Assembly (NCBI RefSeq): GCF_003918875.1
Contig: NW_025766414.1
Span: 434,001-498,000 of the forward strand
Direction: 5' to 3'
Source: Haliotis rubra
Taxonomy: Eukaryota
Length of the DNA: 64,000 nt
Of the stretch, positions 1-64,000 are shown one piece after another. Made by a program: the position numbers and the translations under genes. The notes beneath the pieces are model-generated. The model did not search any database and was not told where the DNA came from. It saw only the letters and a program-made list of their open reading frames with translations. Positions within the stretch are counted from its first letter, which is position 1. Each line of letters starts with the position of its first letter.

Positions 1-1230
1 AAAGCAACTTAAAACTTTTAGATTCTGTCCACCACCAAGGTCTGAGACTTTTTCTTTGGTCATTCAGAACATCTCCCGTTGACAGTCTCTATGTTGAGGC
101 AGATGAGCCTTCTCTTACCCAACGCCGTATAAAATTATCATTACAATATATTACCAAACTATCTTCTAACGAGTCTAATCCTGCTTTTAATTGAATCTTT
201 AATCCTCTCTATGAGGATTTGTACAACAAAAAGTCTTCTCTTGTTCCGCCTCTTGGGCTAAGAATTCAACCCTTCATTTCTGCTGCCGGCATTGAGCTGC
301 CTCCTCCTTGGCAATTAGTGAGACCACAAGTTGACCTCACCCTGACAAAGTTTAAGAAAGCAGAAACTAATGAATTACAATATAAACAAGAATATAATCA
401 ATTAAAAATTAAATATAATACATACAAATCCTTATTTACAGATGGGTCCAAGGATGGCGGCGCGGTGGCATGTGCCACTGTCATTGGATCCCGAACCATA
501 TCTTCTCGACTACCAAATAACAGCTCTATTTTCACAGCAGAAGCTAACGCCATATTAACAGCTCTTAAATATATAAATAAACACCGTAAATATAAACAAT
601 ACATAATATTTTTCCGATTCTCTTTCGTGTCTTCAGGCTATTAAAAATCTTTCTTGTAAACGTCCACTTTTATTAGAAATTATTGAATTGTATAATGAGC
701 TTGGTACTGGCCAATGCGACATCGTCTTTTGTTGGTTACCCAGACACGTTGGCATTTCTGGGAACACAATGGCCGATCTTGCTGCTAAGGCAGCACTCAA
801 CAAATCTGTGACACCACTTCTGATCCCATACTCTGATTACAAAACTGCTATAAGATCTTATATCCGTGATCTGATGCAACAGAAGTGGGACAGCCAAGTA
901 GGTATCAATAAATTACATGCAATAAAACCAACTATCGGTTACACCTACTTGGGTTGTCAGTCCAGATTTGAAGAGATCATCATACGACGATGTCGTATTG
1001 GCCACACAAGATATACTCATGCATACCTATTGAAAGGTGAGGATCCTCCGTTTTGTATCCCTTGTGATGAGAGAACCATGGTCAAGCATGTCCTGCTTGA
1101 CTGTGTTGAATTCTCCATCATAAGAGATAGATAGTTTAATGTCAAAACAGTAAAGGACCTTTTTAGTAATGTTAATTATCATTTAATCATTGATTTTTTA
1201 AAAGAGATAGATCTGTTAAATGAATTTTGA
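1..1230 (+). pseudogene. Disrupted LINE ORF2, RT C-terminus + RNase H + Cys/His motif
   Basis: ORFs 219-644 and 688-1134 are frameshifted pieces of the same protein seen at 5579-6911 on the minus strand. Confidence 0.9.
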
Positions 1231-1470
1231 TACATGTTTTGTAAATAGATAAGGTTTTATAATTGGTAGTTTAGATTATCAACTTCGATTGTTAGTGGCT
1301 GTACCCTCAAAGGGGGTTGAAGTATTGTAAAATTATTGTCCTCCTTAGAGGACACATTTACGGTAAATTTAGGCTTGCCACTTTTTAATCGTAGAATATG
1401 TGTGCTTTTAATTTATGGCCAGATTTCTCTTCTGTCGCCAATGGCTGAAGGGATGGTGTAAATCCAACTA

Positions 1471-2250
1471 TAGTTTGGCATGAAATGCATGTGGACCCGG
1501 TTTTTTGTAAATATCTCTTCATCCAAGGAGGGAGCCAATGACCTGTAACAGCGGCAGTGTTGGGTCATAAAGGTAAATGCACGTGCAGTTCATGATAGTT
1601 ACCTGTGCACTGCACAGTGATAGACCGTTTGGATAATTCACATTGGCTACTTCTAGCTGTCATCATGAAAGCTTATTCAGATGATGCTAAACGTTAAATT
1701 AGAAATGTGTTGAATTTTTTTTAAAAAGAGAGCAAACGTAGCACACCGATTTATAAGGTGTCGGATTACATGAAACGTACAACTTTTGCTCTCGGCATGA
1801 AAAAGAACATAGTGCTAAAAATTGTGAAAAATAAACCAACAACCAATAAACAAAACCTTGTACAAAAAGGTAGGCATCCAAAGTTAGATTCTTTTGACAT
1901 CAGGGTCATCAGAGATGTCATTCGCCGGCTATTTGCTAGAAATGAACACCTCTTCATACCTGTCACATGCATAGCTGACCTACATTGACGAACGTTGACC
2001 TTTATGACCCAACACTGTCGCTGTTACAGGTCATTGGCTCCCTCCCTCTGCAAGCAGTTTGCGTTCTGCTGTTTATTTTGTTGACAGTTACATAGACAGA
2101 TTCTTTAATACAAATGCATAAAATCGGTGATTTACAATGTGATTAGGTTGTCTGACAAAACATCCACTTGCACAGTTTGAGATCGATTGGGTCATTGGAT
2201 GAAGAGATATTTACAAAAAACCGGGTCCACATGCATTTCATGCCAAACTA
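1471..2250 (+). mobile_element. Internally deleted Tc1/mariner-superfamily DNA transposon (780 bp) inserted in the LINE 3' UTR
   Basis: ~56-bp terminal inverted repeats (TAGTTTGGCATGAAATGCATGTGGACCCGG...), TA TSD at 1469-1470 and 2251-2252; empty site AATCCAAC-TA-GGGTCCATG present in the second LINE copy (~5341-5360, minus); internal transposase-like fragment GRHPKLDSFDIRVIRDVIRRLF. Confidence 0.88.
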
Positions 2251-3858
2251 TAGGGTCCATGCAGGTAGCAAAAGTAATGTAAGTCCCCATGGTCCCTGGC
2301 ATGGTGATCTACCTTCAGTTATTTGCGATTTATAGCCCATTTTTATACTGTATTGTTTTTCCCCCATAGTTAAAACGTTTTAGATTTAATTACTAGTTTT
2401 ACATACATATCTGTGATATTCTAGTTGTTTTACTGTCCTTCGTCGGCAGGTTTTTTATAATATACATATATTTCATTTCAATATCAAATGTTCTCGTCAC
2501 GCTATGGCTGAAATATTGCTGATGTAACGTTAAATATTAGCTCACTCACTCACTCACTTATTCAACGTGTCGACTGACATGACAAATAAAAAGTTGTGCG
2601 ACTCATTGCATGATTGTACTCTCACGCAGTGGATCTTTGCTGTCAAGAATATTAAATGTACTAGCGTGTGCTACCTGTATGACTCCCCTTTTCGTGAACA
2701 CATGGAGTCAACACCGGTTTAAATACACGTGTATATTTCACAGCTATTTAGCCCATGGCCTCTGAAGTTTTATATGTACATACTGCGTCGTGGTGATTTC
2801 CCCGGAAAATCTGCGTAAAACGATATCATTCACTGCCTCTTTTTTCCGGGAGATGAACATGCTACCGGAAGTAATCATTTATATCGCTGTTACAAGACCA
2901 TATGAGTCAGACGGATCCTCTACATCATGGAGACAGCTGCTAGAGGCTAATGTCAAAGTATCTTTGTCAGATCGATCATAGTTTATTGCCAGATGTCTGA
3001 TCCGCAGTAACAGCACCACCACATGAAAGAGAGGGTAATACAAATAATGCAATAAGGTGTACTTGGCCAATGAGACTTGATATATTAATACGCCCCCTTT
3101 GCCCGGTAGCGACGTGTTATATGCCATCTGTCGTTTTATGGATTAAATTCGCTTTATTCTTGAAGAACAACATGTTTTAAGTAATTAATTACGAACTGAG
3201 CACTTTAATGCTCACTTTTAATTGATGTCATAAAACGTCAGTAAAGCATATCTGTCATCAGTGACTATCAATTAACATCCCTGTTGCTAGAGCAAATATC
3301 GTCCTTTGATGATTCTCAAGAATATCTTGTCCAAAGTGATGCCGCAAGACAATTCCTGCATGTCTGGAGTGCCTCCTGATCATTACTCTTGATATGTGTA
3401 TTACACCGCCTTGACCTTTTACAACTATTCAACTTCTAGAAATGTTATCTGCACCAGGTAACGATGATGACCATGTGTTGGGCGAATCTTACAGTTTGCT
3501 AAATCTGCAATTCATCAAATTGTGAACACAGATTAGAGGAGCTTCCGTAACACATACATGTACTTCCTCAAGTAGAATTCGGAGCCTGAACGCTAGAGAA
3601 TATTCCGCGAAATGCTGCATTTTTCTAAGGTCAAATGGCGGTAAAAAGTATAATTATGAATAGATGATTGAAAATGAATGATAACTACACGGATTTCTTG
3701 CCCGAGTCGTAGCACCCGCTACACACAACAATTTGTATTGAACATTATTGTTTGTTGCCGGGCATACCACAACAGTGCTGTTGGCATACCACGGTGGCGT
3801 CTAAACAAAGCAGACAACAAAATGATGGCCCACAAATCCTGCTGCACGATAGCGTCAT

Positions 3859-3925
3859 TGAGTGAGTGAGTGAGTGAGTATTGCTTAACGCCGCATCAGC
3901 AATTTTACAGCTATTCGCAGCGATA
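3859..3925 (-). mobile_element. SINE 3' stub with (ACTC)n tail
   Basis: (GAGT)n followed by TTAACGCCGCATCAGCAATTTTACAGCTAT, matching the SINE 3' ends at 28263 and 54893. Confidence 0.6.
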
Positions 3926-5578
3926 GCCTCATTGATTAAAACGGGTAGAATTATTCGAATCTCGTTGATAAATATGGCGAAACACAAATTCAAAGATATA
4001 TGCTGAACAGGTAATTCATGTGACGTAGTATCTGTTGATTGCTTATAGGAAGTCGATCCTGAGTCATTACTACAGATCCTCACATTTAGCAGAATCGTCC
4101 CGAGGAAGGATATTAAGCTATGAATATTTAATGACAGTGTGTTCTCGATCTCATTGAAGTTATATATGAAGCTTGTTATACCCCAAGGCCTGGTTATATT
4201 TCGGAGGAAATTGTATTGTACAAATTTCATGTTTCATTATGCTTGTTAATCATCATATTCTTGCCTATAGAAATCATCTTTTCTGGAACTCTATTCGGTT
4301 ATATGACATGATATGAGAGCATTATTCCCATGGTGCATTGAAATATTTTTGTTTTATTACTCACAACAAATGATGAATCGTTCAAATAATGTTAGAGTTT
4401 AATTTGGAATATGTCTAGTATCCCAGGGGCTTCAGGTATGATAGAAGGAAACACAGGACTTCTGCTGGGCTTGCCGCTCCTTTCGGAAATATCACTTGTT
4501 AAAAGGTTACCATGTATGATGTTTTAAGAATAACATGACTTTATGACATCCACAAGAAGGTGAAACCCTGTTGTTTCCAGCAATGTTAAATCCACATTCA
4601 TTTTTACATTTCACAACTTTAAACCCCACGTGTGAATGACTGAAGAGACAATTGGCCCACCTTAATACGCTTCATGGAGACTCTTATCTATGTAATTATT
4701 CTTGAAATTAAAACATTAACATCTTACTTAAAATACTGTACATTAATCACAGTCACGCGATTATTGTGTACACTGAGCAAGTTGATAGTTAATGGAGTAA
4801 GACAGACATGGCATTGAGACTAGCAGCATTCCTCATTACTTCAAAATGTCTTTCAGCATCTTTGGATAATGAAAGATAAGCGTGTTAGAGTTCTGAATTA
4901 TTATTTCATCCGATTTGTTTATTCTAAAAGGAATAAATAATGGATAAATAATCGCAATGTGTGCATTTTAAGCCTCCACAGAGGAGTACAAGGAGAATCG
5001 CGATGGGCGTTCCACGAATGATACTGTCTGGTTATCATAGGTGATATAGTGAGTGAGTGAGTTAAAACTTAAAGTCACATCGGCACTATTGCAGCCATAT
5101 CGTGACAAGAACATTTTATATCAATATTCAAATCAATAAATGTATAAAGTAAAAACCTGTAATCGTAGGACAGTAAAACTACTAGAATATCACAGCTCTT
5201 AATTTAAAACTAGTACGCTATCATAAAAATATATCATGAGAGACAACAGTACAATATAAAAACAGGCTATAGATCACCAGCAACTGAAGGCTGATCACCA
5301 TACTAAGGACCATAGGGACTTACAGTACCCTTGCTACCTACATGGACCCTAGTTGGATTTACATCATCCCTTCAGCAGCCGGCGATTGTGGTCACATTCA
5401 GCCATAATTAAAATCACAAACATTCTACGCTTAAAATCCTGGTAAGTTTGAAGTTTTGGGACTTACATACCCTCTCAGTAGGACAATAATTTTACAATAC
5501 TTTAACCACCCTTGAGGGTACAGCCACTAACAATCTGAGTTATTTAGTTAAACTTCCCATCATAAAATATTTATCTAT

Positions 5579-7312
5579 TTACAAATCTGTTAACAAATCT
5601 AATTCTTTTAAAAATGCAATGATTAAATGAGGACTTATATTAGTTAAAAGATCCTTCATAGTTAGTGATTTGAAATAGATATCCCTTGTGATGGAATATT
5701 CAACACAGTCAAGCAGTACATGCTTGACCGTGATTCTTTCATCACAAGGGATACAAAACGGATGATCCTCACCTTTCAATAGGTACTCATGAGTATATCT
5801 TGTGTGGCCAAATCGACATCGTCGCATGATGACTTCTTCAAATCTGGACTGACAACACAAGTAGGTGTAACGAATGTAGGGTTTTATTTCATGTAATATA
5901 TTGATACCTACTTGGGTGTCCCACTTCTTCTGCATCAGATCACGGATATAAGATCTGATGACTTTATAAATCAGAGTATGGAATAAGAAGTGGAGTCACA
6001 GATTTGTTGAGTGCTGCTTTGGCAGCAAGATCGGCCATTGTGTTCCCAAAAATGCCAACATGGCTGGGTAACCAACAGATGACGATGTCGTATTGGTCAG
6101 TAGCAAAATCATTATACAATTCAATAATTTCTATTAAAAGTGGATGTTTGCAAGAAAGATTTTTAATAGCCTGAAGGCACGAAAGAGAGTCTGAAAAGAT
6201 TATATATTGTTTGTATTTGGGGTGTGTTTTAGTATATTTTAAGGCTGTTAGTATGGCGTTTGCTTCTGCTGTAAAAATAGAGCCGCTATTTGGTAGTCGA
6301 GAAGGTATTGTTTTGGATCCAATGATAGTGGCACAAGCAACAGCGCCATCATCCTTGGACCCATCTGTAAATAAGGATTTGTACGTATTATATTTACTTT
6401 TTAACTGATTAATTTCCTGTTTATATTGTAAGTCATTAGTTTCTGTTTTTTTAAACTGTGTCAGTGTTAGGTCAACGTCTGGCGTCACCAATTGCCAAGG
6501 AGGAGAAGAAAGAAGACGGGAAGGAGATATTGTTTCAAGATCAAAGCCAGCAGCAGAAATAAATGGTTTAATTCTGAGCCAAAAAAGGGAAGATTTCTTG
6601 TTGTATAAATCAGGGTTAGATTCGTTAGAATATAATTTTGTAATATGTTGTAATGATAATTTTATACGGCGTTGTGCAAGAGATGGTTCATCTGCCTCGA
6701 CATAGAGACTTTCAACAGGAGATGTTCTAAAGGATCCAAGACAAAGTCTTAGACCTTGGTGGTGGACAGAATCTAATAGTTTGAGGTTGCTGTTACAGGC
6801 TCCACCATATACAATAGAGCCATAGTCAAGCTTGGAGCGAACCAGTGATCTATATAGTTGAAGAAGGCTAGCTTGATCCCCTCCCCACTTTGAATTAGAA
6901 ACGATTTTCAATAAATCGAGTGCTTTCAGGCATTTAATACCTTAAGGATTTGATATGCGGAAGAAAAGTTAAAAGCGAGTCGAAATTAGACCCAGGATTT
7001 TGGCCTCTTTGACTGACTGACTGACTGACTGAGTTTGGTTTTACGCCGCTTTTAGCAATATTCCAGTAACATCACGGCGGCCTCTTTGACAACTTTGATA
7101 GGAGTGCCATTTAAAAACAGGTCTTGGTCTTTATGGGGTTTATATTTATTTTCTACAAAAGTGTATGCAATTAGTTTTTGATTTAGAAAATATAAAGCCG
7201 TTTTCAAGACACCATTTATTTATTTTGTTTAAACACAACTGTAGTACCCGTTCAATAGTATGCATATTCTTACCGCGACAAGAAATGTTAAAATCATCCA
7301 CAAAAAGTGATC
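5579..7312 (-). pseudogene. LINE ORF2 3' half: RT (SLFVDD) to RNase H and Cys/His motif
   Basis: SLFVDDFNISC, WGGDQASLLQLYRSLVRSKLDYGSIVYG, FTDGSKD, WLPSHVGIFGNTMAD, CIPCDERITVKHVLLDC; frameshifted. Confidence 0.92.
7014..7078 (-). mobile_element. 5'-truncated SINE stub inserted in LINE ORF2
   Basis: 12-bp TSD GGCCTCTTTGAC at 7002-7013 and 7079-7090; (CAGT)n tail; CCGCCGTGATGTTACTGGAATATTGCTAAAAGCGGCGTAAAAC matches the tRNA-SINE 3' end. Confidence 0.85.
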
Positions 7313-7324
7313 CGGGGTCGGGCG

Positions 7325-7456
7325 ATGGTGTCCCCATGCACAGATTTCCACAGGACCCCGCAGTTCGTGCTAAATGGGTTATGTTTGTGAGTGCGAAGCG
7401 AGCGTTGTGGAAGCCTGAAACGATATCTTACTTGTGTTCAGATCGCTTCACGGAAG
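7325..7456 (+). pseudogene. THAP zinc-finger domain fragment
   Basis: MHRFPQDPAVRAKWVMFVSAKRALWKPETISYLCSDRFTE resembles the THAP FP...W...W.P....CSxHF pattern (H changed to R). Confidence 0.75.
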
Positions 7457-7990
7457 TTAAAGAATCAAAACTACTTACTAGTTGTAGTAAAATATGCATA
7501 TGATTGATGACCATAAAGATTTTCTATGACACAACTTGTAACATAACGATTTCTTCCTCGGAAGTGAGGTTGTGGTCGAAGTAACAATAATATTGTAAGT
7601 AGTATTATATTGACACCCACCTCGCTGCCACGAGAGAAATTGTTATGATATACGATATGTCATGCACAATCCTATTGGTCATCAATAAAATACATATTTT
7701 ACTACCAGTAGAAAGTAGTTTTAATTTTGTAACTCGGTGAAAACAAACCTAAATACCATTAATCCTCAGACTGGCGGATGTTCCCGACAGGGCGCCGCCA
7801 TTTTTAAAAATAAAAAATCTGTTAGAATTAATGAGATTATAGTTTGTTTTCATCAAGTTAGAAAATCAAGACTACTTTCTACTCGTTGTTAAATATGTAT
7901 TGGAATCATAACCAAACGGATTTTGCATGACACAACTTATAACATAACGATTTCTTCCACGGAAGCGAGGTGGGGGTCGAAGTCACAATA
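7456..7990. repeat. Three ~140-bp diverged repeats in direct/inverted/direct arrangement
   Basis: 7456-7589 and 7842-7990 share ATGACACAACTT(G/A)TAACATAACGATTTCTTCC(T/A)CGGAAG(T/C)GAGGT...GGTCGAAGT(A/C)ACAATA; 7608-7749 is their diverged reverse complement. Confidence 0.8.
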
Positions 7991-9498
7991 CTGCGCGATA
8001 AATTTCTTGCTACATTCCCATGGTTAATGTCCACTCACCAGTATGTAGATACTAGTCAATGTGCGTCTTTATATTTGGTCTTATAATCATAATTAGTTTA
8101 TTATCACACTTGTATGCATTTTGAAACTAAATAAAAAGCTGACGATCTGCTGATACTTATAGTGAATTTATAACAGAACTGTAATATCTAGACATTTTAT
8201 AGTTTGCCAATGTGAATCATAATTCGCACACACACCCTAGTGCATGTTGTCTGTCTCATTACACTTCACGGCGAAAACAATGATTCTGTTGAATAAAAAC
8301 AAAATGCAAATATTAAAATTAAAACAGATTAAAGTTATAGGAACAATATCAGGCCATTACCTTGTTCGAGGAATGTATCCATCAATATCCACAAAACTGT
8401 TCCAAATGATGTGTCTTTTAACAGTTTAATATACGAAAAAGTGATAAATCTTTTCAGGTATTGGTGTATAGTCTCATTGGTCACCCAAGATAGCACACCT
8501 GGCAACTAATTGCATAATGTCCGCCTTTCTTTAAAACAGTAATTTAGTTAGCCAATAATGGGCAATCAATCAATGTATTGCCGGTTAATCCTTTGAAAGA
8601 AGGACGTTGTTTTACGCAGACACCGACACGACAGAGTGTATTCAGTATAGATTAGTAAATCTACATACATAAACACTACCTTTTGACAATTCCGCTGTGT
8701 AAGATAAAAGTAATTAATCAATCAGCGTGTTATCGGTTAATCCTTTGATCGATGTTTATAATGTTGAATATTTACTCCAGACACAAGAAATGCCAAATGG
8801 GAACCTTTGTCGGGTAATCTAAGTGTGTTACCACTAATTATACCTGTTATAAATTCATTAACTGACCATCAAGTGAATGATGACAAATAACATGTGTAGG
8901 TTTATACCACCTAACACGGGTTACAACAAGGGAGTATTAATTGCTGTATTGCATGTGAAAACTTATGGGCCGACACTGTTTTGAGAATACAAACAGATTT
9001 TTACATGACATGATTAAATATCGAGGTAAAACAACACAGAAATGGGATCAATTTGGATCAGTAATTATACAAATAGGGCCTAACGGCACCAATCGATTTT
9101 GACAGAATCGTCTATGAAAACAAGTTGTAACTCGGAAACTAGGCAAAGCAGGAGACAAAATTAAATGACAGTAGATTGTGAGAACATATAGCTTTCATTT
9201 TCCACAACAATTGTCACGATTTCAGGTTTATACAAGCCTGTAAACACGATAATTTACCCCCTAAAATGTAGTTGAATTCTGCATCGGCTCTCAAAGCTAT
9301 TCCTCATATGACGTCACAGAGGCGCGCCGCTCTGATTGGTTGAAATTTCGTTCGCGGGTGAGAATTGTGCACTGTTGTCAAAAAGGTCGATTTAAGTCAA
9401 TTAAAGGTCGAAATGAGTAGTTTTAATGACGGGGTTTCATTTATAACGATGCCAGTTAGTGATTTATGTATTTGTACCCCCTAGGGTTGATGTGACCT

Positions 9499-11245
9499 TT
9501 AAACCAAAATCATATGATTCCTTTAAAATGCCATGTTTCCAGGTGGTATCGTATGCTTTCTCGAGATCAATACTGCATTTTGTCGATACTGCATGTTGTT
9601 TATTTACTATAGCATTTTTGACAAAGGATTCTAAACGTACCAAATGATCAATGGTATTACGATATTTCCTGAAACTACATTGAATATTTGTTATCAGGTT
9701 ATTGGCTTCAAGCTACCATGTTAATCTATTGTTTACCATTCGTTCCATGGTTTTACAAACACAACTCGTTAAAGAGATAGGTCTGTAATTAGACGGATCA
9801 GAAGATCCCGGCCAGGTTTTGGAATAGGGACTACAATGGCATTACGCCACGAAGTTGGGAAATTCCCTGAAGTCCATATTGAATCAAAAATATTTAGAAG
9901 TGTTTCCAAACATGATTCCGGTAAATGCTTCAAGAGCTGAGTGTATGTTATCAGCTCCTTTTGCTGTATCATGAGCTTACTCAAGGGCGGTATTTAGCTC
10001 ATGTAGTGAAAATAGTTCATTATAATCTTCACCATTGTCTGAGTTAAATTTAATCTCTTCTTCTCCTGTTGTTTCTGAAACTTTTGAAACTCAGGGACAT
10101 AATTTGATGAAGATGAATGCTTTGCGAGAGTTCCACCAAGTTTATTGGCAGTGTCAGATTTATTAGTTAATAAATTATCACCATCCTTCAGATGGTGAAC
10201 GGTAGACTTGGAACCTTTGCCCTTTATCATTTGAATCGTGTTCCACACCTTTGACATAGGTGTGCGTGAATTTTTTTAGAAACATAATTTTGCCAAGACT
10301 GACGCTTATTTTGTTTAAAAGCACGTCTAGCCTTGGCATTTAAAACTTTGCCTAGATTATGGACAGTAGGATGTCGGCGAAAATACTTTACCGCTTTCTT
10401 CCTACACTTTCTGGCCTGTTTACATTCATTATTGAACCGTGGCTTACGAATGTGTGGAATTGCAGAGGACTTGGGTATAGTTTGGTCAGCAATGTTGTTC
10501 AGAATATCTGAAAATAATTGTATAGGATCTTCGCTGTTCGCAAAAATGTCATGTTTTAAGCGATCAGTACATAGTGTCTTATATAATGGCCAGTCAGCCC
10601 TGGCGAAGTTCCGTCGTGATATAGGTGGATCATCACCAGGGTTGATTGTTTTGAGAATGGTGGGGACGTGATCACTCCCACACAAGTCATCATGAACCAT
10701 CCATTGAAAATTCATTCTATAAGTTCGAATCGGTGAGTGACAGATCCAGGGAAGAATATGGTCCTGTAGCTGGATGTAGATAAGTGGCTGAATCATCATT
10801 GAAAATGCATAAATCATTATCGGAAAAGAATTGCTCAAGGATGTTACCTTTAGTATTAGTGTGGGTACTTCCCCAAAGGGGGTTATGGCCATTAAGATCT
10901 CCCATTATGACACAGGGCTTTGGAAGCTGGTCATAAAGTGCCTGGAGATCAGACTGTTGAAGAGAATACGACGGTGGAATGTACAAAGAACATAAAGTAA
11001 AAACAATGTTCAATGTAATACGTACCGCAACAGCCTGAAGAGGGGTATTAAAAGAAACAGGGCTGTGAATAACGCCCTGTCTGACCATAATAGTAGATCC
11101 GCCAGAAGCTTTTTCTCCTGGAGGAGAAAAGCAATGGTATGAATTATATTGTCTTCATTCAAATTTATCTGTGGTTTTAAGAAACGTCTCTTGCAAACAA
11201 AATGCTGTTGGTTTGGAATCTTGGACTAAAAGTTGAAGATCATTA
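9499..11245 (-). pseudogene. LINE ORF2 5' half: APE endonuclease and RT N-terminus
   Basis: CSLYIPP, IMGDLNGHNPLWGS, SSLDLSL, CGSDHVP (APE); FPTSWRNAIVVPIPKPG, DLEKAYDTTW (RT); many frameshifts. Confidence 0.9.
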
Positions 11246-11309
11246 TTCGGGGGAATGTCCACTACGCTGCAATGTTTGCATGTTTGCAGCGGCGGAGTGA
11301 CCTCCATAT

Positions 11310-11875
11310 CTAGAGGTTCAAAGGTATTATGAACCTCCAGAACGGTTGTCGAGGGTAAAGGGACCTCAATATGTTTGAGGGAACGTGCTTTTTTCCCCGA
11401 TGTTTTCCTTCTTTTGCGGTTAGATTTCTAAGTGATTTCTGTTCGGGCACACAGTCAGGTTCACTGGTAAATCCAGATACACATTCCTCTACAGGTTCAG
11501 TTTGTGACGCTGAAGAAACTGAAGAGTTGGTGTCTTTTGCATCAATCTCAGATAATGTTGTCTGATTGGTTGACACCCGGCTAATATATATTTGACAACC
11601 ACTATCACGTGTAAGAGGGGAAGAAGAGATTGCAGCAGAATAGGTTTGTGGCATGGAGGTTTTGACTGATGTGGTTTCCACCAATTTCTATGCATCTGAG
11701 AATGAAATATCATTTGTATGTTTTATTTTCAAAATTTGAGTCTGAGTAACAAAAGATGGACATGATTTCGAAGATGACATGTGACTGCCGCCGCAGTTAG
11801 CACATCTAATGGTAGCTGTGCACTCAGTGCTTTCATGTTGATTACTGCAGCGGGAGCAAACTTGCGTGTTACGAC
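11310..11875 (-). pseudogene. LINE ORF1 C-terminal part with gag-like zinc knuckles; N-terminus deleted
   Basis: Manual translation VCSRCSNQHESTEC...RCANCGGSHMSSSKSCPSF upstream of ORF 11310-11684. Confidence 0.8.
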
Positions 11876-12100
11876 ACTATGCACAGGGCCTGGCGTGACC
11901 AGCCGATTGATAGAACCGGGCCCATTCTACCTCCCGTCTAGGTGAAGTAAAGGTCAAAGTGGTGTGTTGGGCAAAGGAACACTATTCCTGGAACCAGTGC
12001 CCTCAACCACCAGACTACCGTCCTCCACCGACACAGGGGCGCAACCCACGGCAAATGGGTTGGTAGACCAAATATACCCCCGGGTCCACAACGGGGGGTT

Positions 12101-12157
12101 GAAGAGCGCTTAGCGTTACCCAGCACCCACCACAAAGAGGTGGCTCTTCACGGGGAC
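12101..12157 (-). ncRNA. Candidate HDV-like self-cleaving ribozyme at the LINE 5' terminus
   Basis: Minus strand GUCCCCGU-GAAGAGC-CAC-CUCUUU-GUG-GUGGGUGC-UGGGUAACG-CUAA-GC-GCUCUUC: P2 GAAGAGC/GCUCUUC, P3 CAC/GUG, weak P1, J4/2 CUAA; lies immediately inside the TSD. Confidence 0.5.
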
Positions 12158-12345
12158 CTCATAGGTGTTATAACACCCAACAGCAGGTGTCAGTGCCAAC
12201 TAAGTGTGTATCAGAAAATCTTCATGGTGTAAACCACAGAGAAAGCAGAACCCTTGATCAATTATGGGTCTTCATAGGCCACACAAATGAACAAGGGGAA
12301 GGGGGGGAATGGTGGGGGGCACTCTTTGGATGGGTTTTGCTAAGA

Positions 12346-12445
12346 GTGAGTGAGTTAAAATTTTAAGTCACAGCGGCAGTATTTTAGCCATATCGTGACT
12401 ATATCAGGTTATATATTAATAATAATTATAGGTAAAGTATAAAAA
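12346..12445 (-). mobile_element. 100-bp 3' stub of an I/Nimb LINE
   Basis: 12-bp TSD GTTTTGCTAAGA at 12334-12345 and 12446-12457; sequence matches the LINE 3' end at 5049-5110. Confidence 0.85.
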
Positions 12446-15400
12446 GTTTTGCTAAGAACCAGACTTGGTGATGATTTCTGGTTGATTGAATTTTCCTCTT
12501 ATGTTGAAGGTCAAAACATTAAGTTACTCGGGTATTCCATTGCTTGTCTTCGTAGTCATGCCTGGCTTTCATTACAAGTGTATTTTAGGAGTTTGGCGGA
12601 GGAAATGCATCACTCATCATAGAGACGTTAAGCTTGGTGGAAGCAGATTTTTTCTGAAGTGTGTTCTATAAATCCGGGATGAAGCTACCTGCCTTCTTGG
12701 AACAGTCGCTCTACATTTGAATGAATGCCATCATATTCGAGTATTATAGATGTTAGTCCTTGTTTTTCTAGATAGACGTTGGCTCAACTTGATCAGAAAC
12801 ACTGTTGTCCTACAAGTTGGAGGAAGACTCACAGAATGAATAAGCTTTGCGGACGACAGTAGAGTATGGTCTTCAGAGTGATAGCCAGGACATCATAATC
12901 GTTGAGGAATTGTTTCGTTTAGCATGCATGTATTGTTTCCTCAACAAGAATTCAAGTTGGAATTGGCCCATCAAGGGCGTGTATTATGTTCTTCACCAAG
13001 AGCAATTTCTTTCCAACCAGTTGTATGTGACATGGATCATCTTTTGACTTATAGAGTTTCACTACAAAGTGGGTAGTGTGGACTGACATATTAAGCTATA
13101 ATTCTTACGTGTTGTAACCGTCGGCTGCAGATAGGATGTTATCTGGCTGACTGAGGAGACATCGTTGACCTGAGTTAGTGCTAACATATGGAGATCACGA
13201 ACCATAGCGCTTTTCTTTACTATTGAAATATTATTGACAAGATTGTTGATGTAGACACATCCTCATTTACCAAAGTTGAACCAATCAGACTGGGCATCGA
13301 TATGAATAACACAGCGTTTCAAGTCAGAGTAAGTGTTAGTTAATCTCCTTTATATTGCAGTGGGTCTAGATGGCGATTGATAAAAGAGAATAAAACATGT
13401 TGATTGCACGATATAGGTTCTGACTTCCCATTCTCAATGGTTTATATCTTTATGCCCAACAAGTGTTATCCACTGTGTATTTTATAGTTCCACCATGAAT
13501 ACTCGAGTGTGTTAAGGTATATAATCATCTCAAGATATATGTTTCATTTAATTGGAATTTACAGCCGTGTAAAGGCCAAAGATACTGACATATACAAACT
13601 GGTTTGCTGGTCTTGTCGGAAAAGTTTTGAGACGTTTGTCAGGCTGTTGACCAAGACTTCAGTTTGTTCGACCATGGTTTATAACTTGCGTTCAAATGGT
13701 AAATATGTTTCAGTAAGGTATGATAATATTGCCTCATGTTAGCGAAGATAATGAGAGAAGCGACATGGTCTGAATTTCTGTTTGCTGATATTAGGTGGAG
13801 ACAGTTTGCTCTCAATTCGTCACAAGTCTTAAGATTGTTCGGCAGTGTTTATACGTTCAAACCATAAAATATATATTGAGTTAGGCATGATATTCTTGCT
13901 TTGATGTCAGCAAGGATAATTAGTGAATCGACATGGGTTGAGTGAGCTGTTTTGATGAGGCATTAATTCAGTAAATGTTTCGTCTAAATTGTCACACTGG
14001 TTGTCTAAATGGTAAGCATGTAGATAACGTATACCAACAGACACAGCTGATGACAACCTGTTAACCTAGAAGTGTATGTCTGTGCGCAGAACAATCAGTT
14101 TCTTCATTACTGCCACTGTGTTAACAACGACCTCCATTTTGTGTCAGTACAATTACTTGTGGTAGTGTTACAGTTGTTAAGACAGAAAACGACAGGTGCC
14201 GGCTGTAGCTTTGTTATGGGTTCAAATATGTCGCGATAATATTTTCACATATATCACATGTTTTCAATAGTAAATTCATATCGCCCCCCGCCCAAACCAC
14301 TTCATTCCAAACTCATGGTAGAATAGTTCAGGTATAATTTAACCTGTGGTAAGTCGAACGAATTTCGTTTCAAGTCTTTTACAAACTTCTTTGTCTGTAA
14401 CGCGCCGTACACTGTTTCTCATGCTATTCTTGATATGAATGCTTTAGTTTACACAAGCTAGTTACGCTAACAAACACATAAAAATGATATGTCTTGAATG
14501 TGTCAGACAAGGTTATTTCCAGTGATCACAGTCTCACTTCATACTTGGGTATTCCCATTACATGTTGTTAAAATGTCTAGACCAAGTCATTAAACGTCAA
14601 TCATACCTCATTGGTAGAATTCAACACTTGTACAGTAATTTTAATGCATTTGTGAATATATGTATATAGATGAGGTAACAAGATGTTGAGGTTAATGAAA
14701 ATGATCATCCATCGGTATCGCGTACAGAAATGCAGAAGTATCATAAATATAAATTTTATAGCCTGCAAAATAAAGTTTGCTCAGCGAAATTAATGTCGCA
14801 AAGAGAATATGCTCTTCTGAAAGTCTATCACCCAAAAATACTTTCAGTCAAATTTAGGCGAATTTTATTATCACACAAAGCATATTAAGTAAATTAATTT
14901 TCGTACAACGTTGTCCAATATTGTGTTTATAGTGACGCACATCCCACTTCTAAAACGTAACATCTACAGCAATGAAGACGTTAAGCGTCTCGCTGTATGA
15001 TTGCAGTGCAAGTCAACTGCCCTTAATGAGGGTCGTTGGAAGCAAGGGGTATTGAACGATTCAGAGCAGGTGGCATTATCATGAGCAAGATCGATTCAAG
15101 GGCGACGTTGTCAATCTCATTTCCATTCAAGTCCTTGTCCTGTCAGATTTTTGGTACCCCATTAGAGTATTTTGTCTACTTTCCTTGACGTCATAACCTC
15201 AACAGATGTTCCTCAAGATACACCAGTCTGCAACACCTGATCGTGATCAGCTGTGCACCTACCATGCGTTTAACTTTGTTGATTTATTGACCTAACGCAC
15301 GCGTCCTATATCATTTGCCTCAGGAGAAGTCACACTCGTAACTCTTTCATATAAAAACAAAGAATTGGGAATGGCAAATAGATTGACATGTTCATTAATA

Positions 15401-15702
15401 TCGTATCGCCCTTGGGTAGGGCAGACAGCAAGGGCTTTGCGTTGGTTTGTCGCCATGCTTTGCCTCTGTCAGCTGTGTTCTGTGTAAGAGCACAGGAATC
15501 TATGACATGACTGATTTCAGAACAAACGCGTAATGTCGGAATGCTTCCATTTTGAAAAATAAATCGAGCAGCACACAACTTGCTGAGAGTAGTTTGTTGT
15601 TGTAACGAGGCAGGTGACGCACAGTAGGCGTAACCCATGCATTGACCTGTCACGAACGGTCACATTCTTCTCGAGAACGGGGACGACAGGGATAGCACTT
15701 AC

Positions 15703-15835
15703 TGATCCAATCACGTGTAACCAAGTCCAGCCTTTGTATGAGATTTACGTACGACTTTGACAAACGTCTTCCGCTTGTTTCTATGGCCCTGTTATCGAAT
15801 ATACGGCAGATCTCCTTCTCTAAACGACGAATCAT
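15703..15835 (-). other. Possible orphan exon (133 nt)
   Basis: Acceptor TTCCTCTCTTTAG and donor GATCA/GTAAGT flank an open phase-0 frame MIRRLEKEICRIFDNRAIETSGRRLSKSYVNLIQRLDLVTRDWI; no recognisable homology. Confidence 0.2.
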
Positions 15836-16949
15836 CTAAAGAGAGGAACGTACACCAAAATGTCATTACACTGTGCACAGATAGAGCACCTCCCCAATTA
15901 AGTTCAGGTTAAATGGGCACCTAAAGATACATCTGTTTATTTATCAGACTTACACAGCAGTTTAGCCCAAAGTCTATATTTTCTATTAACAGACAACCTG
16001 ACCAGATTTCGACGGTACGGATTAAACACAATGATCGAGGTTAAATTGCGTGTTGCAGCATGTATGACATACATGTTTACTGCCTTTGGATTCTGGGCTA
16101 AAGGTCTTTTAATGATGGTATATTAAAGACTTAAAAGATTGTACTCATGTTCTTTTGTTTGGTAATTTGTGTAATTCTACTTTCGGGATAGAAGAAGACG
16201 ATACCCAGATGATTCCAAACAGACTCAATTGCTCCGACGACCGCGATAAATTGGATCAGTCAGCAAGATAGGGGCAAATTAAACGTCACACCCACGGCAA
16301 ACCATGTGAAGATAAGACAAATCAAGACGATAATCAAAGTAAAAAGCACAGACCGTAGAGTTCCCAACACTCGCAAGGAGTTGAAGAACAGCAACAATCA
16401 CCACATTCGCGTACCACATTTAACGTATTGTACGTACATTTGTACTCGTCGAAACATTTCATGCTATCAATAACAAATATGTGGCTATTTATGTGTATAT
16501 TCATACAGAGAAAAAAAAAAGGTTTGTAATAATGATTAAGTACCTTAAATAGGTAACAGCGATAACTGTGGTAGTCGTTTCTGACAAAGAATGTGGCAAA
16601 AGAGGTCTTTGTAAACGCATGTTTTGGTTGTACAGGGAAAAGGAACAAAAAAACATTGCCAGCTCATGGAAAATCACCTTTAGCCAAGGATTATAAACAA
16701 ACCTTCGTTTCAAAGACGCATCGCGCTTCAGAAGCATTTTAGAAACGTTTCTTCAGAGCACACAACTAAAATCCCATCTGTCACACTTAATCTATCTCTC
16801 TCTCCCACGTCTTAATGAATTCAAACTGACACACGGATCAATTCTTCTCAACACTTCCATATTAAGAGCTTCACTGTTCGGCCTTTTAAAAGAAAGTTCA
16901 TCTTTTTACCGGTATCTGGCAGTAGCATGAAGAATAGTGCAACCAGTTA

Positions 16950-17400
16950 AGATTGTCTCGTGATCCTCATTCATCATCTGAACCTCGGGTGATCGATAGG
17001 CAACTTAGGGGGAACAAGCGAGTCAAGGATATTGTTCATAGGTTCATGCAAGCATTGCACTGTGGTGATGGCAGGAAGATAGAGGATATGAGAGTGTTGT
17101 CGTGTGATGTGAAGCATGGGAATCTGCTGATGCATGAGTAGGAGCGGGAGGGTTGGCGAGAGAGGGTTGAAGTGCGGGCAACTATGAAAATTAAGTCGAT
17201 GAAGGAGCTGTGTGGAGGAGGTGAGGGAGCGTGGGAGACCACGGACCTGTCACAATGGTGAGATGGGGCAGTTGTGGGTCAGGGGAGACGGTCTGTAGGT
17301 TGGATCAGTTTGGACAACTGGAATGGGAGCGGAAAAGGAGTGGGAATAGTCATGAGTTTACGTTATGGGCAAGAGAAGGTTTACAGGCACGGGATTGTCA
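16950..17400 (-). mobile_element. Highly decayed LINE (L2/CR1-like) endonuclease-region remnant
   Basis: Strong C-rich strand skew; SFIDLIF and NNILDSLVPPK-like peptides. Confidence 0.3.
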
Positions 17401-20074
17401 GTAAGGGGATAGGGAGATGATGTCGATTGTGAACCGGAATACAGAGAAGAGGGTGTGAGAGTGTGAACGGTCTTGGAATATATTGAGAGATAGTGTTCAA
17501 ATAAAATAACAAGAGAAGAGACGTTGTCAGGAGAGACATAGGGACAGAAAGTTTATTTCGGTTCATAGGCCATGAGATGCTTAAAACTAAACAATTACTT
17601 TACTTGGTCAAACTTGGAAATCCTTCTCTTCCTGGTTTGATTTAAATCAAATTAAATTTAATTATAATACACCATATGACGTTCGTTTGAATGTTTTTGC
17701 TCACCTTAAATCTCATTATTATGAAATGTCTTAAAGTTTTGTAAAACAGAGTTGCCAGGGTATGATTTTGTTAGTGCTCATTTATATAAATACCCAAATT
17801 TGTTAGTATGTACATCAACAGAAACATTTCAAAGAACAGCATGAAACTTTTATCTTGATTGAAATGTCCGCCCCTTCTGAACTGATGCCCTCGGCGCTTT
17901 GAACTTTATGGTCACTATACCACATTGACTCCGGTGTCTTCCGATCAAACCTTATATCCGAGCAGACACATGATACATCTTAATCATCCACTGAGGTGAA
18001 CGTCTATACCATGCAAGAGCTCGGGGAACAATGACACAGGATATTCTGGTGATACAAATGTTTGAAGGAGACGTATTGTGGCGATGCTAGACATGTTGCG
18101 TTTTGTCGTTAAACACAATATGAGAAATGTATGGCGTCTCAAAAGAACATTTCTTTTTAAGTCCGCGAGCGTCCAACATTACAGCCATATTCGAAATATA
18201 TAATGTTCTTAAGGTCTCAGGTACTGAAGTCATGGCTACTTCCGATAAGGTCTGTCTCCTATTAAACTTGGTTTGATTGTGCAGTTTATCTTTAACCCAG
18301 ACATATTCATCGACAGCGATATCATTATTTGCTGGCAAGATGCTTGATGTCAGGATGTGATGTAGGTAAATGTCGCTACATCAACAAACCGTTCCATATA
18401 AAACATCTATATTGGTATGTAATAGTGAAGCATATTCATCAAACTATCCCTGAACCGTAAAAATACCATTTCATTTCAGCCATTCCTGTAAGCCATGTAT
18501 AGATCTTTAATCACGAAGAATGTAGGCCTACGGCCCATGTTCACACAGATGATCAGTCAGTATATAATGTATATGACAAAGCAATCAACGAGTTATTCTG
18601 AAGCAATTTGCCTAATAAATATACATGGCCAATGCAGAAAGTTGGTTTAGCACACTTTTCATTTCCTCGTCATTTTCCTAAGAGCCACTAATATAATGCG
18701 ATATTTAAATTAAAAAATTTACTCATAAAAAAATCAACTTTCTAATCCTTTCAATAAATTTTATAATTAATGGAATCTCTGTTAATCCACTTTAGTCATG
18801 AAATATCAACAGCCTCCTACACATCTCGAAATGTAATATCACTTTGTCCCCCGGGAACACACGAACATAATATTTCAAAATCAAGAGAGACAATTAGGTT
18901 TACATCTGTACAATCGATTGGTGTTTGGACAACCGATTTGCAATTGCCTGCCGAGTGAGAAGGTTGTTTGTCTTCTGTTTTGGACATGGCGTCAAAACAG
19001 TGATTAATTACCTCTCTCCCAACGCTGCATTGGTTGTGGCAAGGCACGGTCTGGAATGAAAAAGGGCAACATCAATGTCTTTAAAGCTACCTCCTCCTGA
19101 TCACGACGCTTGCATTGCGTAGGTCAATACCACTTAGTCGACTTTGGCAAGATGTTGACCCACAGTGAGATAGGTTAGCTTGCCCCGTGAAGCTTATTGA
19201 CAGCGGGATCTAATAGACACTCCACGGATCTGATACAACATCGCACATGGAAAGACTCGCGCCAGAAAAATGTAATTTAACTCTGTAGAATGTGTAATAC
19301 AAGACACATTAACGTCTTTTCATTGTAACATCTGACACAAATGAATACCTTTGGTCCTCTCTGACTGCAACAAACCCATGCAGGATGCCAGCGAATAACC
19401 TTATTATGTAGCTGGTTTGTAAAATATATATGACTGTTTTCAAGAGATAAGGACAATGCTACAGAGGTATCCTTACATTGAAGGAAAACACAACGTCAAA
19501 GCTGAACATTCCTTGTCAGCATTACAAGACAACACAGCAGTAGGAGAGGTTTTACACTTAGCGATGGACAGGATGAGCCATTCCTTTATTTATATCACCA
19601 CATTTGTATTATTTGATATCTCTATTCATTTCAAAAACATACTTAATGAAGGGAAATATGATACCTTGGTGTTAGAATTTTCTAAAAACATTTTTCTTCT
19701 GTTCTAACAGGTCGTTACTTTGCGTATTGTATGTAATGGCGTTTTGTTACAGGCATGTGTGTCCACTATCTGAAGTTACACTTTGGGATTATACAAAAGA
19801 TTAACCGTAATTATTTCCTTGAATATATATTTGTGAATACATAGCGACATCTACAGACACTCATTACTTACGAAATTTTGAAAGGGTCATGTGATGTGAA
19901 GTTATGGGCAAGATGTGTAAAAGATTCACAGACATGGAAGTCAAGTCATATTTGTGTTTCCATCTTTAAGCAAATCATCCTGTCTTAACTCCGTCCTAAT
20001 AAGCAAGGGCAAACGTTGTCATCATACCACTAACAGTCAACGTCACGAACCGTGAATCTGGGCTGTAAAGTAAA

Positions 20075-20135
20075 TGAGTAAGTGTAGTTTTATACAGCTT
20101 CTAGAAATATCCCAGCAATATCACGGCAAGGGACG
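20075..20135 (-). mobile_element. tRNA-SINE 3' stub
   Basis: GAGTAAGTGTAGTTTTATACAGCTTCTAGAAATATCCCAGCAATATCACGGC matches the SINE tail consensus. Confidence 0.5.
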
Positions 20136-21226
20136 GCTGGTTAGTAATATTAGGATGCAAATATAGGTGTTCAATTTCGAACGCTAATCTACAACGAGGC
20201 TTTATCTGTCATATCCTGATCGCGATTCTCTTTGCTGTGATTCGAGGCTGTTTTGTTGAGGCGTAAAAGAACATTCGCTCACTCTTCACAGAAAACACTA
20301 TCGTTAGCTGCTGTCGGCTCTGTCTTTGTTGAACTGATCAAATAGCTAATAGGCTCTGGTGTCCCGTGACCCCTCGGGATATTATCAAACACTTCATATG
20401 AGCGATGAACGAAGAGCAACAGGCGTTTCTAAATGGATCGGATATTTTGAAACATATCAGCAAATAGATGAACTTTTTGGAAAAGGCTTTACAATGATGT
20501 TGTTAATATGCAAGTGTTGAGAACAGATCCTTTTGTCTGCTGAGATTCCAGTCAGAGGCGTTTTGCATTGATTTGAAAGAACCATTGAAAAATAAATCTC
20601 ACAAGTAAAGAAACTCCAAGTCCTTTTGAAGTCTTTGGCAAAAAGTGAGGTGTGCGTTTTGCCGTCTCAATCACATGGCGCTCGTGCCTCGGATTCAGTC
20701 TAACATACACAACCTATCATTCTAACCGCAAGAATAAAAACAACCACTTACACAAATTAGCAGTTTCTGTTCGTTTCAATTGCATCTTGAATAATGGTTG
20801 AACGGAAACGTGAGTCATCTATTTCAGTTGTTGTCATCTCTACAAAGGATAATAAAATTCATGAGTTTGTAGGAAAGTTTGAGGGTCGTTTGTCGTTTGG
20901 ATGCCATAAACACTGAGTACTGAATATAATCCTAAGTCTGAGGGTATTTGTTAAAAACATAACCAATAAAAATATTAAGTTGAAAATGTTCTTTATTTTC
21001 ATTTTGATATTCATTTTGCATGGTTCTTTAAAAAATCTATATCATCGTCGTAGTAAGGAAACAATATATATGAGCATACATGTACATGATTTCCTTGTTA
21101 TACACATGCGCCTTATAGTGAGAACGAAATTATGTTCAATAACTGTGGTTGAAAATGGAATGAATCTGACACAAAAAAAATTTGTTAAATGTTTTCACCG
21201 ACTAGCTTTTTAGTTGTTTGGAAATA

Positions 21227-22481
21227 TACTGAGTCAAAAAAGAAACTTCACATTCTTCCTTCAGGGCACTATGAAAGAACAAGAGATGGTAAGATGGTTA
21301 AATTGTTATTATTTCATTGCTGAGATCTGTGTGATGGACTCGATACACTGACAGTGCCATAATCAGTTCCATTAGGCTACACCGCCGTTCCAAAACATGG
21401 GTATACAGAATGTCAAGTCACAAGAATAGAAATGCGAAATTCTCAGTTCAGTATCGTGTATGGCCGCCCCGCGCATTCACCACTGCCAAACACCGTCTCC
21501 TCATCGACTGTCTGATGCTTGTGAACACGTGGTTGGGGATTCTGCGCCATTGGTCTTGCAAGGCAGCGCCAAGTTCCTGCAAATTCTGAGGTTGGTTCCT
21601 AAGACCACGAAGCCTTCTCCCAAGTGCATCCCAAACGTGCTCTATTGGATTAAGGTCAGGGGACCTCGATGGCCAGTCCATAACGTTGATTACAGCGTTT
21701 TGAAGGAAATTTCGTGTCAACATCGCGGTATGCGGCCGAGCATTATCATGCTGGAACTGTAGACCTGGGCCATGAGCCGCCATGAAAGGAACGAGTTCAG
21801 GGGTGAGCACCTGGTCGCGGTAAGCAGCAGCTGTGAGATTTCCACGGATGACTAGAAGTCGGGAACGCCATGCAACTTCCGCCCCCGAATCTGTCGACTT
21901 CCTGTACACAGCATTGGGCATACCGTTCACGACGTCGTCTCCAGACTCTATGCCTGCCGTCCGCGAATCTGAGGGTAAACCTGGATTCATCGCTAAAGAC
22001 GACTCGATTCCAGTCTCTCTGGGTCCATCGGAGGTGACGTTGGGCCCACAGCAGACGTTGACGTTGATTAAACGGCGTCAATATTGGCCCACGATATGGA
22101 CGTCGAGAATGGAGATTGGCAGCCCGCAACCGATTTCGAATGGTCTGTGAGGACAGTCGACCTCTAAACATCTCAGCCCTAGTTCGTGTAGCCGGCAGAA
22201 ATCTGTCACGTAGGTGACGTAGGACGATTTGACGGTCTTCTGCTCGTGACGTCACACGTGGACGACCCGACCTTGGGCGATCAGAAGTGGTGCCAGTTTG
22301 TCGTAGACGACCTCGCAAGTCATACACAGTACGACGGCTGCATCCCATTGCTCTTGCGACGTCAATAACTGATCTTCCCGCTTGCAATATGCCAACGGCA
22401 CGTTCACGTTGCACATTTGACAATCGTGGCATTTCAAGTACCGTTAGAACTGTGATACATTTGAAACCTGAACCCCTCAAA
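21227..22481 (-). mobile_element. Tc1 element A (one TIR; 5' end replaced by element B)
   Basis: TA + TACTGAGTCAAAAAAGAAACTT TIR at 21225-21250; near-complete transposase; no partner TIR found downstream. Confidence 0.9.
21448..22432 (-). pseudogene. Tc1-family DD34E transposase with one frameshifting deletion near FGGGS
   Basis: MPRLS..HTH..RSGRPR, VFSDESRF, QHDNARPH then 34 residues to E in SPDLNPIE, ends GGHTRY; ORFs 21797-22480 and 21448-21990 join by frameshift. Confidence 0.95.
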
Positions 22482-22483
22482 TA

Positions 22484-23611
22484 TACTCTTCAAAAAAAAG
22501 AAACTTGATGTAGGACAAATTTGAATTTTTGGAACATATTTGACACAAACCAGTCCATGCTGAATCCCAGCATGTGTGGGAATGGTTGCCGACGACAAAG
22601 CGAAACATTTAAGTCGAGTCGCTAAAACGCACCTTACATGAAATGCACGAGCATCATGAAATTATGTATCACCCTGAGCTGAAGCCTATGTCTGTAGGCT
22701 TTTAAAAGCCACATCAGTGGCATTAAGCCACTATAGACAACAAGAGAATGAAAAGACTGACAGAAGCTCAACGACACAACGCCATCGGCTGTTTACAAGG
22801 ACGGACATCGCAGCATGATGTGGCAAGGCACTTCAGCGTGTCCAGACAGACCATCTCAAACCTATGGACCCGATACAAAAATACTGGGAGTGGTAATGAC
22901 AGACCTCGAGTTACCACCGCCGCCCAGGATCGCTATATCCGGTTGAGACATTTTCGTTCAAACACCACGGCCGCATCATCCACAACAATCCAAATCCCTG
23001 GACTGCTCCGAATCTCCGACTAGACAGTGCGCGATTGGCTATGGAAAGCCATACTTTTTGCCAGAAGACCAGTTCAATGTCACGTCGTTCTCTACATCAA
23101 CGTGATCTTAGGAGGAGGATAATACTTCACCTGACGTTGCGCGTATTTGACAGGTCTTCCTCCAGCAAAAGAATATTCAGTTGTTACCTTGGCCTCTTCT
23201 GGATCACCGGATTTGTCCCCCATTGAACAACTATGGGATACTCTTGATCGACGGTTGCGCCAGCGTAATCCGCCACCTCAGACACTACAAGAACTGCACA
23301 CAGCACTTCAGCAAGTGTTGCAAAACATTCCTCAAGACAGCATTCGGCATCACCTTTCTTCTAGGGGTCACCGCTGCCAAGCTGTTATCGATGCTCGGGG
23401 TGGTCACACCAGATACTGACATTTTACTCTGACCAAGTGGCTTTAATAGCCCTCTGTGGTTTTACAAAACACTTTCTGGATAATCATGTTTTGGAAATTT
23501 GTAAGGTGATGATTTTTCTGTAACTGAGCAATGATGTCATGTTTGAGTCAGTTATATGCACTCTGTAAATAAACTCCATAACAGCATGTCAAGTTTCTAT
23601 TTTTAAGAGTA
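22484..23611 (+). mobile_element. Tc1 element B, internally deleted
   Basis: TIRs TACTCTT(C)AAAAA.AGAAACTTGA at both ends, TA TSD at 22482-22483 and 23612-23613; transposase remnants MKRLTEAQRHNAIG..., SPDLSPIEQLWD..., GGHTRY (22748-23419). Confidence 0.92.
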
Positions 23612-23964
23612 TATTACAGCCGGCTATACGTTATCATCGGGCTACAAACAAAATACTTTTAAATGCAAAATAATGTGAATGGCGGTTGTTAGTGATAGGG
23701 TAGAATATGCTTAAGCGTTTCAGAACACCTTGTGTTATCTCTGATTTTGCAGTACAGCATAATTATATGCAATTTGTACCGCTAATTTGCATTTTAAATG
23801 AAACGGAAAAACGGCAATGATTCTTTTTTTTCAAAAGACTTCTAGAATGCCGATCAAACAATACATTAATGTACATGTGAGTTGTTGTGCAGTAAAACGT
23901 GCTCTTCGTCAGATAATAATATTATTATTATCAACAAACAAACCTGTCGTTGAACTGTATAGTT

Positions 23965-24057
23965 AGTGAGTAATTGAGCGAATATGTTTTTTCCCAGCGT
24001 TTAGCAATATTCCAGCAATATCACGACCGGGACACCAGAAATGGGCCCATGTGGGGA
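23965..24057 (-). mobile_element. tRNA-SINE fragment with internal deletion
   Basis: TTTAGCAATATTCCAGCAATATCACG..GGGACACCAGAAATGGGC-CCATGTGGGGA, homologous to 61133-61300. Confidence 0.65.
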
Positions 24058-25106
24058 TATATGTATTTGAAGAATGGAAACGTTTTCAATTTTCTGAGAA
24101 GGCAGCGTGGACTACAAAGCGAAAATGTCAACAAGATTGTATTCAGAAATATATATGTGTTTCTTCTGATAACTGTATGTATTGGGAACCGGTCACCTGC
24201 GTCCCATAACCTTTCACTTTCCGATCCTGTTGTGTGCTGAAATTCAAACTGTACGATGATCGAAGTGTATTCTCAGAACAGGATATATTATTGCTACAAA
24301 CTTAGAAAAACTTAGAATTTGAGATTGAGATGGACTTCAGCAGTGATTCAGCTTTATGGTTATTTCTGCAGAAGACAGAAGACACGGGCTTTGTAAATCG
24401 TAGTTATATGGGGGATTCGAAACAGAACATCAAGAAAATTCTTCATACGCTCGTGTCTATCTGTCGACTTTTGACGGCAGACACAAATGGCGTGGCATGA
24501 AACGCAATTAAAATGAACCCTTGACGCTTGCAGTGCACACAGCACTGAGATTGACTCTGGAAGTATCCTGACATCAGTAGAGGAAGTTAGTGTGACATTT
24601 GAAAGTGGAACGTACAATTCTTTTGAATACGATATTGTTCTCGTAGGGTCTCACGCCAGCTTGATATTGTCAAAAACACATTAACGTCTGTTCATTCCGA
24701 CATCTAAAACCAATGCCTATATTCTGTCATGTCTTAAGTCACAAATTCCAATTTCTCAATTGTAGCACGGAGCCGCACTGAGCAGCTGGTTGTGTCTTCC
24801 TGGACCAATATACATGAATTCAGGCTTGATGGTATAAATGCCACGCTAGTGTCCTTGCACAGTAGGCGACGGGAGTAAGGTTCAACTACAATAACTCTCC
24901 GTACCTGTATATAATCTTCAAACGACAAGACGTCTAACTAGAAATCTACCGTCGTCGGAAGCTTGGTCATTTGTGATAATGTTCGCTACATTCCCAGTAT
25001 GGTAATTAGCATTTTCGAAAAGTTTGATCTGACGACGCACGCTAAACGTTTGTGGTCACCAAGCCTGGCAATTGATCCATGGCTACACAAACGTTCTGTT
25101 CCCGCA

Positions 25107-25250
25107 TGATATTCTAGTTGATTTACTGTCCTTTGTCGACATATTTTATTATCTAATATTATCTATTGTTAACGTGTTACCTGTTTTAGTCACTATATGG
25201 CTGAAATATTGCCGATGTGACCATACATTTTAACTCTCTCACTCATTCAC
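25107..25250 (+). mobile_element. I/Nimb LINE 3' stub
   Basis: TGATATTCTAGTTG..TTACTGTCCTT..GTCG..TATGGCTGAAATATTGCCGATGTGAC..(ACTC)n as at 2414-2558. Confidence 0.8.
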
Positions 25251-26139
25251 TGACTCCTTATTGCTACTGCCCAATGTTAAAGTCACACCAGTAGAAAGAC
25301 TCATCGATTCTCTTTCCACCGTCGTGGCCTTCAGGATATTCTCCAACACTTCGAGGTGGAGATGAACCTTCTCTGGATTAACCATTTTCATTCAAATGAA
25401 GGAAAAAGCTTCACAGTAAAGCTTTTACTTAGGAGCTGTCGAAAAAAACCCGAATCCATTTGCCACCTCGGATTCCATAAGCCAGGGCAGAGCAGGCTAG
25501 ATTAAGTGTGACGGAAAGATCTTAGAGACATGCTTTAATTGGACGACCATTTTTAAAACCTGTTTCTGACACGCAAATTGTCTCCATATTGAGAGTTTAA
25601 TTGGAAGCTTTTGGCAAGAAGTGAAATGAAGGGTTATGCTGTATCAAGGAGACGCCACTGGGTGTCTTCCTTTTTGCCTTATGCACACAGCCGATCGTTC
25701 AAAAGCATGAACTCAATCAAATATGGATGGTTAGTTTGTTTATATTTTGGGAAAGGTTTTTAACATAATCCCTTTGACAAAATATTTTCAGGTGTATTTG
25801 ACGACACTTTGATTTACACTTCCCAAGGCGGCTTGTGTAGCTATGTGCCGATCGCAATGTAAATAGTCAACAACACTGGCGTCATCATTCTAATTCCCGA
25901 GCTACCGGTTATACTTTCTATCAGATGCAACGATGAACGGTCAACAATCCCACAAATTAGGAACAACGTTCAATTTGATGGATGTTTTTTCAGGTAACAA
26001 ACGCACTTGGTCATTGTTGCAGAAGGGATTCGTCTCCCTGAAAGCGCCTTAGTGAAACGGTCTAAAGAATTATCATCTACCAAGAATAAAGTTAATCTAC
26101 GTATGAATATATATGTCATAGATTTTAATCTAACACAGC

Positions 26140-26215
26140 ACAGTGCAGACGTTTCGGGTTTACAACAGGTACCATAACCTGCTGCTTCTCAGTGGCTGTG
26201 TCCATACATCACTCT
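26140..26215 (-). mobile_element. Penelope pLTR-like remnant with decayed hammerhead-like motif
   Basis: Minus strand CA-CUGAGAA-GCAGCAGGU(UAUGGU)ACCUGUUGU-AAACCC-GAAACGUC-UG. Confidence 0.35.
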
Positions 26216-27960
26216 GAATCAGTCCCTGAAGTGCGAAAGCGAGAACCTTTAAATAAAACCCCTGGTCATCAGAAACGACTGTTGTATTACCACCTATATT
26301 ATTTGCGCAGTATCAGCAGACACATCACGTCAATTGGACACGACGTCAATAATCTGTAATGCCACAAGTCAAGCTGGGAAAAGGTTGATGTGTTAAGAGT
26401 CTCATTCATCAATGAAAACGCATCAGCGTTTATCTTACCATCCAGGGTTACCTACAGGTCACAGAGAACGCTGATTACAATCTGTATTTAGGAAACCGAA
26501 AGCATTTTCAAGACAGTACTATTCAGATACCCACGCATTCAATCTAAGCTATCATTGGAAAACTAATCCGTGAACATTGATAACGTCGTGTTGAGTTCAT
26601 GTATTGACTTGGTGTGTTTGCAGCGAGGACTGTGGGCCAATTCATCAGTCCCTAGACATCTGATGCGAAATGGAAACTACATTAAAAACTCTGATCCATG
26701 CAGCCGATCGAGAATGCATTAGTGTTTCAATTTTGAGCAACTGTACCGTGGGTCGTTCTTATATCAATTTAAGATTGGGGTCAGGTGGCCATTTTTTGTT
26801 GACTGGTAAAATCGAAATACTAACGGGAATAATGTTACTGTGAGTCATGTACGTTGCTGTAAGTGTAATTTTATGAACATAACAAAATAACGGTGTCTTC
26901 GTCTGGTAAATGTGTTATCAAAACTGATTCATTGATGAAACTGGTACAGGTTAACAGAGACTCAGAGACACGCCCTAAAAGAGAAGTGGTGCAAAATCTC
27001 AAATAACGGTGTCAGAATTTACAAAACTTAAGTCTAAATAGGCTAGTAGGCTTGGAATCCAGGGTGAATAGTGATCTCTTGTACAGCTTTTGGACTACAC
27101 ATACGGGGACCATCCTGTTCTAGACTGAAACAGTGAAGATCTGTTTGTTGCGAAATAGCAGTTTGTTTGTTGTTAAATAGCTAAAAATCCTTTTAGAATT
27201 GTACACGAATGTAGGAGCGGGCTATGGCTCCTTATGAAACGTTTGTCTTAGGTCCATCATCGTATGAATGCAGTGGTAGTTAAGACAATGTTTAAAAGAT
27301 TCTGTGATAACATGAAAAACAAGTAATCAGCTGACCTATGCTTTATGTTTGTCATCATATAAAATACATGTGACATTGGGAGTTTTCGTGGGTAGATCAC
27401 AATAACAAGTGATCAGTTCTTTGATTGACATTGCGTTGAAATTAAAATCAGCTCATAATAACAGCCATCCCTTGAGACGCCATTCTATTTCACTTGAACC
27501 TTATTAATCTTGCCCAACTGTCCTTGCACTCCAAGAGATCTAAAAGTTCCTTCCACCAGACAACTCTGATTTCCCTTGACATAGTCAACTGCGTACACAA
27601 TGCAAGGATGATTTCCTGTCTGATTCATAAGGGAATTACGATCAGGCCTAATGTCCCAGTCTGCTCATACTACAAGGTGTACTCATGCTGACACGAATGC
27701 AATGAATCGTGTCACGTACGATGAAAGACTTTATTGAATGTTTACAGTATCGATATTCAATTTCATGGTGTCAAACAAAACAAAATACGAATATATTTAC
27801 AAACGAAGTTACCGAAATAGCTCATTGCTTCTGATAAGTATTTTCCCCCATATATCGTGCTGTATGTGAACTTTTAGGTTTTTCTGTTTCGAAATGTAAT
27901 GACAAGCTTTAGGACACAGCAAAAGGATTATATGTGTTCTAGACTGAAACAGTGAGGATC

Positions 27961-28170
27961 TGTTTGTTTGTTTGTTTGGTGTTAAATAGCTATGTGACGA
28001 CAGACTGGATCAAACAATCCAGTGATAGCGCCACGAACATCGATCTGTGCAGATTTATATGTTGGCATGTGTCAACCCAGTCAGCGAGCCTGACTACCCG
28101 ATCTCGGTAGTCGCCTCTTATGACAAGCATGTTTTGCTGAAGACCAATTCTAACCCGGATCTTCAAGGGT
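27961..28170 (-). mobile_element. tRNA-less SINE-like element, (CAAA)n tail
   Basis: Contains family core GTCAACC.AGTCAGCGAGCCTGAC..GTCGCCTCTTA.GACAAGCATG..AATTCTAACCCGGATCTTCA. Confidence 0.85.
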
Positions 28171-28262
28171 TCATTTACACTGAGCGTTGGATGGCTTCTA
28201 CAATAAAACATCTAACACTGACACAGTCAATTAAAGCCAAGTATTAGGTCGATAATGTAGTA

Positions 28263-28653
28263 GTGAGTGAGTGATTGAGTTTAGTTAACGCCGCACTCAG
28301 CAATATTCCAGCTATATGGCGGCGGTCTGTGAATAATCGAGTCTGGACCAGACAATCCAGGGATCAACAGCATGAACATCGATCTACGCAATTGGGATAC
28401 GATGACATGTGTCAACCAAGTCAGCGAGCCTGGCCACCCGATCCCGTTAGAACGGCGGTCTGTAAATAATCGAGACTGGACCAGACAATCCAGGGATTAA
28501 CAGTATGAACATCGATCTACGCAACTGGGATACGATACATGACAACTCAGTCAGCGAGCCTCACCACCCTATACCGTGAGTCGCCTCTTACGACAAGCAT
28601 GGGTTACTGTTCATGTCGAGAAGCTCAATTCCAACCCGGACCTTCACGGGTCC
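28263..28653 (-). mobile_element. tRNA-less SINE-like element with ~130-bp internal tandem duplication
   Basis: (GAGT)n tail; CGGCGGTCTGT(G/A)AATAATCGAG..CCAGACAATCCAGGGAT block occurs at 28320 and 28453; 5' end GGACCCGTGAAGG on the minus strand. Confidence 0.9.
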
Positions 28654-28787
28654 GTTCATGTAGTAAGTGTCTTATCGTGGTCTTTATGTTTAGCAATGCA
28701 TTGTGATCATTATTCAGAAAGGGACTTCCAAACGGATGAAAGATGTTCATGAATGCGTATATTTTCCTTTCAGCGCATTTATTAGGA

Positions 28788-29272
28788 GATAAACATCATG
28801 TGTTGGCCAGTTACCGGGTGTTATTGAGTATTTGAAGCACGGCGTCAGCCGGAGGTTCCAAATGAAATATTCCCGTGCTTCAAATACTCAATAACACCCG
28901 GAAATTGGCCAACACATGATGTTTATCGACATTGTAAACACAAAAGTAAACCAAAATGGTCCACACACTAAACCATTCTATTAAAGATGATTAGTTAGAT
29001 GTGTAGACTCGTCAAAAATAAAAGAGTAAAAGAAATCTGTACATTATATTGAATGGACATTGCAAGATGTGACAAATCGTCACATTTTTCTGGCCTGTGG
29101 CAGAGGTACTATGCTGGCTTGCCGCATGGAACTCTGGGTAGGAGAGTGAATACAATGGTGTGAGCGATGTTTGTACGTATTAATACGCAGCGAATTTCCA
29201 GGAATCGAATACCATTCGATCATGTTTTTCAACCAATCAGATTAAAGAACACAGTGACTTTTGGTTTACAAT
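28788..29272. mobile_element. Non-coding element opening with a 55-bp-arm palindrome; superfamily uncertain (possibly Crypton-like)
   Basis: Arms 28788-28842 and 28873-28927 with 2 mismatches and a 30-nt loop; then ATTGTAAAC (28931) ... GTTTACAAT (29264-29272) inverted pair. Confidence 0.5.
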
Positions 29273-29526
29273 CCATATTAATACGATACTGAACAATCAG
29301 TATGATGTGATTTGTTGATTATCGTATTCACATGCCTTGTTTTGACAAAATCGGCTGTGTGTTGGATCGAAGCCCCAAGTCCCTATTGATGAACTTCAGT
29401 CAATACACTAAGCCTTGAGACAATTGATAGTCTAGAACAAACAGAGTAATGTCCTCTCAGATTCAAGAAAGAATACCCATTAAGGTATATCTGTTGCTCA
29501 TGTTAAATTCATGTCAATACTGTTTT

Positions 29527-29616
29527 GGGGAGGTGGTGTAGCCTAGTGGTTAAAGCGTTCGCTTGCCACGAAGACCTTGGTTCGATTCCCCACAAGGGGT
29601 ACACCAGAACTGGGCC
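29527..29616 (+). mobile_element. tRNA-derived SINE head (Pol III A and B boxes), rearranged
   Basis: TAGCCTAGTGGTTAA (A box), GGTTCGATTCC (B box); followed by an inverted piece ACACCAGAACTGGGC of the same SINE; no proper cloverleaf. Confidence 0.75.
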
Positions 29617-30711
29617 TGTTCTCGGGATGGTGGATACCATAAATACATATTTCTATGTAAGCATGTCTATTGTTGCCTTTTCATGATCTGCCCTTTCTTG
29701 CACAGACAGCAATGTATAACATCTGTTCTTTAATTCATATAAGATATGTTCACGTAAGTGCTCGTCAAACAATTGTACAGAGTCTCATTCACAACGTTGG
29801 TGAATTCAAATGGTTAAAAAATGCTCAACTGATACCTAAGCTGAAGTATTCCCTCCTCAATGTACAGCATATCGTCATCGCGAGCATAGATCTGACGTTT
29901 CACAGCCATCCCCTGTATTTCAACCCGCGATAGCTACGTGATAATTAAGTGGTCGGTGGAAAACCACCACATTGAATACAGAGATTTTACGCAAAAGTGT
30001 CCCTTGGTCCTGTAACTCTGCCGAAAGGTCAGACGGTGACTATTACCGTCCAAGATACTTAATTAACTTTACCATACATCTTTCATACCCTATCTTCTTT
30101 TCATTTCCTGATTTCTTTTAATCTTCCAGTTGCCTACCAGGCTTATCCTAACACGCAATAGACTGCTTTGTACTCAGGAGGTCTTTGTAAGCATAAATAT
30201 ATCTGCCATCCCTATGGGCATCGCTCGTAATGACCTCCGCTGTGCAACTCCCCTACAGCAAGAGGATGTAATGGAAGATACGCACTCGGCGAGCGTTTAA
30301 TGGCAGTGATATTGCCTAAATGATTTCAACCCAAATCCCTATTTCCGACTTCCAGTAAACCTCAAGGGGCTCTTTATATTACAGCAAAAGAGTCTTCTAT
30401 TGGTAAAGGGATGATATGATACAGAATGGTGAGATGATAGGCACTTTTATTATATCTCGGTAAGTTAGAGGGTCATGGAAGTGTATTAGCGCTACAGTCT
30501 GGAAATGTTTCTCATGATACTTACTTCTACGCAGAAAATACATGATATTAGAATCCGTGCATGAAGCAGACGTATTGTCCCCACGACTCTTAGTATAGTG
30601 GACTAACTGCGGATTCCTCTTTATATAGTGTATTGTTGGTTGATGGCTTACTGTTTAAGATGCTCTTTAAAGCTAAAGTGGAATATGTCATACTCTAGTT
30701 GCTATACTGAC

Positions 30712-30834
30712 CTTCGACGACAGGATTGACCACTGTTTAAATATATTCGGTTTTGATTTATGATGTTCTCTCATCACGACCTGGTTGAAATATTGCTGAT
30801 GTGACGATAAATTCTCACTCATTCACTCACTCAC
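30712..30834 (+). mobile_element. I/Nimb LINE 3' stub
   Basis: TGTTCTC..CACGAC..GGTTGAAATATTGCTGATGTGACG..(ACTC)n. Confidence 0.75.
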
Positions 30835-30994
30835 TGGTGCTCGGCATTTACGTGATAAAATAAGGACCCTTCATTTTCGAGTCAGTATACTCAATCTGTG
30901 GGGTATTCATGCTAAACGGGTGTTATTCGTGCTACATTGTGGAGTAGTCTTGCGAAACGGAGGCATGTTATTACAAGAGGTATAGCCCGACAGA

Positions 30995-31129
30995 NNNNNN
31001 NNNNNNNNNNNNNNNNNNNNNNNNNNNNNNNNNNNNNNNNNNNNNNNNNNNNNNNNNNNNNNNNNNNNNNNNNNNNNNNNNNNNNNNNNNNNNNNNNNNN
31101 NNNNNNNNNNNNNNNNNNNNNNNNNNNNN
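30995..31129. other. Assembly gap
   Basis: Run of N. Confidence 1.
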
Positions 31130-32569
31130 ATGAACATACTTAATCATGGGTATTCTCTTACAAACGCAGATTTAAGAGTTCGACAATATCATACATGTAA
31201 GCATGTGTTTATGAATACCATTTTATCAAGATCCATATCGCCTCACCCACAGCTGTACACTGGACGAAGCTACCTATTGTCTGGATAGTTACATATCACC
31301 CTCGTTGATCGTAGCTTTTCTCTCAGCATGAATCACCTCAGTGGATGTGAAATTGAAGCTCGTCTCTGCTGACTAAGTGGTGGCAAAATAATATTTCTGC
31401 CCATAGAGTGTCCGTATCATTGAATAGTCTGATCTGTAGAATTGAGGAAATGTATATTATCATTTTCCAGTGAAAGATTACATGGAATATGTATATTTCC
31501 AGGGTGGCATTCGTTGTACAAAGACATCTTGAGTGTATTATATCAAGACATTTAAGATTATTGTTTGCCCTGGTTCGTTTATTGTAGGCAGTCTAAAAGT
31601 GATAAATAACTTGCAGCTTCAATTTGTATGATCAAAATGCGACATTCCTTTTCAATATTGTACAGCTACTGTTACAATAAGAACTGAATGAGAGAAAGAC
31701 AGAATATTATTAACAAGACTTTGGTTGGACAACCTCCAGTCTGCCCATCATCGCAGGAAACGATTAACATTTTCCCCACCTATTTTTTGTCCTCGAAAAT
31801 ATGGGATTAACTACACTCACCAAGATAGTGTCTAAACAGCACAAAGACCTAATAGCACAGTGTGTTTCACGGGGACATCATGTCTATTTCCTTACATCTG
31901 GATCTACGTAGCTTACAGCATATATGTAAGGTTGTGTAGTGTTTAGTAGTGCAGATACAGTACAGAAGCAGATCATGTGTGACGTGGTGATGTCTGTGAA
32001 GAATCCCCAGCACTTCAAATATATTTCAGTCTATACCAGAGTGGAAGTGATAAATCTTTCTCCTGATTGCTTGGGTCAGGGTAACGATTTCATATCATGG
32101 TAAACACACGCGAGCCATTTCAATCAAACTTCCAGTTCCAGACGATTCCAGCGGTCCAATCATCGCATCCCCAGAATATTGATCTTTGTTCATGGTATCG
32201 GCAAAGGGTTTGTCTGGTCCAGATTCGGTTATTTGTCGATCGTCATGACAAAGCCGTATGATTGTACATAGCAATCATTCCCTGACGCGAACATTTCACA
32301 TCCAACAAATTACCTGTCTTTATGGGATCACACTGGTGGCGGGTCCAGTCCCCCTTCAACCAGAGTAACTTCACTTTCTGGCTTCTCATGTGCTCGTCTC
32401 AATATATCGAACACTGCAAAACAAAGATGATGAAGGGGAATAAGGAGTAAGCCTCAGCTGAATGGAATGTTTATATTCGTCTTCAAATATACTTGCCTCA
32501 CGGTCACACCGTTAATAAGAGACCAATTTCACGTTCTATAATGGATTACGACAGTTGAGGCAAGATTAA

Positions 32570-33040
32570 GTGTGACAAAAGTGTGTCTGTTACTGAGACG
32601 CCAGGTGTCTGGATGTAGAGAGGGTGAAGTCTTTGTAAAGATGTTTACTGCCTGTTGTGAACGACTTGGCCAAGCATTATCGTCCATGAAGATGTGGCAT
32701 TTCCATTGATCGTCACAAAGTTTATAGTCGTGTGAGAGCTTCCCCTTCCAACCTCATACACATGTACACACATCATCAATGAACCCCCAACAAACGGTAC
32801 GTGTTCCAAGATATTTCGTTGTCCACACACACGACCACGAGCATCCTGTTACTTAGAGAAATGCTGTATCCTCTCTCGACCTGAAAGCTGACGGTCCTCA
32901 ACGTCATTACCGGTATTCTGGCCAAACGGCTGGTAATTGATTGGTGACATCCAACATGTCTTGCCATAGCCCTCAATGACTGTGGCATTGCATGATTAAC
33001 TTCATCCAACATCCCACATACCAATAACTTGCCATCTTTC
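32570..33040 (-). pseudogene. Decayed Tc1 transposase remnant
   Basis: SLRAMARHVGCHQSITSRL (HTH), NILEHVPFVGGSLMM, FVTINGN peptides. Confidence 0.65.
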
Positions 33041-34447
33041 AGCAGCTGTCAGTTGAGGAAGCCCAGTATTTGCTTAAATCAAAACGAAATCAATTTATTT
33101 TCCAAGTTATGCCATAGCCCTCAATGACTGGTTACACCTAACTTGCCATCTTTCCAGCTGTGATCATAGAGAAAATACGTGTACATCCTAAACCAGTGTA
33201 CATCCTAAACCAGTGTATGGCGCACCCGAATGATCAAAATTATCATACAAACAAACATGATTATATGAATATAAATGGGAATTATGATGGGTAAAATCAA
33301 AGATGTTGCGATACTCTTTTCTATGTGTATATATCAAACTGCTATGGCTCCATTATGAGATCAGATCTTTTCCAAGGTCAATGAGAAAACTAGAAGTTGG
33401 GTGTGAAATAAATGAAATACTGTTCCTCGGTGATATATAAACTTTCCATCATGTGATCACCATCGTCTCACAAGAGCTTGTTCACTGACTCATGAAGAAA
33501 GATGAAGTAATAACAAAGCCGTACCAGTGCTTTTTTCAAAGGTCATATCGTTCTTTAGTTCGGCAATAGACGGCGATATAGTTATAACAGAAAGATATCC
33601 CAGAGGTATTTTGGCGGTCAGACAAAAAGGATTTCGGTTGCAATAATGGATGCTGTAGCAGTGTATAGTAATTGCAAGATCTTGCAGTAAAAAGCGTACC
33701 TTTGATTATATCCTCCTGCTCCTGGCAGAATTCCTGAACTGAGGCCATTATAAAAGGTGCCTTGTTGATCGACAGATTCAATAATGCTTACAAACACCTC
33801 CAGGGGTACAAAGAGACGTTTTGTGTGTCTGGTAAAGCATGGTAGTTACTGTGGGGCCTATAGGAAAGGGGATTTGGTATGGACAATAACATTCAGACTG
33901 CTTTTTGCCGCCTCGAAGAGTTGCCAGGTCCAGGAACATTTTAAGTATTACCTCTCAGTAGAATTCGTTCGTCTTCCCTTATTCATCACGTTGCTAATTC
34001 AGGCACAGCTACACAGGGTGATAATATATTATACGAAGAAGAGGGAATGCTTACGTGTCAGCGGATATGCCTCAGCAATTTGAACTGAACAACACAACAG
34101 ATTCCCGCCAGATTGATTGACAATCTATATTATCAGTTCCAATGTCTGATCAATTTGACCTTTTTCATATATATCTAAGTATGCATATGATGCATTATAT
34201 AAAAGTATTTCAGTGTGTGTGTGAAAGTAATTCTACTCAGAGAAATTCAATACCCCAAAGGTGGTTTGCTGGATAGTCTGACTTACAATAGTTTTAGTGA
34301 GGAAATGTAGACAAGTAATCGGTATCCCTATAGCTTCCCACTGCCTTCTTCTACATGGTATGTTTCTCTCTGCCTACAAGTCAGACTTCTTGCCTGCATT
34401 AATTAGCTCAAATACATTAACTCAAGTCTGCATTATATTTAGAAATA

Positions 34448-34586
34448 TACTCATGCCAATAATGGTTGTCACAGCCCTTCAATTGTTTTAATTGGAGAGG
34501 GTTGTGGGGGGTGTGTGTGTGTGGGTGTGTGTGTGTGTGTGTGGGGTGGGGGTGGGGAGGGGTGACAACCATTATTGGCATGAGTA
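34448..34586. mobile_element. Tc1/mariner-type MITE with (GT)n/G-rich core
   Basis: Perfect 25-bp TIR TACTCATGCCAATAATGGTTGTCAC, TA TSD on both sides. Confidence 0.8.
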
Positions 34587-36460
34587 TAGTATTTATTTGT
34601 GAATTCCCCCGTCATGTCCAGCAATATACCATCAGCGCCACCTTATGGCGTCTACATTTCCCAGTTGGTTGGATACTTTGGAGCATGTATGCTTTATTCA
34701 TAAGGGCATTTGCTTACAGGTAAGCTGTCAAATACAGCCAAACGATTGAAAGGAACGTGAATGTTTGAAGAGGGCGTTAAATCAATGCAGTTTTTTTATC
34801 AAATAAATGACTTGTGAGTATTAGTGATGATTCTTTGTAGATGCCCTGTTTTGAATTTCTCCAGTATCATTGTTGTAATAGTTACCAATATTTCCGCAGT
34901 CTCACAAAAATTGATATACCCAATCGTAATTTCGTTACTGAAGATAAATGTCTCGTCTGTTTTTCACGTTTTCAATCCCTGAACATATGTTACCATGGCA
35001 ATCAAAAAGAAGATGTACAAGTGTTTCCTGTTGACGAAGCATCCACGGTACATCATGGGGCCTCTATATCACCTTGCGTCATCTTGGCTGCAAGAAAAGA
35101 ATCTGCTTACTATTGATATGGCCATCATTATTAAGGTGAACGCGTATTTTGCACTGAATGCACTCAGTGCAAGTACTGAAGAATCCCCGATATGACTGAA
35201 TTTGAAAGCAAATAGAACTAAACGTATTGAAACGATGCAGTCAACAGGAAGTCCGGGATCCAATCAGTCCTCTGTGTGCCGTCTTACAAAACGTTGCCCG
35301 CTACAAACCATTACCCAACCACCAGCAATGCCTCGGAGATGAAACCACAAAACCACAAAGGTACAAAAGTTACAAAGTTAAACTGAAATGGTGCTCATTT
35401 ACACCTCCCTGCAATTCTCCTTGACCCAAAACCAAAACTTAGATTGACTATATTGTCAGATAGTATCGTTTATCAGAATCATTTGTACAGCTTATATACA
35501 TATGTCTGCAATATTGTCACCTGCACAGAAGAGAATAGACGGAGAACAATATTTTAGGCCAGATGAAACCCAAGTGACGGATTTCTGTTTCTCCGCATTG
35601 TTTGAGTTTGTCAGTACATACTTTTTGCTGCTCACCTTAATCTTACTTTCTAACATTTATAAATATTTTCATTGTATGATTAAGAAGTTCCGTTTGTGCA
35701 GGACAGAGCACCTGCCCACGACCTCTGGTCGAGCCTATGTGTAGTTAATGATGTTCCCTGCTGAGTTCTATTGAGGGATCATCTGTTATCATGTGTTGTT
35801 ACCCACTGGTTAATATTCATGATGAACGCCCGTGATTAACTAAAAATGACCATGTACAACAATCCGCCAAAATCAACAACTGATGCCTTCAAGACGAAGG
35901 AGAAACACCCATTTCTGGTTCGGTTTAAATTAGTTCCTCTTTTTGATTACACATATAGATGACATTCTTGTACGTATATTATTGACATTCCAGTCCCGCA
36001 AATATCAGTACTCAGTACTTTATTCCATTTCAAATGCATTCTTCTTTATTACTCACCATATGGAAGTAATATGTGCACGTCGATTTGATTCCGTTCACTA
36101 ACAATCGTATTTTCATTTAATGGTACAAGTGATTAGAAAGAAGGTAGATCTCCACCATGTTCCGATTGCAGTTAATCAAACAGTCCTTAGATGCGGCGAA
36201 GTATATTTTTCGTGACATTAATTCAAGCAATATTTTTTCAACGCTGCATGTACATACACACATAACTATATATATCTAACCACAAAGTTTCTAATTACAC
36301 TTCAGCAAGAAATCCATAATAGCAATTCTAAGTTTACACAAAAAATATACTGAACCACAAAAGAAATGTCGCACTGATGGGGGTTTCTTAAAAGCACACA
36401 CTTTAATTCACTCTAATTAACAATCAAAACGGAGGACTGAGTTCAAACTAGACAATTATG

Positions 36461-37064
36461 ATGTCTTTCAGTGGCATTTAGAAGTTGTACATTGATGTCC
36501 AAGATATTTTTATGGATTAAACTTCTTTTTAATTTCTCTCACGACGTTTCGAGACCATTCCAGGTCCCTTCATCAGGTGAACTGGCAGTTATGACTATGG
36601 CGTCGTCACTATGACGTCATTACTGAGTTATGACGTCACAGTGCAAGTGACATCACAGTACACTAGGGAGAGTACTGTATAAGTGAGTTTGGAGCGTTAA
36701 TTACATAATGATGAAAATTCATGCTAAATAATAGAGTTGAAAGTTGAATTGTCAATACACAACAACTGCTAATTACACAAAAGTTACTTGATAGCAGGCT
36801 TTCCAAAAAGAATAGTAGACTCGTTTTTCTAAAGTTCATCAAAAGTTAATCAAGAGGTCCCACGCACTTGGCAGGTATACACCTTGATCACGATTCATTG
36901 CTGGTTTATGTCTCCTTATCTCGACAGCCTCCTGTAGTTTTCTCCGACGCCAGTCGTCGTTATTTCTCGAAAGCACCCTGATATCATTCCACATGATTAC
37001 ATGACTTGGGTTATTTGCCTTGTGTTCCGATATAGCTGACTTATCATTTTGTTTGCATACTGAC
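36461..37064 (-). mobile_element. 5'-truncated Penelope-like element (GIY-YIG C-terminus + pLTR) nested in Tc1 C
   Basis: 10-bp TSD GACAATTATG at 36451-36460 and 37065-37074; KSAISEH..WRRRKLQEAVEIRRHKPAMNRDQG..WD. Confidence 0.9.
36539..36580 (-). ncRNA. Minimal type I hammerhead ribozyme in Penelope pLTR
   Basis: UCAC-CUGAUGA-A-GGGACC(UGGAAU)GGUCUC-GAAAC-GUC-GUGA: intact core, 6-bp stem II, loopless palindromic stem III. Confidence 0.8.
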
Positions 37065-38491
37065 GACAATTATGGTTAACACATTTTCGGGAAACACATT
37101 TAAAGTTCACACAAACAAAATCATCAAAAATGGTACCATTAAGATACCCCAAAGACAGTATCGTGTGTGGCCTCTATGGGCATCGATGTAATCGTTGCAT
37201 CGTCTGTACATGGAATGAATTAGCCGGTCGATGAAGGTCATACGCACTTGGGTCCATACTCTGCGAAATGCCTGCTCGAGTCTAGCCGTAGTTGTCGGCC
37301 TTTGTTGGAGGCCATTCAGTCTTCTTTGAATCTCGCCCCACAGATGTTCTACTGGACTTAAATTCGGACTGAGTGCACGATTTTGTAGGGTTTGGATACC
37401 ATACTATCTCAGGAAGTCCAATGTTGCTTGGCAGTGTGGGCACGACCGTTGTCTTGCTGGAAGATGTGATTTCTATAACGTCGAAAATGTGGTACAACGT
37501 GGGGTCTTATGACTTTATCAATATAACGAGCAGCAGTCATGTCATTTCCTCATCCTGGACCAAGATTCTGGAACACCACGGTAACTAACTTGTTCAGATT
37601 GATTGCACCCCACACTATGATGCTTGGACCACCCCATGAGTCTCTTTCAACAATACACTCATTGGAAAACATTTCACCACGCCCTCGCCATACTCTCACT
37701 CTGCCATCGACTGCCGAAACACAATATCGGCTTTCATGAGATAACAGCACAGTTCTCCATTGTCGATAACGCCAGTTTCGATGCTGAGTTGCCCATTTTG
37801 GTCGGTTTGGGCGGTGATGAGCGGTGAGGACAGGACTACGATATGCTCTGTGACAGTAGAGGTTTCTCCCGCGCAAACGTCCACGCACTGTATGGGCACT
37901 GACGGGTCTGTTGTGAGTCCAAATGGTCTGCCGTGCTGCATATGGTTGCGCGCAGCCTGCCATTCTTGACGTTGTGATGTTACTGAAGGTCGCCCACTGC
38001 GTTGACGGTCTTGAATGCTGTTAGTGACCTGAATACCACCCCTGCTGTCCTTACATGAACATTAAAATGATTGGCTACCCTCCGTGCAGTCTGGACAACT
38101 AGCAACCGTCCCACGACTTGGTTACTCTGATTTCTCGTAAGACGTGGCATGGTGGTTGTGTCAAAACAAAAATGATTTCAGGTGGGTTTGGGACTCGCTT
38201 TCATTGGTAGGGTTGTCACGACATGCACGTGCATTTTCATTTTCACGAATGTCATACGGAACCTCGGTGCGTTTGATCGATATGCTTTTTCATCAGAAAA
38301 CACACTGATGTTGGTAATAACTGTTAATTTGGATTGAAAAACATGTTAAGAAAATGGTACAATCATAATAAAAATACCACCTTGCAAGAACATTTTGCAT
38401 TTGGTTTTGAAAAGCGACGTTTCTTTTGTGGTTCAGTATATATATGTAGGTATTCTTGAATTGGTCATCTCATCTGGGTACATAGCAATAT

Positions 38492-38542
38492 CCGCCATAT
38501 AGCTGGAATATTGCTGAGTGTGGCGTAAAACTAAACTCACTC
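38492..38542 (+). mobile_element. 51-bp SINE 3' stub
   Basis: 12-bp TSD ACATAGCAATAT at 38480-38491 and 38543-38554. Confidence 0.85.
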
Positions 38543-38657
38543 ACATAGCAATATATTATGACCATTCGGGTTTTTTTTAAAGCTGGACAACCATGAACTT
38601 CTAATTTAGCAGTTGACACAGAACCTCGCCACCTGACCCCAGGCTTAAATTGGTGCT

Positions 38658-38724
38658 AAATTGTTTTCGTCACGATATGGCTGAGATATTGCCGATGTGA
38701 CGTTAAATATTAACTCACTCACTA
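38658..38724 (+). mobile_element. 67-bp I/Nimb LINE 3' stub
   Basis: 11-bp TSD AAATTGGTGCT at 38647-38657 and 38725-38735; empty site in the paralog at ~48143-48153. Confidence 0.88.
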
Positions 38725-40292
38725 AAATTGGTGCTCGGGCAACCACGGTTTAGCTGCTGTAGTAGGCTATAAACCACAGTCTCGATTTGACGGGTTGGTA
38801 CATTTTTGATTGGATGTACAGATCAGATAGCACTTCATTTTCACGGATATATCTAGGCACTGGTGAACGTGCCTGTAATCTCTGTTGCAAACATGTGGGT
38901 AGTACATGTAATCAATGTCCGTGATTCAGATTAACTAATGATGACTGATCCACGTTAAATCCACCTGGGCACAAATTGCATGTTTTCGTAATAAAGTTTG
39001 GTAATATTTGTAATTCGGAATGGGAAGACTAGCGTTGATTTGTTTTCAGTGATGAAGGGGAGTGTGAACACATCAATCTTATTTCAGCTGGACATGTAAC
39101 ATTAATTAATAAAGGATGTCACATTCACTCAAGGTCTATTGATACTGTCCATCACGAGATATGTTGTCATACAATAATCGTATTATTATTTCAGCTGGAC
39201 ATGTTACATTAAGAAATAAAGGATGTCCCATCGACACTATGTCTGTTGATACCGTTCATCACAAAAATATATACAGTAGTCATCCAATAGTCGTTTTTGA
39301 GACATCCCCTCCTTATGGCACGTACAGACCTACTGCTTTAAATGAGCAGGGTTTTTACTGAAATTTGATCGCTTTATCAGTTTAGGAACACAATTTGAGC
39401 CGCGTAATTATATATGCCCCACTAAGAGGCAGTAGGCAAATAGAATAAATTTCTTTGTAGGTGTCGAGAAACATTACATTGATTAAAATGTGTTTTTTGC
39501 TAAAACATGCTGAGCAAAGTTCCAACAATGCAAAGCCAATCCTCTGATGCTCACATTGCAAGTTACACTTTAAGATTACTAAAAGCTTCAAGAACAATTC
39601 TCACCAATTCCATCTATCTATTGATAGTGCCCCAACCTATTTTCAAAGCACAGATTGCACATTCGTAACCGAAAGTCAGACCAAAGCATCGGAACAATTC
39701 ATTATGGTCCGACCTCAGTCATGAATGCTTGCTTTTGCTGTATGAATGCATTCGTTTGTTCTAAGCATAAGTCCTCTTGTTACATAAGTTATATAACATC
39801 CTGGCTACAGTGTGGAGGCAGGAATCTCACAGATACCGGTTATACCCGACAGTGGTGATCACTCCTGTCCCGCAGTTACCGTTTATACTCGGCAGTGGTA
39901 TAGGACATATAATGATGGAAAGATTGTGGCCACAGAACGGACTAAGAGAAATAATCCTAGAATATTTTTCCAGTATAAACAAGTGTATTTGGGTGAATCA
40001 AATACCAGTATACTTCACAACTACAATTGCTGTTTCCTTCCACAAGGACAAAATATATTTCATTTGCACACATGTCACAAATATAAACATTACAAACTAA
40101 GATAGACAATAATAACAAACTACAGTGCGTTATTCTTTTCCAAATCCGTTCAACTAATCACAGTGTTTCGTTTACCACTTTGAAACCCAAACTTCCTTGG
40201 AGCGGATTGGATGCTAAACTTTGTCTCATATGCTAATATGGTGCTGAGGCGTGTACTTTGCATGGTCATGATATTAACCAAAACATTTATTG

Positions 40293-40521
40293 TAACATAT
40301 GTTATATTTGGGATTACACTTTCTTAGTAAAGTACAGATTCTAGTACTTGCGTTGGGTTGAGTCCCATGCGGGATTCGAACTCACACCCTCAGAGTCGGG
40401 CACCTAATCGCCAGCACAACCAAAAAAGTACTAGAATCTGTACTTTACTAAGAAAGTGTAATCCCAAGTATAACATATGTTACATTTGACCACTTTCTAA
40501 AATGGCATTGTGTATTTCAAT
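40293..40521 (+). mobile_element. Short element with 59-bp inverted repeat, tRNA-like B-box segment and Penelope-like 3' tail
   Basis: 10-bp TSD ACATTTATTG (40283-40292, 40522-40531); IR 40291-40349/40426-40484 with 1 mismatch; minus-strand GTGAGTTCGAATCCCGC T-arm; tail CACTTTCTAAAATGGCATT. Confidence 0.75.
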
Positions 40522-41529
40522 ACATTTATTGAAGAAAACATGCATGACAAATACACACAGTCGTTCACATTGGCTGAGTTCAGTAATGTTTCAGATGTCT
40601 CAATATCCTCCGTTTGACAGTTAAATAAACATAATACTTAACACAAGTCACCCTAAAAACAGTTGTCACAGGTACAGGCAATAATAGCTTAATTACACGA
40701 AAACCTTTGTGCCATATGCGATTCACTACGATTGCTGTGTTAGAAATGCCGTTTCTGCAACTAACACATGAGTCAATGTTAGTTTTATCTTCATTCGAAA
40801 TACTGGCAATTGCACCTAAGATTCGTTTTTAACCGAATTTGTCCTTTACTTTTAGTGCCGCCTCTATTAAACATTCCGTGCAAACAGATAGTTTTTAGAA
40901 CGTATCTACAAACATGGCTTGGAGGACAGTTTGATAATCATCATACCACGATCCCGCATTTAGTATTTGTACAGAGGTTAGTAATCAAAGTGCATTGAGT
41001 GGAAAGCAGTTATTACATAGAAAGTGGAATTCCATCAAAACATTTAATTATGTTAATTTCAGTGACCAATTCATAAATGTTTCCACCGTTAGTTTGAAAC
41101 ATTTATACGCCCACTCGAACCAAGACTGGCTCTTCCGTTGCGTTGATACTTTCAAGTCATCATCACAATTCGCATCTGTCTATTGCAATGTGGTGATTTA
41201 TAGGTTGAAACAAGAAATTTAAACCCAAATTTGTACTTACAGAACTAACTTATCAAATGATTAAATAAATGAGATCAATGATTAATTCACAAATTATATT
41301 GAGCTCGCGTTTTCGCAAACACCTGGTATCAACGCTATCTGATAGTGTTTAATGAGTTAAAAATATAGTCAGACATCTTCATTCGACTTAAACCAGAGAA
41401 AACAGAATATGGAAAGGGTCTGGGTCGTTGATATTCATTAGCTGTCTCAAATATACGATTCAGAATATACCATGAGCATGTATTTGTGAATCACGATCCA
41501 ATAGCGATGCCACCAGTTCACAAGAAGGT

Positions 41530-41965
41530 GAGACTATTATACAACAGCGGTGGCACATAAGTGAGGATTACATAACACTGTTTTTGTGGGTTTCATTTCG
41601 ACTTGACGATGGAGGAAAACCTGATTTGATGCAGGTCTTTTTGCTGAGGTAATTGGTGTGAAACCCAGAAGGATTGGTATGGTGTTGGCTGATGTTGAAA
41701 AAGTATATATCAGGAGAAAAAGGCTTTCAAAAACCAAGCTCATTGCTTTCCGATTGGCTTGAGGGTCTTTGGGGGATTTAGTGACGTGTGTCCCAACTCA
41801 TGAAACACATGAATCATCAGTGACCATGGAATGTTAGTTTATGCAATCTTGTGCTTGTAATACTTTATGTCTACTGATGTCACCTACAGTAATGGTGCTG
41901 ACATAGTCCTCAAAACGTCTTAAAACAAACCTCACCGAAGTATGAATAAGTTCTAAATCTTGAGG
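41530..41965 (+). mobile_element. Highly decayed Penelope-like 3' fragment
   Basis: KDWYG..VYIRRK-like peptide resembling the GIY-YIG C-terminus; CTGATG...AAACGTC remnant; possible AGGTGAG TSD. Confidence 0.35.
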
Positions 41966-42063
41966 TGAGGGTTTCAACAATGACACACCTTTATCGTCAA
42001 ACACTGACTGCAAATCCTTTCCTTATGAATGCTTTATTTATTTTCATAGGCTTTCGAAATAAA

Positions 42064-42227
42064 TATACTCATGGAAACTAATAAGGAAACACATGAAAGT
42101 ACAAGTGTTCCTTTATTCTTTTCCAGGTTTCTTCACAAGGCATGCATTGCATTGTGAGTGAAATTCTTGAAATAAATAAAGGAACACTTGTACTTTCATG
42201 TATTCCCTTATTCATTCCATGTGTATA
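42064..42227. repeat. Palindromic MITE-like hairpin (~164 bp)
   Basis: Perfect 27-bp core ACATGAAAGTACAAGTGTTCCTTTATT (42091-42117) vs its reverse complement (42175-42201); imperfect pairing extends to TATAC...GTATA ends. Confidence 0.75.
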
Positions 42228-44476
42228 GTTACAACAGGGCATGTTGATTTGCGGATATATCAGAATCAGCTTGGTATTTTGTTAACAAAATATATTCCCC
42301 TATCTTAACTTCTTAGAAACAATAAATATATTGTGATATAGTTATGGACCCAACGAACATTGAAAAGCTACCACTTCATGATTGTATGCAATGTAATCTG
42401 AGTGTGAAACGAACCTGATTATTTTGAAGATTACTATTAAATCAATTTAGGTATTTGTTTTACATAAATGATTTGTAAACAGTAAACCAGGTGTAGGTGC
42501 CCTTATTCGCGTTTCGTATTATCATTGTTATAGTTATCAATATTGCATCATTCGCGCAACACACATTCAACGTAATTTCGTAGCTGAAGAGTAATGGCTA
42601 GTCAGTTTTTCAAATTAACAATCTCTGAACAAATGGTACCATGGCAATCAAAAGAAAACGTACAAGTGTTTCCTGTTGACGAAGCTTCTACGCTATTTTG
42701 TGGTTTCTGTATCATCTTGCATCATCTTCGCTGCAAGAACAAATTTGCTTACTATTCATGTGATCATCGTTATTAGGGCGAACGCCTATCATGCACTGAA
42801 AGCACTCAGCACACATACCAGAGGGTGACCGGTATGATAGGAGACTGACAGACAAAATAAAGCCAGAGTGGAATATTGTTCAGGTTTGCACGAACTTTAC
42901 AGATGTAATTTGTAAGAGATCAAACAGCGGCAAAATTTAATGTTGACAAGATACTCGAACCGATTTCCTTGTTGGTTATATGTTTTAATTGAAAACTGTA
43001 CTACTGTTTTAACATTGCACAGTCAATCACCTTATCATTTCTGAAGAAACGCAAATATACATAATATATTGTAATTTCTCGCTATTCCATTGAGTGCATC
43101 TGGTAAAATATCAGTACAGTTATGACTGCGTTCAATCGCAAAAAATGTCAATACACACCTTAACAGATATGTTTCACGGACAGTTCACCAGATGTTCCAA
43201 AGAATAGTATTACCATGGCTCGTTTATTCATCAGGAAATCACGCTGTGCTAAACTCTTGGTATTGGGACCTTATTACGAACATCGATATGGAAAGTAGTC
43301 CTTACATTCTGTACTATGTTTTAGAATTAGTTAACTTGGATCTCGGTGCGAGCAGGGATAACAATAGGGTATATGTATCGACTGTACATATCTCAGACAT
43401 ATGTGCACCGACATTGGTAGATGTACTGTGTAACATGTTGTCCACTCCGCCCAGTGTGTGCGGAATATACCCTTCTCAAACCATTACTACACCACCAGCA
43501 ATGCCTTGGTGGATGTCACCACCAATGTCATTACAAAAGTTACAAAGTTTTATTGAACTGATGTCCAATTACAAATCTCTTACAAAAGTACGAATTTGTT
43601 GAATTTGTTTGCTACTTAATTCTTTGCTAACAGTGTGCCAGGCGAAGCTTCAAACACACCTTCACACGAAATACATGAAAATCAACAAAAATCATCACAG
43701 ATAAAATCCAAGTGACGGATTTCTGTGTATCAATCACTCTCAGCTCTGTTTCAAGTTGGCCAGTACATTATTTGCTGTTCACCTTCGTGTTACTTTCTAA
43801 CATGTGTGAAGGGTTCATGTTCTCAAAGTGTTTTTCATACGTGGTATGATTCAGAAGATCCCTTTGTGCAGCCCAGCACACCTGCCCATGACCCTCTGGT
43901 TAAATCTGTATGTAGTTAATGGCGTTCCCTAATGAGTGTCACTGTATCAGTGTATACATATGCTCAGGGTCATCGATCATCCTTTGTCATAACCCACTGG
44001 CAAAGGTAAGCCTTAATGACAGAATATTAATGATGAACGCCGTGCCCATGACTGACCAAAAAATAATCTGTGCTGACTAACCATCCTGACAAATCCAAAA
44101 GTTATGTCTTGCTGACGAACCATGTTTATGCTTCAGTTAATATTAGTTTCGCGTTAGACTAACAACTAGTCTCTGAAATGAACATATTTTACAGAAAAAA
44201 GGCTCATAGTGAAAACCAAACAAAATATAATAAAAAGGAGCCATGAGATTTAATTCATTTTCAGAAGCTGTGGGAATCTGCCACATTTTCTAGACTTGCG
44301 TGGGATTTCTTGGATATATTTGCGTCAGGGTCTGTATGACAGACTAGTTTCGCGTGTTCATTTAGGATAACAACTGATATAAAGATGACATCCGTGTATG
44401 CATATTATTAACTTTACAGTCTTCTTCTCAAATATTAGTACGCAATACTTTATGTCAGTACAAATACACCTTCCTT

Positions 44477-47400
44477 TTTTTTTTTTTTACCATTTTTTTA
44501 CTTATTGAAAGGTACAGTACATGTGGTCAACGTATGACATTGATAGGTACAATTGTGCTGATATACAAGATTACAAAAGCAATCAATGATATTTCTATAA
44601 AAAAGTCTCAAATGGCATCAGATACCATGATGCCATATATATATGANNNNNNNNNNNNNNNNNNNNNNNNNNNNNNNNNNNNNNNNNNNNNNNNNNNNNN
44701 NNNNNNNNNNNNNNNNNNNNNNNNNNNNNNNNNNNNNNNNNNNNNNNNNNNNNNNNNNNNNNNNNNNNNNNNNNNNNNNNGTACGTACGCATATGTAAGT
44801 ACGTATGTGTATGTATGTATGTACGGGTACGTATATTTGTGTATGTATGTAGATACGTATGAATGAACAGGTGGATATGCATTCAATTTGTGTCTATATG
44901 AAATAAGGATGGCAGACAAAATCATTCATCCCTCTCCTTATAGTGCTGGAAAAGTGTATGTAGAGATGACCAAAAGGAGAAAAATGTGTCAACACCACAA
45001 GAGGAAGAATAAACATATCTTGTAATGTCATAATACTTAATTATCTCCCTTTTCACATGACTGATAAAGGGTACAGTTGAATTTCTGCTGTGTCTAAAGA
45101 TAACTTGCTTTACAACAAGTATTATGGCATTAATTGGATTATTATTTTTTCCTCTAATTCCAAGTAAGACATTCTGTTTTGTGAAATATAACGGAATATT
45201 CAAGTCAGTTAAAAGCCATGACTGGAGGTTTTTCCAGATATCTTGCACAATTTCACAGTCCCAAAATAGATTGGTAATTGATTCAATGTTATATTTACAG
45301 AAACTGCAAATGGGGGAGTCTATATACTTGATCTTAAACAAAAGCTGTTTTGTAGGTAGAATATTATGGATAATTCTGTATTGTAACCATCTTAGATCAA
45401 TACTATAGGTGCACTTCCATGGGATAATATTAAATATTTCCCAGTCCTTTGGTAGGAGATTTAGATTCAAGCTATCCCAGTTTTAATTATAGTGTTCTGT
45501 TTTTAATTTAGAGCATAGGAGTTTTTCATAAAAATATTTGCTGCCTTTTTAACTGAACTTTAGTTTAGACAAATTGAAAGGGTATGTCGGTTTAATGCTC
45601 AAAGTTGTAGAATGTGAAATATTTATCTTTAATAATTGCTTGTTTGACCCCTTCAAAGGTGAGGAAATTTGTTCTGAGTTTATATAGATCTATCAAGTCA
45701 TCAAAGGATAGAAATTTTCCTTCTGCTGTCAACATGTCAGATACAAACATAACTCCCTTGTTGTACCAATATTTATACAAAATAGGTTTGTTATGAACCA
45801 ATATGTCATCATTACACCAGATAGACTGTGACTGGATTTCAAATTCACTTGTAATAGTATCTTTTTGCTTAGATGGGAACCAAGCCCAAGCAAGTAACAC
45901 ATCCTTCCAAAACTGATTGGTTAAGGTTGGAGTAACAACATTTTTAATATAATTGCTGTCTGCAGACCATAGGTAAATTTCACATGTAATCTTTCTAAGA
46001 AAAAGATAGTCCCACTTATTTGGTTTTTGTAATAGTTTTCTTACTCATCCAAGCTTTTGGGCCGCAATTGTCTCTTTGATTTTTGGTACCTTTAATCCAC
46101 CATGTTTGGGGAGACATGTAATAATGTCCCTTTTAACTTTGTCTGGTTTTCCTTTCCAAATAAATCTTAAACATAGCTTTCGAAGCTTATCTAAGACATG
46201 ATCTGGAGGGTTTTGGAGTGAAGTAAATAAGTGATTTAATTTTGGAAACAGGAGTGATTTCAAAACTGTGTTTCTTCCAAAGGGAGTGAGTGTTCGTGCT
46301 GACCAGGTATTCATTTCTTTCGTAATTTGAGACAATTTATCGGAATAATTTTTTTTCAACCATACTTTCTAAATCTATGTCAAAATGAATACCTAAAAGT
46401 GTAAATTCAGTATGAGACCAGTCGAAATTCCAGTCTTTGCATAATTTTAGTCTTGATCTCTTTTTTGATCCTATCCAAATTAGCTTTGTTTTTTCAATAT
46501 TAATTTTTAGCCCAGAGAATATTGCAAAGAATTGTAATGTATTTAAAGCAGCATAAAGACATCTTTCAGAACCATCCAGTGTCATCGTCGTATCATCAGC
46601 AAATTGTGACATAATGTATTCAATATTATCAATTTTTATTCCTCTTATATACCTATTATTTTTTATCATTAAGGCCAAAATTTCTACACAAACCAAAAAA
46701 TATATAAGGCGATAGAGGATCCCCTTGACGACAGCCCCGGGTTATTTTAAAGAAGGGTGATGCAAAGCCATTAACCAATACACTGGATTCAATATCATGA
46801 TAGAAAAGGTTTACCCATTGAATCAAATCTGGTCAAAAGTGATAGAAATTGAGAACATTGAGAATATATTTCAAGTCAACCGAGTCAAAAGCTTTCTCAA
46901 AGTCAATCAATAGGAGTAGTCCAGGGATTTGATATGTTTCGGATCTGGATCTTAAAGACCCTTGGTGTGAACAAAAGTTTGGTGAAAGGAGATATACATG
47001 GCGACAGCCAACCCCTTTGAAACAAGCTAGACTTGACTTCTTTTTAATCTCTCATCAATGCTATCAGACATTAGACACTGTGATATATCACCTAGTTTAG
47101 GATCTGATCACTCCCTCATAGAGTTATCACTCACACTTTCGTGGTCGAGGTTTCTGGAAATTTAATAATTCCTTACTGCATGATAGAAAATATGTGGAAA
47201 TTATTAAATCCACAATAAAATCTACACTTGATCAGTACAAAATCAATGATGAAAATAACGACAATAATTTAACATATTCTATTGATGATCAATTACTATG
47301 GGAAACACTACTATTAATGATTAGAGGGAAGACAATTTATTATGCCTCAACTATGAATGATCTTGGCGAATTCGTGATTAAATCTCTGAATTTTGCTTTT

Positions 47401-47656
47401 CGAACTGGAAATTTATCTGTCTCTCAGAAACAGGGACTTATAACATGTATTCCTAAAGGAAATAAGCGCAAAAGGTTTTTAAAGAACTGGCGACCCATTT
47501 CGCTTCTAAATATCTCATATAAAATTGCTGCCGCAGCCATTGCCAACAGAATTAAGCCTATTCTTCCAAGTATTATCAGTGAAGACCAAAAGGGCTTTAT
47601 CATTGGAAGATACATAGGAGACTAGACTAATTTATGACCTGATGGAACATACCGAA
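44477..47656 (-). mobile_element. L1/Tx1-type LINE, 5'-truncated with 5' inversion (46942-47656 on the + strand)
   Basis: 15-bp TSD AAATACACCTTCCTT (44462-44476, 47657-47671); poly(A) tail; minus strand IDFEKAFDS, GCRQGDPLSP, SQFADDTT, CSFC..ESITNLFWDC; plus strand QARLDFFL, GSDHS, WKFNNSLL, NWRPISLLN. Confidence 0.95.
44647..44780. other. Assembly gap next to a (TATG)n-like microsatellite in the L1 3' UTR
   Basis: Run of N followed by GTAT/TATG repeats. Confidence 1.
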
Positions 47657-50600
47657 AAATACACCTTCCTTGTTACCCACCCACTGTCCATATGAAGGTT
47701 AACTTTGTTCGTCATGTGACCTTCGTGACACTATTTTTAATATATGACAAGTATTAAATTCAAAGTACAGTTTCTTTAGAAGAAAGTATTCGCACTAATG
47801 AGTATCAATCAATTAGTGACATAATTGTTTCTGTAGATTCTAAATTTCGTGACATCAATTCAAGTAGATTCAATCCAGGTTTTATTTCAACGCTACGTGA
47901 ACATATACACAGAACTACATATATCAAATCATAGAAGTTCTGATTAAACTTCAGCCACATATCCATTATAGCTATTCTAACTTCACACAGAAATAGGAAT
48001 AGCTGAGATATTTTAGTAGGTCTTGCTATCTCATCTGGCCATTAGGTAATTTCACGTGGCCATTTATTTTTTATTCAACTGGACAAACATGAACTTCTAA
48101 TTTAGCAGTTGACACAGAACCTTGCCACCTGACCCCAGGCTTAAATTGGTGCTAAGGCGACAGCAGTTTAGCTGTTCTAGTGGGCCATAAACGACAGCCT
48201 CGAATTGACGCGTTGATGCATTCTCGATTGGATAGACAGATCAGATAGCGCTGGTGAACTTGCCTTTATTCTCGGTTGTAAACATAGTGAGCAAATACTT
48301 GGAAGTACAGATGATAAATATCCATGCGCCAGTTTAACTAGTAATAACTTTGTAATATCCAGACACACATTCAGTCAAGCCGGGCACAAATTGCATGTTT
48401 TCCAAATAAAGTTTGGAATCAGCGGTCCTACTGGCAAGTCGGTCATTCGGAATGGGAAGACTAACAGTGATTTGTTTTCAGTGATGAAGGAGAGTGTGAA
48501 CATGTTGGGCATGTTACATTAGGAATAAAGGATGTCCCATCGACACTAAGTCTGTTGATACTGGTCATCACAAGATATATCATTATACAATAGTAGTTTC
48601 TGAGACATTCTCTCCTTATGGTTCCTACAGACCAGCTGCGTTGAAATGAGCAGGGGTTGTATTGAAAGCGTGTCGCTTTATCACTTTCGGGAGAGTTTGA
48701 GTTACTTAGTTGTATCTTGATGCAGCACTCAGGGGCAGTAGGCAAATAGAATATTTTTCTCTGTATGTGTCTATTACAAAATTGTTTTTCTCTGTATGTG
48801 TCTATTACAAAATTATCAATTTGCTAAATTAATTCTTTGCTATGCTGGATAAAGCTCCTAAAGCTAAAGTCAAAATTAAGGCTTCAAGAAGCAATTTCAA
48901 CAATATCATTTCTCTATTGGTTGTTGTGTGCCAAGTTTTCATACAAAGCACAAGTGACACATTGGTAACCGGCAGTCAATATATCCAGAGGCATCTGAAC
49001 CAGTCGTGATGTCATGAAGTCGCGAGTGCTTGTTGTTGTTGGATGAACGCATTCCTTTGTTGTGAGCAGCAGTCCTTGTTATGAATGTTACATAACCTGC
49101 TAGCTACATTGTGGAGGCAGGGATAGTGCATTACAAATGATAACCACGTTGTTACTTTTAGGCACAACTTTCTATCTCTCTTTGCAACTGTCCTCATATA
49201 TATCAGATTTTCTTCCGTTTGTTCAGATGTCCGATGAAACTTTAAAGTCCTGAAGTATGATACCAGAATACCTTCACTTATTACAAGACATGTTTTGCGA
49301 ACACAGATGTATTTGCTTTCTCATTACATTTGCCTCCATTTGATTCCCGCCGTAACAAATATGTGAATAGCAAAACCATTGAGACATTGAGGTTTTATTC
49401 TAATAGCATGTAATCAAACACATTTTAAAAAATGCGGTTTTGATGCTTCATGCCATTTCAAGAAAACTGTAAGAAACATCTGTACAATCACTGTCCATTG
49501 TGGCCAAAGTTTGTACATAGCTGTTTCGTTAGATAGCGCTTCCGATTACAGTTCTTGTCAGTGATCATGCTGGTGATTCGCGTCGATAACATTCAACGCT
49601 GGACATGAGATTGGGAACCATCGGTGTCAACAGCTACATATCAATTTACAATGTATTAGTATTTGATGTTTATTCCGATTTGACGTGATTAATAATGCCT
49701 CTACTTTAGTATTATGCAAATTAAAGACGCTAATCAACATGTTGGTCAGATTTTTTAGTTGCATATGCCCTGTGATGTTTTCGGACACTGAATGTCTTCA
49801 TACGGATTTATTCGTGAACAGATAAAGCTTTGTTTATATTCTCAGCCAACCCAGGATTACATTCAATATTACGGCTTATAGGTTAGTTTGGGCAAGCAGA
49901 TATTGCCACTGGCAAACACAAATTGTATTATATCATTGATAATTTTAATGTAGTTGCAACTGTTTACATGGCACAATTGTAATATGTGTTATGTATTTGT
50001 GTGCATCATTTAGATCTCATGTTTGAAGAAATAGCTGTTTGAATATTGTACCTCTAATGTTAACCCGACAAGATAGCTTTAATTTTCACTTAAGAGATGA
50101 CAATTTGTTTTCCATATTGTACATAAATCCTTCATAGAATGGCCTAGACATCTCAAGAACTACCGAAAGTGAGAAACCTGATATATGAATTTGGATAGCC
50201 ACGTAAGGGTTTGAGAAGGGTTTCGATTGCTGATTCTGTAATGTCTTCGTGTCTATCGCTCCTGCCAATGCTGCTGAAAACGTGACTAAATTACCCTCAA
50301 CATAGCTACCTTTTGTGAATACTGAAACTACTGGATTATACACACGTACCGAGATGGTGGAAAAACAGCACACAGTCCGTATGGCACAACGTGCTTGGTC
50401 TTGTTACATCAGCTTATTTATTAGTCGAGTGGCCTGTAGAGCTGTCTGAGGTTCTGGGCGTGTGAAGCAGACCCTGTACACATAACGTTTGTGTGACATG
50501 CGTGCTCTCTGAGGCTATGAGCAGAACGATTCCAAATTAAAATGCGTCTACAAAAGCTCCGTGAAGTACCCTCTGCATCAGCAGATATACAGACGTGGAG

Positions 50601-51730
50601 CTCAATGCAGTTACCAGAGCAGAAGGTTCTTTAACAGTAACACTGTGACATTTTCAGTCAATTACATTTAGGAAAATCTAATTTACTGATGACATGCCGC
50701 ATTAGGAACGCTGTGGTTGAAATTTTTAGACCTGATCAATACATTTTACATTTGAGTAAAGCGCCTGAAAGGATTATATGATAAGGAAAGGTTCAATGCC
50801 ATATTCCTAAATCATATGAAAATATCCTCTTCGCTTGTATTATGAAGGATGTAGAACGTCAGCATGATGAAAGAATAGTAAAGGTCAACAGGTACCGTAA
50901 AAGTATCAATGTTTTGTACACTGGCGCATTCGTTAGATTTGAGACGCTTGATTTGTAATGTGCTGAGTTAAACGAAATGTCACAACAATATTTGTCCTGC
51001 AATTTTGACATTTTCTTTGTTCATTGAACAAACAGTCCCGCAGTCCTGTCTCGTAATGTTGTCTTCAGTTGTCCATATTCATTTCCTGAGTTATTTCCTG
51101 TCAAAGAGATTTGTTTGGATTTCTCGGAGACTTAAATACGCGCTTGCACAATATTAGCTTGGAGATTGTACAGGGTTAATTGTTAATGTCGTGCGTGGGG
51201 TTTTGTCTATAAACATCATAAACACATTTAATAGCTGTGAGTCGGACACAAGAATTATAATAATAAATAAAAGGGACAATACCCTTACCATAACCGAATT
51301 ATGAAATCTAAAGAAGAACCATGATCCCCACTATAGTGAAGACACCACGTGTTGACATGTTACGTGTTCCCCACTATAGTGATGACACCACGTGTTCGCG
51401 AAATGGTGAGCGTCACCTGCATGGCGCATCGTTGGCTCCCGTCACGAGTTCATATCAAGGCACATGTTCTGTACATCTGAAAGACAGAAAAAGTGCACGA
51501 GAACGTAAAATCCAAATGCAATGCCATGCAATAATTAGTTATTGTTTCAATAATACATGTGTCTCAATCCACGTATTCAGTGCCTCACTGAGGAACAAGT
51601 TTAGTTCCTTAGAGTTACAAGACAGGTCATATAACGGTTATATGCATGCATCTGACATAATTAAGCGGTTGATATCTTCAGGTGGTCCCTCCAACGTGAA
51701 CCTGACACGCTGTAATGTAACTGGAATATT

Positions 51731-53397
51731 TTTTCTTCTTTGAGTGGCATTTTTAGAAGTTGGAAGTCAGATAGAACAAGTATATATGGATGACAACTTC
51801 TTTTATTGTAAAGCACGATGTTTCGATACAGGTTCTTGTATCGTTTTCAAATGAGAATGGTACAGTGAGAGAAGAGGTGATATATAAAAAGAAGACTAAT
51901 TAACAAGGCAAGGCGGAATAACAATGTGATGATAACAAATAAAGGGATAACAGATGATTACATAGATAAACATAGAGGCCAGTGGAAGCCAATGATACAC
52001 AGAGCTTAGAATTGTACACGATTAACAATATGATGATAGTGAATAAAGGGTAGCAGAGGACAACAGGGTTACACATAGAAGTCAGTAGAGGCCAGTAATG
52101 TTTATACAAGAGGCTAGGGTTGATTAATGAGCTCATCGTATGCATTGGGGATAAAGTAACCTTGATCTCTATTAATCAGTGGTCGGTATCGTTTGATGTT
52201 AATTCCTTCAGTTATCTTGCGTTTGGTAAAGTCTGATTGGTTTGTAGCGAGGATGGTGAAGTCAGTCCAGTTGATTTGGTGATTGGGATGAGTTGCTATG
52301 TGGTCTGATATGGCTGATTTCTGGTCCGATTTGATGGTTGAGGTCTGATATTCCTTGATTCTGGTGTTGACGGGCCTGGATGTTTCTCCTATGTATGAGT
52401 GTCCACAATTGCAGTCAATTTTGTAGATTACGCTTTGGGGTTGGGTTTCTTGGTTTGTGGGTATTTTCTGCCATTGGCCTGCATGAGGTTGTTGATGGTG
52501 GCGGAAGTTGAAAAGGTGGTATTTATGCCTGCTTGTTGCTTAAGGAGCCTGCTGATCTGGTGGGAAGGTTTGCCGATGTATGGGATGGAGATCTTTATAG
52601 GGGCAGATTCAGGTCGAGGAATTTGAGTAGTAGATGGTGATAATGTAGCTGCAATTGTCCTGTTCACTAACTGGGGTGGGTAGTGGTTAAGGCTGACAAA
52701 TACTCCTTTCAGGTGGTTGATTTCGTCATGGAGATTCGTAGAACAGATGATCTTAGCTCTTCTGGTAAGGGTGGAGATGATGCCTGACTTCACTCGTGGA
52801 GGGTGGTTGGACTGATAGTGGACATACTGGTTGGTGTGAGTAGGTATCCGGTATACAGATGTCTGAAGTTGGTTGGAATCGGTGCGGGATACAAGGACGT
52901 CTATATATGGAATGGGATCTGGTTGTTGGTTACAGTCTCCGTGCTGAATTTAACTCTTGGATGTTCAGGTGGAAGGTGATGTGAGGAGGGCTTTCTCTTC
53001 TAGGTCTGACATATATATCTCAGTGAGGATTGATGATAGTGGTGAGCCCATAGGTAGTCCATGTATTTGTTCATATATATCGTCACCCCATGTGAAGTAA
53101 GTGGAGTCGATGCAGGCTGAGGTGAGGTTGATGATCATCACATTGTTAATCGTGTATACATTCTATGCTCTGTGTATCATTGGCTTCCACGGGCCTCTAT
53201 GTTTATCCCTGTAATCCTCTGTTATCCCTTTATTTGTTATCATAACATTGTTATTCCGCCTTGCCTTGTTAATTAGTCTTCTTGTATATATCACCTGTTC
53301 TCTCCCTGTACCATTCTCACTTGAAAACGATACAAGAACCTGTATCGAAACATCGTGCTTTACAATAAAAGAAGTTGTCATCCATATATACTTGTTC
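51731..53397 (-). mobile_element. Penelope/Poseidon-type retroelement, 5'-truncated, with inverted pLTR
   Basis: 13-bp TSD TAACTGGAATATT (51718-51730, 53398-53410); ~240-bp inverted repeat 51772-52012/53160-53399; RT GLPMGSPLS and YRIPTHTNQY; GIY-YIG VIYKIDCNCGHSYIGETSR; INRDQG. Confidence 0.95.
53318..53357 (+). ncRNA. Variant minimal hammerhead motif (U3-A8) in the inverted pLTR; second copy 51814-51853 on the minus strand
   Basis: CAC-UUGAAAA-C-GAUACA(AGAACC)UGUAUC-GAAAC-AUC-GUG; same position in the pLTR as the canonical motif at 36539. Confidence 0.55.
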
Positions 53398-53744
53398 TAA
53401 CTGGAATATTAATTTGTTAAAACCGCGTTAAATCTGACTCACCTGCCCACCCACCTGAGGGCTGTCCATCCAAACAGCTGAATCCCACATGCATACGCGT
53501 ATACTAGTTGTAAAATGATTTAAAGCTAAATGACTACCACGTTTTGCACATGCTCGTTATTACCAAATAAATAAATAAACGAACACTTCATATCAGGCTA
53601 TTATTTACTGTGGGACCACTAGGAATAGTGGAGGTAGATTTGGTAGAGAAATTGTCAAAAGAGCAGCCTGGGGCGAGTTGTAACCTTTCGACGTTTCTTC
53701 ATATTATAAGCGTAAGTTTTGGTTTTCCGTGTATTAATGTTGAT

Positions 53745-53935
53745 GCTTTTGTTGCAGTTTAACGTCGCCATCAGTGATCTGATAGCGGCCTGTGCGTGTC
53801 CTGACCAGACAAAACAGTGACTACTGTGTCCACGGTTATGAGGTACAATGAGAAACAATCAACCAAGTCACCGTGTTCAATGATTTGTTCCTTTAAGTCG
53901 CCTTTCATGATAAGAAGATGCTGCATTCTAACCTG
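53745..53935 (-). mobile_element. Degenerate tRNA-less SINE-like copy
   Basis: TTTAACGTCGC..GACCAGACAA..TCAACCAAGTCA..AGTCGCCTTT..ATTCTAACC. Confidence 0.6.
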
Positions 53936-54245
53936 AAATTGACAGTATATTCATGGCATATAGCGGAGCTGAGAGGTACATGTAATAGATACGCAGAATA
54001 GTAAGATCATAGTATAAGAATCTAAGACATTATTACAACAGGACAATGGATCACAGTGTTCAATGAATGTGTCGAATGAAGGCTGTAACTTGTAAAGAAG
54101 CCCATCCGTTACAACAAATTGCATTAACTGGGCGATCTGATTCCAACCTTGTCGAGCAACAGTAATTGGTCACACAGTAATTACGCCTACGCGACAAGTG
54201 GAACCTACTGATGGGATACTCACTGACTACAGATCACAAGCTTTA

Positions 54246-54450
54246 CTAATAATGCTCACATTTTGCGGCAAGGGAAGCTAACCCCTTCAGATAAAATGTA
54301 ACCCTTTGCTTTAAATCACTGAGCATATTGATAGGATACCGTGGGACTTTGTCCTCTGTCAGCATAAGGAGAAATAGATGACTACTAATATCCATCTCAT
54401 TCCAGGTTTCCTGCAAACCCGCTAGTGTTACATCAACCATGGGCACATTG
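54246..54450 (-). pseudogene. Decayed LINE APE endonuclease fragment
   Basis: LAGLQETW...VPRY...VTFYLK resembles the APE ETW / IPGY / GGVALY motifs. Confidence 0.35.
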
Positions 54451-54892
54451 CTGCACTTACATCTTCGGTGATCAAGGGTTTGGTACGGCTTTCTCATTAC
54501 CCATTATAGAGGATAGTCATAATAGAGATGTAGTAGGCAATTGGGTGCGAGATGAATTATTTTCATGAGCATTCTTTAACCACTTTTGTGGTGCTGGGTA
54601 ATTGTGGTTTATGTGCCCTCGTAACATATCCACTTATAATCATTTGAGGTTACACGTACGGACGGAGAGAATGAATATTTGAGGAAAAGGTGCATTTATA
54701 TATTTGCATCGTTTTGTCATTAAACGACTTTGCTTGTATAAACAGCCACGAATTCAAGCAAACGATGTGATAATAGTGTGGAAACATTGATCCGATAGTT
54801 CTTCAGTCAGTTGAAACAAAAATGAGACAGACCTGTTAACATGATCGTTACGTATAAACAGTTTTGATTTTTGTGACAAATGAACACCTTAT

Positions 54893-55132
54893 GAGTGAGT
54901 GAGTGATTTTAGTTTTACGCCGCGGTCAACAATATTCCAGTTATATGGCGGCGGTCTGTAAATAATCGAGTCTGGACCAGACAATCCAGTGATCAACAGC
55001 ATGAGCATCGAGCTGCGCAACTGGGAACCGATGACATGTGCCAACCAAGCCAGCGAGCCTGACCACCCGATCCCGTTAGTCGCCTCTTACGACAAGTATG
55101 GGCTACTGAAGGTTAATTCTAACCCGGACCTT
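54893..55132 (-). mobile_element. Near full-length tRNA-less SINE-like element
   Basis: (GAGT)n tail through ...GTTAGTCGCCTCTTACGACAAG..AATTCTAACCCGGACCTTC. Confidence 0.9.
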
Positions 55133-57308
55133 CCTTATTTGTCGGATAATTGTTATTAAACAAGAACTTTATACTATATCTCTCAGCTGGTAAATAACAT
55201 ATTGAACACTCATCTATTTTAATATTACATTTTAGCTACTGGCTTCTTGAAATATAAGCACATGTATCTCCTGATGATAATTGAACAAGTAAGTAATACC
55301 ATTCATTTCGGCTGCTTCGTATCAGGACCGAATTAGAAAAATGAGCAGTTATCTAGCCAATAATCTATCTGACAGACATTTTATACATAGCACAGGTCGG
55401 TGATATTAACAATGATTATCCCCTGTCCATGTACCAGGTACTAGGTACTATCACTCATCTGTAATGAGATCTATAACTAAGTGAAGCATCTGTTTATTGC
55501 CTTAATAGAACAAGTACATGTAATCGTATGAATAAATGGGCTTAAATATTACCCTAAGGTCTAACTCCCAGTGATGGAAACGGTAACTCTAATCAGACGG
55601 TGTCGTCTTGTAGCCTACCATCGATTAGGATATTGGAGAGCGAGGCATACGCTTGAGGCAAATGTCTGCATGAAGTAAGATACAGGCGTCTGCAGATAGT
55701 TACATTAGAAAGAGGAAAGGGTACAAGAAGTAATAGATTCCTTATAGCTAAAACAAACAGAGTGTAACCACGACGTATATGTTATACTGAAATGCAAATC
55801 TCATGAGTTGGGAACATGAAATCAATACATTTTACAAAATCATTATACCTGAGGTCTTTGACCAACATCATCCATTATTTCATTAAATGTCACAGATACC
55901 AAATATACTGTTTCAAGGTCCAAAATATTATTTCCAAGTGTTTGATAGGAGCCACAGGCCGGGCAAGGTGAACTCGCATTTTCGCGAAACCTGGTATCAC
56001 CGCCCTAAGATAATAGTTCATTATTAACTGCTTATGATGTAGTGGCAATTATAAAATGGACCCTGCTGTTTAGAGATATTTTACGAGTGTTTTTTTCTCG
56101 AGAGTTTTTTTTATTATGGGAAGGGTTTGTAGCTTTTTTACGTAACGGCTAACGGAGTAGAAACCTCGCTTCATTTGACAATTAATCAAACAGGCAATGG
56201 CATATCTGCTATTCTGGGAAAGAAAAGACAATTTGTTTCCATCACAAATCCCAAATGACTAGGTTTTTAACGTAACGTTTCCAAAACATGAATACTGCGC
56301 ATCTCTGACGCACAACGTTCTGAACCGCCTTGTCGGTATTATGTGTTGTATATGCTGACTTATTCATATTGGTTGTCTCTGCTGCATATACGTTTATCCC
56401 CTAATTACACAGTTCTAACCAATGGCAAAAGACATCCCGACGCCAGGACTGGCAGCAAAGCTTATCTCAAATGGAAATTTTCTCTTGACGTTTAGGATAA
56501 TACCCATTGTTAAGACAGAATATTCTGGGCAGAACAACTCCTATCTCACATGTAATTCACTTTGGAAAGGTCGTAACAAGTGTCTTAATACATAATATCC
56601 TGGTAATTACGTAAATAAATATTGTTCAACGACCTTCAAATTGTACTTACGTAATTATGTTTAACGGATGGTTTACGTCTGAACATTCAGAAATTTAATT
56701 ATAATGCCGTTGTCACAAAGCCATGGAAACAGACTTTATTCTGTATACTTCAGTCTCTATTATGAAAGGAGAATTTATCTCCATCTCTTTATATTTTATC
56801 TGCACATGCACAAGTAAATGTTTATAGAAATTCCATATCCATTGGATAACTCACCTAAAAGTAAACTCTATTTTTTGTAAGATTACATAAAGAGCTTGTG
56901 TCTATGGAACATACAAAATATGTTGTCAGATGTTCGCAAAAAGGAAGGCCTATCCTGAACTGGCGATGGCAACCGTCACTCAATCTTCAATTATCTCTTC
57001 AATTTCCTCTGATTACAAACATAGGCATAACTAATTTAAAAGAGAAATATTGCATTACACAATGAAAACTAAATCTAAATAGAGAAATAAATCCTTAACG
57101 TTCGTTAAAGTAATGTATTACTACGGGGAGACATCCTTGATATTCATGATGGTTCTTCCTTTAAAATTTTAGTCAGTGGCAGTTTGATTGCATGTCAGAT
57201 TGCCGACTGGCTCTGCACTTATTCGCAATGGCCTTGTAAAAAGTCTGGACAAGACAAAGTAGACTGGTATTGTGAAAGATAATGAACTATGACAGGCACT
57301 CAAGACGC

Positions 57309-57602
57309 AGTTTGTTTGTTGTTAAACGCTGTACCAGTCAACATTCCAGCTACATGGCGGTGGTCTGTACATAATCGTGTCTGGACCAGACAATAAAGTA
57401 ATCAACAGCATGTTCTTCGCCCTAGGGGGACACCTAGGTGGGATACGATGACATGTGTCAACCAAGTCAGCAAGCCTGACCATCCGATACCTTCATTTGC
57501 CTTTACGACAAGCATGGGTTGCTGATGACCAATTCTAAACTGCACGGGTACATCTTGCTGTGAACTATTGGGCGATAATTTCGAACCCGGATCTTCAAGG
57601 GT
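57309..57602 (-). mobile_element. Diverged tRNA-less SINE-like element
   Basis: (TTTG)n tail, GGACCAGACAAT, GATGACATGTGTCAACCAAGTCAGC, ACCCGGATCTTCAAGGG. Confidence 0.8.
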
Positions 57603-58579
57603 ACAACCAAGGCACAGAATGTGACCCTTGCGCCATGCACGAGTCACTGGGGACACATTATAATTTCAGCTGAAGGGGCACTGTTGTTATTCAGGCTATT
57701 TAAACAAACTAGACCAACCTATTAAACTGTATATATCGAAACCTATAATATACATTCATGTGTATGTATACGAATTTAAGCTACATGCTTGTTGTTGGAA
57801 ATACAAAACTGTTATTCGTTAAACGAGGTGTAAACAATCTTGTGACTAATTACATTTTAGCACCCTCGATAAATATATCGTCCTGAAATACTATACTTTT
57901 CCCGACAACGATTCTTCCTCGTTGTGAAATACGCAATGCTCACACGTAATCCTCAGTGGAAGCTGACGTTCAGACTTTGCAGACATGCAATCTCACATCT
58001 TTCCCTCCCCAAATAGAAACGCTTCCTCCTTCATCCTGCCTGAACCCAATCATTTAGTGCCAATCCCCTGTTTTTAAATGCGTGACTGTTTCGTGTTCGA
58101 TGGGTCGGAAGAAAGTTGGTAGATTTCCCGTACCTCTTTCTAATCAACGACATGCAACTGCACTTGAGTATACTATACTATAATGTAGCATCTGAAACTT
58201 TCGTCACTTCAGGCTGTCCTATTAATCAAGCTGACTCGCAGCTACAGAAATGAAATAATGTAAATCGACTACACGCACGATGTAAGTGATCGTTCAAAGA
58301 TGGTATTGAACCTCAGAGTTATATAAATGTGAATACTGACATCAAAGGATTAAATATCCTAACTCATTCAAGTCACCAGACAGCACAACATGCTGTATTT
58401 ACAAGTAAGTTCAGTTACATGTTTCTGACCACACGTCATTTTGCTAGCTCATTACTGCTTTAAGTACTCAATAATACGAATGGCCATTCGTAAAGAAATT
58501 ATAAGCTGATTGGGAGGGGGACCGTGAGACCCGGGGAAACTAATATACCCTCGATCGTGGGTTCACAATGTGTTGAGAT

Positions 58580-58778
58580 CCACGAACGTCCGGGTTTGAA
58601 TTGATCTTCTGGAACCCGTGCTTGTCGTAGTGGCGACTAACAGGATCAGGTAGCCAGAATTGCTGAATTGGTTGAGCATGTGTTTGTATCCCAGTTGATC
58701 AATGGATTATTCACAGACGACCGTCATATAGGTGGAAACTTGGTGAGTATGGGTATGGCATTAAACATCAATCAAATC
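58580..58778 (+). mobile_element. Diverged tRNA-less SINE-like element
   Basis: GTCCGGGTTTGAATTGATCTTC..CCCGTGCTTGTCGTAGTGGCGACTAAC. Confidence 0.75.
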
Positions 58779-59179
58779 AGTGTGTTGAACGTCTGCATCA
58801 CTTCAGTCTTTCCTCCTATTAAGCGGAAACGCTGTAATATACAGGATAAATTATTCAAATCGGTGTGACACACTCTTACACAAAGGACTTTTCCTGGCGT
58901 TCCTCTCCGACGCATCTGTTAACTTAACGTTGTTAACGTTGCCTTCATGTGCCAAAAGTATTACAAGTCTGCCTCTCTAACTTATATCTACGACTGAACA
59001 CTGAAACGTTCCGAGTCAACCTAGGCAAAATGTATGGTATGCCCTTAAACGTTTTCATGTACCACGTTTATCATAATACATAAGAGAATAATTTGAACCA
59101 CATACACAGATGGATAACATATATCTGCGGGCTGTACTGTGATCAGGTTGACTACCTCTGGAAGTCATCTATGTGGACA

Positions 59180-60300
59180 TGGTTTAAACTTCAAGCGAAG
59201 ATGTTCCTTCTCAACAGGTGGTCAGCTTACTTCAAGAGGGGAAGATGACCCACGGTCAGGAATACCTACAACTGCCACAACGAGAACGATTTTGATGAAA
59301 TGCATAATTATTAGCGATGGACGACACACACAGCTAAAATTGCAGTTTAGAACACCCCGAAAAACGATCACTAATTGTACAGGATGCTGGGTCCAAGGCT
59401 TTTTACTGGAAACGTTCCAGGTTCATAATGTCATTTCAACTCCTGGAAATATGAAGACCAATCGTTGTGGGAAACACACCAATGTACTACCAGGACAATG
59501 CACCTATGCACAAACCTGTTGCTGCCATGACGGCAGAATAAAACTGAATCCGCTGAATATATTCCGTATTCACCAGAATGTTCACCGCCAGGCGTGAAGG
59601 AAATAGATATACTCTTAACAAAAAGTAGGGGAACTTCATTATTAATTTACGATTGAAAACATCGGGAGATATTTTGATGAAATACATACTTATGAACGAT
59701 GGACGACACACAGAGCTAAAATTGCAGTTTAGAACACCCCGAAAAACGATCATGAATTGTACAGGATGCTGGGTCCAAAGCTTTTTACTGGAAACGTTCC
59801 AGGTTCATAATGTCATTTCAACTCCTGGAAATATGAAGACCAATCGTTGTGGGAAACACACCAATGTACTACCAGGACAATGCACCTATGCACAAACCTG
59901 TTGCTGCCATGACGGCAGAATAAAACTGAATCCGCTGAATATATTCCGTATTCACCAGAATGTTCACCGCCAGGCGTGAAGGAAATAGATATACTCTTAA
60001 CAAAAAGTAGGGGAACTTCATTATTAATTTACGATTGAAAACATCGGGAGATATTTTGATGAAATACATACTTGTGAACGATGGACGACACACAGAGCTA
60101 ACATTGCAGTTAAGAACAATCCATGAACGATCATGAACTGAAACTCACCAATGGCCTACCAGGACAATGCACCTGTGCACAAACCTGTTGCTGCCATGAC
60201 TGCAATACATCACTGTGATATTGAACCCACTGAATATATTCCGTATTCACCAGAATGTTCACCGTCAGGCGTGAAGGAAATAGTAGGGGAACTTCATTAA
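59180..60300 (+). repeat. 382-bp tandem repeat (about 2.6 units) built from a mariner transposase remnant plus a Tc1-type TIR
   Basis: Units start at 59289, 59671, 60053; EDDPRSGIPTTATT (mariner HTH linker), QDNAPVH..EYIPYSP (cf. YSPDLAP); TA+TACTCTTAACAAAAAGTAGGGGAAC at 59610 and 59992. Confidence 0.88.
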
Positions 60301-60766
60301 TTTTTTAATTTTCAATTTTTCAATTTTAATAGTCAATCAATGTTGATATAAAAATAATGAATGTTTGAGAGTGCATCACCATTTGCACTTCCTTATGACC
60401 ATAGTTGTTTGCAGAGTATTCATTCTTAAACGATGATTGGTGTGTGACGTGAAAATTGCATGTGTACGATTTTCATTTTCAAACAAATAAAACGACTAGA
60501 AACAAACACTAACAACTGTGTGATGCAAGATGATTGTCATAATTAATGGTCCACTTTGATTTATCGACCTTTTTGAAAACCGTCAAAATCAAGAATGACA
60601 CCCCATGCACGTGTGTGGGGCTACTGCGTTGTACCATGCGTTGTGTTTAGGGGTGGTGATAAAGAAAAATGGTAGTGCGTTCATAAGATGTCTGTCTTTG
60701 AAAAGTTTGTTAACTCTTATACTTATCCAAATTGAAAGCTAAGGTTCCCCTGCTTTTTGCAGAGTA
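60280..60766. mobile_element. Non-autonomous Tc1-type element
   Basis: Right TIR GTTCCCCTGCTTTTTGCAGAGTA+TA matches the left TIR AAAAAGTAGGGGAAC (damaged at 60280, intact in the two upstream repeat units). Confidence 0.7.
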
Positions 60767-61132
60767 TATATATATTGTCTTGCAAACATCATCTATGCTA
60801 AAGAGGACGTTTACACTACCAGGATGAAGCCTTCTACTCCTGTATTGTTGGCAGTGGTGGAAGAATATGCTGAAATATATTAACAGTTTCTTTTCCCGTG
60901 TTTGATATAAGTGTAGTTTACTGTAATGCCAACGTCAGAGAATAATCAAATCTCGATTCTCGATTATCCGTAACGGATTCTATTGTTATGAAAGACCGAG
61001 TAGTGTATTTATTTGTTGCCGTATGCCACACAGAGCGATAAACCAAAGTTTGGCCCAAAGAATCAGTTTACATCGAGTCTAAAGAATGTTTACAATGATT
61101 GCTGAGTTTAGGTTCTAATTTGTTGTTCCCGT

Positions 61133-61300
61133 TCGGTAAGCGTAGAATAGTGGTTAAAGTGTCTGCTCGTCACGCAGAAAATCTGGTTCCGGGTCCAATT
61201 TCGTACATGGGTACAATGTGTAAAGCCCATTCCTGGTGTCTCTTGCCTTGCTATTACTTAAATATTTGCTAAAAGCGACGTAAAACTCAACAGTTTCACT
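61133..61300 (+). mobile_element. Degenerate full-length tRNA-derived SINE
   Basis: TAG..TAGTGGTTAAAG head, CATGGGTACAATGTGT.AAGCCCATT.CTGGTGTC body, TTGCTAAAAGCGACGTAAAAC tail. Confidence 0.75.
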
Positions 61301-62249
61301 CTGTGCCTTTCAGTTTTCTTGGATGGATTTACGACTGTGGCTACATCTCAGAATTTCTTATTAGCCACTGATTTCTTTATTCTGGTTTACTTTAAATCAG
61401 TTAACAAATGAGCTTTTTGTGGTTTGGGTTTTAAATTGATTTCGATCCATATCATTAGGCTCTCTCATCTAAATCAGTCCATGTGATCTCAAAGAAACAA
61501 TGACAGTGAAATCCGGTGAAAACACTGCGAGCTGTAAACCCTGTCAAGACGCCAGGCTTACGTCTGTCAAGTGGTTTTCAGTGTGCCATTTCCTCGTTCG
61601 AAATGGATAAATTCTCTTTTAAGCGTGAATTATCTCTCTGCAAGGAAGCAGTTTCGTTTTCCGAGAGGCGCCTTGAGGCGATCGAGAGTAGACGCACATG
61701 CTGATGAAAGACAGGTTGACTTTCAGAACAGTTTTTAACTAATCGTTCGGGCAAAAAGTATTTTATATCATTAGGAGTTTATGATGAAAACATAGAAATG
61801 GACAACAAGATACACCCCAGACTTCGGAATTTCAGAATATAGTTGTAGTAAGCATATCCAATGAAAGAAACACGCGTGACATCTTAGACCGTGGAAAATG
61901 CCTTTGCATCGTACAGCAGAGGTCCAGATTAACTTGCTTTCCATTTTATAAAAGCCAGTAACCATCAATTTTGTATAACAAGCCTCAGGGTGAAGACAAA
62001 CACCTGTTTATCGTCAGTAATTGCGCCGTCGCTTGCCCGAGGGCATGTAATCGTATCAATACATGGACACTAATGCCAGCCTATGGTCAAGGTCTCGGTG
62101 ATTGAGATAATGTAACTAACTGTATGAAACGGTGCCTCTTGTAACCTATCGTTGATCAGGAAATAGGAGAGAGAGCATGTAGATTTTGACTTTAGGGCAA
62201 ATGGTTGGGACGACAAATAATATCAGCGTCTGGTGGGGGTGGGGGTGGG

Positions 62250-62740
62250 GTGGTGGGTAATTTGGTACATGGTTCTGGATGCTTGAATACTATAGCAAAC
62301 AAACATCTAGGAAGGACACCAACGGAGCCTAGCCAATATACACTGCATTGAAGGATTCTCAGGGATATGCTTATGAAAACCAATTAATATTCCAAATGTT
62401 TAGAAGTACATATTTACCAATTCTATTTTACAAATATTCTACCAAACATCTGGTGACTAGTAGGGGCATGACACATCGACACCAAAAATGGAGAAACACA
62501 AAGAAGCAATAGGCATCAAAGAAACAAGTCATCCCGTAATAGAGGCCACTTTGGATGCCTTATTGTTGTATCGTTACCCCCAACTAGCTCTTTGTTACCA
62601 CACCCGGTCACTCCTCCGTGTGAGTGTCCTCTCTCCCGTTACTCCCATTTGCGTCCTCGGCATATTGCTATCTTTGAACATTAATAATACCTGTTTATCT
62701 GTTACCCTCAACCCAGACGAAGGACCAGATACCATGGCAT
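62250..62740 (+). mobile_element. Highly decayed Penelope-like fragment
   Basis: IHCIEGFS and KHKEAIGIKE..LDALL peptides resemble PLE IPY.EG.S and RK.KEAI.I..WD.L. Confidence 0.35.
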
Positions 62741-62761
62741 ATTCCCACATACTGACACCGT

Positions 62762-63283
62762 GATAATAATAATAAATAAATAATAGAACACTTGTAATGA
62801 GCACACAATGACTGATTGCATGTTCTCAGCGCACAGTGAGAAAAGACTTGAGAGAAGAGATAGGTCTTAAGTTGTGACCTAAAAAGAGTCAAGTCTGAAG
62901 AGTCTCTCAGGTATTGTGGCAGGCTGTTCTATAGGATTGAAAAGTCCTTTGCCCTGTTGTGGTGTTCTTGCTTTTAGGACAGTTAACAGGTTATTATTTT
63001 CCGAGCGAAGGCGTCTGCCTGGAGTATAGATTTCTACTAGTTCCTGTAAAAAAGTTGCTGCACTGTGATAAAGACATTTGAAAACGAGGCAGAAGATTTT
63101 GAAAGAAATTCTGTGGTCATTTGGGAGCCAGTGGAGCTGTTTTAGAAGAGGAGTGATGTGGTCAGTTCTGCGTGTTAGAGTCACAATTCTCACAGCAGTG
63201 TTCTGGTCACGTTGAAGTTGGTAAACCTGAGCTTTAGTTGCGCTTGAGAGGAGACTGTTGGAAAAGCCGAGTCTGCACATCAC
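62762..63283 (-). mobile_element. L2/CR1-type LINE 3' fragment
   Basis: LQRDQNTAVRIV..RRTDHITPLLKQLHWLP..RISFKI..YTPGRRLRS, FRSQLKTYLF, 3' (TTA)n/(TTTA)n tail. Confidence 0.9.
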
Positions 63284-64000
63284 TAGTGAAAGGAATAAAA
63301 TAACAGCAGGTCGTCATATACATTCAGTCGTCACTAGGGCAAGAAGTAGCCCTGATAGATTGCTATGAGATAGAAGATAACCAGCTTACCACCCCACCCC
63401 CCACCCCTTTGCTTACACATGGCGTCATTATTCCTGTTATTGTCACCACCACTATGGACAGACTATACGAATAAATTCCGTTCTGTTCTGTTCTGCTCTG
63501 AAAATAATTATTATCTTGAGTTATATGTGTTCACACAATAAATAACGTGTTATTAAAACATGTACATTTACACAAAGTGTGATATTTGAAAAACGATTTG
63601 TTTCCTGAAAATTGTTAAACACATATATTGCATATACAATTGTGTGTTTTGTAATTTGAAGCATCATTAAGTATGGCTATGAATTTCCCTGTGCCGGGGG
63701 TGAAACTGTCCTTTTATCTACCAAACGCATTCATAATTATGAATGTCAGTTAAAGTTACGTCTTTTTGAATTTTTGTTATTTAAACCAGTACAATTGTTT
63801 CTTGATTTTTAAAATGTTTGAATTGTTTTACATTAGTTACATGTCATCATCAACTGAGATTATTTACGGCGGTTCCACTCAGGGGGTTGAAGTACTGAAA
63901 AAGTATTGCCTTCCCTTACAGTGGCACGTGAGTCCACCCAAATCAAATTATATAAGATCAACTAGTGTTTCAATTACCAGATAACATCTTGGCATTTACT

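Follow-up and report, generated by a model that had tools for sequence, protein, structure and literature searches.

A fold-back insert in Haliotis rubra as a probable copy of a Pol III-headed SINE mobilised by Penelope-like elements

The insert at 40283-40531 of the analysed window (64,000 nucleotides of Haliotis rubra contig NW_025766414.1, positions 434,001 to 498,000 of the forward strand) raises the question of which machinery moves a short element that pairs a Pol III-type promoter with sequence resembling the 3' end of a Penelope-like element (PLE). SINEs are defined through their dependence on LINEs, and PLEs form a third, poorly understood class of retrotransposons. A preliminary description of this DNA offered two answers: a non-autonomous Pol III-type element using the reverse transcriptase (RT) and GIY-YIG endonuclease of Penelope, or a PLE family whose pLTR had captured a tRNA promoter. 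The first of these fits best with the layout of the insert, a covariance model of PLE ends, the predicted helices, the ends of the family and the position of an ATG. We therefore regard the insert, with a probability of about 0.75, as a truncated, fold-back, dead-on-arrival copy of a Pol III-headed abalone SINE mobilised by PLEs.

The insert proper spans 229 bp (40293-40521) and is bracketed by exact 10-bp direct repeats of ACATTTATTG at 40283..40292 and 40522..40531, as the preliminary description had read them. This target site duplication (TSD) can be extended to 14 nt with one mismatch, and the chance of a direct repeat of at least 10 bp in this geometry is about 8e-4 (162 of 200,000 random placements within the window). 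The proposed order of an inverted copy, a sense copy and an unpaired tail of about 37 nt also proved correct: arms of 59 nt at 40291-40349 and 40426-40484, 98% complementary and separated by a loop of 76 nt, are followed by a tail that has no inverted partner. On the minus strand, the inverted body (40293..40349, inverted repeat I1) lacks a tail and stops at the site where the tail would start, and direct reading together with the family consensus identifies 40350..40418 as the 3' two-thirds of a Pol III-type head plus a linker, also part of the inverted copy. The B box of the insert, GAGTTCGAATCC on the minus strand of 40372-40383, has the sense orientation relative to the inverted arm that had been claimed for it, and the copy is 5'-truncated short of the A box. 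The inverted and sense copies meet at ACCAAAA (40419..40425), directly after the departure from the family consensus at 40418/40419; this junction probably preserves part of the linker CAACCCAAC, and the joining probably took place through some 2-4 nt of microhomology.

The sense body follows on the plus strand (40426..40484). It contains a hairpin that pairs 40426-40431 with 40440-40445 and corresponds to hammerhead helix II of PLEs, as well as AGAAAGTG at 40451-40458, the 5' strand of a long-range stem whose 3' strand, CACTTTCT at 40491-40498, lies inside the one-sided 37-nt tail (40485..40521, plus strand). The tail also carries the motif CACTTTCTAAAATGGCATT, with its ATG, at 40491-40509, near the TSD as previously described, and both Penelope ends that had been quoted for comparison with it were found in their places. 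Direct reading revealed neither a poly(A) tract nor a terminal microsatellite in the insert, and no T4 run inside the element. The flanks are AT-rich, and a 3-bp ATT can be read on either side of the arms.

A BLAST search of the element against the window, which is LINE-rich and holds several LINEs, returned no other copies and no other similarity. In four abalone read sets, the element belongs to a very high-copy family rather than being single-copy: each run has 16,000-20,600 contigs that match it, and the summed family depth, across four organisms, is 1e5-1e6 in comparison to about 9-50 for the flanks, all of these figures being drawn from contig summaries rather than from aligned copies. 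The base-by-base reading given above is that of one complete copy, 40293-40521. According to the family consensus, the full element comprises a head of about 100 nt, a body of about 60 nt and a tail of 37 nt, giving a unit of about 200 nt. Past 40418 the consensus continues into the rest of the head and reaches a perfect A box, TGGCTGAGTGG; the complete A and B box head looked for among copies thus exists in the family, and the truncation of the A box suggested earlier for the insert is borne out, as the insert lacks this box. Lacking an A box, the copy at 40293-40521 cannot be a source copy. The family B box, GGTTCGAATCC, is likewise perfect (consensus GGTTYGAATCC), and the two boxes are spaced about 63 nt apart start to start, which is long for a tRNA.

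Upstream of the sense body, family members carry the 3' end of the head (...GGTTYGAATCCCGGATGGGACTCAACCCAAC). Downstream, the tail consensus continues to ...TGGCATTGTGTATTCA and then gives way to unrelated AT-rich flanks; the tail belongs to the family as a whole, and its end position is fixed. Body ends fall into two classes, one that runs into the tail (244-392 contigs per run) and one that stops at the tail start and is followed by unrelated AT-rich DNA (159-254 contigs per run), and with or without the tail these ends lie at fixed family positions with AT-rich flanks. Opposite-strand joints, by comparison, occur at varying positions in other family copies.

A tRNA origin of the head would be indicated by its A and B boxes together with a segment resembling a T arm, and with the B box in the insert and the A box in the family consensus only, the element has an internal Pol III type-2 promoter. 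Against it, ARAGORN called no tRNA in the window or the Haliotis loci, nor in a composite head at thresholds down to 70%. Rfam searches of the window, the element and a related head gave no hammerhead, nor any match to a tRNA with E values of up to 10. The best Rfam match, to the plant microRNA precursor hairpin MIR844, was below threshold and spurious. What remains of a tRNA is just the promoter boxes and the T-arm-like segment. In its other properties the element resembles a SINE, being a short, non-coding, highly repeated unit of about 200 nt flanked by a 10-bp TSD. Within the LINE-rich window, no LINE shares the 3' end of the element as would be expected for SINE2; the 3' end matches those of PLEs.

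Descriptions of PLE insertions include a 5' copy in inverted orientation and, on one side, a tail of 30-40 bp (PMC8557442), and this tail has been called a signature unique to PLEs (PMC11167929). Synthesis by the PLE RT begins at two internal sites that lie next to each other; the two strands are both cut and extended, and AT-rich targets are favoured (PMC11167929). The window contains a reference insertion of this kind at 51731..53399 (minus strand), with an RT fragment and a GIY-YIG endonuclease, an inverted 5' arm at about 53180-53399, a 41-nt tail at 51731-51771 and an 11-13-bp TSD, ACTGGAATATT; its GIY-YIG domain was not detected by Pfam and was found by an ESM Atlas feature search. A copy of this element, 93-94% identical and of equal layout, is present at L002:9421-11071, L002 being one of six further Haliotis loci (about 125 kb) collected around PLE ORFs. 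In a second PLE 3' end in the window (36458..36577, minus strand), the tail motif is accompanied by a hammerhead core of canonical form (CTGATGA...GAAAC).

Four Haliotis PLE insertions (51731-53399 in the window and those in L002, L003 and L006) share an inverted 5' arm, a 34-41-nt one-sided tail and an 11-13-bp TSD. The likeness of the insert to the Penelope element, first noted on layout, extends to its sizes in all four of these, and the insert combines an inverted, 5'-truncated copy with a one-sided tail in the 30-40-bp range. Covariance model and HMM matches to the minus strand of 40293..40349 break off at the model position where those to the tail-less arms of real PLEs also end. The ATG of the tail motif, whose possible role as a PLE start codon had been put forward for checking, is the annotated ORF start of the PLE in one H. 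asinina locus (L005). The six loci contain PLE ends and no further complete SINE copy, only fragments and relatives: L003 has a related head, L006 a decayed relative and L001 a tail fragment truncated where the locus ends.

The relationship of the SINE body and tail to PLE ends was assessed with a covariance model, R1, built from nine PLE ends with the SINE left out; its calibration was shortened, and its E-values are therefore rough. R1 matches the SINE at 40426-40509 with 23.8 bits (E 0.002 for a search of the entire window), beginning precisely at the first base of the body, and ranks it fourth in the window behind three true PLE matches; the PLE end at 36458..36577 scores 92.6 bits. Local alignments of the SINE with individual PLE ends exceed 4,992 to 4,997 of 5,000 dinucleotide shuffles (p about 1e-3), and the summed alignment score exceeds all 2,000 of 2,000. 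A sequence-only HMM of PLE ends gives the SINE a weak score (5.8 bits, E 1.5), so that much of the significance of R1 stems from structure, and we accordingly do not claim homology on sequence alone. In MAFFT alignments the SINE is 46-53% identical to any sampled PLE end, and none of the sampled ends comes from a partner PLE with a near-identical 3' end.

The structural agreement is more detailed. Hairpin 1 of the SINE forms six of six pairs and stem 2 eight of eight, five of the pairs differing from the common PLE pairs in both of their bases; compensatory change has thus preserved the two helices. Covariation is supported across the PLE ends, both helices appear in the minimum free energy fold of the SINE, as well as in those of four PLE ends out of five that were folded, and the loop closed by stem 2 measures 31 nt in the SINE versus 30-35 nt in PLEs. 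The PLE helices retained are thus the helix II hairpin and the 8-bp long-range stem around the tail start. The hammerhead that characterizes PLE pLTRs is not retained: a 17-nt gap removes GAAAC and a strand of helix I, and the SINE head sits where the CUGAUGA of the hammerhead would lie. Judged by similarity, the body and tail of the SINE derive from the PLE 3' module, a stretch that begins at hammerhead helix II and ends shortly after the ORF ATG; the covariance model, the shuffles and the helices all argue for homology to the pLTR/ORF-start region, with the HMM weak.

From these data we infer that the element is mobilised by PLE machinery in trans. A master copy would be transcribed by Pol III, and with no T4 run in the element, transcription would read through into the flank. 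The PLE RT/GIY-YIG protein would then bind the 3' module of this RNA in trans, and its endonuclease would make cuts about 10-13 bp from each other in the two strands of an AT-rich target. Reverse transcription primed by each strand would start at one or the other of two fixed internal sites separated by 37 nt, and the two 5'-truncated cDNAs would be joined head to head, leaving inverted arms, a one-sided tail and a 10-bp TSD.

The alternative that survives best, although we consider it improbable, is the second option of the preliminary description, in which there is no separate SINE and the sequence serves as pLTR and 5' UTR in an autonomous PLE family with an acquired tRNA-like Pol III promoter, the short copies being 5'-truncated PLEs. 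PLE insertions are indeed mostly 5'-truncated and very numerous (PMC8557442), the module lies directly upstream of the ORF in PLEs and contains its ATG, and the family consensus spans just 30 nt, stopping short of the region upstream of the head. However, none of about 10 sampled PLE ends has the head; all have hammerhead sequence in its place, and the hammerhead core that all of them keep is deleted in the SINE. The same head is also joined to an unrelated body in another Haliotis locus (L003:1465-1560, minus strand). Such mixing and matching of heads and bodies is typical of SINE modules.

Still less probable is an ordinary tRNA-type SINE mobilised by a LINE, its 5' inversion arising by twin priming or snap-back and its resemblance to PLEs by coincidence. 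Several LINEs are present in the window, the sequence-only similarity to PLE ends is weak, and LINE-driven insertions can show 5' inversions, as known from L1 twin priming. Twin priming, however, inverts an upstream part of the RNA and would not duplicate 59 nt of the 3' part. The absence of a poly(A) tract or terminal microsatellite, the single fixed site of tail-less ends family-wide and the lack of any other BLAST similarity within the window also count against a LINE, while PLEs are matched in the covariance model, in both covarying helices and in the lengths of loop, tail and TSD. A DNA transposon of the MITE or fold-back type, with the 59-bp arms as its terminal inverted repeats and the 10-bp repeat and the tail as incidental features, is very unlikely despite its long, near-perfect arms, AT-rich flanks and the ATT on both sides of the arms, since a one-sided tail lies inside the true TSD (p about 8e-4), opposite-strand junctions vary in position between copies, and past 40418 most family members continue into the head, on one side only, rather than into a second arm, so that the arms are no constant property of the family.

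The PLE-mobilised SINE shares much with EN+ PLEs of the Penelope, Poseidon and Neptune type, namely the inverted 5'-truncated copy, the one-sided tail of 30-40 bp, a TSD of about 10-13 bp and AT-rich targets (PMC8557442; PMC11167929), as well as a 3' module with the helix II hairpin, the long-range stem and the ATG motif. Unlike them, it has no RT/GIY-YIG ORF and no hammerhead core, its upstream part is a Pol III A/B-box head, and its copy number is of the order of 10^4. With tRNA-derived SINEs (SINE2), among them the MESC and LP SINEs published for abalones (PMC4758252), it has in common its short, non-coding and abundant nature, an A/B-box head, TSDs, a 3' part common to an autonomous retroelement and a head reused with other bodies. 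It differs from SINE2 elements in that its 3' part matches PLEs rather than a LINE, and in its fold-back copies, optional tails and a head that is not called by tRNA finders. At the end of the published Haliotis MESC SINEs stands (CACCT)n (PMC4758252), and no such terminal microsatellite is found here. Metazoan retrozymes and the SINE-like SM-alpha elements of schistosomes (PMC7229834, PMC8490949) are also small, non-autonomous and thought to depend on PLEs, but they are defined by an active type I hammerhead, an arrangement in tandem units and their circular RNAs, whereas the abalone element has a Pol III-type head and has lost the hammerhead core, and the copy at 40293-40521 is dispersed, single and flanked by a TSD. 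Non-autonomous Chlamys PLEs such as MRC1 of Chlamydomonas (PMC8557442) similarly share a 3' end with autonomous PLEs; in contrast, these have pLTRs and head-to-tail arrays, and no head from a small RNA gene has been reported for them (PMC8557442).

The wider reading, to which we incline with less assurance, is that abalones harbor a class of SINEs, found in several Haliotis species at about 10^4 copies per genome, for which a PLE and not a LINE acts as the autonomous partner, and that it consists of a Pol III head and a minimal PLE recognition module made up of the hairpin, the 8-bp stem and two internal RT start sites. We found no published description of a tRNA-headed, PLE-dependent SINE. 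If correct, a Pol III-headed SINE with the 3' module and insertion scars of a PLE would extend the SINE concept to PLEs, and the family would define in nature the minimal RNA required by a PLE reverse transcriptase. Only about 100 nt of PLE sequence are kept, with two covarying helices bracketing the tail start, which points to the RNA features that the enzyme needs; this retained module may serve as a small substrate for biochemistry. The family would also offer an independent natural readout of the two-internal-site initiation by PLE RT described in vitro (PMC11167929). In the annotation of repeats in mollusc genomes, tens of thousands of such fold-back copies may go under a wrong label, whether as MITEs, as microRNA-like hairpins or as unknown repeats.

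Several searches contributed little. The bare 10-mer TTCTAAAATG was rejected as evidence, with two matches versus 0.32 expected and two reached in 5 of 100 shuffles. A fixed-spacing pattern for the PLE motif gave no matches because the number of A's varies between copies, and a protein-database search for more copies by way of a spurious antisense ORF produced no candidates. The exact pattern of the head-linker junction was matched nowhere in the genome, viral and metagenome contig collections scanned, as expected since none of these are animal genomes, and a LINE RNase H piece used as a protein query for abalone loci returned only distant non-Haliotis matches. Contig evidence suggests that the insertion at 40293-40521 is missing in one species and common to another.

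The SINE copy at 40283-40531 consists of a 229-bp insert (40293-40521) flanked by two exact copies of ACATTTATTG. When the same geometry was placed at random across the window, 162 of 200,000 trials had a direct repeat of at least 10 bp; the 10-bp target-site duplication (TSD) given in the preliminary description is therefore real and encloses the tail. The insert's inverted arms, 59 nt each (40291-40349 and 40426-40484), lie 76 nt apart and are 98% complementary, with a mismatch at 1 of 59 positions, and the right arm is adjoined by a 37-nt tail (40485-40521) without a partner on the left, in keeping with the inverted copy, sense 3' region and unpaired tail of ~37 nt described earlier. From 40425 down to 40293, read in the minus orientation, a T-arm/B-box-like segment, GAGTTCGAATCC, is followed by a short linker and by the same body as that of the sense right arm (40426-40484). 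The insert is an inverted copy, with a partial head and a body but no tail, fused head to head with a shorter sense copy made up of body and tail. This is the one complete family copy covered by base-by-base inspection; it lacks an A box and is inert.

Statements on the family are summaries of Logan contigs (four runs, four organisms) placed on 39800-41000 of the window, with consensus sequences derived from those portions of the contigs that extend past the window copy. Between 16,000 and 20,600 contigs per run were placed on the element, at a summed depth of 1e5-1e6 versus ~9-50 in the flanks, so the element is not single-copy; its family size is ~10^4 as an order of magnitude, contig count and depth not being copy number. 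Behind 40418, most copies continue as CAAAGTCAGCCGTCTAACCCACTCAGCCAC, and in reverse complement this continuation carries TGGCTGAGTGG, a perfect A box. The window's inverted copy is therefore 5'-truncated within the head, in line with the poor or truncated A box described earlier. Upstream of 40424 most copies read ...GGTTYGAATCCCGGATGGGACTCAACCCAAC, so that ordinary sense copies have the head upstream of the body. Beyond 40501 the copies run through TGGCATTGTGTATTCA and afterwards into unrelated AT-rich DNA, and the tail and its terminus are thus features of the family. The outer end of the body falls into two classes, one breaking at 40291 (244-392 contigs per run) with the reverse complement of the tail as its consensus, the other breaking at 40293 (159-254 contigs per run) and passing directly into unrelated AT-rich DNA. 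The family is thus built of head, body and tail modules, and its 3' ends fall at two fixed points separated by 37 nt. In other copies, opposite-strand joints and skips lie elsewhere along the element, and since these vary in position the arms are not a fixed feature of the family, which excludes a MITE with fixed symmetric terminal inverted repeats.

The window also contains a Penelope-like element (PLE) on the minus strand (51731-53399), with RT-type pieces that include a weak RVT_1 match and a GIY-YIG domain (Atlas score of 0.95 to eukaryotic GIY-YIG clusters); its YRIPTHTNQY... region is one known from PLE RTs. H. rubra proteins are up to 91% identical to a PLE piece from the window, and a copy in H. 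rubra contig DNA is 93-94% identical to the window PLE, which confirms blacklip abalone as the source of the window. Six Haliotis loci (L001-L006) were fetched around homologous ORF fragments, and four PLE insertions, that of the window included, were readable end to end. Their tails and TSDs measure 41 nt and 11-13 bp in the window, 37 nt and 12 bp in L002, about 34 nt and 12 bp in L003, and 36 nt and 13 bp in L006, compared with 37 nt and 10 bp for the SINE copy. All four carry an inverted 5' arm, the terminus of which is the exact start of the tail. This layout is the published PLE structure (PMC8557442), and it is explained by the behavior of a PLE protein that in vitro cleaves and extends both DNA strands and has two neighboring internal start sites for reverse transcription; what lies between these sites is the tail (PMC11167929). 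In H. asinina, a PLE end module (L005:8360-9045) leads directly into an annotated 193-aa ORF starting at the conserved ATG (8464), an arrangement that the preliminary description had suggested looking for. In these abalone PLEs the 3' end of an insertion thus lies only ~12-15 nt into the ORF of the next unit; for an anole element, RT initiation in vitro was located 111-118 bp into the ORF (PMC11167929).

The likeness of the SINE to PLE ends extends to sequence and structure. Local alignment of its body and tail with each of four PLE ends gave z values of 4.0-5.0, with 3-8 of 5,000 dinucleotide shuffles per end reaching the observed pairwise score and none of 2,000 reaching the summed score; a sequence-only profile of nine PLE ends matched the SINE weakly (5.8 bits, E 1.5 over 190 kb). 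Every PLE end has a hammerhead helix II hairpin and an 8-bp long-range stem, AGAAGUUG/CAACUUCU, enclosing a 30-35-nt loop with the tail start, and the two helices recur in minimum free energy folds of the SINE and of four PLE ends out of five. Covariation lends support to both predicted helices, with 84.9% of cells paired versus 72.4% in shuffled and 26-39% in slid alignments and changes on both sides in 14 of 14 pairs, in an alignment that was itself fitted to the model. A covariance model built from nine PLE 3' ends, the SINE left out, was searched against the whole window with filters off (the short calibration makes its E-values rough). It matched the SINE at 40426-40509 with 23.8 bits (E 0.002 over the window; 0.006 over all 190 kb), directly behind three true PLE matches, in an alignment that opens with the body's first base. 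In the SINE the first hairpin forms 6 of 6 pairs (AAGUAC/GUACUU versus the common PLE CGAUAC/GUAUCG) around a loop nearly identical to that of the PLEs, and the second stem, AGAAAGUG/CACUUUCU, forms 8 of 8 pairs and closes a loop of 31 nt. The tail motif earlier matched to Penelope termini proves to be the 3' strand of this stem with the conserved ATG. A 17-nt gap relative to the PLE ends removes GAAAC and a helix I strand, leaving the SINE without a hammerhead. Among the sampled PLE ends, none was identified as the partner of the SINE family.

In the composite head the A and B boxes are spaced ~63 nt apart. ARAGORN called no tRNA in the insert or, even at relaxed thresholds, in the composite head, and Rfam returned for the insert only a sub-threshold microRNA-precursor match, attributable to its hairpin (40318-40457, MIR844 of plants, 27.6 bits versus a gathering score of 70); such fold-back insertions could seed spurious hairpin-RNA annotations. 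A head 87% identical to that of the SINE, with A-box-like and B-box motifs, occurs in H. rubra at L003:1250-1560 (minus strand), where the head proper (1465-1560), likewise not called a tRNA by Rfam, is joined to an unrelated body of tandem ~40-nt units, ctgttccgtgttggatggtc..., possibly a further SINE family with a common head; mollusc SINEs are known to shuffle modules in this way (PMC4758252). Since both boxes are present, the tRNA searches are negative and a related head occurs with another body, we call the head Pol III type-2 (tRNA-like); the tRNA origin proposed earlier is a possible one, suggested by the boxes and a T-arm-like segment.

The A and B boxes would drive Pol III transcription. 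The sense strand of the element contains no T4 run, so that transcripts would be expected to run on into flanking DNA, as would suit an enzyme that starts internally. A PLE protein may then bind the two-helix module in trans, make staggered cuts on both target strands and prime from both, and two truncated cDNAs could have been joined at short microhomology near 40417-40419. The SINE classes of RepeatMasker and Dfam are not known to list partners other than LINEs. Full-text literature searches, in a collection that lacks Repbase reports among others, found no PLE-dependent SINE with a tRNA-type or Pol III head; non-autonomous Chlamys elements (PMC8557442) are among the nearest published counterparts.

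The insertion at 40283-40531 may be shared with one of the organisms, organism B, because contigs there enter the element from both flanks. In organism C, one 3.7-kb contig follows the left flank as far as 40282 and picks up again at 40679; the 127 nt in between are too few to accommodate the element, which at the level of a contig summary is consistent with an empty site. No clean family copy was found in ~62 kb of H. asinina DNA, where L006:16290-16400 holds a decayed relative with the 3' end of the head, GGACCCGGAATGGGACTCAAC, followed by a body-like stretch with GAGAAAGTG. At the end of H. rubra L001, a 20-nt segment (21348-21367, minus strand) matches the beginning of the tail of the SINE, TTGATCACTTTCTAAAATGG, at 95% and is probably another copy extending just beyond the locus.

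A short PLE end at 36458-36577 (minus strand), with CTGATGA ... GAAAC as the canonical core of a minimal hammerhead, stays below every Rfam gathering score, indicating that Rfam misses such minimal PLE hammerheads. Weaker covariance-model matches of 16-32 bits (window 38325-38444, minus, and 23797-23866, plus; L003:3020-3141; L004:7582-7717) retain GAAACGUCGC or an ATGCC...CAAA motif and are probably decayed PLE ends, which would make PLE relics dense in these Haliotis genomes. The window is also rich in other transposons (5967-6911, 21451-22480, 37553-37963 and 44925-45470, all minus; 47194-47622, plus), comprising a LINE piece with RNase H, two Tc1/mariner-type transposase remnants (HTH_Tnp_Tc3_2, DDE_3) and further RT fragments.
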